From positions 96,001 through 160,000 of the forward strand of contig CAWGJO010000027.1 in NCBI GenBank assembly GCA_963822945.1: a DNA stretch of 64,000 nt, read 5' to 3'. The notes under the pieces were generated by a model. It saw nothing but the letters and a program-made list of their open reading frames with translations. It was not told the origin of the DNA and did no database searches. The position numbers and the translations under genes are program-made. Below, piece after piece: positions 1-64,000 of this stretch. Origin of the DNA: an uncultured Gemmatimonadaceae bacterium. Its GTDB lineage: Bacteria > Gemmatimonadota > Gemmatimonadetes > Gemmatimonadales > Gemmatimonadaceae. Position 1 is the stretch's first letter. Every line of letters begins with the position of its first letter.

Positions 1-117
1 GCGGCGCGCTACGCCGTCATCACCGCCGACGCGGCACGCCGTCAGGCGCTGGGACGCGATCCCGGGTCGCTGGCCGATCTCGACCGCTCCCGTCCCGCAC
101 CGTCCACGACCCGCTGA
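1..117 (+). CDS. C-terminal fragment of probable TolC-family outer membrane efflux protein (runs off window edge)
   Basis: Frame 1 reads AARYAVITADAARRQALG... to TGA at 115-117, resembling the TolC C-terminal helix; lies directly upstream of MFP and RND genes. Confidence 0.55.
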   Translation, partial: AARYAVITADAARRQALGRDPGSLADLDRSRPAPSTTR

Positions 118-135
118 CTCCAGAGGAATTCCGTA

Positions 136-1185
136 ATGCAGATCCACTTCGTTCGGGCCATCACGATCGGCGGCATGCTCTTCGCCGCGGCCTGTTCCGG
201 CTCCAAACCCGAGCAGTCCGCGACCCGGGCTGCCCCTGCGCCGGGCACCACGTACCTGGTGGCCGACTCGACCATCGAGGCGACGCTCGACGCCGCCGGC
301 ACCGCGCAGCCGATTGCCGAGGCGACGCTGTCCACCAAGCTCATGGGCACCGTGACCGCCGTGCTCGTGCACGAGGGAGACCACGTGTCCGCCGGCCAGC
401 CGCTGGTGCACATCGACGCCCGTGACCTCGTGGCGCGGGACTCGCAGGTACAGGCGTCGATCGCGGGCGCCAAGGCCATGCAACTCGAGGCGCAGACACA
501 GGCCCGACGCATCCGCGCGCTCTACGCCGACAGCGCCGCCACGCGTGCCCAGCTCGACGCCGTGGAGACGGCGCTCGCGCGCGCGAACGCCGGCGTGCAG
601 GCGGCCGAGGCGGGCGCCAGTGAACTCGCCGCCACCCGCGCCTACGCCGACGTGCGCGCACCCTTTGCCGGCATCGTCACCCACCGGTTCGTCGACCCGG
701 GCGCCTTCGCGGCGCCGGGCGCGCCGCTGGTCACCGTACAGAACGTGTCGCGGCTGCGCGTGAGCGTGAACGCGGCCCCCGAGGACGTGCGGGGCCTCAA
801 GCGGGGCGCGCACGTGATGGCCACCATCGAAGACACCATCGTGCGCGCGACCGTCGAGGGCGTGGTGCCCTCGGGCAGCAACGTCTACACGGTGAACGCC
901 ATCGTGGAGAACCCGCGCGGCGCGCTCATGGCCAACGGCGCGGCGTCGATCGCCATTCCGCGGGGCCGCCGCCAGGCGGTGCTCGTCCCGCTGGCCGCGA
1001 TCAGGCGCGAGGGCGACCTCACGGGCGTCATCATCCGCGACGCTTCGGGTGAAGACGTCCGATGGGTGCGACTGGGCGAGACCCGCGGATCGTGGGTCGA
1101 GGTGACGAGCGGGCTCGCCGCCGGCGCCACGATCGTGGTGCCTCCCACCACGGCCGGCGCCCAGGCGCTGGTCGGGGAGAAGTAA
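136..1185 (+). CDS. Efflux RND transporter periplasmic adaptor (membrane fusion protein), lipoprotein
   Basis: Lipobox FAAAC; lipoyl-like motifs GTVTAVLVHEGDHVSAGQPL and VRAPFAGIV; GAGGA RBS. Confidence 0.93.
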   Translation: MQIHFVRAITIGGMLFAAACSGSKPEQSATRAAPAPGTTYLVADSTIEATLDAAGTAQPIAEATLSTKLMGTVTAVLVHEGDHVSAGQPLVHIDARDLVARDSQVQASIAGAKAMQLEAQTQARRIRALYADSAATRAQLDAVETALARANAGVQAAEAGASELAATRAYADVRAPFAGIVTHRFVDPGAFAAPGAPLVTVQNVSRLRVSVNAAPEDVRGLKRGAHVMATIEDTIVRATVEGVVPSGSNVYTVNAIVENPRGALMANGAASIAIPRGRRQAVLVPLAAIRREGDLTGVIIRDASGEDVRWVRLGETRGSWVEVTSGLAAGATIVVPPTTAGAQALVGEK

Positions 1186-1186
1186 G

Positions 1187-4356
<3,170 letters not shown>

Positions 4357-4357
<1 letters not shown>

Positions 4358-4647
4358 TGAAGACGATTTTCATCATTCACGCGGGGGCCGACGAGCACCG
4401 CGTCCCCCGGTTGCTCGAGAAGCACGGAGCCAGGGGCTACACGCAGATCGGCCAGGGCACGGGGGCCGGCAGTTCGGGGCGGCTCGAGGGCACCCGGGCC
4501 TGGCCCGGCCATGCCACGCTCTGGCTCACGATCATTCGCGACGAGGAGGCCGACGTACTCGTGAAAGCCCTCCGCGAGGTCAAGGAACATCTCGAGCCGG
4601 GGGAGCATCTGCACGCCTCGGTGATGCAGACCGACGATTTCATCTGA
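4357..4647 (+). CDS. PII-like small protein associated with RND transporter (PG0541-like)
   Basis: 96 aa, start overlaps RND stop; GYT...GTGAG...GTRAWPG pattern of PII-like fold proteins. Confidence 0.7.
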
Positions 4648-4653
4648 CCGGCG

Positions 4654-4678
4654 GCCCGCCCCGACCGCCGGGGCGGGC
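4654..4678 (+). terminator. GC-rich hairpin after the RND operon (terminator-like or mRNA-stabilising)
   Basis: GCCCGCCCCG-N5-CGGGGCGGGC 10-bp stem; no U tract. Confidence 0.45.
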
Positions 4679-4711
4679 ACCGGTCGAATCAACCGATGGG
4701 GAGATTCGATT

Positions 4712-4912
4712 ATGTGTGACGACAAGGTGATCCGCCGGATCGCCGGAGTATTCGTGATGGCCTCGGTGGCCCTCGCCTGGTGGGTGTCGCCCTGGTGGCT
4801 GTTGTTCACGGCCTTCGTGGGCTTCAATCTGTTCCAGTCCAGTCTGACCAACATCTGCCCGCTGGAGCGCGTCCTCGGGCGGTTCGGACTGGCCGGCTGC
4901 AAGCCGCGTTGA
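4712..4912 (+). CDS. DUF2892 / YgaP-like membrane domain protein
   Basis: 66 aa, two TM helices, FVGFNLFQS...CP motif; GGAG RBS. Confidence 0.85.
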   Translation: MCDDKVIRRIAGVFVMASVALAWWVSPWWLLFTAFVGFNLFQSSLTNICPLERVLGRFGLAGCKPR

Positions 4913-5001
4913 GCGCGGTGGGGTTGATCGTGGCCCGGCTTCCGGTGCATGATCAACCATATCGCCAGATGGTCAATTCACACCGGCCAGAGTGTCCTCG
5001 C

Positions 5002-5334
5002 ATGAGCAACGCCAAGATGACCCCGGAACTGCTTTCGCTGATCGCCGACCGCTTCAAGGTGTTGGCGGAACCGGCGCGGCTGCAGATCCTTCAGGCCCTA
5101 CGCGCCGGCGAACGCTCGGTGAGCGACCTGGCCCATGACACGGGACTGGGACAGGCGAACCTGTCCAAGCACCTGCGCGGTCTGTACGACGGCGGCTTCG
5201 TGGAGCGCCATCGGGAAGGATTGTTCGTGATCTACCGGCTGGCGGACAAGGACGTCTTCCGCATCTGCGACCTGATGTGCGGCCGGCTGGAAGAACTCAG
5301 CACGAAACGAAGGAAACTGTTGGCCACGCGGTAG
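5002..5334 (+). CDS. ArsR/SmtB family transcriptional regulator
   Basis: FKVLAEPARLQIL...QANLSKHL...YRL winged HTH; start placed at ATG 5002 within ORF 4780..5334. Confidence 0.92.
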   Translation: MSNAKMTPELLSLIADRFKVLAEPARLQILQALRAGERSVSDLAHDTGLGQANLSKHLRGLYDGGFVERHREGLFVIYRLADKDVFRICDLMCGRLEELSTKRRKLLATR

Positions 5335-5337
5335 CGC

Positions 5338-7059
5338 ATGGAAAACGCGGAGATCGCCCGGCTCTTCCGCGAGATGGCGGAACTGCTCGAAGTCGAGGGG
5401 GCGAATACGTTCCGCATCCGGGCGTACCGCAACGCGGCCCGCGTGGTCGAGGAGCACACCGAGCCGATTGCGGAGTTGCTCCAGCACGACGGAACGAAGC
5501 TGCAGGAACTGCCGGGCATCGGCGCCGACCTGGCCGGAAAGATCGAGGAGATCGTCCGCACCGGATCGCTCGGGGCGCTGAAGCAGGCACGGCGCGCGGC
5601 GCCCAGGGGTGCCGTGGAACTGATGCGCGTGCCGGGCATCGGGCCCATCCGCGCGCGCACGCTGGCCGAGAAGCTCGGCATCCGGTCGGTGGCAGGTCTC
5701 GAGAGGGCCGCCAAGGCGGGGAAGATTCGCCGGCTCCCCGGGTTCGGCGCGGCCAGCGAGCAGAAGATCCTCACCGAACTCGCGGCGCGCTCCGGGGGCG
5801 AGCACCGCATTGCCCGGGCGACCGCCGCGCAGTACGGCGAGTCGATGCTCGCCTACCTTCGCGCATTTCCGGGGGTGAAGCGGGCCGACATTGCCGGGAG
5901 CTTCCGCCGGGGACGCGAGACGGTGGGCGACCTCGACATCCTGGTCGAATGCGCCGATGGGCAGGCCGTGTCGGATCACTTCGTGGCCTATCCCGAGGTC
6001 CGCGAGGTGTTGGCGCACGGATCGACCAAGGCGTCCGTGGTCCTGCGATCCGGCCTGCAGATCGACCTGCGCGTGCTCGACGCGAAGTCCTATGGCGCGG
6101 GTCTCTACTACTTCACCGGGTCCAAGGCGCACAACATCGCGGTGCGGCGTCTGGGGCAGAAGCGCGGGCTCAAGATCAACGAGTACGGCGTCTTCCGCGG
6201 AGCGAAGCAGCTCGGCGGCCGGAACGAGTTGGACGTCTTCAGGTCGGTGGGACTGCCCTTCATCCCTCCGGAATTGCGCGAGGACCGCGGCGAAATAGAG
6301 GCGGCGCGGCAGAAGCGGCTCCCGTCGCTGGTGACGCTCGACGACATCCGTGGCGACCTCCAGATGCACAGCACCGACAGCGACGGGCGGGTGTCACTCC
6401 AGGAGATGGCCGAGACCGCCGAGTCCATGGGATACGAGTACATCGCGATCACCGACCATGGGCCGATGATGCGCATGGTCCAGGGGCTCGACGACGCGGG
6501 TTTCAGACGCCAGCGGAAGAAGATCGACAAGCTCAACGCGAAGCTGCGGAAGCTCACCGTGCTTGCCGGTGCCGAGGTGGACATCCATCCCGACGGAACG
6601 CTCGACCTCAAGGACGACACGCTGGCCGCGCTCGACATCGTGTTCGTGGCGCTGCACGTCAAGCTCGATCTCGAGCCGGCGAAACAGACGGAGCGCGTGC
6701 TGAAAGCGCTCTCCCATCCGAACGTGGATGTCTTCGCGCACCCCACGGGCCGGTTGATCAACGGCCGTCGCGGGGCGCGGTTCGATTTCGACCGCATGGT
6801 GAAGGCGGCGGTGGATCACGGCGTGCTGCTGGAGGTCGATGCGCAACCGGAGCGGCTGGACCTCGACGACGTGTCGGTGCGCGCCGCGATCGGCGCCGGC
6901 GCGCGGATCGTCATCGACACCGATGCGCATTCGCCCGCCGAGCTGCGGTTCATGCGTTGGGGCGTGGACCAGGCCCGGCGCGGCTGGGCCGAAAAGGCGG
7001 ACGTGGCGAATACGCGGCCCTTGTCGCGGTTCGTGAAGCTCCTCCATACGCACCGCTGA
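5338..7059 (+). CDS. polX: DNA polymerase X / PHP 3'-5' exonuclease
   Basis: FRIRAY, GSFRRG, GDLDIL and QIDLR (three catalytic Asp present), YFTGSK, PELRE, C-terminal PHP domain (TDH, AHPTGR, TDAH). Confidence 0.95.
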   Translation: MENAEIARLFREMAELLEVEGANTFRIRAYRNAARVVEEHTEPIAELLQHDGTKLQELPGIGADLAGKIEEIVRTGSLGALKQARRAAPRGAVELMRVPGIGPIRARTLAEKLGIRSVAGLERAAKAGKIRRLPGFGAASEQKILTELAARSGGEHRIARATAAQYGESMLAYLRAFPGVKRADIAGSFRRGRETVGDLDILVECADGQAVSDHFVAYPEVREVLAHGSTKASVVLRSGLQIDLRVLDAKSYGAGLYYFTGSKAHNIAVRRLGQKRGLKINEYGVFRGAKQLGGRNELDVFRSVGLPFIPPELREDRGEIEAARQKRLPSLVTLDDIRGDLQMHSTDSDGRVSLQEMAETAESMGYEYIAITDHGPMMRMVQGLDDAGFRRQRKKIDKLNAKLRKLTVLAGAEVDIHPDGTLDLKDDTLAALDIVFVALHVKLDLEPAKQTERVLKALSHPNVDVFAHPTGRLINGRRGARFDFDRMVKAAVDHGVLLEVDAQPERLDLDDVSVRAAIGAGARIVIDTDAHSPAELRFMRWGVDQARRGWAEKADVANTRPLSRFVKLLHTHR

Positions 7060-7271
7060 GCGAGAGGAGCATCAAGAACGGAGAGTCCGAACCAGAAACT
7101 GCCGGATCGATGCGGACGAGGCTGACCTTATTGGTGGGCTCGTGGAGAGATCACCATGGCCGGCCACCGCGATCTCAACCCCGACCCCTCCTGAGAAATC
7201 CGGCCGTTTCCGAATCATCCTGAATCATCTCGTCCACACGCTCCGTTCCTGATGCTCGGACGCCACGCCGA

Positions 7272-9492
<2,221 letters not shown>

Positions 9493-9556
9493 TCAAGGTT
9501 CGGACCTCTGCCGTCGCGTCCCGTCTTCGGAGGTTTCTTTTCGGGAGGACACCACC

Positions 9557-9826
9557 ATGAACACCCCCACTACGAGCGGTCTCGTTGAAGACCTGTTCCG
9601 CCAGGCCGGCCGCGAACGGCGCCGTGTGCGCGCCACCTTCCGGTTTCACGGAGAGGCGGGCATGAAGGAAGTCGAGCGACACTGGGAACCGTACGCGATT
9701 CGCGATGGCCACGCGTTCGTGTTCTCCTACTTCCGGAACGAGTTCCGGACGGTTCCGCTGAAGCACATCGTGAACATCGAGATTCACGAACGCGAATTCG
9801 AGCCGCGACGGCCGATCGAGCTGTAA
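9557..9826 (+). CDS. Small stand-alone WYL-like domain protein
   Basis: GGAGG RBS, 89 aa; ERHWEPYAI...RNEFRTVPLKHIVNI resembles the WYL pattern RxVEPY...RxFRxxRI. Confidence 0.6.
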   Translation: MNTPTTSGLVEDLFRQAGRERRRVRATFRFHGEAGMKEVERHWEPYAIRDGHAFVFSYFRNEFRTVPLKHIVNIEIHEREFEPRRPIEL

Positions 9827-9936
9827 TCGCACAACCGCTGCGCATGCTCCTGTCGGGCATCACCGGGCAGTGAATCGGTGAGACGCCCGGCAGTCGAGAG
9901 CGCTGCCCCCTCACAACCTTACCGCAGTCTCGCAAT

Positions 9937-9965
9937 GCAGGCGTTCCCGATTGGGGAACGCCTGC
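9937..9965. promoter_or_regulatory. 12-bp inverted repeat upstream of the P-type ATPase (operator or terminator)
   Basis: GCAGGCGTTCCC-GATTG-GGGAACGCCTGC. Confidence 0.4.
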
Positions 9966-10023
9966 GATCCTGGTGCACGTGCATCGCGGCGCGCACCCGG
10001 CTACGCGTCGCGCGGAGGCGCCG

Positions 10024-12747
10024 ATGCGCACCGACCGGCCGCCTGACGGCGGCACCCCATGGAGTACCGCGGCCGCCGTAGGTACGGCGGCCGCCGGCCC
10101 TCCCTGGCACACGCGCAGCATCGACGACGTGGAGCGAGCCCTGGCGTCCGGCCGCGAGGGCCTCGGCGCGGCCGCCGCCGCGGAGCGCCTCGCCGCCTAC
10201 GGGCCGAACGCCATCGAAGGCGAGCCCGAAGCACCGTGGTGGCGTCTGTTGCTCGGCCAGCTCCGCGATCCGCTCATCTACATCCTGCTCGCCGCCGCCG
10301 GCGTGAGCGCGGTGCTTCGCGACTACAACGACACCACCGTGATCCTCGCCGTGGTCGCGCTCAACTCGGCCATCGGATTCGTTCAGGAATCCCGGGCCCG
10401 CAAGGCCATGCGCGCGCTGGTACGGTTGGCCTCCCCGCTGGCCGTCGTCGTGCGCGCCGGACAGCAGCTGGCGGTGCCGAGCGCGGAACTCGTGATCGGC
10501 GACCTCGTGGTGCTTTCGTCGGGAACGCGCGTGCCCGCCGACCTGCGTCTCGTGGCCACGCGCCACCTGGCAATCGATGAATCGCTGCTCACGGGCGAAT
10601 CGGTGCCGGTGGAGAAGATCACCGACCCGCTCGACGACATGACGTTGATGGCCGGCGATCAGATCAACATGGCGTTCGCCGGCACGGCGGTGGCCCACGG
10701 CCGGGGACGGGGCATGGTGGTGCGCACCGGCGCCGATACCCAGTTGGGACGCCTGGCCGAAGCGGTGCGCGCGGCGCGTCACGAGACCACCCCGCTGCAG
10801 GAGTCCTTCGCCCGGTTCGGTCGCCGGGTGGGACTGGCCATCGTGGCGCTGGCCGCGCTGGTCATGGTGATCGGACTGGCGCGCGAGATGGCCCCCACCG
10901 ACGTCTTCCTGACCGCCGTGGCGATGGCCGTGTCGGCCATTCCGGAGGGTCTGCCCGTGGTGCTCACGGTGACCTTTGCCATCGGCGCGCGCCGCATGGT
11001 GCGCCGGCGGGCCATCGTGCGCGCCCTGCCCGCGGTGGAGACGCTCGGCAGCACGACGGTCATCGGTTCGGACAAGACCGGCACGCTCACCAGGAACGAG
11101 ATGACGGTTCGTTCCATCTGGGCCGGCGGATGCCGCTACGACGTGCCCGCCGCCGGCGGCGCCGATGCGCCGCTCGTGGGACCCGACGGCCCGGTGGATT
11201 GCGCCGACCAACCGGCCCTGCTGGCCACGCTCCGCGTGGGCGTCCTGGCCAGTGAGGCCGAGGCCGGCGGCGTGAGCGCCGATCCCATGGAACGGGCGTT
11301 GCTGGCCGTGGCCGAGCACCACGGGCAATCGCCCGCCGCGCTCCAGGAGCAGCACCCGGAGCGCGATGTGCTGCCCTTCGAATCGGAGCGGCGGTTCATG
11401 GTGTCGCTGCGCCAAACGGAGGCCGGGCTGCTCGAACAGCTCAAGGGCGCTCCCGAGGTGGTGCTGGCCCGGTGTGCGCAGCAACGCGGCCCGTCGGGCG
11501 AGGAACCCCTGGACCGCGCCGCTGCCGAGGCAGCCGCGCACCGGTTGGCCGCCGAGGGCCTGCGCGTGCTCGCCATGGCCTACCGGCGTACCACCGACGC
11601 GCGCATCTCGGCGGAATCGCTGCTGGAAGGGTTCGTGTTCGCGGGCCTCGTGGGATTCGAGGACCCCCTGCGGCCCGAAGCCGCTGCGGCGGTACGGAGC
11701 GCCCGTCAAGCGGGCATCCGCGTGCTCATGATCACCGGCGACCACGCCGACACGGCGCGTGCGATTGGCCGGCAATTGGGATTGGGCGACGAGGTGTTGA
11801 GCGGTCGCGAGTTGGACGGGATGACCGACGACGAACTGACACGCGCCCTGCGGCAAGTGAACGTGTATGCGCGCGTGGCGCCGGAGCACAAACTCCGCAT
11901 CGTCGAGCGCCTCAAGGCCGACGGCGAGGTGGTGGCCGTGACGGGGGACGGCGCCAACGATGCCCCCGCCCTGCGCGCCGCGCACCTCGGCATCGCGATG
12001 GGCGCGAGTGGCTCGGATGTGGCGCGTGAAGCCGCCGACATGGTGCTCGCCGACGACAACTTCGCGACCATCACGGCAGCTATCGAGCAGGGGCGCGTGG
12101 TGTTCGCGAACATCCGCAAGGCGACCTTCTTCCTGCTCTCGACGGCCGTCGCCGAGATCGCCGTGATCCTCGGCGCGCTGATCGCCGGCTGGCCGCTGCC
12201 CCTGCTCGCGGCGCAGATCCTCTGGATCAACCTCGTGACGGACAGCCTCGAGGTGATGGCGTTGGCCTTCGAGCGGGGTGAGCCCGACCTGCTCACCGAG
12301 CCGCCGCGCCGGCGCGACGAGGGCGCGCTCACCGGCGCGTTGTACCTGCGGCTGGGTGGAGTGGGGCTGGTGCTCACGGTGGGCACCTTCGTGATGTTCT
12401 GGTGGACGCTGCGCGCCACCGGCGACCTGGCGCTCGCGCGCACCGTCGCGCTCACCCAGATGGTGGTGTTCCAGTTCTATCACGTGTTCAACTGCCGGTC
12501 CCTGCATCGCTCGGTGTTTCGCATGCCGCTATGGACCAACCCGTTCCTGCTCGTGAGCACGGCGGCCGTGACGGCCGCCCATGTGGCCGCCATCTACACG
12601 CCGATGCTGCAGCGCATGCTGCGAACCACCCCGCTCTCGGCCTCGCAGTGGGGCACCATCCTCCTCGTCGGGCTGGCCGTGATCGTGGGCGGCGAGGCCG
12701 ACAAGGCGATGCAGCGGCTGCGGGCGCGCCGCGGAACCGCCACATGA
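10024..12747 (+). CDS. Cation-translocating P-type ATPase (type IIA, Ca2+-like)
   Basis: TGES, IPEGLP, DKTGTLT, KGAPE, MITGD, GDGAND, QILWINLVTD; start uncertain (9973 or 10024). Confidence 0.95.
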   Translation: MRTDRPPDGGTPWSTAAAVGTAAAGPPWHTRSIDDVERALASGREGLGAAAAAERLAAYGPNAIEGEPEAPWWRLLLGQLRDPLIYILLAAAGVSAVLRDYNDTTVILAVVALNSAIGFVQESRARKAMRALVRLASPLAVVVRAGQQLAVPSAELVIGDLVVLSSGTRVPADLRLVATRHLAIDESLLTGESVPVEKITDPLDDMTLMAGDQINMAFAGTAVAHGRGRGMVVRTGADTQLGRLAEAVRAARHETTPLQESFARFGRRVGLAIVALAALVMVIGLAREMAPTDVFLTAVAMAVSAIPEGLPVVLTVTFAIGARRMVRRRAIVRALPAVETLGSTTVIGSDKTGTLTRNEMTVRSIWAGGCRYDVPAAGGADAPLVGPDGPVDCADQPALLATLRVGVLASEAEAGGVSADPMERALLAVAEHHGQSPAALQEQHPERDVLPFESERRFMVSLRQTEAGLLEQLKGAPEVVLARCAQQRGPSGEEPLDRAAAEAAAHRLAAEGLRVLAMAYRRTTDARISAESLLEGFVFAGLVGFEDPLRPEAAAAVRSARQAGIRVLMITGDHADTARAIGRQLGLGDEVLSGRELDGMTDDELTRALRQVNVYARVAPEHKLRIVERLKADGEVVAVTGDGANDAPALRAAHLGIAMGASGSDVAREAADMVLADDNFATITAAIEQGRVVFANIRKATFFLLSTAVAEIAVILGALIAGWPLPLLAAQILWINLVTDSLEVMALAFERGEPDLLTEPPRRRDEGALTGALYLRLGGVGLVLTVGTFVMFWWTLRATGDLALARTVALTQMVVFQFYHVFNCRSLHRSVFRMPLWTNPFLLVSTAAVTAAHVAAIYTPMLQRMLRTTPLSASQWGTILLVGLAVIVGGEADKAMQRLRARRGTAT

Positions 12748-13805
12748 CTCCGATCACGAGCATGGTGATGACGGCGCTGCTCTCGGCGCTGCTGATCGCC
12801 GCGGCCGGGACGGTGCTCGCGCGGAGCGGCGACGCGATTGCTGCGCGCACGAACCTGGGCGGCGTGTGGATCGGCTCGGTGTTCCTGGCCATGGCGACGT
12901 CGCTGCCCGAGATCAGCACCAACATCGCGGCCGTGCGCATCAACGCGCCCGACCTCGCGGTGGGCGACGCCTTCGGCAGCAGCATGGCCAACATGCTGAT
13001 CCTGGCGATCATCAACCTCCTCCCGACCGGCAGCGGGTTGTTCCGCAAGGCGACGCTCGACCATGCGCTGTACGCGTCGCTTGCCATCATTCTCACCTGC
13101 ATCGCGGCGATCGTGATTCTCGTGCACCCCACGCACGCCTACTTCGGCTTCGGCCCGGGATCGCTCCTGCTGCTGGCCGTTTATCTGGCTGGGTCGCGGG
13201 CGGTGTTCCGGCGAAGCGCCCTGGCTCGCCGCGCCGCGATGACCGAGGAGATGTCGGGACCCGTGTCCGCCGAGGCGAAGGAAGAGGCAGAGTCGGGAGA
13301 GGCAGACGGTTCGACCGCGAAAGCCCATCCACCGCAGACCCTGCGCCGCGCCATCGTGTTGTTCGCGGCCGGCTCGGCCGTCATGCTGCTTGCCGCACCG
13401 CGATTCGCCCGTTCGGCCGAAGAGATTGCCGTGGTCACCGGCGTCGGCGCCACCTTCGTGGGCACGTGGCTGGTGGGACTGGCGACGTCGCTGCCCGAGC
13501 TGGTGACGTCGCTCGCCGCAGTGCGCATGCGCGCCTACGATCTGGCGGTGGGCAACTTGTTCGGCAGCAATGCGTTCAACATGACCATCTTCGTGATCCT
13601 CGACGCTGTGCACGCGGGCCCGCCGATTCTCGGAGTCGTGAGCCCGATGCATGCCATCTCGGCACTAGCCGCCGTGGCGCTCATGGCCATCGGCACGGCG
13701 GCGCTCGTGTACCGCAGCCAGGGCCGGCTGGCGCTTCTCGAACCGAGCAGCATGCTGATCATCATCGGGTACGTGGTGGCGTTGGCGCTGTTGCTGAGGG
13801 GGTGA
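12744..13805 (+). CDS. Sodium:calcium antiporter (CaCA / YrbG-like)
   Basis: Two alpha repeats ATSLPE...G(D/N)xxGSx; ATGA overlap with ATPase stop. Confidence 0.9.
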   Translation: MTPITSMVMTALLSALLIAAAGTVLARSGDAIAARTNLGGVWIGSVFLAMATSLPEISTNIAAVRINAPDLAVGDAFGSSMANMLILAIINLLPTGSGLFRKATLDHALYASLAIILTCIAAIVILVHPTHAYFGFGPGSLLLLAVYLAGSRAVFRRSALARRAAMTEEMSGPVSAEAKEEAESGEADGSTAKAHPPQTLRRAIVLFAAGSAVMLLAAPRFARSAEEIAVVTGVGATFVGTWLVGLATSLPELVTSLAAVRMRAYDLAVGNLFGSNAFNMTIFVILDAVHAGPPILGVVSPMHAISALAAVALMAIGTAALVYRSQGRLALLEPSSMLIIIGYVVALALLLRG

Positions 13806-13820
13806 AGCCGTCGTTCCCCC

Positions 13821-15974
13821 TCAGGGCATCCTGAATTGCCTGCCGAAGAACTCCGCCGCCGCCGAGTCGACCCGCACCCAGTCGTGCCCGCCCAGCATGT
13901 GGTGCGTGTCGTCGGGAATCACGAACTCCTCGAACGGCACGTGCGCCAGCCGGAGACGCTGGATCAGATCGACCATCTGGCTGAAGCGCACGTTGCGGTC
14001 GTCGTCGCCCTGGATCACCAGCACCGGCGACTTCCAGGTGGCGATCGCCGAGACGGGCGAGGACGCCCACGCGATCCGCAGCGCCCGCGCGGCGTCGGGC
14101 GCCTTCTCGTAGCGGTCGTTGGCCAGCAGCCCGCGGGCACGCTCGGCCGTCCAGTCGTGCACGCCGCTGATGTCGACACCTGCGGCGAAGAGATCGGAGT
14201 TGTGTGACAATGCCATCGCGGTCAGGAAGCCGCCGTACGAGCCCCCGTACACGCCGATGCGCGACGCATCCACCTGCGGCAGCGTACGCAGATAGAGCGC
14301 CGCCGCCTTCACGTCCTGGTACTCGGACGCGCCCTGCGGCCCCGCGTGTGCCGGATGCTGGAATTCCCGCCCGTAGCCGATGCCGAGCCGGTAGTTCACG
14401 GACAGCACGATGTAGCCGCGGCTGGCCAGGTACTGATTGAGGGCGTAGCCGTTGGAGTAGTAGTCGCTGTAGTGCCAGCCCAGCAGCATCTGCCGCGGCG
14501 GTCCGCCGTGGAGAAAGACGATGGCCGGCCGGCGGCCGTGGCGGGCGCCGACGTCACTGCCATCGTCGAACAATTGCCCGTGAATCCGGAAGCCGCCGGT
14601 TGACGCGAAGACCACCTTCTTCGGGATCACCAGTTGCGCCGTGGGGAAGTCGGCGGGAATGCGATCGGCGCCCACGAGCTGCGGCGGACCGCCCGCAGCG
14701 GACATCACGGCCGGCACCGGTGGGCGCTGCGCCGTGGCGGAGAGGAACGCGATGGTCGAGCCGTCTCCGGTCACGACCGGCGTCCACTCCAGGCCCGTGC
14801 CCGGGGTGAGCACTTCGGGCGCCGCCCGATCCACCGGTACTTTCACGATGTGGCGCCGGTCATCGTCGTTCGGGTCGGGGCCGTCGTTCGCGCAGAACAC
14901 GAGATAGCGCCGGTCGGGACTCATCGTGATGTACTCGGCCATCCACCGGCCGGGGGTGAGCAACATCGGCTTGCCGCCGGCGGCCCCCACCGAGTAGAGG
15001 TGCGGCCATCCGTCCAGCTCGGCGAGAAACACGATCCGATCGCCCGCCGCCCAGTGCAGATTCGTGCCGCCCTGGGTGCGGGGCGGCGACCCGCGCAGCG
15101 TGTGCGGGGCGGTCCAGAGCGCGTGGCCCTGCCCCGTACTCGCGTCGGCGATCCAGATCGCCCACGGTTGGGGATGCGGCACGAGGACCGCCTCCGGCGG
15201 TCCGCCGGCCCCGGGCCGCCGTACGAAGGCGAGGCGTGTTCCGTCCGGCGACCACACTGGACCGGCGTCCCGGTCGGTGGACGGCGCCATCCACCGGATG
15301 GACGTGGAGTCGTTGGTGAAGACGCCCACGAGCGCGTGATCGCCGCGGCTGGAGACGAACGCGAGCCGAGCGCCATCGGGCGACCAGGTGGGATCGGAGG
15401 CGCCCGAGTTGACGCTGAACATCTGCCGAGCCGGGGCGGATCCATCGAGCGGCGCGGTCCAGATCTGGTGGTTGCGCTCGAAGGCAATCACGCCGTCCGC
15501 CGGAGAGATCACCGGCCGGTCGCCCTCGGCGACGAGCTTGGGTGTCCCGCCCTCGAACGGAACCGTCCAGATCTGAATCTTGTGGGCCTCGGGATCGGAC
15601 AACGGGTTCGGCGACGCGCCGGTCCAGTTGCCGCCGTGATCGCCGCCGCGCACGTACACCACATAGCGCCCATCGGGGGAGATCGACAGGCTCGTCAGTT
15701 CCTGCCCGTCGTCACGGTCGTAGTGGGTCAGTTGTCGTGCCGTGAACGCGGGCCCTTCGGCCACGAACACGTTCCGGAGCCCCTGCTCGTCCAGTGCCCA
15801 CGCGATGCGCGCACCGGTGGGCGAGGCGGTCAACTGCGTCGGGAAGGGGTAGCTCTTGACCTGCCGGAGAGTGAAGCCGCCCGTCGTAGTCTGCGCCCGA
15901 GCGGTGGACACGGCAGCAACGAGGAAGGGGGCGATGACCAGCGTGCGCCACGGACGGGACGGAAGGGCGAGCAT
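13821..15974 (-). CDS. S9 prolyl oligopeptidase family serine peptidase, secreted
   Basis: Signal peptide, PD40 beta-propeller repeats (WSPDG), HGGP, GGSYGG nucleophile, GDDDRNV Asp and His. Confidence 0.92.
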   Translation of the reverse strand: MLALPSRPWRTLVIAPFLVAAVSTARAQTTTGGFTLRQVKSYPFPTQLTASPTGARIAWALDEQGLRNVFVAEGPAFTARQLTHYDRDDGQELTSLSISPDGRYVVYVRGGDHGGNWTGASPNPLSDPEAHKIQIWTVPFEGGTPKLVAEGDRPVISPADGVIAFERNHQIWTAPLDGSAPARQMFSVNSGASDPTWSPDGARLAFVSSRGDHALVGVFTNDSTSIRWMAPSTDRDAGPVWSPDGTRLAFVRRPGAGGPPEAVLVPHPQPWAIWIADASTGQGHALWTAPHTLRGSPPRTQGGTNLHWAAGDRIVFLAELDGWPHLYSVGAAGGKPMLLTPGRWMAEYITMSPDRRYLVFCANDGPDPNDDDRRHIVKVPVDRAAPEVLTPGTGLEWTPVVTGDGSTIAFLSATAQRPPVPAVMSAAGGPPQLVGADRIPADFPTAQLVIPKKVVFASTGGFRIHGQLFDDGSDVGARHGRRPAIVFLHGGPPRQMLLGWHYSDYYSNGYALNQYLASRGYIVLSVNYRLGIGYGREFQHPAHAGPQGASEYQDVKAAALYLRTLPQVDASRIGVYGGSYGGFLTAMALSHNSDLFAAGVDISGVHDWTAERARGLLANDRYEKAPDAARALRIAWASSPVSAIATWKSPVLVIQGDDDRNVRFSQMVDLIQRLRLAHVPFEEFVIPDDTHHMLGGHDWVRVDSAAAEFFGRQFRMP

Positions 15975-16083
15975 CGCGGATACTCCGGGAGCGGTGGGGG
16001 AACGCAGGCGTCGGCGCCGGCAGCCAATCGTGGCCGCTCGCACTCACCAACGCAACCGCAACGGCCGGTGCCGCTGCCGGCGG

Positions 16084-17019
16084 TCAGGCCGGCCGGGCCG
16101 ACCCCAGTTCCGACAGGCGGTCGAGCACGCGGACGCCCGCCGGTTCGAGATCCCTGGCCAATCCCGCGGCCCCCGAACCGCCCACCACGAGGTCGACGCC
16201 GGCCGGGAGCCCGCCGCGGATCGATTCGAGTTCTCGTAAGATCTGCCGGCGGTCGGCGGGCGCCACCACGCTCAGCGCCACTACCTTCGCGCCGACGGCC
16301 CGCGCGGCCTCGGCGATGTCGGCGGCCGGGAGATCGGCGCCGAGGTAGGTCACGGCCCAACCGTGGGCCGTGGCAACCGCCGCCACGAACAGTGCGCCCA
16401 CTTCGTGGCGCTCCCCGGCCAGGGTGGCCACCACCATTCTTGGCGCGTCACCGGGCGCCGTCCCCACGGCCATGGCGCCGATGATCACGCGCCGCACCGT
16501 GGATGTGGCCAGGTGCTCCTGTCCCACCGAGACCCGGCCCGCGTGCCACTCGTCGCCCACGCGGCGCAGCAGCGGAGCCCCGACCGCGGCGATGAAGTTC
16601 ACCAGCCCCATCTCCGCGAGCACCCGCCCCAGCAACCACTCGAGCCCGGCCGCGTCGAAGGCACGCACGAGGGCAAGTGCGCGAGCGATCGACTCGCTAC
16701 CCGATCCCGTATCGGCGGGTGCGGCCGCATCCACGCGCGACCGTGCGCTGGCATCCTCCTCCACCAGTTGCGCCAATTCGCCGACGGACAGCCCCACCAC
16801 CTGTGAGATGCCCCGTCCGGGGATGGTGGCCAGCCGGAGCAGCCGGAGGCGTTCGATGTCGTCATCGGAGTAGAGGCGTTGACGCCCCTCGGAGCGGTCT
16901 GGCGAGACTGCGCGGTAGCGCCGCTCCCAAACCCGGAGCACGTCGGGGGTGAGACCGGTACGCTCGGCGGCTACCCCGATGGGGTGCTTGGGAATCGACG
17001 ACTGTCTGGAATCCGGCAT
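16084..17019 (-). CDS. MerR-family cobalamin-binding transcriptional regulator (CarH/LitR-like)
   Basis: MerR HTH (LRVWERRY, RLYS), W-x9-EH motif (WHAGRVSVGQEH), ExHxxG B12 motif (ERHEVG), SVV and VVGG; alternative start 17037. Confidence 0.9.
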   Translation of the reverse strand: MPDSRQSSIPKHPIGVAAERTGLTPDVLRVWERRYRAVSPDRSEGRQRLYSDDDIERLRLLRLATIPGRGISQVVGLSVGELAQLVEEDASARSRVDAAAPADTGSGSESIARALALVRAFDAAGLEWLLGRVLAEMGLVNFIAAVGAPLLRRVGDEWHAGRVSVGQEHLATSTVRRVIIGAMAVGTAPGDAPRMVVATLAGERHEVGALFVAAVATAHGWAVTYLGADLPAADIAEAARAVGAKVVALSVVAPADRRQILRELESIRGGLPAGVDLVVGGSGAAGLARDLEPAGVRVLDRLSELGSARPA

Positions 17020-17037
17020 GGGCCAATTCTGGCGCAT

Positions 17038-17123
17038 TGTCCATATAATGTCAATAGATATATATGGACATATGATTGACACACGATTTGCGTCTGCCTA
17101 GCTTCCTGGACAGTTGCTGGACA
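17038..17123. promoter_or_regulatory. AT-rich divergent promoter with 11-bp-spaced TnnACA repeats (CarH-type operator)
   Basis: Minus-strand pair at 17038 and 17049; plus-strand TGGACA 17065 / TTGACA 17076 and TGGACA 17107 / 17118; each pair 11 bp apart. Confidence 0.7.
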
Positions 17124-17185
17124 GTGGGCGACCACGAACGTGTCGTCCGGCCCTTCACATCGATCAACGACTCAACTCTCGTCTC

Positions 17186-17587
17186 ATGAGCACCGCCATC
17201 CATGCCGGCAGTCTGAGAACCTTCGTGGGCGCGCTGAAATCGGCCGACCTCGTGAACACGCTCGAGGGGAAGGGACCGTTCACCGTGTTCGCGCCCACGG
17301 ACGCCGCATTCGACGCTCTGAGTGATGGCCCGCTGGCCTCGTTGATGTCCGATCGCAGCCAGCTCACCGACGTGATCACCCGACACCTGGTGCCGGGAAC
17401 GCTGCTGGCGGCTGATCTGCTGGACCGGGGCTCCACCGACGCGACGACCGTGAACGGGACGACCCTCCGCATCGTGACCCGTAACGGCAGGGTGCTGGTG
17501 AGCGGCGCCGAGGTGCTGGAGGCGGACATTCAGGGTTCGAACGGAGTAATTCACGTCATCGACAGAGTCCTTGTGCCTGAGGGGTAG
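17186..17587 (+). CDS. Fasciclin (FAS1) domain protein
   Basis: GPFTVFAPTDAAF and SNGVIHVIDRVL motifs; start uncertain (TTG 17114 possible); no clear signal peptide. Confidence 0.88.
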   Translation: MSTAIHAGSLRTFVGALKSADLVNTLEGKGPFTVFAPTDAAFDALSDGPLASLMSDRSQLTDVITRHLVPGTLLAADLLDRGSTDATTVNGTTLRIVTRNGRVLVSGAEVLEADIQGSNGVIHVIDRVLVPEG

Positions 17588-17770
17588 GGCCCGGGGCAGG
17601 CGTTCTATAGACTTCGGGGGTGGTTGTTCCGTCAGTTTGCGGAGCGGCCACCCCCGTTGCTTTTGTCAGTGTTTCCCCGACACGGACTCGGGCGGTTGCC
17701 GATGGCGACGCGGAATGCCGAGTCTTAGCATCAGCTTGTCGTTGCGGGGCTTTCCACACATCCCGGACCA

Positions 17771-18499
17771 ATGGTGACTGCAAAATCTGAGTTGGCGATC
17801 GAGGCCCAGGGTGTAGCGCGCCGCTTCGGCGCACGGTGGGTGCTCCGGGGAGTGTCGATCGAGCTTGGTCCCGGAGAGATCGTCGGACTGCTCGGCGCCA
17901 ACGGCAGCGGCAAGACCACGCTGCTCCGGATATTCGGCACGCTGCTCAAGCCGACCGCGGGCACGGCCCGCATCTACGGTCATGACGTGGCCCGTGAGAC
18001 CGATGCCGTGCGATCGGAGCTCGGGTTCATGGCGCACACCCCCGGGCTCTACGACGACCTCACGGCGCGCGAGAATCTGCGGTTCGGCGCGATGATGCTG
18101 GGCCTGCCGGTGGGGAACAACCTGGACGCGGCGCTGGAGCGCGTTGGCCTGGGTCACGTGATCAACGAGCGGGTGCGCGGATTCTCGGCCGGCATGCAGC
18201 GCCGCCTGGCCATGGCGCGCCTGCTGCTGCGCCATGCCCGCGTGCTGCTGCTCGACGAGCCTTACAGCAATCTCGACACGGCGGGCATCAAGCTGATGAA
18301 CGAGATCATCACCGAAGCCGGCGCGGCCGGTGGCGCGGCGCTGGTGGTGCTGCACGAGTTGGCGCCCGCGGCGGGTGTGCTCGACCGTACCATCACGATC
18401 GTGAACGGACGCGTGGCGGAGTCGAAGCCGGCGCCCATTCCTCGCGTGCGCCTCGTCCCGAGCGAGCGTGCCGCGGCCACGGCGGGAGGGAACGGCTGA
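17771..18499 (+). CDS. ccmA: Heme ABC exporter ATP-binding protein CcmA
   Basis: GANGSGKT, FSAGM, LLLDEP; first gene of the ccm operon. Confidence 0.92.
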   Translation: MVTAKSELAIEAQGVARRFGARWVLRGVSIELGPGEIVGLLGANGSGKTTLLRIFGTLLKPTAGTARIYGHDVARETDAVRSELGFMAHTPGLYDDLTARENLRFGAMMLGLPVGNNLDAALERVGLGHVINERVRGFSAGMQRRLAMARLLLRHARVLLLDEPYSNLDTAGIKLMNEIITEAGAAGGAALVVLHELAPAAGVLDRTITIVNGRVAESKPAPIPRVRLVPSERAAATAGGNG

Positions 18500-19185
18500 T
18501 GGCGTTCCGCGACGACGTGCGCCGGATTCGCGCGATCGCCTGGAAGGATCTGACCACGGAGCGCCGCTCCAAGGCCGGATTCAACAGTGTGGCGGCGCTC
18601 GGGATCACCATTCTCGTGCTGTTCGGATTTGCGCTGGGCCCCGACGCACAGGCGCTGCGCGACGCGGCCGCCGGTGCGCTCTGGCTCTCGGCGCTGTTCG
18701 CGGGAGTGCTCGCGTTCAATCGCAGCTACCAGGTGGAGCTGGAGAGCGGCGCCCTGGATCAGTTGCTGCAGTATCCGGGCCCGCGCTGGGTGATCTACGT
18801 GGGCAAGTTGATTGCCAACTCGCTGTTCGTGGGGCTGATGCTGGTGATCGTGGTGGCCGTGGGGATCGCGCTCTTCCAGGTGAAGATCCCGGCGGCGTGG
18901 CCGTCGCTCATCGGCGTGTTCGCGCTGGGCGCGGTGGGGCTGGTCGTGCTGGGCACGTTCTACGCGGCCATGGCGAGCCGCAGCCGGGCCCGCGAGGTCT
19001 TGCTCCCGCTGCTGCTCTTTCCGATGCTGGTGCCGGTGCTGCTGGCCGCCATTTCGGCCACCAAGGCGCTGCTGGTGGGTGACATCATGCACGAAGCGGG
19101 GGCGTGGATCAAACTGCTCGCCGCCTACGACCTGATCTTCCTCGTCGCCACTCTCTGGGCATTCGAATATGTCATCGAAGTCTGA
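18499..19185 (+). CDS. ccmB: Heme exporter protein CcmB
   Basis: Six-TM profile, LLPLLLFPMLVPVL motif, operon position. Confidence 0.9.
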   Translation: MAFRDDVRRIRAIAWKDLTTERRSKAGFNSVAALGITILVLFGFALGPDAQALRDAAAGALWLSALFAGVLAFNRSYQVELESGALDQLLQYPGPRWVIYVGKLIANSLFVGLMLVIVVAVGIALFQVKIPAAWPSLIGVFALGAVGLVVLGTFYAAMASRSRAREVLLPLLLFPMLVPVLLAAISATKALLVGDIMHEAGAWIKLLAAYDLIFLVATLWAFEYVIEV

Positions 19186-19195
19186 GGCCCTTTCC

Positions 19196-19906
19196 ATGAC
19201 CAATGACGTGCAAACGATACAGGTACCCCGTTCGGCCGGCTGGACGACGTTCGGTGTGGTGAGCATCGCGGCGTTGATCGCCACGCAGGTGTTCGCGTTT
19301 CTCACCTCGCCGCCGGACGTCAACATGGGGCAGTTGGAGAAGATCCTGTACGTCCACGTACCGGCGGCCTGGGTAATGTTCATCTGTTTCGCCGTCGTGC
19401 TGGTCTACAGTCTCCGCTTCCTTTGGAAGGGGCGTGAAGAGGACGACCTGCTGGCGGCGGCCGCTGCCGAAGTGGGCGCTATCTTCAATGGGCTCACGCT
19501 GATCCTGGGCATGATCTGGGGCAAGCCGGCGTGGGGCGTGTGGTGGGTGTGGGACGCGCGACTGACGTCCACGCTGGTGCTCTTTCTCGTCTTCGTGGGG
19601 TATCTGGCCCTGCGGGCGTTCGTGGAGGATCCCCAGCGGCGCGGGCAGTGGAGCGCGGCCGTGGGGATTCTCGGCGCGCTGAACGTGCCGATCGTCTGGA
19701 TGTCGGTAACCTGGTGGCGAACGCTTCATCAGATGCCGTCGAGCATGCAGTCGATGGCCAAGATCTACTGGGTGGGCATGTTCTTGAATTTCGGCGCCAT
19801 GCTGTTGGTCATGGTGTACTTCATCCGGCGCCGGTACGAGGCGACGGCCATCGTGCGCGCGGCGGAGCACGCCGCGCAGGCGGTGGCGTTGGGAGGGGAC
19901 GAGTAA
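19196..19906 (+). CDS. ccmC: Heme exporter / cytochrome c biogenesis protein CcmC
   Basis: YVHVP, WWD motif WGKPAWGVWWVWDARLT, WWRTLHQ. Confidence 0.95.
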   Translation: MTNDVQTIQVPRSAGWTTFGVVSIAALIATQVFAFLTSPPDVNMGQLEKILYVHVPAAWVMFICFAVVLVYSLRFLWKGREEDDLLAAAAAEVGAIFNGLTLILGMIWGKPAWGVWWVWDARLTSTLVLFLVFVGYLALRAFVEDPQRRGQWSAAVGILGALNVPIVWMSVTWWRTLHQMPSSMQSMAKIYWVGMFLNFGAMLLVMVYFIRRRYEATAIVRAAEHAAQAVALGGDE

Positions 19907-20064
19907 TGGAAGCATCCAACTGGGGGTTCGTCACGGCGGCCTACGCGATCACGTGGGCGCTGATCGTGGGATATCTGGTGTACGGACAGCGGGCGTTGAA
20001 CCGCGCTCGCGCCGAATACGAGCGAGTCACGGGCCACAAGCCCGGTGAAGGAGATGCAGCATGA
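19906..20064 (+). CDS. ccmD: CcmD-like small membrane protein
   Basis: 52 aa, single TM (FVTAAYAITW) plus charged tail, between ccmC and ccmE with overlapping codons. Confidence 0.8.
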   Translation: MEASNWGFVTAAYAITWALIVGYLVYGQRALNRARAEYERVTGHKPGEGDAA

Positions 20065-20504
20065 GCAAGCGCAACTGGGCGATTCTCGTCGCGGTGGTAC
20101 TGGTCGCGACCTTCGGATGGCTGCTGTACGGCGGCCTCAACAAGAACGTGGTGTTCTTCCTCACGCCCAAGGAGCTGCTGGCCAAGGGCACGGACGGCTA
20201 CGACGTGCCGGTGCGGCTGGGCGGCATGGTGGTGCCGGGCACCGTCCAGTGGGACGAGAAGACGCTCCACCTGCAGTTCAAGGTGACCGACGACTCGGGC
20301 ACGGTGCTCGTGCACGAAGTGGGCGCGCCGCCGCAGATGTTCCAGCCGGGAATGGGCGTGGTGGTCGAGGGAAAGTTCGGCCGCGACAACGTATTCCAGG
20401 CCACCAACCTGATGGTGAAGCACTCCAACGAGTATCACCCGCCCAAACCGGGTGAGAAGCCGGAGGAGATTTACAAGACGCTGATCAAGGGATCCACACC
20501 ATGA
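20061..20504 (+). CDS. ccmE: Cytochrome c maturation heme chaperone CcmE
   Basis: VRLGGMV, KHSNEY (HxxxY) heme-binding motif. Confidence 0.95.
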   Translation: MSKRNWAILVAVVLVATFGWLLYGGLNKNVVFFLTPKELLAKGTDGYDVPVRLGGMVVPGTVQWDEKTLHLQFKVTDDSGTVLVHEVGAPPQMFQPGMGVVVEGKFGRDNVFQATNLMVKHSNEYHPPKPGEKPEEIYKTLIKGSTP

Positions 20505-22528
20505 CGGGCATGTTCGCACACGACGCGCTGATCATCTCGCTGGTCGCGGTTCTGTTCGGCGCCATCGTCGGTACGCTCGGCATCCGCGGGAACCGGCAGG
20601 ACTGGGTGCAGCTCGCCTTCGGCACGATCTACGCCAACTTCGCGCTCGTCACGATCGCGACGCTGGCCATGATCTACGCGCTCGTCACGCACGACTATTC
20701 GGTGTCGTACGTGGCGCAGGTGGGCAGCAACGAGACGCCGCTCTTCTACACCGTGATCTCGCTGTGGGGCGCGCTCGAGGGCTCCATTCTGTTCTGGGCG
20801 TGGGTCCTGGGTGCCTACTCCACCGCCGTCGTCTGGATCAACCGCAAGCGCCCGGGCAATCTCGTACCCTGGGCCGCGGTGACGCTCCTCGTGGTGGCGC
20901 TGTTCTTCGCCATCCTCCTCGTGGGACCCGCGAACCCGTTCCATTCGGTGTTCCCGGTGCCCACCGATGGTCCGGGCCCGAATCCGCTGCTGCAGAACCA
21001 CATCCTGATGGCGGTGCACCCGCCGCTGCTGTACCTCGGCTACGTGGGCATGTCGGTGCCGTTCGCGTTCGCGGCGGGCGCCATGTTCTCCGGCGAGGTG
21101 GCCTCGGACGACTGGATCAAGATCTCGCGCACCTGGACGATGATCGCCTGGGGCTTCCTGTCGGCGGCGATCATCGCCGGCATGTGGTGGTCGTACGAGG
21201 TGCTCGGATGGGGCGGCTACTGGGCGTGGGATCCCGTGGAGAATGCATCGTTCCTTCCCTGGCTCACCGCGACGGCGTTCCTGCATTCGGTGATGGTCCA
21301 GGAGCGGCGCGGCATGCTGAAGCTCTGGAACCTGAACCTCATGGTCGGGACGTTCGTGCTGACCATCCTGGGGACCTTCCTCACGCGGTCGGGGATCCTG
21401 AGCTCGGTGCACGCGTTCACCACGGGCACCATCGGCTACTACTTCCTGGCCTTCATTGCGGTCGTGCTGGTGTGGGCGCTGGCGATGGTGGGCGGCGTGT
21501 CGGAGAAACTGCGCACCAAGGGGCACCTGGAATCGGCGACTTCGCGCGAGACGGTCTTCCTGCTCAACAACCTGTTCCTGACCGCGTTCTGCTTCACGGT
21601 GCTGGTGGGGACGCTGTTCCCGCTGGTGGCCGAGGCGGTGCGTGGCATCAAGGTCACGGTGGGCGAGCCGTTCTTCAACAAGATGACGCTGCCGCTGATC
21701 ACGGCGCTGATCTTCCTGGTAGGCGTGGGACCGGCGTTGCCCTGGGGCGCGGCGTCGCGTGACGTGCTCAAGCGCAAGCTGCTGCCGCCGATCGCCGGCG
21801 CGGTGGTAATGGGCGCTGTCGCGCTGGTATGGGGCGCGCGCAATCCGTATGCGGTCCTGATCTTTGCCTTCGTGGGCTATTCGGCGTTCGCCAATCTGCG
21901 GGAGTACTGGATCGGCATGAACGCGCGCCACAGAGCCCATGGTGAGAACTGGGGGCTGGCGCTCACGCGGCTGGTGGGCGGCAACCGGCGCCGGTACGGC
22001 GGCTACGTGGCCCACCTGGGCGTGCTGGTGGTGGCGCTGGGCATCGCGGCGTCGCAGAGTTTCCGCAGCGAGCGCGAGGCGACGCTCGAGCCGGGACAGA
22101 CGCTGACGGTGGCGGGCCACACCGCGCGCCTCAAGGAAGTGTGGGGCCGCCAGGAGCCGCAGCGCGCGGTGATCGGCGCCACGATGGAAGTGGTGAAGGA
22201 CGGCAAGGTGGTGGCGACCGCGGATCCGCGGATGAACTTCTATCCGACGCAGTCGGCGCCCGTGCCGACCCCGCAGGTGATCAGCTCGATCAGCGGCGAC
22301 CTGTATTTCAACCTGATGGCGTTCGACCAGAACGGCGCGCACGCGACGGTGAAGCTCATCGTGCAGCCGCTCGTGCCGTGGATCTGGTTCGGCGGAGGCA
22401 TCGTGGTGCTGGGCGCGATCATCGGGGTGTTCCCGAAGCGCAAGCGCCGCGCGGTGCTCGCCGAGGCGCGACAGCCGGTACCGGCAGTGCCGCTGCCGCT
22501 GCCGACCACTGGAGGAGGCGAAGCATGA
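20501..22528 (+). CDS. ccmF: Heme lyase CcmF/NrfE family subunit
   Basis: WGALEGS, NPLLQ, HPP, WGGYWAWDPVEN, SVHAF. Confidence 0.96.
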   Translation: MTGMFAHDALIISLVAVLFGAIVGTLGIRGNRQDWVQLAFGTIYANFALVTIATLAMIYALVTHDYSVSYVAQVGSNETPLFYTVISLWGALEGSILFWAWVLGAYSTAVVWINRKRPGNLVPWAAVTLLVVALFFAILLVGPANPFHSVFPVPTDGPGPNPLLQNHILMAVHPPLLYLGYVGMSVPFAFAAGAMFSGEVASDDWIKISRTWTMIAWGFLSAAIIAGMWWSYEVLGWGGYWAWDPVENASFLPWLTATAFLHSVMVQERRGMLKLWNLNLMVGTFVLTILGTFLTRSGILSSVHAFTTGTIGYYFLAFIAVVLVWALAMVGGVSEKLRTKGHLESATSRETVFLLNNLFLTAFCFTVLVGTLFPLVAEAVRGIKVTVGEPFFNKMTLPLITALIFLVGVGPALPWGAASRDVLKRKLLPPIAGAVVMGAVALVWGARNPYAVLIFAFVGYSAFANLREYWIGMNARHRAHGENWGLALTRLVGGNRRRYGGYVAHLGVLVVALGIAASQSFRSEREATLEPGQTLTVAGHTARLKEVWGRQEPQRAVIGATMEVVKDGKVVATADPRMNFYPTQSAPVPTPQVISSISGDLYFNLMAFDQNGAHATVKLIVQPLVPWIWFGGGIVVLGAIIGVFPKRKRRAVLAEARQPVPAVPLPLPTTGGGEA

Positions 22529-23178
22529 ACTGGAAACGTGCGACGATCGCGTCGCTGTTCGCGGTGCCGCTGATCCTGCTGTTCGCGTGGGGGTTCACCA
22601 AGGACCCCAACAACATTCCGTCGCCCCTGCCGGGCCGCATGGCGCCCGACTTCCGGCTGCCGGTGTTCTCGCCCGGCGAGCCGCCGACCACGCTGCCCGT
22701 GGGCGACACGGTGCACCTGGCGAGTCTGCGCGGCGAGGTGGTGGTGCTCAACTTCTGGGCATCGTGGTGCCTGTCGTGCCGCGACGAACACCGTGAACTG
22801 AGCGCGTTCGCCCGGCGCTACGCCGACAAGCCGGTGCACTTCCTGGGCGTGCTCTACAACGACTTCCCGAAGCCGGCCATCAACTGGATCAAGGAGATGG
22901 GCGGGCAGCAGTATCCGTCGGTGGACGACGGCAACGCGCACACGTCCATCGACTACGGCCTCTACGGCGTGCCGGAGACGTATTTCATCGACGGGTCGGG
23001 ACACGTGGCGTACAAGCAGACGGGCCCGGTCACCGACGCCATCCTGACGCGGATCGTCGATTCACTGATCGCCGCCCTGCCCCCATCGGCCAAGACGGCG
23101 GCGCCTGGCGACACGGCAGCCCACGTGCTGACGCCGGCGGCGCGCCCGAGCCCCAAGGGCACGGGAACGACTCCATGA
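22525..23178 (+). CDS. ccmG: Thiol:disulfide oxidoreductase CcmG/DsbE (TlpA-like)
   Basis: NFWASWCLSC, YGVPETYFID; ATGA overlap with ccmF. Confidence 0.9.
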   Translation: MNWKRATIASLFAVPLILLFAWGFTKDPNNIPSPLPGRMAPDFRLPVFSPGEPPTTLPVGDTVHLASLRGEVVVLNFWASWCLSCRDEHRELSAFARRYADKPVHFLGVLYNDFPKPAINWIKEMGGQQYPSVDDGNAHTSIDYGLYGVPETYFIDGSGHVAYKQTGPVTDAILTRIVDSLIAALPPSAKTAAPGDTAAHVLTPAARPSPKGTGTTP

Positions 23179-23654
23179 CGCGGTTCACCAAACTCGCGCT
23201 GGGCATGGTCGTGGCGGCCTGTGCCGTGATGCCGGTAGCCGCGGCAGCGCAGCAGGCGCCGACGGGCACGACGAGCACCGCCGCCCCACTGCCCTCATCC
23301 GCCGACTCGGCGCTCGACGCGAAGACCACCGCCGTCGCCTCCCAACTCCGGTGCCCGGTGTGCCAGGGCGAATCGATCCAGGATTCGCCGTCGGAGTTGG
23401 CGCACGAGATGCGGGAGCTGGTCAAGTCGCAGCTCGCCGAGGGCAAGACACCGGCCGAGGTGAAGGCGTACTTCGTGTCGAAGTACGGCGAGTGGATTCT
23501 GCTGGATCCCAAGGCGCACGGGTTCAACCTGGTGCTCTATGCGGCGCCGTATCTGCTGCTGGTGGCCGGGTTCGGGGTGATCGTGGTGGCGGTGAAGAAG
23601 TGGACACGAGGAAGCGGAGAAACGGCGGAACCGCAGAACGGCGCAGGGCAATAA
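23175..23654 (+). CDS. ccmH: Cytochrome c-type biogenesis protein CcmH
   Basis: LRCPVCQ, YGEWIL motifs. Confidence 0.92.
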   Translation: MTRFTKLALGMVVAACAVMPVAAAAQQAPTGTTSTAAPLPSSADSALDAKTTAVASQLRCPVCQGESIQDSPSELAHEMRELVKSQLAEGKTPAEVKAYFVSKYGEWILLDPKAHGFNLVLYAAPYLLLVAGFGVIVVAVKKWTRGSGETAEPQNGAGQ

Positions 23655-23737
23655 CGGCGACACCGCGAAACGGCGCAGGGCCGGTACTACGCAGGGCCGA
23701 TAGCACGCAGGGCCGATACAGCGCAGGGCCGATACGG
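23642..23737 (+). repeat. 16-bp-period tandem repeat (CGCAGGGCCGATAnnn)
   Basis: Four close copies at 23674, 23690, 23706, 23722, plus degenerate units at 23642 and 23658. Confidence 0.8.
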
Positions 23738-23767
23738 CGGGGAAAGGGAAGTGGGTAAACAGCGAAT

Positions 23768-23801
23768 GGGGCGGGGCGATCGCATGCGATCGCCCCGCCC
23801 C
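23768..23801. terminator. Perfect 34-bp palindrome between convergent ccm and hem operons (probable bidirectional terminator)
   Basis: GGGGCGGGGCGATCGCA|TGCGATCGCCCCGCCCC. Confidence 0.7.
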
Positions 23802-23810
23802 CTTCCGCAT

Positions 23811-23885
23811 TCTGACTGTCTGACTGTCCGACTGTCCGACTGTCCGACTGTCCGACCTACCAACCCACCGACCTACCGACCTACC
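23811..23885. repeat. Octamer tandem repeats (TCYGACTG)x5 grading into CCGACCTA units
   Basis: Read directly; overlaps the hemH stop codon. Confidence 0.85.
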
Positions 23886-24784
23886 ACGTTGCCCAGCACC
23901 TCGATGAACTCGGGCTTCGCGTTGGGCAGTTCGGTGCGGTGCAGCGTCATGCCCAGTTCCCTGGCCTTGTCCTTGGCTTCGATGTCGATGTCGAACAGCA
24001 CTTCCAGGTGATCGCTGACGAATCCGATGGGCACCTGGAGTACGTTCTTCACCCCTTCCGCCTTCAGCGTGTCGAGATAGTCGAGAATGTCGGGCCCGAT
24101 CCAGGGCTCGCCGGTGCCGCCGGCGCTCTGCCAGGCTCGGCGGAAGCCGGGGAGACCGGCGGCCTTGGCCACCAGCTCGGCGCTCTCCTGGAGCTGTGAT
24201 TCGTACGGGTCGTTCCACGTACGGATGCGTTCGGGGAGGCTGTGGGCAGTGAACACGACCGTCACCGATCCGCGATCCTTCTCGGGGAACTGCGTGAGCC
24301 CCTGCTTCACCGTATCGGCCATGAACCGCACGAAATCCGGCCGCTCGTACCAGTGGTCCACGAAGGTGAACTCGAACGGATTGCCCAACTCGGCCTGCTT
24401 CTCGTCGATGGCATGGCGGTACTGGCCGATGCTCATCTTCGAGTAGTGCGGCGCGAGCACGAACGCCGTGAACTTGCGGATCCCGTCGTCGTACATGGTC
24501 TGGAGCGCTTCGGCGATGTACGGATGCCAGTGCTTCATCCCCATGTACACCTTCCGCGTGTCGCCCGACGCCGAGAGCTTCGCCGCGAGGGCGTCGCGGA
24601 CATCCTCGGTGAGCTTGAGCAGCGGCGTGGAACCGCCCACGCGCTCGTAGCGCGCCTTCAGGTTGGCCACCGCCGCGGGCGGCGGGGTGCGCCCGTGGCG
24701 GATGTGGGTGAAGTACGCCTCGACGTCGTCGAGGGTACCGGGGGTGCCGTACGCGAGCACCAGAACTGCGTTGTCGTTCTCCAT
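23873..24784 (-). CDS. hemH: Ferrochelatase, Bacillus-like (probable coproporphyrin ferrochelatase)
   Basis: LAYGTP, LAPHYS, FTAHSLP, WQSAG...PWIGPD, GFVSDHLEVLFD. Confidence 0.93.
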   Translation of the reverse strand: MENDNAVLVLAYGTPGTLDDVEAYFTHIRHGRTPPPAAVANLKARYERVGGSTPLLKLTEDVRDALAAKLSASGDTRKVYMGMKHWHPYIAEALQTMYDDGIRKFTAFVLAPHYSKMSIGQYRHAIDEKQAELGNPFEFTFVDHWYERPDFVRFMADTVKQGLTQFPEKDRGSVTVVFTAHSLPERIRTWNDPYESQLQESAELVAKAAGLPGFRRAWQSAGGTGEPWIGPDILDYLDTLKAEGVKNVLQVPIGFVSDHLEVLFDIDIEAKDKARELGMTLHRTELPNAKPEFIEVLGNVVGR

Positions 24785-25891
24785 CTAGCGGCCTCCGGCC
24801 GTTGCGGGTGATGCCCCGGGGTCGGAGGAGGTGGGGGCGGGGGTGCCGCCGCCGGCGCGCCGCGTCCGGGCGCGCACCGTAGCGATGGCGTGTTCGATGT
24901 TGGCGACGGGGGTGTCGGGCAGCAGTCCGTGGCCCAGGTTGAAGATGTGCCCGGGCCGGTCGGCGGCGCGGTCCAGGACGTCGTTCACTTCACGCGCGAT
25001 GACATCCGGGGTACCAAGCAGCACGGCGGGGTCCAGGTTCCCCTGAATGCCCTTTTCGTGGCCGATGATGTCCCAGGCGCGATCGAGCGGAATGCGCCAG
25101 TCGGCGCCGAGAATGGTGCCTCCGTCGGTGGCCATCGCGTCGAGCAGGGTGGCGGTGTTCACGCCGAAGTGGATGAGCGGCGCGCCCAGCGGCGCGAGCG
25201 CGGCGAAGATGCGGCGCGCGTAGGGCTGCACGTAGCGTACATAGTCGTTGCGCGACAGCGCGCCCACCCAGCTGTCGAACAGCTGCAGCGCGTCGGCGCC
25301 CGCCGCCCGCTGGGCGCTCAGGAATGCGATCACCATGTCGCTGAGCCGGGTCATCAGCTCGTGCCAGGTGTCCGGCGCCGCGTACATCATGGTCTTGGTG
25401 CGCAGGAAATCGCGCGACGCGCGACCCTCGATCAGGTAGGCGGCGAGCGTGAACGGCGCGCCGGTGAACCCGATGAGCGGCGTGCGGTCGCCCAGTTCGG
25501 CCTTGAGCATCCGGATCGTGTCGAGCACGTACGGCAGACCGGCCTCGGGATCGAGCGGACGCAGCGCGCGCACGTCGGCGTCGGTGCGCACCGGCGATTC
25601 GATCACCGGCCCCACGCCGTCCACGATATCCAGCGGCACGCCGGCGCCGATGAGCGGATGCATGATGTCGGCAAAGAGAATCGCCGCATCCACGCCCAGG
25701 CGCCGCACGGGCTGGAGCGTCACCTCGGTGCACACCTCGGGACGCTTGGTGATTTCGATGAGCGAATACTGCTCGCGGATGGCGCGGTATTCGGGGAGCA
25801 CGCGCCCCGCCTGCCGCATGAACCAGACCGGCGTGCGCTCCACCGGCTGGTGCCGGGCGGCGCGCATGAACACCGTGGAGTCGATCGTCAA
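24785..25891 (-). CDS. hemE: Uroporphyrinogen decarboxylase
   Basis: PVWFMRQAGR, AILFADI, GAPFTLA, QLFDSW, QGNLDP, FNLGHG. Confidence 0.96.
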   Translation of the reverse strand: MTIDSTVFMRAARHQPVERTPVWFMRQAGRVLPEYRAIREQYSLIEITKRPEVCTEVTLQPVRRLGVDAAILFADIMHPLIGAGVPLDIVDGVGPVIESPVRTDADVRALRPLDPEAGLPYVLDTIRMLKAELGDRTPLIGFTGAPFTLAAYLIEGRASRDFLRTKTMMYAAPDTWHELMTRLSDMVIAFLSAQRAAGADALQLFDSWVGALSRNDYVRYVQPYARRIFAALAPLGAPLIHFGVNTATLLDAMATDGGTILGADWRIPLDRAWDIIGHEKGIQGNLDPAVLLGTPDVIAREVNDVLDRAADRPGHIFNLGHGLLPDTPVANIEHAIATVRARTRRAGGGTPAPTSSDPGASPATAGGR

Positions 25892-27399
25892 TTCGTAGTC
25901 CCCAATTCAGTTGGATGCCGCCGGCTCAACAGTTCGAGCACCTGGTCGGCCGCCGCCACACCCGACCGCACGCAGTCGGGAATGCCGACGCCACCGAAGG
26001 CAGCGCCCGCCACCGCCAGGCCAGGATTCCGGGCTGCCTGCGCCCGGATGCCGGCCACGCGGTCCAGATGTCCCACGTGATACTGCGGCATCGCCCGGTC
26101 GTAGCGATTGACGCGCATCAACTCCGGATCGGCGGTGATGCCCATGACTTCGCGCATCTCCGTGCGCACCACGTCGAGCAGTTCGTCGTCCGTGCGCTCC
26201 ACGAACGAGCCGCGACCGGCGCCGCCGAGGAACAGGCGAAAGAGCGAGTGGCCGGCGGGCGACCTGCCCTCGAATTTACTCGAAACCCAGGTGCAGGCGA
26301 GCACCGGCCGCTGCTGGATACGGGGAACCACGTAGCCGGTGGCGTCGAGGGCACGGGGAACGGCCGACTCGGGATAGGCCACCGAGATGGTGACGGTGGA
26401 GGCGTATTCGATGCCCCGCAGCGCCGACGCCAGCTCCTCGTCCACCGATCGAATGATCGACGCCGAGTGATAGGCCGGGGCGGCCAGGATCACCGCATCC
26501 ACGGTGAGCACCTCGCCGTTGGCGAGCGTGATCACGAACTCCGGCGCCGTGTCGTGACCGGTGCCTACGCGTTCCACCCGCTCGGCGCGGGCACCGGTGC
26601 GGATGACGGCGTTCCGCCCCGCGGGGTCGCGGCGCCGGACTTCGCGCTGGATCCCGTCGATCAACTCTTCGAGCCCACCGGGCAGCGAGATGAATCCGAA
26701 GGCCGGTTGGCGCGGCGGCTGGCCGGGCGCGGCGGCGCCGGGCGTGGCACCGGCCACCTTCCTCGCTTCGCGCTGCCTGCGCTTGGTGGCCAGCATCCCC
26801 TTCACCAGTCCGCCGTGCTCGCGTTCGTAGGCGCGCAACTGGGGGAACATCGCCTCCATGCTCAGCTTGGCGCCGTCGCCGGCCGAGATGCCGCTGAGCA
26901 GGGGCTCCACCAGGCGCTCGTACATCTCGCGTCCCAGCCGCCGGGTCACGAAGCTCTCGATGGATTCGTCGGGCGCGTTCCGGCGCGGCGGGATGAAGTA
27001 CTCCATTCCCACCCGCAGCTTGCCCAGCGGCGACACGAGCGGCGTGGTGGCGAAGGGCGTGAAGCGCGAGGGCACTAGGCCGGTGAGCCCGTCGGGCATC
27101 GGGAAGAGCCGCTTGCCGCTGAGGATATACGAACCCTTGACCGACGGGTTGGTGCCGTGCAGGCGCTCGCCGAGCCCCACGCGCTTGGCGAGTTCCACGG
27201 CGGCAGGCTTCGCGGCAAGGATCACGTCGGGACCCGCTTCCATGAGGAAGCCGCCCGAACGTTCGGTGCGGATGTGGCCGCCCAGCCGGGGCGCCGCTTC
27301 GAGGAGCGTGACCTGCACCGACGGGGCCACCCGTGTGAGTTGCTCCAGCGCCGTCAGCCCACTGATTCCGCCGCCGATGATGGCGACGCGAGCGGTCAT
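25888..27399 (-). CDS. hemY: Protoporphyrinogen/coproporphyrinogen oxidase, HemY family
   Basis: GGGISGL FAD motif, EAGPD, MPQYHVGH, GVGIPDC. Confidence 0.93.
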   Translation of the reverse strand: MTARVAIIGGGISGLTALEQLTRVAPSVQVTLLEAAPRLGGHIRTERSGGFLMEAGPDVILAAKPAAVELAKRVGLGERLHGTNPSVKGSYILSGKRLFPMPDGLTGLVPSRFTPFATTPLVSPLGKLRVGMEYFIPPRRNAPDESIESFVTRRLGREMYERLVEPLLSGISAGDGAKLSMEAMFPQLRAYEREHGGLVKGMLATKRRQREARKVAGATPGAAAPGQPPRQPAFGFISLPGGLEELIDGIQREVRRRDPAGRNAVIRTGARAERVERVGTGHDTAPEFVITLANGEVLTVDAVILAAPAYHSASIIRSVDEELASALRGIEYASTVTISVAYPESAVPRALDATGYVVPRIQQRPVLACTWVSSKFEGRSPAGHSLFRLFLGGAGRGSFVERTDDELLDVVRTEMREVMGITADPELMRVNRYDRAMPQYHVGHLDRVAGIRAQAARNPGLAVAGAAFGGVGIPDCVRSGVAAADQVLELLSRRHPTELGTTN

Positions 27400-28793
27400 T
27401 GCTTCAATCCGAAGAGGTGCCGGACGGCCATCGCATAGCCGGCCACCTGTCCGTTGCGCGCCTCCTGGCGCAGCCGCTGCATGGGCTCATGGAACAGCCG
27501 GTTCACCAACGACTCGGAGAACGCTTCGATGTGCCGGCGGTCGTCGTCGCCGAGGTGCGCGAACTGCCGGCGCGCGCGGTCGAGCGCGGCCCGGCGCACG
27601 GCGTCGGTGTGGCCGCGCAGGTCGGCGATGAGCGGCTGCACGTCGAGCTGCTGCAGGGCGGCGATGCACTGCCTGGCCTCCTCCTCCACCACAGCCTCCA
27701 CGCGCGGCACCTCGGCTTCACGCTCGTGCAATCCTTCCTCGATGCGCTGCTCGAGTACATCGAGGTCGGTGTACGTCACGTTGGGCACCGTGCGCACTTC
27801 GGGATCGATGTCGCGCGGCACGGCGATGTCGATGAGGAGCATCGGCCGGTCGGGACGGAGCGACATCGACGTGGAGATCATGTCGCGCGTGATCACGTGG
27901 TGCGGGGCGGACGTGGAACTGATCACCACGTCGGCGCCGTCGAGGGCGTCCTGCAGACGTTCGAGCGGAACCGGGCGTCCGCCGACATGCGCGCTGAGGC
28001 GGTCGGCGTGCTCACGGGTGCGGCTCACGACGGAGATGTCATTCACTCCCCGGTAGTGTAGCGCGGACACGGCCAATTCCGCCATCTCACCGGCACCCAC
28101 CACCACCACCGACGCGGACTGGAGATCGGCGAGCGCCGCGCCGGCCAGCTTGACCGCCACCGAACTCACGGTGGTGGGGTTGCGGCTGATACCGGTTTCC
28201 GAGCGCGCCCGGCGGCCCGCCCGGATGGCGCCGCGGAAGAGCGTGGACATCATGTGGCCGGCGGCGCCGTGCGCGGATGCCGTGGCGAACGCCTCGGACA
28301 CCTGCCCCAGGATCTGCGGCTCGCCGATGACCATCGATTCGAGGCCGGCGGTGGTGCGGCACAGATGCCGGACCGCGTCGTCGCCCGCGAGCACGTAGGC
28401 CACGGGCTCCAACTCGGCCCGCGATACCCCGGTGGTCTCCTCGATGAGGGCGAACACCGCCTGCCCCGCCTGCTTGCCACCGGCGGCGTACAGCTCCAGC
28501 CGGTTGCAGGTGGAGAGCACGACCATCTCGCTGATGGCGGATGGGCGCGCCGCGTCGCCGCATCCGAAGCGCGAGAGCGCGGTCTCGATGGCGGATTCGG
28601 GGACGGCCAGCCGCTCGCGCAGCGCCAGCGGCGCGGTGCGGAAGGAGATCCCCACACACAGGAGTCCGCCCTCGGACGGGTGGGCGCGCGGAGCGCCCGC
28701 CGGGTGCTCGCCGGATTCGACGAGCGCCAGCGGGCGGGCGGTCTCTGCAGATTCGTGGGGGAGTTCGGTTTCGTGAAGAGCGGTGGCGCTCAT
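27396..28793 (-). CDS. hemA: Glutamyl-tRNA reductase
   Basis: STCNRLE, GLESMVIGEPQILGQV, GAGEM, DIAVPRD. Confidence 0.96.
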   Translation of the reverse strand: MSATALHETELPHESAETARPLALVESGEHPAGAPRAHPSEGGLLCVGISFRTAPLALRERLAVPESAIETALSRFGCGDAARPSAISEMVVLSTCNRLELYAAGGKQAGQAVFALIEETTGVSRAELEPVAYVLAGDDAVRHLCRTTAGLESMVIGEPQILGQVSEAFATASAHGAAGHMMSTLFRGAIRAGRRARSETGISRNPTTVSSVAVKLAGAALADLQSASVVVVGAGEMAELAVSALHYRGVNDISVVSRTREHADRLSAHVGGRPVPLERLQDALDGADVVISSTSAPHHVITRDMISTSMSLRPDRPMLLIDIAVPRDIDPEVRTVPNVTYTDLDVLEQRIEEGLHEREAEVPRVEAVVEEEARQCIAALQQLDVQPLIADLRGHTDAVRRAALDRARRQFAHLGDDDRRHIEAFSESLVNRLFHEPMQRLRQEARNGQVAGYAMAVRHLFGLKQ

Positions 28794-30067
28794 GCGGCGC
28801 TCCCGTTCACGAATGCCTCCACGTCGGCCACCGGGAGATTCCGGCGGTAGCGTGCTTCGAAATATTCAGTCACCGGTTCCGCCTCCCCGCGCTCCACCAT
28901 CGCCGCGTACTTCCGCGGGATGTGCGCGCAGAACGGTTCGGATTCCATGAAATCACCCGTCATCCCGTAGGCACGAGCGCGGCTGCCCCCGCAGACCTTG
29001 AGATACTCGCACACACCGCACTTGCCCTTGATGTCCTCACGGTGACGGAGCTGGGTGAAGATGGGAGATTCGCGATACACCTGCACCAGATCGTCGTTCC
29101 GGATGTTGCCGGCCACGAGGGGCAGGAAGCCCGACGGCATGATCTCGCCCGTGTGGCTGATGAACATGAAGCCGTCGCCGTCGTTCACGCTGCGCGCGCG
29201 GCCGATGCCGTCGGAGAGCGAGAACATCACGCCGCCCGTCATCACGTCGGGCTTCTCCTCGCGCGACCCGGCGCGGCGCTCGGCCACCTGGCGCTCCATG
29301 ATCACGCGCGAGTACTGCGGCGCGGCGGTGGCCTTGATGTCGAAGGGCGCCGTCTTGGACAGGTCGTACATCTTGTTGAAGATCTTCTCGTACTCCTCGG
29401 CGCTCGCCACATCGCCCGGCTTGGCGCGGCCCGTGGGGACGAGGAAGAAGACCTCCCAGAACACGATCCCCAGCCGCTCCATGAGCGCCGCCAGGTTGTC
29501 GAAGTCGTCGATGTTGTGACGCGCGATGACCGTGTTCACCTGCGTGGAGAGCCCGATGCGCCGCGACTCTTCAAGAATGCGCATGCCCCAATCGAACGAG
29601 CCGTCCACTCGGCGAAACGCGTCGTGGATTTCAGGGGTGGAGCCGTCGAGGCTCACGGCAAGCCGGGAGAGGCCTGCGTTCTTGAAGTTCTGGATCGCTT
29701 CGGGGGTTGCCAGAGGCGTGGTGGCCGGCGTGACGCCCATGCGCAGGCCCAGCTTGAAGCCGTAGTCCACGAGATCGAACACGTCGGGACGCTTGAGACA
29801 GTCGCCACCGCTCATCACGAACACCACGTTGCCGAATTCGCGGATCTTGCGGAGCATCGCCTTGGCTTCGTCGGTGCTGAGCTCGGCGGGGTTCCGGTAG
29901 GGCACGGCCTCGGCGCGACAGTGGCGGCAAGCCAGGTCGCAGGCGCGGGTCGTTTCCCAGATCACCACGAAGGGTGACTTGTTGAAGTCGAAGTCGGCGA
30001 TGCCGGCGCGCCCCTTTCCGGCGGGATGCCCGTTGCCATGGCCCTGATGTGGGTGCATCTGACCCAT
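28790..30067 (-). CDS. Radical SAM/SPASM protein (TIGR04053-like, AhbD/NirJ-related)
   Basis: WETTRACDLACRHCRA CxxxCxxC, SLDG, HDAFR, C-terminal CxxCxxxxxCGGSRARA. Confidence 0.88.
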   Translation of the reverse strand: MGQMHPHQGHGNGHPAGKGRAGIADFDFNKSPFVVIWETTRACDLACRHCRAEAVPYRNPAELSTDEAKAMLRKIREFGNVVFVMSGGDCLKRPDVFDLVDYGFKLGLRMGVTPATTPLATPEAIQNFKNAGLSRLAVSLDGSTPEIHDAFRRVDGSFDWGMRILEESRRIGLSTQVNTVIARHNIDDFDNLAALMERLGIVFWEVFFLVPTGRAKPGDVASAEEYEKIFNKMYDLSKTAPFDIKATAAPQYSRVIMERQVAERRAGSREEKPDVMTGGVMFSLSDGIGRARSVNDGDGFMFISHTGEIMPSGFLPLVAGNIRNDDLVQVYRESPIFTQLRHREDIKGKCGVCEYLKVCGGSRARAYGMTGDFMESEPFCAHIPRKYAAMVERGEAEPVTEYFEARYRRNLPVADVEAFVNGSAA

Positions 30068-30436
30068 CTCCTCGGTGAATAACCCGATGTCCGACAGCGT
30101 GTTGCCGCCGGACGGGGACAGAATGCCAAAGGGGGGGCCCGGACGGTGTCGGGGGATGGAGGAAACGGTTGGTGGGGACGACTACGGAGGTGTAGGGAAA
30201 TCCCCGACGCTGGCAGATTTGCGGTAGATGGCCGGCTTTTCCGGTCCTGCGGCCTGATGCGTTGCGCAAGCCGCCCCCTATTCCTGCGGCCGCGTGATCT
30301 CCTGGGGCACTTCGATGTCCGCCGCGGCCTGCTCACAACCGGAGCGTTCCGGGCGGATGGGATCGTCGAGCGAAGCCGTGAGAATCTCAACCCCCTCCAC
30401 CCGGAACGCCGCGGCCGGATCGGGCCTCAGACCGGC

Positions 30437-30886
30437 TCATGCCAGAACGAACACCTCCCCGCACCGATTGCACATGAATGACTGCTCCCAGCGAGCGTAG
30501 AGCCCGGGCCACTCCTCCTTGTTCCACTGAAAGCCCTTGAGCGCGAAGCGCCCGGCCAGCACCGTGGCGCCCAGCAACAACAGGCTGCCCAGGGAAATGG
30601 GAAAGAAGCTGGAGAGCGTCCAGATTCCCATGATGACGGCCGCGATGCTCCACAGGATCGCGTGCTTCTTGCCTGGAGGCGACGCTTCTTTCGAGAGCGC
30701 GGTCTGCTGCTTGCCGGTCGTGGTCGCCGACCCGCGGCCGGACCCGAAGGCCACCCCACCACCGCCCACCGCCATCCCCGATCCTGCGGACTGCGTCCTG
30801 GTCGTGATGATGGAAAGACCTTCCTTGTAGATCATCGACAGCTTCCGCACCTCACCCGAGGTGCACTTTGGACATGCGAGTTCCAT
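30437..30886 (-). CDS. Hypothetical membrane protein with split zinc ribbon (CxxC...two TM...CxxC)
   Basis: N-terminal CPKC, C-terminal CNRC, hydrophobic hairpin between; GGAGG RBS. Confidence 0.75.
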   Translation of the reverse strand: MELACPKCTSGEVRKLSMIYKEGLSIITTRTQSAGSGMAVGGGGVAFGSGRGSATTTGKQQTALSKEASPPGKKHAILWSIAAVIMGIWTLSSFFPISLGSLLLLGATVLAGRFALKGFQWNKEEWPGLYARWEQSFMCNRCGEVFVLA

Positions 30887-30897
30887 GGGAGCCTCCC

Positions 30898-31371
30898 TCA
30901 GTAAGTGACGTCGATCTTGCCGTTGGTGACGACCTTCGTGGTCGTGGGCACGGGAGAACCCGTGAACCCGGGCGCGCTGAAGCTGAACGTGCCCACGATG
31001 TGATTCGCCGTGCGGGACGTGATGATCACGGAGCCACTGCCCTGGATTGCGCTGGCCGCCCAGCTCTCCGAGCCGTTCAGCGAAAGGGTGAAGTTGGTGA
31101 TGAGCTGCTGCTGGGATATGGCGTACGTGCCGGGTCCCTGGTCGGGGAACGCCATGCCGATGGTCAGACCAGAGGCATCGGCTGCGCCGATCGAGAGGAC
31201 TCCGTTGGCGGACCTGACGGTGCTGGCTACCGCCGTCCAGTGGGCGCCGTCGATATCCGCGCTCAGCCCCCCGTTGCCGCCGCCGGACGGGCTGGTGGTG
31301 CTGCTGCCGCCGCACGCGGCGAGCAGGAAAAGTCCGGCTGATACCGTCAGCCGGATGAGGTTGCGCTGCAT
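30898..31371 (-). CDS. Hypothetical beta-rich lipoprotein (DUF6252-like)
   Basis: Lipobox LAAC, Ser/Gly linker, IVGTFSF...VTNGKI; GGAGG RBS. Confidence 0.75.
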   Translation of the reverse strand: MQRNLIRLTVSAGLFLLAACGGSSTTSPSGGGNGGLSADIDGAHWTAVASTVRSANGVLSIGAADASGLTIGMAFPDQGPGTYAISQQQLITNFTLSLNGSESWAASAIQGSGSVIITSRTANHIVGTFSFSAPGFTGSPVPTTTKVVTNGKIDVTY

Positions 31372-31524
31372 GGACTTGCCCTCCGAAAGGGGTGGTGAGG
31401 AGCCGTGGCCCGTAGCGGTTCCGCTTGGCGGGCGCGGGACGGGGGCGCATCTTGGGGGCACACCGCTCCAACTCAGGTGGTGGTGAATCACTCCGCATTG
31501 CGCGGAAACCCCGGAAAAACCGTC

Positions 31525-32091
31525 ATGCCATCTGCGGCCAAGTCCCATCCGGGAGAAGATCCGCCTCCGTTGCCCGTCGAAGGCCGAGAGGGGCTCGACC
31601 GGCTCTTCAGCGCGACCTACGAAGAGTTGCGACGCCTGGCCGCGCGGGTTCGCTCCGGCGATCCCGGCGCCACGTTCACTCCCACCACGCTGGTCAACGA
31701 AGCGTGGCTCAAGTTGGCAGCGAGCCCCAACGTCGGTTTCGAGTCGCGGCTGCATTTCCGCCGCATTGCCGCTCGCGCCATGCGCCAGGTCCTGGTGGAG
31801 GCCGCGCGCCGCCGACATTCCCAGAAGCGGGGAGCGGGTTCGGTCGTGGTGACGTTCGATGAATCCCTGGACGCTCCCGCCAGCACCGCGCGCGACGTTC
31901 TGGGTCTCGACGCCGCGCTCGACACGTTGGCCCAGATCAGCCCGCGGCAGGCCGCCATCGTCGAGCAGCGCTTCTTCGGCGGGCTGAGCGTGGCGGAAAC
32001 CGCCGAGTTGCTCGATATCTCCGACGCCACCGTCTTGCGCGACTGGCGCCTGGCCCGCGCCTGGCTCGCCCGCGAACTGCGCAACTTCTGA
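31525..32091 (+). CDS. ECF sigma factor, kinase-associated type (TIGR02999-like)
   Basis: YEELRRLA, TPTTLVNEAWLKL, AMRQVLVEAAR, RFFGGLS, RDWRLARAWL. Confidence 0.92.
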   Translation: MPSAAKSHPGEDPPPLPVEGREGLDRLFSATYEELRRLAARVRSGDPGATFTPTTLVNEAWLKLAASPNVGFESRLHFRRIAARAMRQVLVEAARRRHSQKRGAGSVVVTFDESLDAPASTARDVLGLDAALDTLAQISPRQAAIVEQRFFGGLSVAETAELLDISDATVLRDWRLARAWLARELRNF

Positions 32092-32095
32092 CCCC

Positions 32096-34750
32096 GTGGA
32101 CGCCCATCGGTGGGACCGGATCCAGGAGTTGTTTCACGCTGCGGCCGACCTTCCCCGGGGCGAACGCGAGGCCTGGCTCCGCACCGCCTGCAGCGACGAC
32201 CGGGACCTCCTCGCGGACGTGCTCGCCCTGCTGGCCGAGGATGACCGCGACGGCACGATTCTGGACGAGGAGCTCGCCGTTGTGGCCGAGCGCACCCTGG
32301 AGCCCGGAATACCGCCGGCCCTGCTCGACCAGCGGTTCGGACCGTGGCGCATCGTGCGGGTGCTGGGCGAAGGCGGGATGGGCGTGGTGTACCTGGCCCG
32401 GCGGGACGATCTCGGGAGCCTGGCGGCGGTCAAGATCCTCCGGGACGCGTGGCTCTCACCCGCCCGGCGCGAGCGCTTTGCCGCAGAGCAACGGACCCTC
32501 GCGCGGTTGAACCACCCGTCCATCGCGCAGCTCTACGACGCGAACACCCTTCCGGACGGCACGCCCTGGTTCGTCATGGAGTACGTGGATGGATCCACGC
32601 TCACCGACTACTGCGCCCACCACGCCGCTTCCGTGGCCGAGCGTCTCCGGCTCTTCCGCGCCGTGTGCGATGCGGTGCAACACGCGCACCAGCACCTCGT
32701 CATTCATCGCGACCTGAAGCCCTCCAACGTGGTGGTCAAGGCGGACGGGAGCCTCAAGCTGCTGGATTTTGGCATTGCCAAGCAGCTCGACGCACTGGAC
32801 GATCCGGCCGATCAGACGCGGACGGACATCCGCTTCATGACCCCGGCCTACGCGGCACCCGAACAGATCCGCGGTGAGCCCGTTGGTGTGCACACCGACA
32901 TCTACTCGCTCGGCGTCATTCTCTACGAACTACTCGTCGGGCGCCTGCCGTTCGATTTCGCGCACCGAACGCTGGCCGATGTCGAGCGCACGATCACGGA
33001 GCGTGAGCCGGAACGCCCCTCGGCGGCAGCGTCGCGCATGCGCCGCCTGCAGGGCGAGGCCCGCGGCGCGGTCTCAGCCGGCCGCTCGGCCTGGGCCGAC
33101 CTCGACGTGCTCTGCCTCACCGCCATGCACAAGGATCCCGCCCGCCGGTACCGTTCGGTGGAAGCGCTGATTCGCGACCTGGACCATTTCATGGCCGGCG
33201 AGCCGTTGGAGGCGCGGCCGGATACCTGGAGCTACCGGCTCGGAAAGTTCTCGCGGCGCAACTGGCGACCGCTGGCGGCCGCCGGAATCGTGTTGACGAT
33301 GGTGGTCGGACTGGTGGCCTTCTATACATATCGTCTCGCGTCCGCCCGCAACAACGCGGTGACCGAAGCGGCCCGCACCACGCGGATTCAGGAATTCATG
33401 CTGAGCCTGTTCAGCGGTGGCGAGGCCGATGTCGGACCCGCCGACACGCTTCGGGTGATCACGCTGGTAGACCGTGGACTGCGAGAGGCCAAGGCCCTGG
33501 AGGGAGACACATCGACGCAGGCGCAGCTCTACGAGACCCTGGGCGGGGTCTACCAGCAGCTGGGCAAGCTGGGGCGAGCCGATACCCTGCTCCAGGCCGC
33601 CCTCGCCGAACGGCGGGCGTTCTACCGAGGCGACAGTCACGAGACCGCGCAGAGCCTGGTCGCCCTCGGCCTGCTCCGGCAGGCTCAGGCCGAATACGAG
33701 GAGAGCGAGCGGCTGATCCGGCAAGGTCTGGCGATGCAGCAGCGGATCTCGCCGCTGGACGGCGCCGCCGTCGCCCGGGCGGAGACCGCACTTGGCGAAG
33801 TGCTGCAGGCGCGCGGCGACTATGACGCCGCCATTCCCCTGCTCGAAGTGTCGGTCCGGTTGCTCTCCGCAGACAGTGGAACCGACCTGTCCACGGCGCT
33901 CACCGACCTGGCCAACACCCACTTTTACGCCGGCCACTACGGCGTAGCCGACAGCCTCAACCGGCTGGTGCTCGCCATGGATCGCCGGCTGTACGGCCCG
34001 CGCCACCCGAATGTCGGCGAGGATCTGGTCAACCTCGGCGCCATCGACGCCGAGGCGGGACGATCCGTCCAGGCGGAGGCGTTCTACCGCCAGGCCATCG
34101 ATATCCTGAGCGCCTGGTACGGCAATGACAACCCGGAAACGGCATCGGTGCTCACCATGCTGGGGCGCGTCATGGTGGGTCAGAAGCGCTACGACGAGGC
34201 GGGCGATATCCTGCAGCGGGCGCTGGCGATTCAGGAACGAGTATACGGCCCGGTACATCCGCGGGTCGCGTCCGCACTGAACGAGTTGGGCAAGCTGGCG
34301 GAGCAGCGCGGTGACCTCGACGGAGCCGCCGCCGACTTTCGCCGGATGGCCGACATCTACCGCCGCGTATATGGGGGTCACCACTATCTGCTGGGGATCG
34401 CGCTGTCCAACCTGGCAGGGGTCGAGCAGCGGCGGAAGCAGTACGCCCGGGCGGAAGAGCTCTTCCGACAGGTAATCCGGCTATACAGCGAGGTGCTGAG
34501 TCCGGAGCACCAACTCATGGGGATCGCCCGGGTACGACTTGGGGCCGTGCTCGAGGACGAACACCGGTACTCCGATGCCCTGACCGAGAGCCGCGAAGGC
34601 TACCGCATCCTGACGGCGCAAGCGTCGCCGCCGCGCGACTGGGTGGAAACGGCGCGCAAGCACATTGCCGATGACTACGACGCCCTAGGGCAGCGCGACG
34701 AAGCCGCGCGGTTCCGCACGGCACTGACGGACTCCGCCGCCCATCGTTGA
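32096..34750 (+). CDS. Membrane serine/threonine protein kinase with TPR repeats
   Basis: GEGGMG, HRDLKPSN, DFG, TPAYAAPE, one TM, kinesin-light-chain-like TPRs. Confidence 0.94.
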   Translation: MDAHRWDRIQELFHAAADLPRGEREAWLRTACSDDRDLLADVLALLAEDDRDGTILDEELAVVAERTLEPGIPPALLDQRFGPWRIVRVLGEGGMGVVYLARRDDLGSLAAVKILRDAWLSPARRERFAAEQRTLARLNHPSIAQLYDANTLPDGTPWFVMEYVDGSTLTDYCAHHAASVAERLRLFRAVCDAVQHAHQHLVIHRDLKPSNVVVKADGSLKLLDFGIAKQLDALDDPADQTRTDIRFMTPAYAAPEQIRGEPVGVHTDIYSLGVILYELLVGRLPFDFAHRTLADVERTITEREPERPSAAASRMRRLQGEARGAVSAGRSAWADLDVLCLTAMHKDPARRYRSVEALIRDLDHFMAGEPLEARPDTWSYRLGKFSRRNWRPLAAAGIVLTMVVGLVAFYTYRLASARNNAVTEAARTTRIQEFMLSLFSGGEADVGPADTLRVITLVDRGLREAKALEGDTSTQAQLYETLGGVYQQLGKLGRADTLLQAALAERRAFYRGDSHETAQSLVALGLLRQAQAEYEESERLIRQGLAMQQRISPLDGAAVARAETALGEVLQARGDYDAAIPLLEVSVRLLSADSGTDLSTALTDLANTHFYAGHYGVADSLNRLVLAMDRRLYGPRHPNVGEDLVNLGAIDAEAGRSVQAEAFYRQAIDILSAWYGNDNPETASVLTMLGRVMVGQKRYDEAGDILQRALAIQERVYGPVHPRVASALNELGKLAEQRGDLDGAAADFRRMADIYRRVYGGHHYLLGIALSNLAGVEQRRKQYARAEELFRQVIRLYSEVLSPEHQLMGIARVRLGAVLEDEHRYSDALTESREGYRILTAQASPPRDWVETARKHIADDYDALGQRDEAARFRTALTDSAAHR

Positions 34751-34764
34751 GGGCCCCTCCCGGC

Positions 34765-37700
34765 TCACCGCCCTCCCCCGCTGCCGCCTCTGCCGTTGTT
34801 GTGGAACGACTTGTCCGGATACGGCGGCGGTGCCGGCACGGGCCGCGGATCGGCCTTGATCTCGGCGCGCAGCTCCTTGATCGCCGCGGCCAGTTGCGCG
34901 TCATGCCCTTCGAAGGTCGCGTGCGGCAGGTTGTCCACCGTGATGTCGGGATCCACCCCGTGCCCCTCGATCATCCACGTTCGATCGGGCAGGTAGGTGC
35001 CCATCTCGGCCGCGCTCGCGATGCCCCGGTCCACCATCACGTTCTGCTGGCTGAGCCAGATCTCCCCGCCCCACGTGCGCACCCCGATCACCTTGCCGAG
35101 CCCAAGCTGCCGGAATCCCTCGGCGAACGCCTCGCCGTCGGAGGCCGTGTGCGCGTCGGTGAGCAGCACGATGTGTCCGCGGAACGCGTACTGCATGTTC
35201 CAGGTCGGATTGCCGACGCGCGACTTGAAGTAGAACCAGGCCTTCCGGATCAGCTTCTCCAGGATCCAGCTGTCGATGTTGCCGCCGCGGTTGTGGCGGT
35301 CGTCGATGATCAGGCCCTGGCGCTGGAACACCGGATAGAAGTCGCGCTCCCACTGATTGATGTCGGCCGTTCCCATGGCGCGCAGGTGGATGTAGCCGAT
35401 CGAGTCGTGGGCAATGGAATCCACGGCCAGCCGGCGCGTGTATTCCCATTCCGAGTAGCGCAGACTCGATGCGTCGCGCTGCGTGATGGGCTCCACCACC
35501 ACCTCGTGCTCGGCGCCGTTTCCGCCCGTCTTCACGGACAGCAGCATCTGGCGTCCCGCCTCGTTGCGCAACAGCGCGCCGAGCGCCGGCGCCGAGAGCG
35601 TCGGCACGTGGTTCACGGCGGTGATCACGTCCCCTTCGTGCACGTCCACGCCGTAGCGGGCCAGCGGCGAGAGTTCGTCGGGCCCGTCGGGATCATTGCG
35701 ATAGATGTGCTGCACGCGATACCCGCCCGCCGCTTCGTCGCGCACGAACTCGGCGCCGAGCGCAGCGGGGTGGATCGAGTCGTCGGGGGTGCGCATGTCG
35801 CCGCCACGCACGAAGGTGTGCAGCGTGGACAGTTCGCCCATGGTCTGCGAGAGCAGGTTGTTCAACTCCGACCGATCGGTGACGCGGCTGACGAGCGGCT
35901 CGTACCGCTGCCGGATCAGCTTCCAGTCCACGCCGTTCATGGCCGGGTTGTAGAAGTAGTCCCGTTCCAGACGCCAGGCGTCGATGAATTCGTCGTGCCA
36001 CTCGTCGCGCGGCACGATGCGGATGGCCCAGTGGCTGAGATCCACCTTGTGCTTCCCACTGTCGTTGGGCGCCTTGGCGGCTGCGTCGTACACGAAGAAC
36101 TCGTTGCCGCGGCGCACCATCACCTTGCGCCCGTCCAACGACAGTTCGTACTGGCGCACGCCGCTGGCAAAGGCCGTCGGTTTGGCCGGCGTGTTGCCGA
36201 TGGGATAGGTCATGAGCCGCGCGCCACCACCACCGCGGCCACCTCGTCCGGCACCTGCCGCGCCGCGTTCCAGGAAGTAGAGACGCGTGCCGTCGGTGGA
36301 GAGATCGCTGTAGTCGCCGGGCGCCAGCGGAAGTTGGACGAGCCGCTGCTCGATGCCGTTGAAGTCGATGCTGACGTTGGCGGGAGCGTGGACCGCCGCG
36401 CGCCCACCCCGGGCCCCGCGCATCTGCTCCCCGCGCGCCGGCGCGCTGTCTTCGGACGCGAGCGAGCGCACCGGATCGGTGAGTTCGTTGGCGGGCGCGA
36501 AGGGCGACGTCGCATCGGGCTGCAGCGCGAGCCCGTACATCTGGGTCGTATGGTCGAAGTAGGGCTCGGGCTGCCGCGCGCCCCACGGCGAACCCACCGC
36601 GCTCTGGAAGTGCCGGTCGGAGAGGAAGTACAGCCACTTGCCGTCCGTGCTCCACACGGGGCTGTAACTGCTGTACCGGTCGGTGGTCACGCGCACGCTC
36701 TTGCCGCTGGCGATGCCGTAGATCCGGATCTGGTCGAACTGGTTGTCGGCCGCCGCCACGTACGCCAGCCACCTGCTGTCCGGCGACCAGGCGTAGTCCA
36801 TGATCTGGCTCGCACTGTCCTCGGCGATCAGCGTCTCGCGTCCCGTGGCCAGATCGAGCAGCCAGAGCCGCTCGTTCTTGTCGGAGTGGGCGACGTACTT
36901 CCCGTCGGGCGACGGCATGCCGTCCCAGCGCAGCTCGGTGGCGCCGGTGGTGAGCTGCTTCTGGGCGCTCCCATCCATCGGCACGTTCCAGAATTCCACT
37001 TCACCGCTCTTGTCGGAGAGCGTGAGCAGCGATTTGCCATTCGGCATGAAGCGCGCGATGCGATAGCGCACGCCCTGGTCGTGCGTGGCCTGCGCCAGCC
37101 GACCGCCGGCGTCGCCGGTGGGCGCGACGAACACCTGGCCGCGCGCGTCGAGCACCAGCCGGTCGCCGGTGGGGGAAAGGTGCGCCGAAGTGAGGAGCGC
37201 CATCGGGTCGGTGTCCCACTTCTCGCGCGTCTGATCGAAGTCCGAGAGGAGCCGGATCGGGATCAGCGCGTCCCTGCCCGATGCGATGTCGTAGACGCGG
37301 AGATCGGCGCCGAGCTGGTACACGATTTTGCCGTCGCCGAGCGAGGCCGACTGGATGTCGTACACCGGATGGTGCGTGAGCTGCTTGAGGTCGTGCCCCT
37401 GTTCGTCCATCGACCAGAGGTTCATGATGCCGTCGCGATCGCTCAGGAAGTAGATGCGCCCCTTGTACGGCATCGGATCCTTGCTGGTGCCGGTGTAGTC
37501 GGCAGTCAGCGGCTGCGCCTCGGCGCCGTTCCGGGCGAATCGCCAGATATTCTGCGCGGTGCCGCCCTTGTAGCGCTTGGTGTGGCTGCCCTGGAAGGGA
37601 TAGCGCGTGAAGAAGAACGTTCCGTTGGCGTCGTAGCTTCCGTCGGCCGCCTGGGCCAACGGCACCAGCCCGTGCGACCCGTCGGCGGGGTTCACCCATC

Positions 37701-38106
37701 CCACCTCCATGTCGGGGAGCGTGGCGTAGTCGTTCGTGGCATACAGCACCTTGCCGTCGGGTGTCCATCCCACGACCGTGGCCACGCCGCCCTCGTAGGT
37801 GAGCCGTTTGGGCGGCCCGCCGTCGATGGACATGACGTACGCCTCGGTGGGGCCTTCGTACGCCGCGGAGAACGCCACCTGCTTGCCGTCCGGAGAGATG
37901 GCGGCGTTGGTCTCCTCGCCGAGCGCCGTGGTGAGCCGCGTGGCCGTGCCGCCGGCGACGGGAACCTTCCAGAGGTCGCCCTCGGCGGTGAAGACCACCG
38001 TGTTGCCGTGAATGGCGGGGAAGCGGTAGTAGCCGAGCTCCGTCTGCTGCGCCGAGACGGCGGAGAGCGGGAGGCAGAGCGCGATAGCAAGAGAGGTGAG
38101 CCGCAT
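34765..38106 (-). CDS. Tricorn protease homolog (S41 family)
   Basis: AEGDLW, PD40 propellers, PDZ region, GYIHL, DDRHNRGG, ASDGE, GVRTWGG, EGHGVDPD. Confidence 0.94.
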   Translation of the reverse strand: MRLTSLAIALCLPLSAVSAQQTELGYYRFPAIHGNTVVFTAEGDLWKVPVAGGTATRLTTALGEETNAAISPDGKQVAFSAAYEGPTEAYVMSIDGGPPKRLTYEGGVATVVGWTPDGKVLYATNDYATLPDMEVGWVNPADGSHGLVPLAQAADGSYDANGTFFFTRYPFQGSHTKRYKGGTAQNIWRFARNGAEAQPLTADYTGTSKDPMPYKGRIYFLSDRDGIMNLWSMDEQGHDLKQLTHHPVYDIQSASLGDGKIVYQLGADLRVYDIASGRDALIPIRLLSDFDQTREKWDTDPMALLTSAHLSPTGDRLVLDARGQVFVAPTGDAGGRLAQATHDQGVRYRIARFMPNGKSLLTLSDKSGEVEFWNVPMDGSAQKQLTTGATELRWDGMPSPDGKYVAHSDKNERLWLLDLATGRETLIAEDSASQIMDYAWSPDSRWLAYVAAADNQFDQIRIYGIASGKSVRVTTDRYSSYSPVWSTDGKWLYFLSDRHFQSAVGSPWGARQPEPYFDHTTQMYGLALQPDATSPFAPANELTDPVRSLASEDSAPARGEQMRGARGGRAAVHAPANVSIDFNGIEQRLVQLPLAPGDYSDLSTDGTRLYFLERGAAGAGRGGRGGGGARLMTYPIGNTPAKPTAFASGVRQYELSLDGRKVMVRRGNEFFVYDAAAKAPNDSGKHKVDLSHWAIRIVPRDEWHDEFIDAWRLERDYFYNPAMNGVDWKLIRQRYEPLVSRVTDRSELNNLLSQTMGELSTLHTFVRGGDMRTPDDSIHPAALGAEFVRDEAAGGYRVQHIYRNDPDGPDELSPLARYGVDVHEGDVITAVNHVPTLSAPALGALLRNEAGRQMLLSVKTGGNGAEHEVVVEPITQRDASSLRYSEWEYTRRLAVDSIAHDSIGYIHLRAMGTADINQWERDFYPVFQRQGLIIDDRHNRGGNIDSWILEKLIRKAWFYFKSRVGNPTWNMQYAFRGHIVLLTDAHTASDGEAFAEGFRQLGLGKVIGVRTWGGEIWLSQQNVMVDRGIASAAEMGTYLPDRTWMIEGHGVDPDITVDNLPHATFEGHDAQLAAAIKELRAEIKADPRPVPAPPPYPDKSFHNNGRGGSGGGR

Positions 38107-38272
38107 CGGGACGAATCCGGGTGGAAGAGTCGGAGCCAGATATACGGGCTGGGCACGGGACTTTCCACCACCGGTGGGTGGCGGAGTGCGGCCGACCGGT
38201 CGTGGCGGAGGCCGCGGATGAAATGGGAGGCCGACCCCGCCACCCCTTCACTTTTCACGGCCGCCCGCCTAC

Positions 38273-38296
38273 GTTATAGACCACCTGGTCTATAAC
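38273..38296. promoter_or_regulatory. TetR operator (perfect 11-bp inverted repeat)
   Basis: GTTATAGACCA-CC-TGGTCTATAAC, 12 bp before the tetR start. Confidence 0.8.
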
Positions 38297-38308
38297 ACCG
38301 GTCTAGCC

Positions 38309-38932
38309 ATGGTCCGCGATCGCTTCGACAACCTCGACCCCGACAAGCAGGAACGCCTCTTCGAGGCGGCCGCCGACGAGTTCAGCGACCACGGCTTCGA
38401 GGGCGCCTCGCTCAACCGCATCATCGACCGCGCGGGGATGAGCAAGGGCTCGCTCTACTACTACTTCAACGACAAGAGCGACCTCTACGCCACCGTCGTC
38501 GAGCGCGCCACCGCCGCGGTGGTCAAACTCGTGGGCGGGTTCTCGCTCGACGAACTGACCGCCGAGACCTTCTGGCCCCAGTTCGAGGGCGCCGTGCGCC
38601 GCTCCGTGGACTACATGCAGCGGAACGAGTGGTTCGTGCGCCTCGGCCGTTCCTTCTACCGCATGCGCGGCGGCAGCGGCCGCAAGGCCACCAAGCGCGT
38701 CTTCGACTGGATCGGCACCTGGACTACACGCGTCCTCGAGCGCGGCCAGCAGCTCGGCGTGATCCGCACCGACATGCCCATCGAATTTCTCGTCGAACTC
38801 GCGCTGGCCGTGGGCGAGACGGGCGACCGGTGGCTGCTCACACACTGGCACGACATGACGAAGAAGCAGCGCAACGAGGTGCTGAACGCCGAGATGGACG
38901 CCTTCCACCGTTTGCTCGAGCCCCGCCCATGA
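38309..38932 (+). CDS. TetR/AcrR family transcriptional regulator
   Basis: GFEGASLNRII...SKGSLYYYFNDK HTH. Confidence 0.94.
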   Translation: MVRDRFDNLDPDKQERLFEAAADEFSDHGFEGASLNRIIDRAGMSKGSLYYYFNDKSDLYATVVERATAAVVKLVGGFSLDELTAETFWPQFEGAVRRSVDYMQRNEWFVRLGRSFYRMRGGSGRKATKRVFDWIGTWTTRVLERGQQLGVIRTDMPIEFLVELALAVGETGDRWLLTHWHDMTKKQRNEVLNAEMDAFHRLLEPRP

Positions 38933-39690
38933 ACCGTCTCCGCACCGCCACTGCCGCCGCCGTGCTCGCCCTCGCCGCCGTTGCCCCGCGCCTGGCCGCG
39001 CAACAGGTGAACCCCGACTCCATCGTCGACCGCGTGGACAAGTTGCTGCGCGGCACATCCAGTCGCGGCACTGTCTCCATGCAGATCGTCACGCGCCAGT
39101 GGAAGCGGACGCTCGACATGGACATCTGGTCGCTGGGCAACGACTACGCGCTCGTCCGCGTGACCGCGCCGGCCAAGGAAGCGGGCACGGCCACGCTCAA
39201 GGTGAAGAACGACGTCTGGAACTACCTGCCGCGGGTGGATCGCACGATCCGCATTCCCCCCTCGCTCATGGCGGCCGACTGGATGGGCTCGCACTTCACC
39301 AACGACGACCTCGTGAAGGAGAGCCGGCTGGTGGTGGACTACGACATCACGCTCGCCTTCGACGGGGTGCGGGACGGCGCCAAGGTCTGGGAGTTCCGTC
39401 TCACCCCGAAGCCCAACGCCGCCGTGGTGTGGGGCCACATCGAGATGCGGGTGCGCCAGGCGGACCTGATGCCGGTGTGGGAGCGCTACTACGACGACGC
39501 CGGCAAGCTCGCGCGCACGATCACCTTCTCCGACTACCGGGTGATGGGCGGTCGCAAGGTGCCCGCCGACCTGACCGTGACCCCGGCCGACAAGCCCGAC
39601 GAGCACACGACGCTCACGTACCACCACCTCGAGTTCGACGTCGGACTCCGTCCCGACTTCTTCTCGCTGCAGAACCTCAAGCGCCGGTGA
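38929..39690 (+). CDS. Outer membrane lipoprotein-sorting protein (LolA-like)
   Basis: Signal peptide, WNYLP, WMGSHFTNDDL; ATGA overlap with tetR. Confidence 0.88.
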   Translation: MNRLRTATAAAVLALAAVAPRLAAQQVNPDSIVDRVDKLLRGTSSRGTVSMQIVTRQWKRTLDMDIWSLGNDYALVRVTAPAKEAGTATLKVKNDVWNYLPRVDRTIRIPPSLMAADWMGSHFTNDDLVKESRLVVDYDITLAFDGVRDGAKVWEFRLTPKPNAAVVWGHIEMRVRQADLMPVWERYYDDAGKLARTITFSDYRVMGGRKVPADLTVTPADKPDEHTTLTYHHLEFDVGLRPDFFSLQNLKRR

Positions 39691-40958
39691 GCGTGGACGG
39701 CCGCGGGATCTGGTGGCGGATCGCCGTCCGCAACCTCGGGCGCAACCGCAAGCGCACCGTGCTCGCCGCGGGCGCCCTGGCGTTCGGGTTCGCGGCCGCG
39801 GTGGTGATGGTCGCGCTGTCCAACGGCATCACCTCGGACCTCATCACCAACGGCACGCGCTCGCTCGCCGGGCAGATCCAGATCCACGCCCGCAACTACC
39901 TGCCGGCCCGGCACACGTGGGCGACGATCGGCGCCGACAGCGGCGTCGACCTCGCCCGTGCCATGGCCGCCGTGGACGCGGAGCCCGGCGTGGTGGCCGC
40001 GGCTCCCCGCGTATACGGAGGCGGCCTGATCAGCGCCGGCGATCACACCGTTGCCGGGGTGCTGCTCGGCGTGGACCCGGCGCGCGAACCGCGCGTGAGC
40101 GCGTTGCTGAGCGCCATCGTGCAGGGCCGGGAGCCGCGCGCCGGCACGCACGACATTGCCATCGGCACCGAGACCGCGCGCCGGCTGCACGCGGCCGTGG
40201 GGGACACGATCGTCGTCGTCGCGCCGGCCGCCGATGGGTCGCTGGGCAACGATCTCTATGAGGTGAGCGGCATCTACCACACCGGGCTCGCCTCGCTCGA
40301 CGCCGGAATGGCGGTGATGCCAATCGGCGCGCTGCAGTCGCTGCTCGTGCTGGCGCCGAACCGTGTGCACGAGATCGCCGTGACACTCCGCGATCCATGG
40401 AGCGCCGGCGCAGTGGCCGATTCCATCGCGGCGCTGCCCGTCTTCGGGCACCTCGGCGTGTCCGTGGAACCGTGGATGAAGTTCCGCCCGGAGCTCGCGT
40501 CGTACGCCGACATCGCGAAGGGCGAGAACGGCTTCTTCATCGCCATCGTATTCCTGATGGCCATCTTCGGCGTGACCAATACGCTGCTCATGAGCACCTT
40601 CGAGCGGCGGCGGGAGTTCGCCGTGGAGCAGGCGCTCGGCGTGGATGCCCGGACGCTCGCACGGACGATCGTATACGAGGGCATCGTGCTCGGGGTGGTG
40701 TCGCTCGTGGCCGGTGCCGCGATCGCGGCGCCCATCGTGTACTGGTGGCACGTCTCGCCGCTCGACCTGAGCGGATTCGTCGGGAACATGACGATGTCGG
40801 GCGCGCTGTTCCGGCCCGTGTTCCGCACCGATCCCACCTGGGGCGCGCCGCTCGCCGCCGCCGTGGCGCTGCTCGTGACGTCGATCCTCGCCGCGCTCTA
40901 CCCGGCCTGGCGCGCCACGCGCGTGGCGCCGGCCGATGCGCTCGGGGGCCGCCAATGA
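39687..40958 (+). CDS. ABC transporter permease (FtsX/LolE/MacB-like)
   Basis: RNLGRNRKRT, ERRREF, YPAWRA. Confidence 0.9.
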   Translation: MSVDGRGIWWRIAVRNLGRNRKRTVLAAGALAFGFAAAVVMVALSNGITSDLITNGTRSLAGQIQIHARNYLPARHTWATIGADSGVDLARAMAAVDAEPGVVAAAPRVYGGGLISAGDHTVAGVLLGVDPAREPRVSALLSAIVQGREPRAGTHDIAIGTETARRLHAAVGDTIVVVAPAADGSLGNDLYEVSGIYHTGLASLDAGMAVMPIGALQSLLVLAPNRVHEIAVTLRDPWSAGAVADSIAALPVFGHLGVSVEPWMKFRPELASYADIAKGENGFFIAIVFLMAIFGVTNTLLMSTFERRREFAVEQALGVDARTLARTIVYEGIVLGVVSLVAGAAIAAPIVYWWHVSPLDLSGFVGNMTMSGALFRPVFRTDPTWGAPLAAAVALLVTSILAALYPAWRATRVAPADALGGRQ

Positions 40959-42214
40959 ACCGCTTCGGCATTCTCGCCCGGCTCGCGGCGCGCAACGTGA
41001 TGCGGCAACGGCGGCGCAGCGCGCTCATCGCGCTCGCCATGATCCTCGGCGTCGCGCTGCTCATCTTCTTCCTCGCCCTGGGCGACGGGATGCACGCGCA
41101 GTGGATCGACGCGGGCGTGCGATTGGCCGACGGGCACGTGGCGGTGGAAACGCCCGCCTTCCGGCGCAGCGCCAGTCTCGACGACCGCCTGGACTCGACG
41201 GCCGCGGCGGCGGTCGCCCGTGCCGTGGCCGACCCCGCCGTGGCGCGCTTCATCGCCGCCGCCGCGCCGCGCCTCACGGTGAGCGCGCTCGCCAGTTCGG
41301 CGTCCTCCGCCCTGCCCGTGCAGGTGCTCGGGGTGGATCCCGTGCTGGAGTCGCACTTCTCGACGCTTCCGGAGAAGCTCGTCGGCGGCCGCTGGCTGGC
41401 CGACTCGGACGTCACCGCCGCCGTGGTGGGTCAGGGGCTCGTGGACCGGCTGGGCCTGTCGCTCGGCTCGCGATTCGTGATCACGGCGCAGACCACGCGC
41501 GGCGACGTGCAGGAACAGCTCGTGCACGTGACCGGCATCTTCCGCACGGGCATCCGCGAGGTGGACGAGGGCATGATCGACGTGCCGCTCGCCACGGCGC
41601 GGCACTGGCTCGCCGCGCCGGGCGCCGTGACGTCGGAGGCGATTCTGCTCCGCGACGTGGCCGACGTCGGCCCGGCGACGGACGCGCTGCAACCGCTCCT
41701 GCCGGCGGGCGCCCGTGCGTTCACCTGGCGCGAGACGTCGCCGGAACTCGACGCCGCCGTGCGCGTCGACAACTTCGGCAACTACCTGTTCAACGGCATC
41801 CTGCTGGCCATCGTCGCGCTTGCCGTGCTGGAGGCCCTGCTGGTTTCCGTGCTGCACCGGCGGCGCGAATTCGGGGTGATGCACGCCATCGGCCTCTCGG
41901 CCCGCGAGACCTCGGTGATGGTGCTCATCGAGGGCGTGATGCTCGCCGTGGTGGCCGGCGCCGTCGGGATGGGCGTCGGGTGGGGCGTCGTGGCGATTCT
42001 CGGACACACGGGACTCGATCTCACGGCGGCGTTCGGCAACCAACTCTCGATTTCAGGGGCGGTCGTCAGTCCCATCGTGTACCCGGTGGTGCATCTGGCC
42101 CGCGCCTGGCAGGGCGGCTCCGTCGTGCTCGCGCTCGGCGTGCTCTCCTCTCTCTATCCCATGTGGCAGGCGTCGCGCATCGACGTGGCCGAAGCCATGC
42201 AGGACGAACCATGA
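40955..42214 (+). CDS. ABC transporter permease (FtsX/LolE/MacB-like), second paralog
   Basis: RNVMRQRRRS, RRREFG, YPMWQA. Confidence 0.9.
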   Translation: MNRFGILARLAARNVMRQRRRSALIALAMILGVALLIFFLALGDGMHAQWIDAGVRLADGHVAVETPAFRRSASLDDRLDSTAAAAVARAVADPAVARFIAAAAPRLTVSALASSASSALPVQVLGVDPVLESHFSTLPEKLVGGRWLADSDVTAAVVGQGLVDRLGLSLGSRFVITAQTTRGDVQEQLVHVTGIFRTGIREVDEGMIDVPLATARHWLAAPGAVTSEAILLRDVADVGPATDALQPLLPAGARAFTWRETSPELDAAVRVDNFGNYLFNGILLAIVALAVLEALLVSVLHRRREFGVMHAIGLSARETSVMVLIEGVMLAVVAGAVGMGVGWGVVAILGHTGLDLTAAFGNQLSISGAVVSPIVYPVVHLARAWQGGSVVLALGVLSSLYPMWQASRIDVAEAMQDEP

Positions 42215-42927
42215 CCCAACCATCCTCCGCCGAGCTCGCGGTCCGTACCGAGGACCTGTGGAAGACCTACCCGCAGGAACCGGCGCCGGTGCAGGCCGTG
42301 CGCGGGGTGACGCTCGAGATCGCCCGCGGCGACTTCGTCGCCCTCGCGGGGCCGTCCGGATCGGGCAAGACGACGCTGCTCAACCTGCTCGGCGGGTTGA
42401 CGCACGCCACGAAGGGGCGTGTCTGGATCGACGGGCGCGAGATCACCGGGCTCTCGGACCGCCAACTCACGCACCTGCGGCTGGAGAGCATCGGTTACGT
42501 ATTCCAGGCGTACAACCTGCTTCCCGTGCTCACGGCGCTGGAGAACGCGGAGTTCACCCTGCTGCTGCGCGGCGTGCCGCACGAGGAGCGGCGCGCGCGG
42601 GTGCGCGCGCTGTTCGAACGCATCGGCATGACGGGGTTGGAGGACCGCCGGCCCGGCAAGCTCTCGGGTGGGCAGCAGCAGCGGGTGGCGGTGGCGCGCG
42701 CCGTGGTCGGGCGTCCCGCCCTGGTGCTCGCCGACGAGCCCACGGCCAACCTCGACTCGGTGACCAGCGAGGCGCTGCTCGACGTGATGGAGCAGTTGAA
42801 TCGGGAGGAGGGCACGACGTTCGTCTTCTCCACCCACGATCAGCGCGTCATGGATCGCGCCCGCCGGCTGATCCAGCTCGTGGACGGACAGATCGCGAGT
42901 GACGAGCGATCGGATCATGCGGCGTAG
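42211..42927 (+). CDS. ABC transporter ATP-binding protein (LolD-like)
   Basis: GPSGSGKT, LSGGQQQR, LADEPTANLD, STHD. Confidence 0.95.
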   Translation: MTQPSSAELAVRTEDLWKTYPQEPAPVQAVRGVTLEIARGDFVALAGPSGSGKTTLLNLLGGLTHATKGRVWIDGREITGLSDRQLTHLRLESIGYVFQAYNLLPVLTALENAEFTLLLRGVPHEERRARVRALFERIGMTGLEDRRPGKLSGGQQQRVAVARAVVGRPALVLADEPTANLDSVTSEALLDVMEQLNREEGTTFVFSTHDQRVMDRARRLIQLVDGQIASDERSDHAA

Positions 42928-44129
42928 CGTCCGGCGTTCCATCACCATGACGTTGCTCGCGTTCGGCAGCCTGCAGTTGGCAGCCGGCGCCGTGACCCCG
43001 CTCCGGGCGCAACTGCCCGACTTCTCCGGCTACTACCAGAACGTCGGCATCGGGACGGCGGCCGCGGCGGGCGCGGGCGCCGGCGCGTTCGACGCGCAGC
43101 GCGCCCGGCTGATGTGGACCCCGTCGGTCGGCCACTGGTCGCTCGATGCCGCGTACGAGCACACCCTGTGGTGGCGGAGCTCCCCGAACGCCGGCATGGG
43201 CGGCGGGCTGTTGTCGAGCACGCGGCCCGGCGGCGACTGGTTGCACCTGGGATGGACCGTGTACGACGGCACACGCGTCAGTTGGCAGCAGCGGTTCGAT
43301 CGCCTGAGCGTCTCGTACACGCGCGGGCCGGTCACGGCCACGGTGGGACGGCAGGCGGTGTCTTGGGCCACCACGCTCCTGCTCACGCCGGCCGATCCCT
43401 TCGTGCCCTTCGACCCATCGGATCCGTTCCGCGAATACCGCACCGGCATCGATGCCGCGCGCGTGCAGTGGTTCGCGGGCGCGTTCACGACGCTCGACTT
43501 CGTGGTTCGGCCGGCGGACACGCCCACCGGGCGCACGCTCACGGCGCTGCTGCGCGGCAGGACGGACGTGGGCGGGTGGGAACTCTCGGCGTGGGGCGGC
43601 GCCATTCACGATGCGCCCGGCGGCGCGGTGGGCATCACGCGCCCGGTGGCCGGCTCCGCGGTGCGCGCCGAATCCGAATTCCGTCGCGACACCCTGGGCC
43701 ACGCGGTGGCGCGAGTCGCGGTGGGCGTGGACCGTCGATTCAGCGTGCTCGACCGCGACCTGTACGGGGTGGTGGAGTACCAACACGATCCGTTCGGCGC
43801 CGCGCGACCGGCGGACCTTCAGGCGGCGTCGCTGTCGCGGGCGGCCGGCCGGCGGGAGCTGCAGGTGCTGGGACGCGACGAGTCGGCGGTGCAGCTCACG
43901 TATCAGGTGCACCCGCTCGTATCCGCCGAGCTGATGGCGCTCTGGAATCTCCGCGACGGCAGCGCGCTCGTTGCGCCGGCGGCTTCGATCTCGTTGAGCG
44001 ACGAGAGTTCGGCGCGGGTCGGGGTGTTCGTTCCCGCGGGGCCTGGGTTCAGATCGCCTCGCCGGCCCGCAGTCGGAGTACGGACCGGTGCCATTCACAG
44101 GCTACGCGGGGCTGAGCGTCTACTTCTGA
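42917..44129 (+). CDS. Probable outer membrane beta-barrel protein, frameshift near 44051
   Basis: Signal peptide, GRQAVSW, amphipathic strands; removing one base restores a C-terminus ...GYAGLSVYF (beta-signal) ending at TGA 44127-44129. Confidence 0.7.
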
Positions 44130-44154
44130 GGCCGCGAATCCGCTCCGGCCGCGC

Positions 44155-44643
44155 TCACCCTTCCCAGCTCTCTCCCGCTCGGATCTTCGGGTGCACCGAG
44201 AGCAGGAACGCCGCCATGGCGGCGGCGGCCGCGAAGCCCGCCGTCCAGATCGCCCACCCGGAGATCGCCTCCTGCACGGGGATGGCCAGCGCCTGCATGG
44301 CCGCCACGATGTGGAAGGCGATGAAGAAGAAGAAGAACAGTCCGACGTACCAGAACTGCGTGAACCGCTCCGACACCGACGCCAGCCAGGCGCTCACGAG
44401 GCCGAACACGAGAAAGACCACGAGGTGCGCGCCGTTGTACGCGAACACGTATTCCGCGGTCACACGGATCTTGGCCGGATCGTGGATCCCGTAGAACAGC
44501 GATCCGCCCAGCAGGGCCGCCGTATAGAAGACCGAACGCCCTACGAGCAGATTCGCGAGACCGAACACCGCCGCGACCACCGCATAGCCGATCAGTCCCG
44601 CCAATACACCCTGGCTCAGGATCTTGGTCTGTTCTTCCCTCAT
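44155..44643 (-). CDS. Hypothetical four-TM membrane protein
   Basis: 162 aa, four hydrophobic segments, GGAGG RBS. Confidence 0.75.
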   Translation of the reverse strand: MREEQTKILSQGVLAGLIGYAVVAAVFGLANLLVGRSVFYTAALLGGSLFYGIHDPAKIRVTAEYVFAYNGAHLVVFLVFGLVSAWLASVSERFTQFWYVGLFFFFFIAFHIVAAMQALAIPVQEAISGWAIWTAGFAAAAAMAAFLLSVHPKIRAGESWEG

Positions 44644-44827
44644 GTGCCCTCCTGGATACGCGATCGCCGATTCCGATGTCTACTCTGGGGAGGCAATTTC
44701 CCTACGTCTGTAAGGCATCGGGGCGTGCACGGTAGGGGAAGCGCCCACTGGACCCCACCTTCCCGCTCCGCGATCCTCACTTTCGGGACCTCACGCAGCA
44801 CACACGCCGTCCATCACTCTCGCGCCC

Positions 44828-46444
44828 ATGTCCGAACACACCTTCGACTTCGTCATCATCGGATCGGGCTTCGGCGGCAGCGTCACCGCCATGCGGCTTG
44901 CCGAGCGCGGGCACAGGGTGCTGGTGCTCGAGCGGGGAAAGCGGTTCCGCGACGAGGACTTCGCCCGTTCCACCTGGAATGCGCGCCGCTATCTGTGGGC
45001 CCCGGCGCTCCGTTGCTTCGGTATTCTGCAGGTGAGTCCATTCCGCGACGTGTGGGTGCTGCACGGCTGCGGGGTGGGGGGCGGGAGCCTCGGCTACGCC
45101 AACGTCCTCATGCAGCCCACCGACGCGCTGTTCGATGCGCCGGCCTGGCGCGATCTGGCCGACTGGAAGACGATCCTCACGCCGCACTTCGCGACGGCCA
45201 AGCGCATGCTCGGCGTTGCGCCCAACCCGCGGCTCTGGCCGGCCGACCGCGTGCTCAAGCAGATCGCCGAGGACCTCGGCACGGGCGACAGCTTCTCGCC
45301 CACGCCGGTGGGCGCGTTCTTCGGCGAGCCGGGCTGCGAGGGCGAGGAGGTGGACGACCCGTACTTCGACGGCGCCGGTCCCAGCCGCCGCGGGTGCATT
45401 CATTGCGGCGGGTGCATGGTGGGGTGCCGGCACAACGCCAAGAACACGCTGCCCAAGAACTACCTGTACTTCGCCGAGCAGCATGGCGCCGAGATCCGCC
45501 CGGAGTGTCAGGTGCGTGACATCCGCCCATTGGGCGACGGTCAGGGAGACGGCGCGCGGTACGCGGTGGTCTACCGCCGTTCGACGGCCCTCCTGTCGCG
45601 CCGCACGACGACGGTCCGCGCCCGCAACGTGATCGTCGCCGCCGGTGCCCTCGGCACGGCGCGCCTGCTCTTCCGCTGCCGCGACGTCACCCGTTCGCTC
45701 CCCGCCCTCTCGTCTCGACTCGGCGACTCGGTACGCACCAACAGCGAGAGCATCCTGGGAAGCGTGAGCCGGCCGCGCGACGTGGACTACTCCAAAGGCG
45801 TCGCGATCACCTCGATCATCAATGCCGACCCGGTGACCACGGTGGAGCCCGTGCGCTATCCCGCCGGGTCGTCGCTGATGCGCTTTCTCAGCGGCCCGCT
45901 CACCGAGGGGCACACCTTCCTGGGCCGCGCGCTCCGCTCACTGGGTCAGATCTTCACGCGCCCGGTGGACTTTCTCCGCACGCACGTGGTGCCGGGATGG
46001 GCCGAGCGTGCCACGGTGCTGCTCGTGATGCAGACCGTGGACAACCGGATGCGGCTGCGTCCCGGCCGCGGGCTGCTCACCGGGTTTCGACGCGGACTGG
46101 TGAGCCATCCCGACGCCGAGAGCGAGGCGAGCGGGTCGCCGGAACTCGGGCGCGCCGTGGCGCGCACCTTCGCCGAGCGCACCGACGGTGTGCTCACGGG
46201 GTCGATCAACGAGGGGTTGTTCGGCGTGCCGATGACGGCGCACATCCTGGGCGGCTGTCCCATGGGGCGCGACGCGAGCCAGGGCGTGGTGGACCTCGAC
46301 TGCGCCGTGCACGGCTACCCGGGCCTGTTCGTGGTGGATGGATCCATCGTACCGGCGAATCCCGGCGTGAATCCGAGCCTCACGATCACCGCGCTGGCCG
46401 AGTACGCCGCGGAACGGATTGCAGCGCGCGTGGAAGACCGCTGA
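44828..46444 (+). CDS. GMC oxidoreductase, cholesterol oxidase (ChoD)-like
   Basis: GSGFGG, GVGGGSL, CxxCGxCMVGCRHNAKN, TAHILGG, GVNPSLTI. Confidence 0.9.
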   Translation: MSEHTFDFVIIGSGFGGSVTAMRLAERGHRVLVLERGKRFRDEDFARSTWNARRYLWAPALRCFGILQVSPFRDVWVLHGCGVGGGSLGYANVLMQPTDALFDAPAWRDLADWKTILTPHFATAKRMLGVAPNPRLWPADRVLKQIAEDLGTGDSFSPTPVGAFFGEPGCEGEEVDDPYFDGAGPSRRGCIHCGGCMVGCRHNAKNTLPKNYLYFAEQHGAEIRPECQVRDIRPLGDGQGDGARYAVVYRRSTALLSRRTTTVRARNVIVAAGALGTARLLFRCRDVTRSLPALSSRLGDSVRTNSESILGSVSRPRDVDYSKGVAITSIINADPVTTVEPVRYPAGSSLMRFLSGPLTEGHTFLGRALRSLGQIFTRPVDFLRTHVVPGWAERATVLLVMQTVDNRMRLRPGRGLLTGFRRGLVSHPDAESEASGSPELGRAVARTFAERTDGVLTGSINEGLFGVPMTAHILGGCPMGRDASQGVVDLDCAVHGYPGLFVVDGSIVPANPGVNPSLTITALAEYAAERIAARVEDR

Positions 46445-46633
46445 CCGTCTGACGGGCCGACGGTATGCAATCCCTTCCCCTACCCCGCATCATCACTGCC
46501 CCTACAGAACCTGCTTCGCAAGACACGCACCTTTCATAGTGCAAACGCAGGTGCGTCCTGCGCACCAGACATTCCCGCGCGAGGGAATTGAACGGTCCCC
46601 TCGAGGCGAACTTTCCGACAGAAGGAGTGGACC

Positions 46634-47044
46634 ATGCCGAAATCACTGATCAAATCCCCCCAGCTCCCCGCGCTCCGCGATTCTGCGTACCAGATCTGGC
46701 TGGCCGGACTGGGCGCGCTCTCGATGGCCGAGGATGAGAGCGGGAAGATCTTCAAGACGCTCGTCAAACGGGGCAAGACCTTCGAAGCGGCGAGCAAGGA
46801 TCGCCTGACCAACGTGCGGAACGCCCTCGACATCCGGAAAGCGGCGAGCGACACGATGAGCCGCATCACCGACAACCTGGACGACGGGGTGAACGGGGTG
46901 CTGGGTCGCCTGGGTCTGCCGAGCAAGAAGGAGATCGATGCGCTCGGCAAGCGGGTCGATCGGCTCACGAAGGCGCTCGAAGAGAAGCCGGTGAAGCGGG
47001 CACGCCGGGCGCCGGCGAAACGCCGCCGCGCTGCGACGGTCTGA
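46634..47044 (+). CDS. Phasin / PHA granule-associated protein (PhaI/PhaF-like)
   Basis: QIWLAGLGA, GKIFKTLV, LGLPSKKEI, basic C-terminal tail; AGGAG RBS. Confidence 0.88.
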   Translation: MPKSLIKSPQLPALRDSAYQIWLAGLGALSMAEDESGKIFKTLVKRGKTFEAASKDRLTNVRNALDIRKAASDTMSRITDNLDDGVNGVLGRLGLPSKKEIDALGKRVDRLTKALEEKPVKRARRAPAKRRRAATV

Positions 47045-47047
47045 TGA

Positions 47048-47128
47048 GTCGGTAGGTCGGTAGGTCGGTAGGTCGGAGAACGACGAACGTGGTTGACGTT
47101 CGGACGTACCGACCTACCGCCCTACCGA
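47048..47128. repeat. Octamer repeats in inverted arrangement (REP-like hairpin)
   Basis: (GTCGGTAG)x3 at 47048-47071 facing TACCGACCTACCGCCCTACCGA at 47107-47128. Confidence 0.8.
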
Positions 47129-47166
47129 TGCACGAGCTTCCGACCGGCACGAACTCGGAGATTGCC

Positions 47167-48396
47167 ATGCCCTCTTCACGCAAGCCGAAGATCGGTCTCG
47201 CGCTCGCCGGCGGCGGGCCGGTGGGTGCGATGTACGAGATCGGCGCGCTGCGCGCGCTCGAGGAGGCCGTGGACGGGCTCGATCTCAATCACGTGCACAG
47301 CTACGTGGGCGTGAGCGCCGGATCGTTCATTGCCGCCTGTCTCGCCAACGGGCTCACCACCACGCAGATGCTGCGCGCCGCGCTGCGCGACGAGCCCGGC
47401 GTGAACCCGCTGCGTCCCGAGATCTTCTTCACGCCGGCGTACCGCGAGTTCGTGCATCGCGGATTCAAGCTGCCGCGGCTGCTCGCGGAATCGGTGGCCG
47501 AATTCGTTCGGCGGCCGGGGGCGCAGGGGCTCGGCTCGGCGATGAACTATCTGATGCAGGCGCTCCCCGTCGGCGTGTTCGACAACGAACCCATCCGCGC
47601 CTACATGCACGAGATCTTCTCGATGGAAGGGCGCACCGACGATTTCCGGGAGCTCGGCGGCCGGCTCACCGTCGTTTCCGCCGATCTGGATTCGGGGCGT
47701 GCCATCCGGTTCGGCGGCCCGGGGTGGGACCACGTGCCGATCTCCACGGCGGTGCAGGCGAGCACCGCGGTACCGGGGCTCTATCCCCCGGTGTGCATCG
47801 AGGGGCGGCAGTGCGTGGACGGGGTGCTCCTCAAGACCGTACACGCGTCGGTGGCGCTGGAGCAGGGCGCCGACCTGCTGTTCTGCATCAACCCCATCGT
47901 GCCCATCGACGCGGCCGCCGCCGCGGCGGCGGGGCGGCTGCCCGACGACGTCGTGGTGCAGTCGGGCTTGCCGGCCGTGCTGTCGCAGACCTTCCGGACC
48001 CTCATCCACTCGCGGCTGCGCGTGGGCTTCGCCCGATATTCGACGCGCTTTCCCGATGCCGACGTCGTTCTGCTGGAACCCGACGAGATGGAGTACGAAC
48101 TGTTCTTCGCCAACGTGTTCAGCTTCCGGTCGCGCCGCCACATCTGCCGCAGCGGGTACGAGGCCACACGTCGCATCCTGCGCCAGCGCTACGACGAACT
48201 CGAGCCGGTGCTCGCGTCGCACGGCCTCGACCTGCGCGCGGATGTGCTGGAGGACCGGACCCGCGATCTCTGGAGCAGCGCCGGGTTGGCGCCCGACACC
48301 AGGCCGCGCGTGGCGCCGCCCAGCGTGACCGATGCGCTCAGTCGTGCGCTCGATCGGGTCGAGGCGGTAGCGGCCGCTCGCTCAGCCGCCAGATGA
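47167..48396 (+). CDS. Patatin-like phospholipase family protein
   Basis: LALAGGG oxyanion loop, GVSAG nucleophile, ASTAVP, DGV. Confidence 0.9.
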   Translation: MPSSRKPKIGLALAGGGPVGAMYEIGALRALEEAVDGLDLNHVHSYVGVSAGSFIAACLANGLTTTQMLRAALRDEPGVNPLRPEIFFTPAYREFVHRGFKLPRLLAESVAEFVRRPGAQGLGSAMNYLMQALPVGVFDNEPIRAYMHEIFSMEGRTDDFRELGGRLTVVSADLDSGRAIRFGGPGWDHVPISTAVQASTAVPGLYPPVCIEGRQCVDGVLLKTVHASVALEQGADLLFCINPIVPIDAAAAAAAGRLPDDVVVQSGLPAVLSQTFRTLIHSRLRVGFARYSTRFPDADVVLLEPDEMEYELFFANVFSFRSRRHICRSGYEATRRILRQRYDELEPVLASHGLDLRADVLEDRTRDLWSSAGLAPDTRPRVAPPSVTDALSRALDRVEAVAAARSAAR

Positions 48397-49556
48397 AGGT
48401 CCCCTGGGCCTCGCAGCGCTGTTCGCGGGTCATGCCGCGGTAGCCGCATGGCGGCCGGCGCAGCCACCGCGCCAGCGAGAGCAGCGGCCATCCGAACGGC
48501 AGATAGAACGCCAGCAGGTCGAAGTCGCGCAGCGCGGCGTGGAGCCAGTTTCGCGCCGGCGGGCGCCGGCGGTCGCGGTCGTTGCGGATGAACGTGACCG
48601 GCCATCCCGTGGGGAGCACGTGCCGCAGGATGCCGCGCGCTCCCGCCTTGCGCAGGCCGGCGCGCAGCGACTGCCAGTTGTACGGCCGTTGGCCATACTG
48701 CGCCACCTGCGCGTTCAGTTGCGCCTGCATCAGCTTGCGGAACCGGTGCGCCGCGCGGTCGAGCGCATTTCGATCAGGCTCGTCGTGATCGGACACGCCC
48801 ACCTCGTGCAGCACCGACCAGACATCGATCGGATCGCCGATCACGAACGTCATGTGCGCGGGCAGCGCCAGATACCACATCCACGGAAAGATCACTGCCA
48901 GCAGCCCCGCCGGCAGCGGCAGGAATGGCACGTGGAAGAAGCGCTGCATCACGCCGGTCCAGCGGCGGGAAGGTGACGTGGAAGGGCATCACCCATTCCG
49001 CGTTCACCACCGACACCGGGTAGATGGGCACGTCGTGGCGCGCCGCCAGCCGCACGAAGCTCGTCCGGAAGCGCTGCAGTTGGTAGCGATGCTGGAAGCC
49101 CTTCCCGATGCCCGGCACGCCCTCGGGGTAGTAGATCACGCGATCGCCGCGTTCGAGCAGGCGCTCGAAGTTGTCGAACGTCATGTCCACACCGCCGCCG
49201 CGCCGCCAGAGGTTGTCCACGCCGAACGGCCGCATCCACCACGCCAGCGTGAGTTCCTTCTCGAACACCGAACGACACTTGGCCTCGGGGCGCAGCCCGT
49301 CACGGCGCCAGAGCGCGAAGTCGAACACGATGGCGTCGTATGGAAACGCGGTGCCGCTGTGGTTCGTGGCGATTACCGCCGGCCCCTCGGCCGGCAGCTT
49401 CTCGGCACCAATCATGCGCGCCCGGAAGTAGTAGTCCGAGAGCGGCCCCACGGCATGCTTCAACAGGTCGCGGCAGTAGTCGGCCTCGAACGGCTCGTAG
49501 TCGTTGGCCGTGCGCGCTTCGCCGGCCGGCGGGAGCATGGTCGCGGTGGGCGTCAT
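48338..49556 (-). pseudogene. PlsC-like acyltransferase with one frameshift near 48953 (possibly sequence error)
   Basis: NHSG...YD, YPEG, RFRTSFVRLA; reading continues as VMQRFF...IGDPI after one extra base. Confidence 0.75.
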
Positions 49557-49560
49557 CGGA

Positions 49561-51273
49561 TCACCCGCCGCGCCGGAAGGCCAGCAGCACGGCGGCCGCG
49601 AACAATCCCGCCCACAGTGGCCAGGTGCCGCCGAACGCCATGATGATCGCGCCGGCCACCAGGCAGAACCCCGCCAGCAGCGTGGCCCGCACGCCCTGCA
49701 GCGGGTTCTCCGCCGGCGGCCGCGTGCTGCGCTCCAGCACGCGCACACCCTCGGTGACCAGCGACGGCAGCTTCACCGCCGCATCGATCAGCTCGGGCGC
49801 TCCCCGCAGGCCCTCGTGCACGAAGCGCAAGGGACTGAACTGCTCCAGGAACACCGTGCGGATGTGCCGCCGCGACACGTCGGCCACGTCGAAGTCGGGA
49901 AGCAGCACGTGCCCCACCCCCTCGAACGTCACCAGCGCCTTGACCATGAGCACCAGTTCCACCGGGAAGTACATCCGGTACTGCGCGCCGCGGGTCACCG
50001 ACTCCAGCACCAGCTGGGCGAGCGAGAACGAGTCGAAGCTCGACGCCCGGTGCCAGCGGGCCGAGATCTCCGACACGTCGCGGCGGAATCCGGCTGGATC
50101 GCCGTCCCGGCCCGGCTCTGCCACCGCCGCCAGGTAGCGCGCCGCGTTCTCGTGGTCGCCGGTCACCAGCGAGTAGTAGTAGTACAGCAGCGCCCGCCGC
50201 AGGTCGCTCTCGAACCGCCCCACCATGCCGAGGTCGATGAACCCCACGCGGGCGCCCGGCAGCACGAGCAGGTTGCCCGGATGCAGGTCGGCGTGGAAGA
50301 AGCCGTCGCGGTAGAGCATCCGGATGATCGACTCGGAGCCCAGGTCCACCAGGTGATCCCGTTCCTCCTCGCTCAGCGCCAGCGCTTCCGGCGAATCCGG
50401 ACGTACGCCGTCCAGGTATTCCATCGTCAGCACGCGCATCCCGCTGCGGTGCCGGTCCACCGTCGGGAAGACGACGTCCGACATGTCGCGGAAGTTGGTC
50501 GCGAAGTTCTCGGCGTTGTCGGCTTCGCGGCGCAGGTCCACCTCGCGGAGCGTGTACTCGCAGAACTCGGCGATGATGCGTTTGGGCTGATAGCGCGGGA
50601 TCACCGCCTGGAGGCCGGCGCCGAGCACGCGCAACAGGCGCGCGTCACGCTTGAGCGTCTCGGCCACGCCCGGCTTCACCGCCTTGATCACCACGTCTTC
50701 ACCGGTGAGCGTCGTCGCCCGGTGGATCTGCGCAATGGAGGCGGAGCCCAGCGGCTCGGGGTCGATCCACGAGTACAGCCGGTCCACCGGACGGCCGAGG
50801 TCCCGCTCCACGAGCGCCGTGAACTGCGCGAACGGAATCACCGGCAGCCGGTTGAGCAGGTTGCGCAGTTCGGTCGTCACCGAATGCGGCAGGATGTCCT
50901 CGCGCAGACTCAGGATCTGCCCGAGCTTGATGTACGTGGGACCCAGCAACTCCAGCCGGCGGCGGAACTGCTGGGGAAAGGGCAGGTCCACCAGGTCGCG
51001 CCGCAGCAGGGGGTGCGTGACGGCGCCGATGGCCCGCGCCAGTGCGTACTTGAGGCCCTTGGCGGTGGGCGCGTCGCGCTGCGCGCGCGTCCAGGCGATG
51101 ATCGCACCAAACAGCAGACCCGCCAGGTGGCGGTTGGTGCTCATGGCGCGGCGCACGATGCCCGGCGGCGGACGAGTGCTCGCTTGCTCGACCACGGCCG
51201 CCGGTTCATGCCCAACGGCCGACTGTCGACTCGCCGCCGGCGGCCGCATCTTCACCGCCGCATGCGCCGTCAT
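49561..51273 (-). CDS. AarF/ABC1/UbiB family atypical kinase
   Basis: LGPTYIKLGQ, SASIAQIH, EVDL, FFHADLHPGN, DLGMVG; C-terminal TMs. Confidence 0.94.
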   Translation of the reverse strand: MTAHAAVKMRPPAASRQSAVGHEPAAVVEQASTRPPPGIVRRAMSTNRHLAGLLFGAIIAWTRAQRDAPTAKGLKYALARAIGAVTHPLLRRDLVDLPFPQQFRRRLELLGPTYIKLGQILSLREDILPHSVTTELRNLLNRLPVIPFAQFTALVERDLGRPVDRLYSWIDPEPLGSASIAQIHRATTLTGEDVVIKAVKPGVAETLKRDARLLRVLGAGLQAVIPRYQPKRIIAEFCEYTLREVDLRREADNAENFATNFRDMSDVVFPTVDRHRSGMRVLTMEYLDGVRPDSPEALALSEEERDHLVDLGSESIIRMLYRDGFFHADLHPGNLLVLPGARVGFIDLGMVGRFESDLRRALLYYYYSLVTGDHENAARYLAAVAEPGRDGDPAGFRRDVSEISARWHRASSFDSFSLAQLVLESVTRGAQYRMYFPVELVLMVKALVTFEGVGHVLLPDFDVADVSRRHIRTVFLEQFSPLRFVHEGLRGAPELIDAAVKLPSLVTEGVRVLERSTRPPAENPLQGVRATLLAGFCLVAGAIIMAFGGTWPLWAGLFAAAVLLAFRRGG

Positions 51274-52508
51274 CGATTGCGTCCCAGCTGCTCGTGCGCC
51301 GACACCCACTCCAACGACGAGATCGCCGACGCCAGCGACAATTCGCCGGCCAGCACGGTGGCGGCCACGATTTCGGCCAGCTTGTCGACGTGGCCCTTGC
51401 CCCAACAGCCGAGCATCTGCAGACATTCGCGCTGCGTGGGCAGGTGCGTGCCGCCGCCGTGCGTGGCCACGATCAGGCTCGGGATGGTGATCGAGAAGTA
51501 CAGGCTGCCGTCGTGCGTGATCTCCGTGTAGGTCGTGGCCGCCGCGCCCTCGGTCACGTTGGCCACGTCCTGGCCGGTGGCGATGAACATCGCCGTGATC
51601 GCGTTGGCGGAGTGCAGCCCGTTGTTGTTGGCGCCCGAGAGCAGCGCGGCGACGTTCGCCACACCCCAGTGGTAGGCCAACTGCTCAGGCTCGGCGTGCA
51701 GATGCTTGCGGAGGAGATCGTGCGGAATCGTGGCCTCGGCCGTCACACGCTTGCCGCGCGGATGCAGGATGTTGACGCGCGACGCCTTCTTGTCGGTGGC
51801 GAAGTTCGACTCGAGGTACGCGCGGCGCACCGCGCGGTGGTTGGCCAGGATCCACTGATAGGCCGCGTACGTCGCCTTGCCCACCATGTTCTGTCCGGCC
51901 GCGTCGCCCGTGGTGAAGTTGAACCGGAGAAACGCGAACTTGTTGGACAGGAAGGGCTCGATGTGCGTGAGCCGGGCCACGTGCGACGTCGCCTGGGCCA
52001 CGGCGCGAATCGCGTCCATGTGCGCTTCGATCCACCCCAGGAAATCGCGGGCCTCGCGGGCCGACTCGAAGATGAACACCGGCGCCCGCTGCATGCCGTC
52101 GCCGGACACGGTGGTCTTCACGCCGCCGGCCAGACTCACGACCTTCATGCCCCGGCTGTACGACGCCACCAGAGAGCCTTCGGTGGTTGCGAGCGGGATG
52201 AAGAAGTCGCCGTGCGCATGCTCGCCGTCGATGTACAGCGGCCCCGCGATGCCGAGCGGCACCTGCGCCACCCCGGTGAAGTTCTCGATGTTGCCGCGCG
52301 TCTCCGACGGCTCGAGCGAGTACGAGGACACGTGCTTCAGGCGCACGCCGCGCTCGCGCTCGACGAACGCCTGCCGTGCGGCGATCAGCGCCGGTTCGTA
52401 GTCCTCGGGCCGCCCCTTGGCATGTGGGATGTGGTCGACGTCGGCGTTGTGAGTCGCGGAGGCGGCGGGCGCGGACCCGCGATCGACCAGGGAGGATGAC
52501 GTACCCAT
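51270..52508 (-). CDS. Hydroxymethylglutaryl-CoA reductase-like protein (class I type)
   Basis: IENFTG, PLATTEGSLVAS, TGDAAGQNM, TGQD, GGGT, GELS, C-terminal His (AHEQLGR). Confidence 0.88.
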   Translation of the reverse strand: MGTSSSLVDRGSAPAASATHNADVDHIPHAKGRPEDYEPALIAARQAFVERERGVRLKHVSSYSLEPSETRGNIENFTGVAQVPLGIAGPLYIDGEHAHGDFFIPLATTEGSLVASYSRGMKVVSLAGGVKTTVSGDGMQRAPVFIFESAREARDFLGWIEAHMDAIRAVAQATSHVARLTHIEPFLSNKFAFLRFNFTTGDAAGQNMVGKATYAAYQWILANHRAVRRAYLESNFATDKKASRVNILHPRGKRVTAEATIPHDLLRKHLHAEPEQLAYHWGVANVAALLSGANNNGLHSANAITAMFIATGQDVANVTEGAAATTYTEITHDGSLYFSITIPSLIVATHGGGTHLPTQRECLQMLGCWGKGHVDKLAEIVAATVLAGELSLASAISSLEWVSAHEQLGRNR

Positions 52509-52857
52509 TGGTCCCTCGTGGATGGACACCGTAGGATGTGCGCGAACGTCTGCCCCAGGTATCAGGTGCGTGCGCCGGATCTGTAGGCCGTTCCCTCACG
52601 CTCTCCGGGTCGGCCCTTGGCGGTCGGCAGTTCGGGATTCGTTGCTGAGTGCCGACGGTCGACTCTCGACGCGAAACACCCGAGTGTTCGCCGCCACCTG
52701 TTCCCTCCACTCTCCCTACGCGGCGTCCTCCTGCTGCATGGAGAAGTTCAGGGTTTTCCTGAATTGGCGGAACTTTCGAAAGGGGCGAACTTCACTTCGT
52801 GTTCGCGGACGGGAATACCGCGAACGGAGCCAACCCGCGGGATACCGTCGGCTGGCA

Positions 52858-53095
52858 GCGCGGTGGGAGTTCGACCCCAACTGCGCAGGTTGTGAGGTCG
52901 CTGGACACAACTGTAGTCCCGAGAGCCAAGGGGCACCTGAATCGGTCCCGTCCGATGAGGGTAAGATTGCCGGCCAGATCACCTGTTCGCATGTCTTCAG
53001 TGCCGTCGCTCAGGTGAAGCCGAAACGACCGACCGGTAATCGCCAGCGGGTCAGAACCCTCGCCGGAGGCAGTGATGCCGACGACGAGGGTTCGC
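52858..53095 (+). ncRNA. Candidate structured non-coding RNA of unknown class
   Basis: Nested long-range helices, possible pseudoknot and GNRA-capped hairpin in an intergenic region without a credible ORF; strand inferred from GNRA loop and G-U pairs. Confidence 0.5.
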
Positions 53096-53154
53096 CACAT
53101 CCGGGCCTCGCGTACCGAGCGTATCACCACGTCGCACGCACACGGAGGTGAACG

Positions 53155-53580
53155 ATGAGCTCCGGTCTCACGACGCTCCCCGTGGGCGAGTGGCGCGTGG
53201 AGTTGCGCGGCGACACGCGTGACGAACTGTTCAGCCGGGTCGCCACGCTGATCGCGTGCGCGGCGGGCCGTACCAATGGCACGCACGGCACGTGGGAGCC
53301 GGTCGCGCTGTCGGCGCGCGACGACGCCGCGCTCCTCGCCGGCTGGGCCAACGAACTCATCGGACGCGGCGAGGCCTCGGGCATGGCCTACGCCGAGGTG
53401 CGCAACATCGAACTCTCGCCGCCGGGGGGCCGCGCGTCTCCGGCGTGGCATCTTACCGCGGAGATTCGCGGTCGCCCGGTGGACGATTGGCGATCGTCGC
53501 TCAAGGCGGCCAATGGCCGCCGGGCAGGACTCGAGCGTCGCGGCGGCCAGTGGCACGCCACGTTATCGTTCGATATCTGA
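53155..53580 (+). CDS. Archease-like protein with degenerate motifs
   Basis: 141 aa; GDTRDELF, LLAGWANELI, LKAA, C-terminal FDI; GGAGGTG RBS. Confidence 0.75.
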   Translation: MSSGLTTLPVGEWRVELRGDTRDELFSRVATLIACAAGRTNGTHGTWEPVALSARDDAALLAGWANELIGRGEASGMAYAEVRNIELSPPGGRASPAWHLTAEIRGRPVDDWRSSLKAANGRRAGLERRGGQWHATLSFDI

Positions 53581-53711
53581 ACAACGCCGGCGGCCGCGGG
53601 AGATGTCGTGCGCCCCGTGGAAGTGATGGCGACGTGAACGGCGAGGAGCACGTGGTCCGGATCGTGCGCGATCTGGCGCGCGAACTGCACGGCGATCGCG
53701 CCGGCAACTTC

Positions 53712-56654
53712 TCATCTGCCCAGTCGCACCAATTCAGTCTTCAACGCGTCGAGTTCGCGGCGCTGTTCCAGCGTGGGCGGATAGAGCGTTCCCGAGAGCG
53801 CTCCGCTGCCGTTGAACTCCCCGGCCAGTGCATACGCGCGCCGCTGGAGCCGCGCCGCCGAGCGCCGCTCCGGTGCGGGCGCCTCGCGCGCCAGGGCATA
53901 CGTACGTTGCTGCACGCCCAGCAGCTCCACCAGGAACGCCTCGCGCTCGCGATACTGGGCGAGCGTGAGCGGCATCTCCGGATCGGGCTTCACCTGCACG
54001 GTGCGCTTCACGGTCACGCCGTTGGCGGTGAGCGCCACGGTGTACGTGCCCGGCGAGACGAAGGGACCGGCCGGGGCCAGCGAGCGCGGCGGACGGGGCA
54101 ACGCGTCGAGATTGTAGCTGTTCGTATCGGGTGTGGAGGGCGGCGGGGTGTGGCGCAGGTCCCAGACCACACGGTGCACCACGCCGGCGCCGCCCGGCCC
54201 GTCGAGCGTGCGCACCAGCTCGCCCTGCGCGTTGCTCACCGTGACCTTCACATCCGCGGCGTCTCGCCCCACCGCGTAGTCGATGATCGCGCCGGCGGGC
54301 GGATTCTCGCCCGCGTAGAAGTTCTGGCCGCGATAGGAGTAGTCCTCCCAGTACTGGAAGATCGTGGCCGGCCGGATGCTGAACAGGTGCGCCGGTTCCG
54401 CCGCCACCTGGGGCGACCATTCGGCCAGCGCGCTCCCGTGGTCCAGTATCCAGAGGCTGCGCCCGTGCGTGGCCACCACCACGTCGCCGGTGCGCGGCTG
54501 CACCTGCACGTCCATGTACAGCGTGGTGGGCAGATTGCTGCCGAGTGGATTCCAGTGCGCGCCGTAGTCGGTGGAAACCCACAGCGCATGTTCGGTGCCG
54601 AGGAACACCACGTTGGCGTGCTGCGGGTACGCGGAGATCGTGCGCACCGAGCCGTCGGCGGGCAGGCCGGCGGTGATCGCCGTCCACGTGCGGCCGAAGT
54701 CCGTGGTGTGGAAGGCGTACGGGCGGAAGTCGCCACGCCGGTGGTTGTCGAACGCCACGTACGCTTCGCCCGGCGCATTGCCCGACGCCGATACGCGGCT
54801 CACGTACGTGCCGTCCGGCACGCCGTGCACGTTGTGCCCCACCTCGGTCCAGGTGGTGCCCCCGTCGCGGGAGAGCTGCACGTTGCCGTCGTCGGTGCCC
54901 ACCCACAGGATGCGCGCATCGAGCGGCGACTCGTCGATGGCCGAGAGCGCGCTGAACGCCGTCTGTCCGTCGTTGCGCGAGTTCACGATCTTCGCATCGG
55001 GCACGCCCATCACCGTCACCGTGTCGCGATCCACCTCACGCGTCAGATCCCTGGTGGCGCGCCAAGTGAGCCCGCGGTCGTCGGTGATGAACAGCCGGTT
55101 GCCGCCGTAGTAGTACACGCCGGCCGCGTGGCGCGACGCGAGTCCTGGGGTGATCCATTCGAACCGGTACGGCGGCTGGCCGGCCGGCGCCTGCGGGTGG
55201 ATGTCGGCGCGGTCGCCGGTGTACGTGTCCACGCGGGTGAGGTCGCCGTCCACGGCGTTGCTGTACACGTAGTGCCGGCCGTCCCGGTCCACCGTCGAAG
55301 ACACGCCGTCGTTGAATCCGATCTCGCGCCAGTCGTCGCCGACGATGCCCAGATAGTGCCGCGTGGCGCTCGGTCCGAACCACGAGTGGTTGTCCTGCAT
55401 GCCGCCGTAGATGTGGTACGGCGTCTCGTCATCGAGCCCGACGCCGTAGAACTGCCCGATGGGAATGTTGTTGATGCGGATGTAGGTGGCTCCCATGTCC
55501 CAGCTCTGGTACAGGCCGCCGTCGCCGGCCAGATAGAAGTGACTGGGGTTTCCGGGGTCGATCCACATCGCGTGATAGTCGCCCTTCAGGCCCACGTCGT
55601 ACGTGGGCTCGGTGGGCATGATGCGCCAGTGGGCGCCCGCGTCGTCACTTCTATAGAAGTAGCGCGCCATCATGTACACGCGGTTTGCGTCCGTGGGGTC
55701 CACGGTGATCGAGCTGTAGTACATGGGCCGCGGGTCGAGCGAATTGAGGCGCGTCCAGTGGTCGCCCCCGTCGTCGGTGCGGTACACGCCGCCCGCGGTG
55801 GGATGTTCGATCACCGCATATACGCGCCGGCCGTTGGTGCGCGCGATGGCGAGGCCGATGCGTCCGGTGTTGCCGGTGGGCAGCCCGCCCGCGAGCCGCT
55901 GCCAGCTGGCGCCGCCGTCGGTGGTGCGGAAGATTCCGCTCTCCTCGCCGCCGCCGTTGAAGCAGCAGGGCGTGCGCAGGCGTGCATACGTGGCAGCGTA
56001 CAGCGTATTGCTGCTGTCCGGATCCATGACCAGATCCACGGCGCCGGTGAGCGTGTCCACGAACAGGCTCTTGGTCCAGGTGCGTCCGCCGTCGGTGGTC
56101 TTGTACACGCCGCGGTCGGGCGACGCCTTCCACAGGTTGCCGAGTGCGGCCACGTAGGCCACCGCCGCGTCGTGCGGATCGACGACGATGCGGCCGATGG
56201 CGCGCGTGCTGTCGAGTCCGACGTGCGTCCACGTGGCGCCGCCGTCGGTGGACCGGTACACGCCGTTGCCCCACGAGCTGCTCTGCCGGTTGTTCTGCTC
56301 GCCGGTGCCCGCCCACAGCACGTTGGAGTCGGAGGGCGCGATGGCGATCACGCCGAAGGCGGACGTCGGTTCGTGGTCGAAGATCGGCGTCCACGTCGTG
56401 CCGTGGTTTGTGGACTTCCAGAGCCCGCCCGTGGCCGAGGCGATGTACACCGTCGAGGGATCTCCGGGGAGCGCCTGAACATCGTGGATGCGGCCGCCCA
56501 TGACGGCCGGCCCGATCGATCGCAGGTCGAGTTCGCGGAAGGGACCGGCGGACATCTGCGCGCCGGCCGGTGCGGCGAGAGCGAGCAGAACGAACGCGGC
56601 GAGCGGGCCCAGAATCGCGCCGCGCTGACAGGGACTGCGGAAGCTTGGGGTCAC
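53712..56654 (-). CDS. Secreted BNR/Asp-box repeat (VPS10/sortilin-like, glycosyl hydrolase-like) protein
   Basis: RSIGPAVMGGRI, repeated SxDGGxTW Asp boxes, GGMQDN, ATHGRS; start uncertain (56654 or 56723). Confidence 0.88.
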   Translation of the reverse strand: MTPSFRSPCQRGAILGPLAAFVLLALAAPAGAQMSAGPFRELDLRSIGPAVMGGRIHDVQALPGDPSTVYIASATGGLWKSTNHGTTWTPIFDHEPTSAFGVIAIAPSDSNVLWAGTGEQNNRQSSSWGNGVYRSTDGGATWTHVGLDSTRAIGRIVVDPHDAAVAYVAALGNLWKASPDRGVYKTTDGGRTWTKSLFVDTLTGAVDLVMDPDSSNTLYAATYARLRTPCCFNGGGEESGIFRTTDGGASWQRLAGGLPTGNTGRIGLAIARTNGRRVYAVIEHPTAGGVYRTDDGGDHWTRLNSLDPRPMYYSSITVDPTDANRVYMMARYFYRSDDAGAHWRIMPTEPTYDVGLKGDYHAMWIDPGNPSHFYLAGDGGLYQSWDMGATYIRINNIPIGQFYGVGLDDETPYHIYGGMQDNHSWFGPSATRHYLGIVGDDWREIGFNDGVSSTVDRDGRHYVYSNAVDGDLTRVDTYTGDRADIHPQAPAGQPPYRFEWITPGLASRHAAGVYYYGGNRLFITDDRGLTWRATRDLTREVDRDTVTVMGVPDAKIVNSRNDGQTAFSALSAIDESPLDARILWVGTDDGNVQLSRDGGTTWTEVGHNVHGVPDGTYVSRVSASGNAPGEAYVAFDNHRRGDFRPYAFHTTDFGRTWTAITAGLPADGSVRTISAYPQHANVVFLGTEHALWVSTDYGAHWNPLGSNLPTTLYMDVQVQPRTGDVVVATHGRSLWILDHGSALAEWSPQVAAEPAHLFSIRPATIFQYWEDYSYRGQNFYAGENPPAGAIIDYAVGRDAADVKVTVSNAQGELVRTLDGPGGAGVVHRVVWDLRHTPPPSTPDTNSYNLDALPRPPRSLAPAGPFVSPGTYTVALTANGVTVKRTVQVKPDPEMPLTLAQYREREAFLVELLGVQQRTYALAREAPAPERRSAARLQRRAYALAGEFNGSGALSGTLYPPTLEQRRELDALKTELVRLGR

Positions 56655-56730
56655 GGGACGGTCCGGCGTTGCGGGGTTGGAGTCAACGCAGTCGGTATTA
56701 CGCTCCGGTCCACGGTGCGTCAACGGCTAT

Positions 56731-56797
56731 GACTATGGTATATTATAATATGAGTTACGGCCACTTTTTGGCAAGAAGCCATATTATATTATAGTCC
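56731..56797. promoter_or_regulatory. AT-rich hipBA promoter/operator
   Basis: Inverted TATAATATG (56744-56752) / CATATTATA (56780-56788) with flanking GACTAT/ATAGTC. Confidence 0.6.
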
Positions 56798-57088
56798 ATG
56801 CTGAATTCGATCCGCCGTTCCCTCTCCGACCCCCAGATTCAGACCGTCCTCGGCGAGCGGCTCCGCAGCTACCGCAAGGCCCACGGCCTCTCCCTCGACG
56901 CACTCGCCGAACGGACCGGACTCTCCGCGCTCACCATCCACAAGGCCGAGCACGGCGGCAACTTCACCATCCGCACGCTGCTCCGGGTGCTGCGCGCCCT
57001 GGACCGCCTCGAGCAGCTCGACGCCTGCCTGCCACCGGCCCCGCGTTCACCGCTCGACCTCATCGACGAGGAATCCCCGGTTGGCTGA
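56798..57088 (+). CDS. XRE-family HTH antitoxin (HipB-like)
   Basis: LGERLRSYR...LAERTGLS...AEHG HTH; overlaps hipA start. Confidence 0.88.
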   Translation: MLNSIRRSLSDPQIQTVLGERLRSYRKAHGLSLDALAERTGLSALTIHKAEHGGNFTIRTLLRVLRALDRLEQLDACLPPAPRSPLDLIDEESPVG

Positions 57089-58358
57089 CCGCATCGCCGC
57101 ACGCATCGTGCTCTGGGACCGCACCGTCGGCGCCGTGGCCGAGGAGCCGTCGGGACAGGTGGTGTTCCAGTACGACCCCGCGTTCCGCCGCAGCGGTTTG
57201 GAAATCTCGCCGCGGCATCTCCCGCTCTCGCTCGCGGCGCCCATCACCTTTCCCGCGCTCCGCCACCTCGAGGCGTTCATGGGACTCCCCGGCGTACTCG
57301 CCGACGGACTCCCCGACCGGTTCGGCAGCGCGCTCATCCGCCAGTACTTCACTCGCGCGGGCACGCCGGAGAAGGCGGACCGCCCCATCCAGCGCCTGCT
57401 CTACGTGGGGCGCCGCGCCATGGGCGCGCTGGAGTTCCTGCCCGCGCTCGACGTCGGCCCCGCGGTGGAGGAGATCATCCAGCTCAAGCACCTGGTGGAC
57501 GAGGCGCGGATCGTGGTGCAGGGAAAGTTCGACGTCGCGGTGCCCGAGATGATGCGCATGGGAACTTCGGCCGGTGGCGCGCGCCCCAAGGCTCTGATTC
57601 TCTGGAACCGGAAGACGAACGAGGTCCGGAGCGGATTCGCCGCGCCCGGCGAGGGCGACGAATCGTGGATGCTCAAGTTCGACGGCGTCGGAGAACTCGA
57701 CGCTCCCAATCCGCACCCGCAGCCCTATACGCGAATCGAGTACGCCTACACGCGCATGGCCGGCGCCGCGGGACTCGCGACCACGGAAGTCGAACTGCTC
57801 CCCGACCGGCGGCTGCATCATCTGCTCGTCAAGCGGTTCGACCGCGACGACGCCGGGCGCCTCCACTACCACAGCCTTGGCGGGATCGACCACGCCGACT
57901 ACAACGCGCCCGGCGCCTATTCGTACGAACAGTACCTGCTCGTCTGCCGCGAACTCGGCCTCGGGCCGGCCGAGCTCGACGAAGCATTCCGGCGCGCCGT
58001 GTTCAACGTCGCGGCCGTCAATCAGGACGACCACGTGAAGAACTTCGGCTTCCTCATGGATCGCCACGGGCGCTGGTCGCTCGCGCCGGCCTTCGACCTC
58101 ACCTACGCGCAGGGCGCGGGGTACACGCGCCGGCACCAGATGACGCTGAACGGAAAGACCGACGGCTTCACGCGCGACGACCTGCTCGCGTTGGGCCGCT
58201 CGCTCGGCGTCAGGAAGGACGGTGCGCTCGTGATCGATCGGGTGCTCGACGCGGTGGGCCAGTGGCCGGAGTTCGCCGCCGACGCCGGGGTGCCGGCCGA
58301 TCGCGCGCGGGCCATCGGGGCGGCGCACCGGCGCACGGCGCTCGCCGCCACACGGTAG
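57081..58358 (+). CDS. hipA: Type II toxin-antitoxin system HipA family kinase toxin
   Basis: LPDRFG, SAGGARPK, LKFD, KRFDR, NQDDHVKNFGF, LAPAFDL. Confidence 0.93.
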   Translation: MADRIAARIVLWDRTVGAVAEEPSGQVVFQYDPAFRRSGLEISPRHLPLSLAAPITFPALRHLEAFMGLPGVLADGLPDRFGSALIRQYFTRAGTPEKADRPIQRLLYVGRRAMGALEFLPALDVGPAVEEIIQLKHLVDEARIVVQGKFDVAVPEMMRMGTSAGGARPKALILWNRKTNEVRSGFAAPGEGDESWMLKFDGVGELDAPNPHPQPYTRIEYAYTRMAGAAGLATTEVELLPDRRLHHLLVKRFDRDDAGRLHYHSLGGIDHADYNAPGAYSYEQYLLVCRELGLGPAELDEAFRRAVFNVAAVNQDDHVKNFGFLMDRHGRWSLAPAFDLTYAQGAGYTRRHQMTLNGKTDGFTRDDLLALGRSLGVRKDGALVIDRVLDAVGQWPEFAADAGVPADRARAIGAAHRRTALAATR

Positions 58359-58380
58359 GCGTTCCCGCGCGCCGGCCGTC

Positions 58381-58866
58381 CTACTCGATCACGCCGTACG
58401 ACGCCACCGTGTTCGCCAGCGTCTCGGTGACCCACATCCGCCGGCCTACCAGCCCGGCAAACGTGCTGGGTGCGCCGCGAAGCTCGTGCGACGTTCCGTC
58501 CGGCAGCCGCAGGGTGAACCCGTCGCCCTGCCGCTCCAGCGTACCGTCCCAGGCGGGCTGACCGCCGGCGCCGCGCACCAGGAACTCCTCCACGCGGAAC
58601 CTGCCGGCGTTCTCCGCCGTTCCGCGCACCCAGAGATCCAGCTGCCCGAGCAACTGCATGGCGGGCGGCACGTCGTCCAGTGCCATGGAGCCGCCGGCCG
58701 TGCGCAGCACCGTCATCGGCATCGGGTCGCTTCCCTCGAGCACGAAGGTGCCGCGGAGCGTATCGCGGCCGGCAGCGGCCGGCACACTTGCCGGCGTCGG
58801 AGCGGGGGTCGCCGCCGCGCAACCTGCTGCGGCGGCGAACGCCAATCCCGCGATCACCGCGCGCAT
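58381..58866 (-). CDS. Hypothetical lipoprotein
   Basis: MRAVIAGLAFAAAAGC lipobox; start overlaps the stop of the upstream gene. Confidence 0.7.
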   Translation of the reverse strand: MRAVIAGLAFAAAAGCAAATPAPTPASVPAAAGRDTLRGTFVLEGSDPMPMTVLRTAGGSMALDDVPPAMQLLGQLDLWVRGTAENAGRFRVEEFLVRGAGGQPAWDGTLERQGDGFTLRLPDGTSHELRGAPSTFAGLVGRRMWVTETLANTVASYGVIE

Positions 58867-61439
58867 CACTGCTTCCGTGCGATCGCGATGCGCAGGCTGA
58901 ACGACGCCGGCCCGCTTCCGCCGGCGCCCAGCAGCGACAGCGTCTGCCCCGCCGTCGCGCTCGTGGTCAGTTCGTACATCGCGAACGCTCCCCCGTGGAT
59001 GCCGGCGTTGTCCACCGCGAACGATCCCGCCGGCAGCGCCAGCGGGGTGAGCGGGAAGGGCAGCGGGAAGTACGAATAGGATGGATAGGGGAAATCCGAC
59101 GCCATGCCGGCGTAGATGTCGCGCGTGTTCCACGTGGGGAACTGCACGTCGGGATTGGACGCGAAGGCGGCATCGCCGTCGAGGTCGAGAGACAGCGTCC
59201 AGTGCCCGAGCATGTCGTCCGCCGACTGCCCGGTGAGCGCCGAGATGCTGGCCAGTCCGGTGGTCGTCGTGGCCTGCGTGATGGCGCGCAGGAACGAGGC
59301 ATCGGACGTGGCATAGCGGTCGTCCGCCCAGCGCGAGAACGACCAGGCCAGTGAGTAGAAGTTGAAGTCGTTGTCGGCCACACGCCCGAACAGGGAGGAC
59401 GCTCCCGGCGACTCCAGCACCGAATAGAGGGTGTTGAAGTTGCCGAAAATCCCGAACGGTTTGCCCGCGCACTGCGGGAAAGTGGGCCGCACGTCGCAGT
59501 ACAGCGTGTTCGCGTAGCGCGCGTCGCCCTTCCACGCCACGTTGTAGATGTTGTTCCGCAGCCATACCGATTCGGCCTCGCGCGCCATGCCCTCCTCGAG
59601 CCATGACTCCTCGAAGCTCGACGCATGGTTGGTGAGGCGTGCCCCGAACGACGCGATGTGCTTGACCTCGTGCACCACCGTCGTCCGGATGCCGCGCAGC
59701 CAGGCGTCGGCCGTGTTGCCGCTGAACCCGGTGCCGGCCACCGTGGGCACCACGGCGTAGAAGAATTCGCCGAAGTTGCTCGATGGATCGTTCACCGAAT
59801 CGCGCGCAAACAGGTCGCACGCGGTCACGAACCCGGCCACGCCGGACGGCACCGACGGCGTGAACACCATGTCGAGATGGTGGTCGCCGTCCGTATACGG
59901 ATCGGTGACCAGCGGGTCGCCGAAGTAGGTCGAGTCGCTCCGGTACATGGTGGAGTCGAATTCCTGGCCCAGCTTCGTGAAGTAGCTGTCCATCGTCCCC
60001 GCCAGCGGCGCCGCCACGTCCTCCCAGATGATGCTCTTGGTGCCCACGTACGCCACACGCGCCGTGATCTCCTTGTACGACGAACAGCTCCCCGTGGCGC
60101 CGAGCGTGGTCGTGAACTGATTCACGCGGAAGGTCCGCGTCGTACCCACGGTCGGCACCGAGGCGAATGCCGGCAGTCCGGCAACCGCACGCGAGAACGC
60201 TGGCCGGGCGCGATCCGTTCCGCGCAGCATCTGATACGCCGCGCGACTGGCGTCGAGAATGCGCAGGTGCATGGCCGGGCTCTCCGGCAGTCCCGCCACG
60301 TCGGCCGGCAACGACGGTGCGGCCGCCGGCCGCGCCAGCGCCTGCCGCATCATCACCGGCGCCGCGCGGTCGGGCGCGGCCCCGCTTCCCACGGTACCCG
60401 CCAGACGGAACGGTGCGATCGACGTCGGCGCCTGGAGGTCGTTGAACACGCTCACCACGTAGTCCCCGTCCGCCTGCGGGAGTTCCAGGCACGCCAGTTC
60501 ACTCGCCGAGGTGACCACGGCGGTCCCGCCCACCGCCAGGGATTCCGGCGTGGCGGTACGGAGTGTCTGCGTGCGCGTGGCCGAGAATCCGCCCACCGTC
60601 ACCTGTATGGAGGCGCCGTGCGTGGGAGCGCAGGGCATGGTCGTCGGCACCTTGGCCGTGAGTTGCGTGGCCGACGCCCCCGTCACCACGGTAAACACAC
60701 TGTCGATGGTCAGCGTGTCCGCTGCCGGCGTCGCGCTGAACCCGGTGCCGGTGATCGTGACCGTCGCGCCAGGCGTCAGCACGGCGGGAGAGATGGACAG
60801 AATGGTCGGCGCGCCACCCGGCGGGGGCGGCGCGATCACCGAGATCGCCGAACTGTCCGACTGCGTCTCGCTGGTGGCCGTGATCGTGGCGTTCCCGATG
60901 GAGATGCCGGTCACCAGCCCGGTGCTGTCCACCTTCGCCTTGGCCGTGTCGGACGACGTCCAGACCACCACCCGCCCCGTCAGCACGTTGCCGTTCGGGT
61001 CCAGCGTGGCCACGGTCAGCTGCTGGGTGGCACCGGGGACGATCGATGCAGATGGCGGCAGCACGTTCACGCGCGCCACCGGCAGCTGTTTCACGGTCAG
61101 CGTCGCCTGCGCCTGCTTGGTGCCGGCGGCCGCGATCACGGTGGTGGTGCCGGGCGCGACGGCCGTGACCCGTCCATCGTTCGCCACCGTTGCCACGCCG
61201 GGCGTTCCGGTGGACCAGATGATGGTGCCGGTGGCGATCGATGCGCCGTGCTGGTCGGTGCCCGACGCCGACGCGGTCACGGTCGATCCCACATATACCG
61301 TGGGCGCTGAAAGCGCCACCGACAGCGTGGTGAGCACTGGGGGGTCCGGCGCCACCAGGTGATCGCTGTTCCCGCCGCCGCAGCCGGCGACGGCAACGGC
61401 GAGTCCCATTCCAACCACTTCAAGCATCCTACGGAGCAT
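58866..61439 (-). CDS. Lipoprotein with Ig-like (Big_2) and IPT/TIG domains plus zinc metallopeptidase (M30-like) domain
   Basis: VAGC lipobox, WSTGTPGVATV / WTSSDTAKAKV Ig repeats, ITGTGFS, HEVKH followed by WLEEG; start uncertain. Confidence 0.82.
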   Translation of the reverse strand: MLRRMLEVVGMGLAVAVAGCGGGNSDHLVAPDPPVLTTLSVALSAPTVYVGSTVTASASGTDQHGASIATGTIIWSTGTPGVATVANDGRVTAVAPGTTTVIAAAGTKQAQATLTVKQLPVARVNVLPPSASIVPGATQQLTVATLDPNGNVLTGRVVVWTSSDTAKAKVDSTGLVTGISIGNATITATSETQSDSSAISVIAPPPPGGAPTILSISPAVLTPGATVTITGTGFSATPAADTLTIDSVFTVVTGASATQLTAKVPTTMPCAPTHGASIQVTVGGFSATRTQTLRTATPESLAVGGTAVVTSASELACLELPQADGDYVVSVFNDLQAPTSIAPFRLAGTVGSGAAPDRAAPVMMRQALARPAAAPSLPADVAGLPESPAMHLRILDASRAAYQMLRGTDRARPAFSRAVAGLPAFASVPTVGTTRTFRVNQFTTTLGATGSCSSYKEITARVAYVGTKSIIWEDVAAPLAGTMDSYFTKLGQEFDSTMYRSDSTYFGDPLVTDPYTDGDHHLDMVFTPSVPSGVAGFVTACDLFARDSVNDPSSNFGEFFYAVVPTVAGTGFSGNTADAWLRGIRTTVVHEVKHIASFGARLTNHASSFEESWLEEGMAREAESVWLRNNIYNVAWKGDARYANTLYCDVRPTFPQCAGKPFGIFGNFNTLYSVLESPGASSLFGRVADNDFNFYSLAWSFSRWADDRYATSDASFLRAITQATTTTGLASISALTGQSADDMLGHWTLSLDLDGDAAFASNPDVQFPTWNTRDIYAGMASDFPYPSYSYFPLPFPLTPLALPAGSFAVDNAGIHGGAFAMYELTTSATAGQTLSLLGAGGSGPASFSLRIAIARKQ

Positions 61440-61732
61440 CGTCGCCCTTGGATTTACTGGTGTCTATGCGCAGGAGGTGCGGCCGCAAATGGGGGCTTCG
61501 CGTCCCGCGGTGGGATCAGCAATACTAGCCGTGAAAGATACCGTCGGCAGTCGGCGGAATGCCATGCATTCGCGCGTTCTCGAGGGGATTCGTGCTCTGC
61601 GTCACAACCGCGCCGCCGGGCGCTCCGCCCTTGGCGCCTCACCGGCAAGGCGCTAGACTGGCCCCACATGTTCACCACACCCCGCGCCGCGCGCGCTGCT
61701 ACGGGCCGCCCCGCGGGCGGCGGGGGGCGCTG

Positions 61733-63358
61733 ATGAGCAGTCCCGACGCCGGTCACGAGCGGCTGCTCGCCGCCATCCGCCGCCGGCGCACCTTCGCGAT
61801 CATCAGCCACCCCGACGCCGGCAAGACCACGCTCACCGAGAAGCTGCTGCTCTACGGGGGCGCCATCCATCTGGCGGGGTCGGTCAAGGCCCGTCGCGCC
61901 GATCGCCACGCCACCTCCGACTGGATGCAGATGGAACAGGAGCGCGGCATCTCGGTCACGTCGAGCGTGATGCAGTTCGAGTACGAGGGGTACGTGATCA
62001 ATCTCCTCGACACGCCGGGGCACGAAGACTTCTCCGAGGACACCTACCGCACGCTCGTCGCGGCCGACAGCGCCGTGATGCTGCTCGACAACCGCAAGGG
62101 CGTCGAGGAGCGCACCCGGCAGCTGTTCGCCGTCTGCAAACGGCGGCGCACTCCGATCTTCACCTTCGTCAACAAGTGCGACCGGTGGGGCGAGGATCCG
62201 CTCAAGCTGATCGGCGACGTCGAGTCGGACCTCGGCATCAACTGCCACCCGATCACCTGGCCCATCTTCAGCGCCGAGGACCTGTCGGCCGGTTTCGTCG
62301 GCGTGTACGACCGGCGGCTCCGGCAGATCCACCTGTTCGAGAAGGACGAGTCGCGCGGCGCCCGACGGTCGGTGGCCCGCGTGGGACGTCTGGATGGCGC
62401 CGAGGCGCGCGAGTTGCTGGGCCCGACCACCCACGAACGGCTCGTGCACGACATCGCGCTGCTCGACGAGGCGGGCCATCCGTTCGACGAGCAGCAGGTA
62501 CTCGCCGGCGAACTCTCGCCCGTGTTCTTCGGCAGCGCGCTCAACAACTTCGGCGTCGAGCCGTTCCTGCGGGAGTTCCTCGAACTGGCCCCGCCGCCGG
62601 CGCCCCGCGATTCGAACGCCGGCGTAATCGAGCCGGATCGCGACGCCTTCAGCGGGTTCGTGTTCAAGATCCAGGCGAACATGGACCCCAAGCACCGCGA
62701 CCGCGTGGCCTTCGTACGGGTCGTCTCCGGCCACTTCGAGACCGGCATGCAGGTGATCCACGAGCGCACCGGCAAGCCGATGCGCCTGGCGGCGCCCCAG
62801 ACCTTCATGGCCCGCGAGCGCACGGCCGTGGAGGACGCCTGGCCCGGCGACATCGTCGGCATCATGGACCGGCGGGCGCTGCGCATCGGCGACACGCTGT
62901 CGGCCGAAGGCGGCGTGGTGTTCGCCGACATTCCGCGCTTCGCCCCCGAGCACTTCGCGCGCGTGATCCTCACCGACCCGATGCGGCGCAAGCAACTCGA
63001 TGCGGGACTGCGCCAGCTCACCGAGGAGGGCGCGGCGCAGGTGTTCTTCACCTCGGGCACCGACACCACGAGCCCGACGCCGATCGTCGGCGCGGTGGGG
63101 CAGCTCCAGTTCGACGTGATGATGCACCGGTTGGCGCACGAGTACGGTGTAGATGCTCGGCTCGAGCGCATCTCGGCGCGCTACCCGCGCTGGGTCACCG
63201 GCAGCCCGAAGGCCATCGAGCGCGCCGCCCGCGATTCCGGGCGGATGCTGCTGTTCGACGCCAAGGGGCAGCCGCTGCTCCTGTTCGACAGCGATTGGCA
63301 GATGCGCTGGGCGCTGGACCACGAACAGGACGTCGAACTGCACGACATCGCGCCCTGA
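61733..63358 (+). CDS. prfC: Peptide chain release factor 3
   Basis: RRTFAIISHPDAGKTT, SDWM, DTPGHEDF, FKIQANMDPKHRDR, GAVGQLQF. Confidence 0.97.
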   Translation: MSSPDAGHERLLAAIRRRRTFAIISHPDAGKTTLTEKLLLYGGAIHLAGSVKARRADRHATSDWMQMEQERGISVTSSVMQFEYEGYVINLLDTPGHEDFSEDTYRTLVAADSAVMLLDNRKGVEERTRQLFAVCKRRRTPIFTFVNKCDRWGEDPLKLIGDVESDLGINCHPITWPIFSAEDLSAGFVGVYDRRLRQIHLFEKDESRGARRSVARVGRLDGAEARELLGPTTHERLVHDIALLDEAGHPFDEQQVLAGELSPVFFGSALNNFGVEPFLREFLELAPPPAPRDSNAGVIEPDRDAFSGFVFKIQANMDPKHRDRVAFVRVVSGHFETGMQVIHERTGKPMRLAAPQTFMARERTAVEDAWPGDIVGIMDRRALRIGDTLSAEGGVVFADIPRFAPEHFARVILTDPMRRKQLDAGLRQLTEEGAAQVFFTSGTDTTSPTPIVGAVGQLQFDVMMHRLAHEYGVDARLERISARYPRWVTGSPKAIERAARDSGRMLLFDAKGQPLLLFDSDWQMRWALDHEQDVELHDIAP

Positions 63359-63388
63359 GCGGTCCGCCCGCCGCATGTCGCCGTCGGC

Positions 63389-63865
63389 TCAGGGCGGGGC
63401 CGAACGGACGACGAGCCACAGCCCGACGCGGCATCGCCGCGGGCCATCGGCCCACCACTGCGCGCCGAGCGCGGCCCGCGCGAGCTGCCCGGCCACTCGT
63501 TCGGTAATGATCTCGTCGAATTGATCGGTGGGCGGCGCGCCGCGACGCTCGAAGGTGCGGAACACGCTGCGACTGTCGATGTGCAGCCCGACCAGTTGGC
63601 GCACCAGCTCGCGCTCGGCGCGCAGACGCGCGACCGTGCAAACACTGGCCGCGTTGGTGCTGTCGGCAACCGCGGTGCCGACCGCGACCGCGATCGAGTC
63701 GCGCCCGACCAGCACCAGCAATGCGCCGTCGCCGTCGGCCAGCGGGGGGCGCGCGAACTCGGCGCGCACCTGGACGGGCACCGACGGCGGCATCCCCGCC
63801 GCCGTCTGCGCGCCGAGCCGTGACGCGACGAGGAGCGCCGCGGCCAACGTCGAGAGCCGACTCAT
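63389..63865 (-). CDS. Hypothetical secreted protein
   Basis: Signal-peptide-like MSRLSTLAAALLVASRLGAQ, GGAG RBS; convergent with prfC. Confidence 0.55.
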   Translation of the reverse strand: MSRLSTLAAALLVASRLGAQTAAGMPPSVPVQVRAEFARPPLADGDGALLVLVGRDSIAVAVGTAVADSTNAASVCTVARLRAERELVRQLVGLHIDSRSVFRTFERRGAPPTDQFDEIITERVAGQLARAALGAQWWADGPRRCRVGLWLVVRSAPP

Positions 63866-64000
63866 GGTCCGGTGCTCCCGAGGGGCCGCCGGAAGTCGTC
63901 CACCGGTGCCGGGTGATCGCACACCCGAATGGAATCGGCCGTTCCGTTCGGCCAGTGTGCGAACGCCACGCGACACCGCACCGGCGGCAGGCGATGGTCG

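Follow-up and report, generated by a model that had tools for sequence, protein, structure and literature searches.

A free-standing, pseudoknotted RNA of Gemmatimonadota: an apparently undescribed class with predicted low-oxygen control in Gemmatimonadaceae

The locus raises the question whether the non-coding DNA in front of an atypical archease gene encodes a structured RNA, and whether such an RNA controls this gene or is a gene in its own right. It lies on contig C27 of the genome of an uncultured Gemmatimonadaceae bacterium (G000). The window, to which all coordinates refer, is the 64,000-nucleotide stretch of this contig that was analyzed. A sequence-only reading had proposed a novel structured RNA of ~200-240 nt at 52858-53095. 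All sequence stretches that it named were present where it had placed them, and the interval folded better than shuffled controls (z -3.1, with 1 of 200 shuffles as good). The expectation of a structured RNA was thus correct, but the actual RNA is larger and differently folded. Conservation begins about 60 nt upstream of 52858, and conservation, metatranscriptome contigs and the lack of a conserved reading frame delimit a non-coding RNA gene of about 299 nt at 52799..53097, with a sigma-70-like promoter in front of it and a terminator hairpin at its end. The gene was assigned to the + strand from the promoter, the terminator and G-U pairing. None of 200 shuffles equaled the folding of the full RNA, 52799-53097 (z -3.67). 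We are confident that this is a stand-alone, structured and transcribed non-coding RNA gene. It apparently represents an undescribed class of large structured bacterial RNA.

Homologues were found first of all within the phylum. A blastn search matched 52 of 401 genomes at E<=0.01; among the 30 blastn loci listed, 27 were true homologues and three (L036-L038) were spurious and were dropped. In the MAFFT alignment of the 27 homologues, 85.8% of the cells were paired and 70 of 90 pairs showed changes on both sides, so that the helices covary. In these 27 sequences, none of 500 shuffles reached any of the five structure measures, which also exceeded the slid controls, and RNAalifold independently recovered H2-H6 and the terminator. 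Matches to sequence patterns were confirmed with R1, a covariance model of the RNA core. Of 120 such matches in GTDB genomes, R1 upheld 59 (43 of 80 and 16 of 40), with titles pointing to Gemmatimonadota in 54 cases, to Gammaproteobacteria in 4 and to no assignment in 1. It also upheld 33 of 120 metagenome matches. In total, 101 homologues were aligned, nearly all of them from Gemmatimonadota; 73 sequences kept out of model building formed a held-out set. Among weak pattern matches from other phyla, the 31 loci inspected never had H4, PK3 and terminator together. No small ORF or peptide within the RNA was conserved across homologues, since segment lengths are spread over all three frames.

The predicted fold comprises eight helices (H1-H8), a 3' hairpin and three long-range pseudoknots (PK1-PK3), all on the + strand. 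H1 (52801..52825) is a hairpin with 81% pairing. The H2 hairpin (52829..52856, 90.7% paired) has both-sided changes in 10 of 11 pairs and a conserved GAYR tetraloop at 52841-52844, which is closed by two pairs in 70 of 89 rows. The H3 hairpin (52858..52886), with the loop TTCG at 52870-52873, covaries. H4 (52888..52912) is a hairpin of fixed length, 25 nt, and 98.4% paired; its loop, GAGGTCGCTGG, is the most conserved element of the RNA. H5 (52916-20/52930-34) is variable. H6 (52936-52961) follows the scheme CCT-GA-stem-loop-stem-GA-GGG, with an invariant CC at 52936-37 and an invariant G at 52960, and the ATCGG/CCGAT hairpin recognized earlier was 94.7% paired in the 27 homologues. The H7 arm (52965..53041, stem 52965-73/53033-41) carries H8 and the partner of PK2, and all 7 of 7 modelled pairs show both-sided change; in the form GATTGCCGG/CCGGTAATC, as first proposed, this helix was 80% paired in the 27 homologues, with both-sided changes in 9 of 9 pairs. 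H8 (52979-85/53011-17) varies in length, its arm measuring 30-58 nt, and its TCACCTG/CAGGTGA helix was 74% paired in the same set. Several helices of the sequence-only fold were retained, but it had missed the 5' 60 nt with two hairpins, H3-H5, and two pseudoknots.

In permutation tests, the figures of which are not probabilities because kin sequences are not independent, PK1 (H1 loop 52809-52814 with H6 loop 52946-52951) scored 157 versus 118 for permuted partners in the 27 rows and 346 versus 273 in the 73 held-out rows (0/5000), and PK2 (H3 loop TTCG 52870-52873 with CGAA 53021-53024, beside H8) scored 151 versus 115 and 398 versus 303 (73 rows, 0/5000), respectively. Mutual information on 101 sequences found PK2 unprompted (52872-53022, z 9.0). 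PK3 joins CGCTGG in the H4 loop (52899-52904) to CCAGCG in the 3' tail (53043-53048). This pairing had been recognized before and is present in 96.9% of cases, with both-sided changes in 3 of 6 pairs; it is not the nested helix originally drawn, but a pseudoknot formed by a hairpin loop. In the 27 rows, PK3 scored 162 versus 154 (4/5000). The 73 held-out rows showed no covariation excess for it (457 versus 452), because PK3 hardly varies and the search patterns had already fixed it.

Spacing in the core is nearly fixed (H4, 25±0.1 nt; L3 to L4, 29±0.6 nt; PK2 to PK3, 23±1.3 nt) while the H8 arm varies between 30 and 58 nt, which points to a rigid core with free arms. Two other long-range pairings of the earlier fold did not hold. 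The outer helix (GACC/GGTC) was only 39.6% paired, and its permutation score of 87 against a mean of 86.7 was equaled by 2538 of 5000 shuffles. A pseudoknot between GGCACCTGAA and TTCAGTGCC has its 3' partner in a variable insertion, where 7 of the 8 pairs meet gaps in 17-19 of the 27 rows. The 'switch' that involved the outer helix is thus without support. The alternative fold that would compete with the outer helix is not conserved, and the 3' hairpin is a constant terminator-like stem.

A fourth pseudoknot, of AGGU (52895-98) with ACCU (52935-38), is permitted by one-sided variation, but the rare compensatory changes speak for the H6 pairs. AGGU, exposed in the H4 loop, could also mimic a Shine-Dalgarno sequence, the RNA acting as a base-pairing decoy that holds 30S subunits in dormancy. 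GRGGU is near-invariant, and 5 nt at the 3' end of the 16S RNA of G000 are complementary to it, but the duplex would be only 4-5 bp long with one of them paired in H4, and RCCY at 52935-52938 can engage these bases in pairs or triples, the U-R pair being allowed in 97 of 101 rows. We regard a decoy function as improbable.

A search of the window against Rfam 15 gave no match at the gathering threshold, and at E<=10 the region 52500-53200 had nothing but one 12-bit chance match. No family matched the RNA in 14 diverse homologue loci either. Homologues, covariation and the Rfam search thus bear out the claim of a new conserved structured RNA without an Rfam family. The literature searched, a scope outside which lay most subscription journals and two large discovery supplements, held no description of the RNA, and the motif had no match in the supplement of PMC8632094.

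Several known identities were considered and rejected. ARAGORN found no one- or two-piece tmRNA here, and there is no conserved frame. A permuted tmRNA was considered because no tmRNA was found in the G000 assembly, which is 88% complete; the G000 tmRNA is probably unassembled, and 5 of 5 RNA-positive relatives carry a separate full tmRNA. A tRNA-SeC is present in G000. RNase P RNA and SRP RNA were both found elsewhere in G000, and neither family matched at the RNA. For self-cleaving ribozymes and group I/II introns there was no Rfam match, and the RNA is intergenic in all loci examined. Interlocked T-loops, considered for the TTCGA and CGAAA loops, were rejected as these loops covary as Watson-Crick partners in PK2. 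A REP-like element was likewise dismissed for the 3' hairpin, a hairpin type that is unique in G000.

In order to determine the distribution of the RNA, R1 was run over 151 genomes of the phylum, with 18 candidates scored per genome. There were 22 matches including G000, where the RNA is single-copy, and one spurious match (G102) was dropped. Among the 150 other genomes, 20 were RNA-positive, including 9 of 31 from the family of G000, 9 of 16 from f7 and 1 of 74 from f2. Eight genomes without a true blastn or model match stayed negative with 150 candidates each, and G255 and G283 were positive. Given this patchy presence (20/150), the RNA is dispensable. It was not found in 121 genomes of another phylum (that of G416), a set without a positive control, and was found in 1 of 121 genomes of the family of G412, to which gammaproteobacterial copies belong. 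In a tree of the RNA, Gemmatimonadaceae copies stand apart from those of f7/f4 with moderate support, and three gammaproteobacterial copies (L070, L084, L155) nest among the former, likely as a result of horizontal transfer. The Longimicrobiales-type f7 copies (L183, L185, L187, L188, L030, L064) keep the H3-PK3 core and have longer, different 5' domains. A cultured carrier exists: Gemmatirosa kalamazoonensis KBS708 has two copies on plasmid 2. Two diverged copies lie 1.3 kb apart in G179 (L035:1410-1586 and 2883-3066), and one of the three copies in G283 has a long insertion in the H8 arm (L195; L192/L194).

Such a distribution might be expected of a selfish or passenger RNA, the stable remnant of a mobile element with a structure kept for nuclease resistance or mobility. 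Patchiness, shifting neighbours, the 2-3 copies of some genomes, the plasmid pair and the gammaproteobacterial clade nested among Gemmatimonadaceae copies would fit. However, no transposase, reverse transcriptase or nuclease occurred among the neighbours scanned, phages and viral contigs held no copy, and most genomes have only one. Moreover, a host-type promoter box is conserved, and in Longimicrobiales the RNA is stable beside rnhA or rpmA/chorismate mutase. We therefore consider a selfish origin unlikely.

The RNA gene is preceded by a predicted sigma-70-type promoter at 52764..52792 (+ strand; -35 TTGGCG at 52764-52769, 17-nt spacer, -10 GAACTT at 52787-52792). Homologues have TTGAC/TTGCG and TANNNT-type hexamers at the same place. 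A scan for consensus promoters and terminators found 0, and the promoter copy in this locus is too weak for the promoter consensus. The predicted terminator is the 3' hairpin at 53054..53093 (+ strand), which is contained in the mature RNA and is 95.9% paired; its median energy in 91 homologues was -34.6 kcal/mol, with a U-tract that is weak in many of them.

Parts of 52700-53600 were found in 20 RNA runs from 14 studies, four of which (X1, X2, X3 and X10) were mapped as assembled contigs. The metatranscriptome contigs are restricted to about 52810-53097, and RNA contigs end at 53095-53097. Run X2 covers only 52848-53097, in single contigs with a depth of 2000-5350 and mostly 0-2 mismatches, and has a poly(A) loose end behind 53097. 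In X1, the summed depth was 1e5-3e5 over the RNA and 0-52 over the flanks, with adaptor loose ends at 52811-52812; a 100%-identical contig of depth 11.7 spans the terminator and the archease gene. X3 and X10 cover the RNA at low depth. No joint or back-joint within the RNA was seen in the contigs of the four runs. Depth over RNA and flanks thus differs by three to four orders of magnitude, with contig ends that agree with the predicted gene, although contig depth adds relatives together, carries no strand information and reflects level poorly. The RNA appears to be very abundant in RNA libraries from soil, sediment and marsh, and such reads in environmental libraries are probably discarded as unassigned.

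The genes downstream of the RNA bear directly on its original interpretation as a riboswitch or cis-acting leader of the archease gene. This interpretation could draw on the archease gene, which lies immediately behind the RNA in 7 of the 17 genomes from the genus, and on the low-depth X1 contig that bridges terminator and archease. Across 67 loci, however, the nearest downstream ORF (rough caller) was convergent, and hence faced the RNA, in 41, and it was an archease in 0. Downstream genes were unrelated to each other (rnhA, chorismate mutase, recG, secA, acyl-CoA synthetase and others), and co-oriented downstream genes of one consistent function, the trait of a riboswitch, were not found in these 67 loci. 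With neighbours that differ between loci and mostly point towards it, the RNA is not a riboswitch. In addition, it has a promoter and terminator of its own, no conserved alternative fold, and contigs that stop at the terminator with a depth far above that of the archease gene. We give this explanation hardly any credence.

The link to archease itself holds for part of one genus and not for the phylum. In 7 of 17 genomes of the genus the archease gene is present, always directly behind the RNA, whereas phylum-wide it occurs in 4 of 20 RNA-positive versus 39 of 130 RNA-negative genomes. Behind the RNA in this part of the genus lies a thiamine-binding-protein/archease/rtcB operon: L322, L325 and L326 have an intact Thiamine_BP gene between RNA and archease, and L322, L324 and L325 have rtcB after archease. 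The archease-family ORF of the window (53155..53580, + strand; Pfam Archease, E 4.5e-9) is a deletion fusion, as seen in an alignment of the junction. About 10 codons of the thiamine-binding protein are fused to an archease without its N-terminal His, the KAATYH of relatives reads KAANGR, and rtcB is gone from the RNA locus. A comparison of the ORF with the PDB gave no match at E<=1. It is a decaying passenger, the deletion relic of the operon. Behind it, at 53634..53702 (+ strand), is what is left of an acyl-CoA-synthetase (AMP-binding) gene, a piece of its 5' end identified by tblastx to L011, L012, L090 and L323; the intact AMP-binding gene comes after the RNA in close relatives (Pfam).

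Some observations on the wider surroundings are added here. The host genome has a second archease upstream of rtcB (C21:282402-284280), both split over two reading frames by either a frameshift or a sequencing error. The window also contains a HipBA-type toxin-antitoxin module, consisting of an HTH and a HipA-like kinase gene (56798-58358). In G350, an ORF with a ribosome-inactivating-protein Pfam domain (L349:10617-11189) lies about 3.5 kb from the RNA.

A 17-bp palindromic box abuts the -35 hexamer at 52747..52763 (+ strand), in the position of an activator site. Judged from sequence, it is likely to be the site of a NarL/FixJ-type response regulator. With a matrix trained on the RNA's own promoters, 47 of 88 homologue promoters had a box above 7 bits; its position was mostly constant, and most of these promoters came from Gemmatimonadaceae. 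The box was missing from the other 41, notably from Longimicrobiales copies with canonical TTGACA promoters, so that low-oxygen control cannot be universal. In G000, 46 of 169 box sites lie outside called ORFs against about 19% expected, a modest enrichment. The best intergenic boxes of this genome are located between a PAS sensor and a histidine kinase/REC-LuxR operon, before a hemA operon, before a heavy-metal P-type ATPase gene and, next to a USP/CBS pair, between a sigma-70 gene and feoAB. Genes for HemA, heavy-metal P-type ATPases and FeoAB are typical low-oxygen genes. In locus L339, the box is also found upstream of USP/CBS/BON genes.

A box before a regulator's own operon is the usual mark of an autoregulated cognate site. 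We found the box upstream of a response regulator or histidine kinase-response regulator operon in G000 and in 7 of 12 other genomes (8/13), with 4 genomes lacking it there and 1 ambiguous. In G000 (C20:667355-670950, L356), the PAS sensor gene is divergent from those of the histidine kinase and REC-LuxR regulator, with a perfect box in between; the regulator gene occupies C20:667355-668014. This regulator is a candidate low-oxygen master regulator of Gemmatimonadaceae. It was present in 27 of 31 genomes of the family, comprising 9 of 9 RNA-positive and 18 of 22 RNA-negative ones, and in G027, G036 and G052 it lies within 13-30 kb of the RNA. The window has a second box at 30192-30208 (C27:126192), upstream of a radical-SAM/hemA operon. 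Upstream of the RNA, a storage-lipid cluster (46634-52529) encodes a phasin, a patatin, an acyltransferase, an ABC1 kinase and an HMG-CoA-reductase-like protein. The gene for the latter is divergent from the RNA with the palindromic box in between, which could serve both.

Gene content near the RNA was also consistent with a stress regulon. Three of 20 wide loci (14-17 kb) were USP islands with CBS, PRTase, erythromycin-esterase, BON or phosphoketolase genes, whereas 17 were not stress islands. The three belong to 3 genera and separate RNA clades, and the background was 13 of 3423 windows in G000, a rough figure from one genome. Other neighbours (rtcB, polX, PRPP synthetase, cation ATPase and CBS genes) would fit such a regulon as well. 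We thus suggest that the RNA belongs to a USP/CBS/hemA-type regulon in Gemmatimonadaceae only, and low-oxygen or dormancy control of the RNA in this family is probable.

A comparable known system is the DosR-type dormancy regulon. In it, Rv2630 is archease-like and Rv2626c is a CBS protein, and its small RNA DrrS/MTS1338 is short and does not have the architecture of the present RNA. According to the accessible text of PMC5309233, the mycobacterial DosR regulon includes the RtcB protein Rv2631, the PRTase Rv0571c and the USP Rv2623. The likeness extends, as far as that text goes, to a NarL-family regulator, a palindromic box, and USP, CBS, PRTase, rtcB and cation ATPase genes. The differences are another phylum and another box sequence, and regulation in the present case is predicted from sequence.

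Taken together, we propose, with a probability of about 0.45, that this is a free-standing, pseudoknot-clamped RNA, induced at low oxygen via a NarL/FixJ-type regulator, that serves as a trans-acting scaffold in dormancy. The regulator would switch the gene on under low oxygen, and the ~300-nt transcript would fold into a rigid core clamped by the three long-range pseudoknots. H3 and H4 may be stacked end to end, PK2 and PK3 fastening them along the H7 arm, with H1 kissing H6 and with H5 and H8 as free peripheral arms. The invariant H4 loop and the CC/GG of H6 would form the functional centre. During growth arrest, the core might present the H4 loop, the H6 CC/GG pairs and the GAYR loop of H2 to a partner, and the scaffold RNA would act in trans by binding a protein or ribosomal partner during dormancy. 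Where present, the archease operon would be a passenger transcribed by read-through. The scaffold role is suggested by analogy to raiA and OLE RNAs. As partners, Ro60 (in 0 of 20 RNA-positive genomes) and archease (in 4 of 20) were rejected.

A second reading, which is possible yet rather unlikely, sees a dormancy-induced new ribozyme class or RNA-only assembly acting on cellular RNA together with RtcB-type repair. The core of H4 loop and H6 might cleave, ligate or modify RNA in trans, or the RNA itself, and might supply or draw on RtcB-type RNA repair; we hold this to be doubtful. In the same doubtful variant, the three pseudoknots would hold the RNA together or polymerise it in place of a closing helix. 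A small invariant core in a rigid pseudoknotted frame, a mostly single-copy gene and the adjacency of rtcB in two lineages (L322/L324/L325; L101) argue for it, and most large bacterial ncRNAs of known function are argued to be catalytic in the accessible part of PMC10861870. On the other hand, no self-cleaving-ribozyme or intron family matches, the RNA contigs, taken by themselves, tile the gene unbroken with no joint or back-joint inside, and the proximity of archease/rtcB is absent from most loci and is explained by shared regulon membership. If true, few non-ribosomal RNAs in this major phylum of soil and sediment would be more abundant.

Large, highly structured RNAs encoded by a dedicated gene are uncommon in bacteria, and those of known function mostly have fundamental jobs in catalysis, translation or protein targeting. 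Gemmatimonadota are common in soil, where little is understood of how they persist. Since there are a candidate regulator, a defined box and a cultured carrier, the induction, structure and partner of such a dormancy-linked RNA can be tested directly.

Among known abundant RNAs, 6S/Ms1 RNA is of similar size and also stand-alone, which raises the possibility of a stand-in that binds RNA polymerase when growth stops. Rfam family RF00013 was not detected in any of the 52 genomes from the class but was found in 6 of 9 from the other classes of the phylum, so that the class may have a diverged 6S RNA or none; a diverged 6S locus was sought in G000 via the flanks of four 6S loci, with no tblastn matches. 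The present RNA would suit the role in being abundant, about 300 nt long and stress-linked. However, 6S/Ms1 is a long rod with a central bubble, and the present RNA has neither such a fold nor a 5'-3' closing helix. It is also patchy, occurring in only 20 of 150 genomes although 6S is undetected class-wide, and we judge the substitution to be unlikely. Bacterial Y RNAs, which go with Ro60 and RtcB, share with it the adjacency to rtcB in some loci. The present RNA is three times longer and its TTCGA loop pairs in PK2 instead of forming a T arm. Ro60/TROVE was found in 2 of 151 genomes, neither of them RNA-positive.

OLE, GOLLD and ROOL are likewise large ornate orphan bacterial RNAs, of about 500-900 nt. 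The OLE RNA has an adjacent partner gene, whereas the present RNA is about 300 nt long and has no fixed neighbour and no Rfam match. Its long-range loop pairings could be intermolecular, as in the oligomers of OLE, GOLLD and ROOL described in the accessible portion of PMC12286853.

The closest comparison is with the raiA RNA (RF03072; ModT), of which short segments had loosely reminded the first reading. RF03072 gave no match at E<=10 in 52500-53200, at E<=1 in G000, or on the 14 homologue loci, and the resemblance fails on topology as well. In the accessible parts of PMC10861870 and PMC12968392, the biochemical function of raiA RNA is not known and a link to growth arrest is described; the latter source gives it a closing P1 helix of 5' with 3' end, a four-way junction and two pseudoknots that arise from a single linker, and the former confines it to phyla other than Gemmatimonadota. 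A conserved 5'-3' closing helix of the P1 kind was not found among our homologues, which instead form a string of hairpins with three long-range pseudoknots. The raiA RNA belongs to Bacillota and Actinomycetota and lies near raiA/comFC, the present one to Gemmatimonadota. Both are stand-alone transcripts, the abundance of ours being taken from contig depth only, and both are mostly single-copy, compact, multi-pseudoknotted and 200-300 nt long, with a link to growth arrest that is likely for ours. The novelty is hence at the level of the RNA class: the function is predicted, and the behaviour resembles that of the orphan RNAs raiA and OLE.
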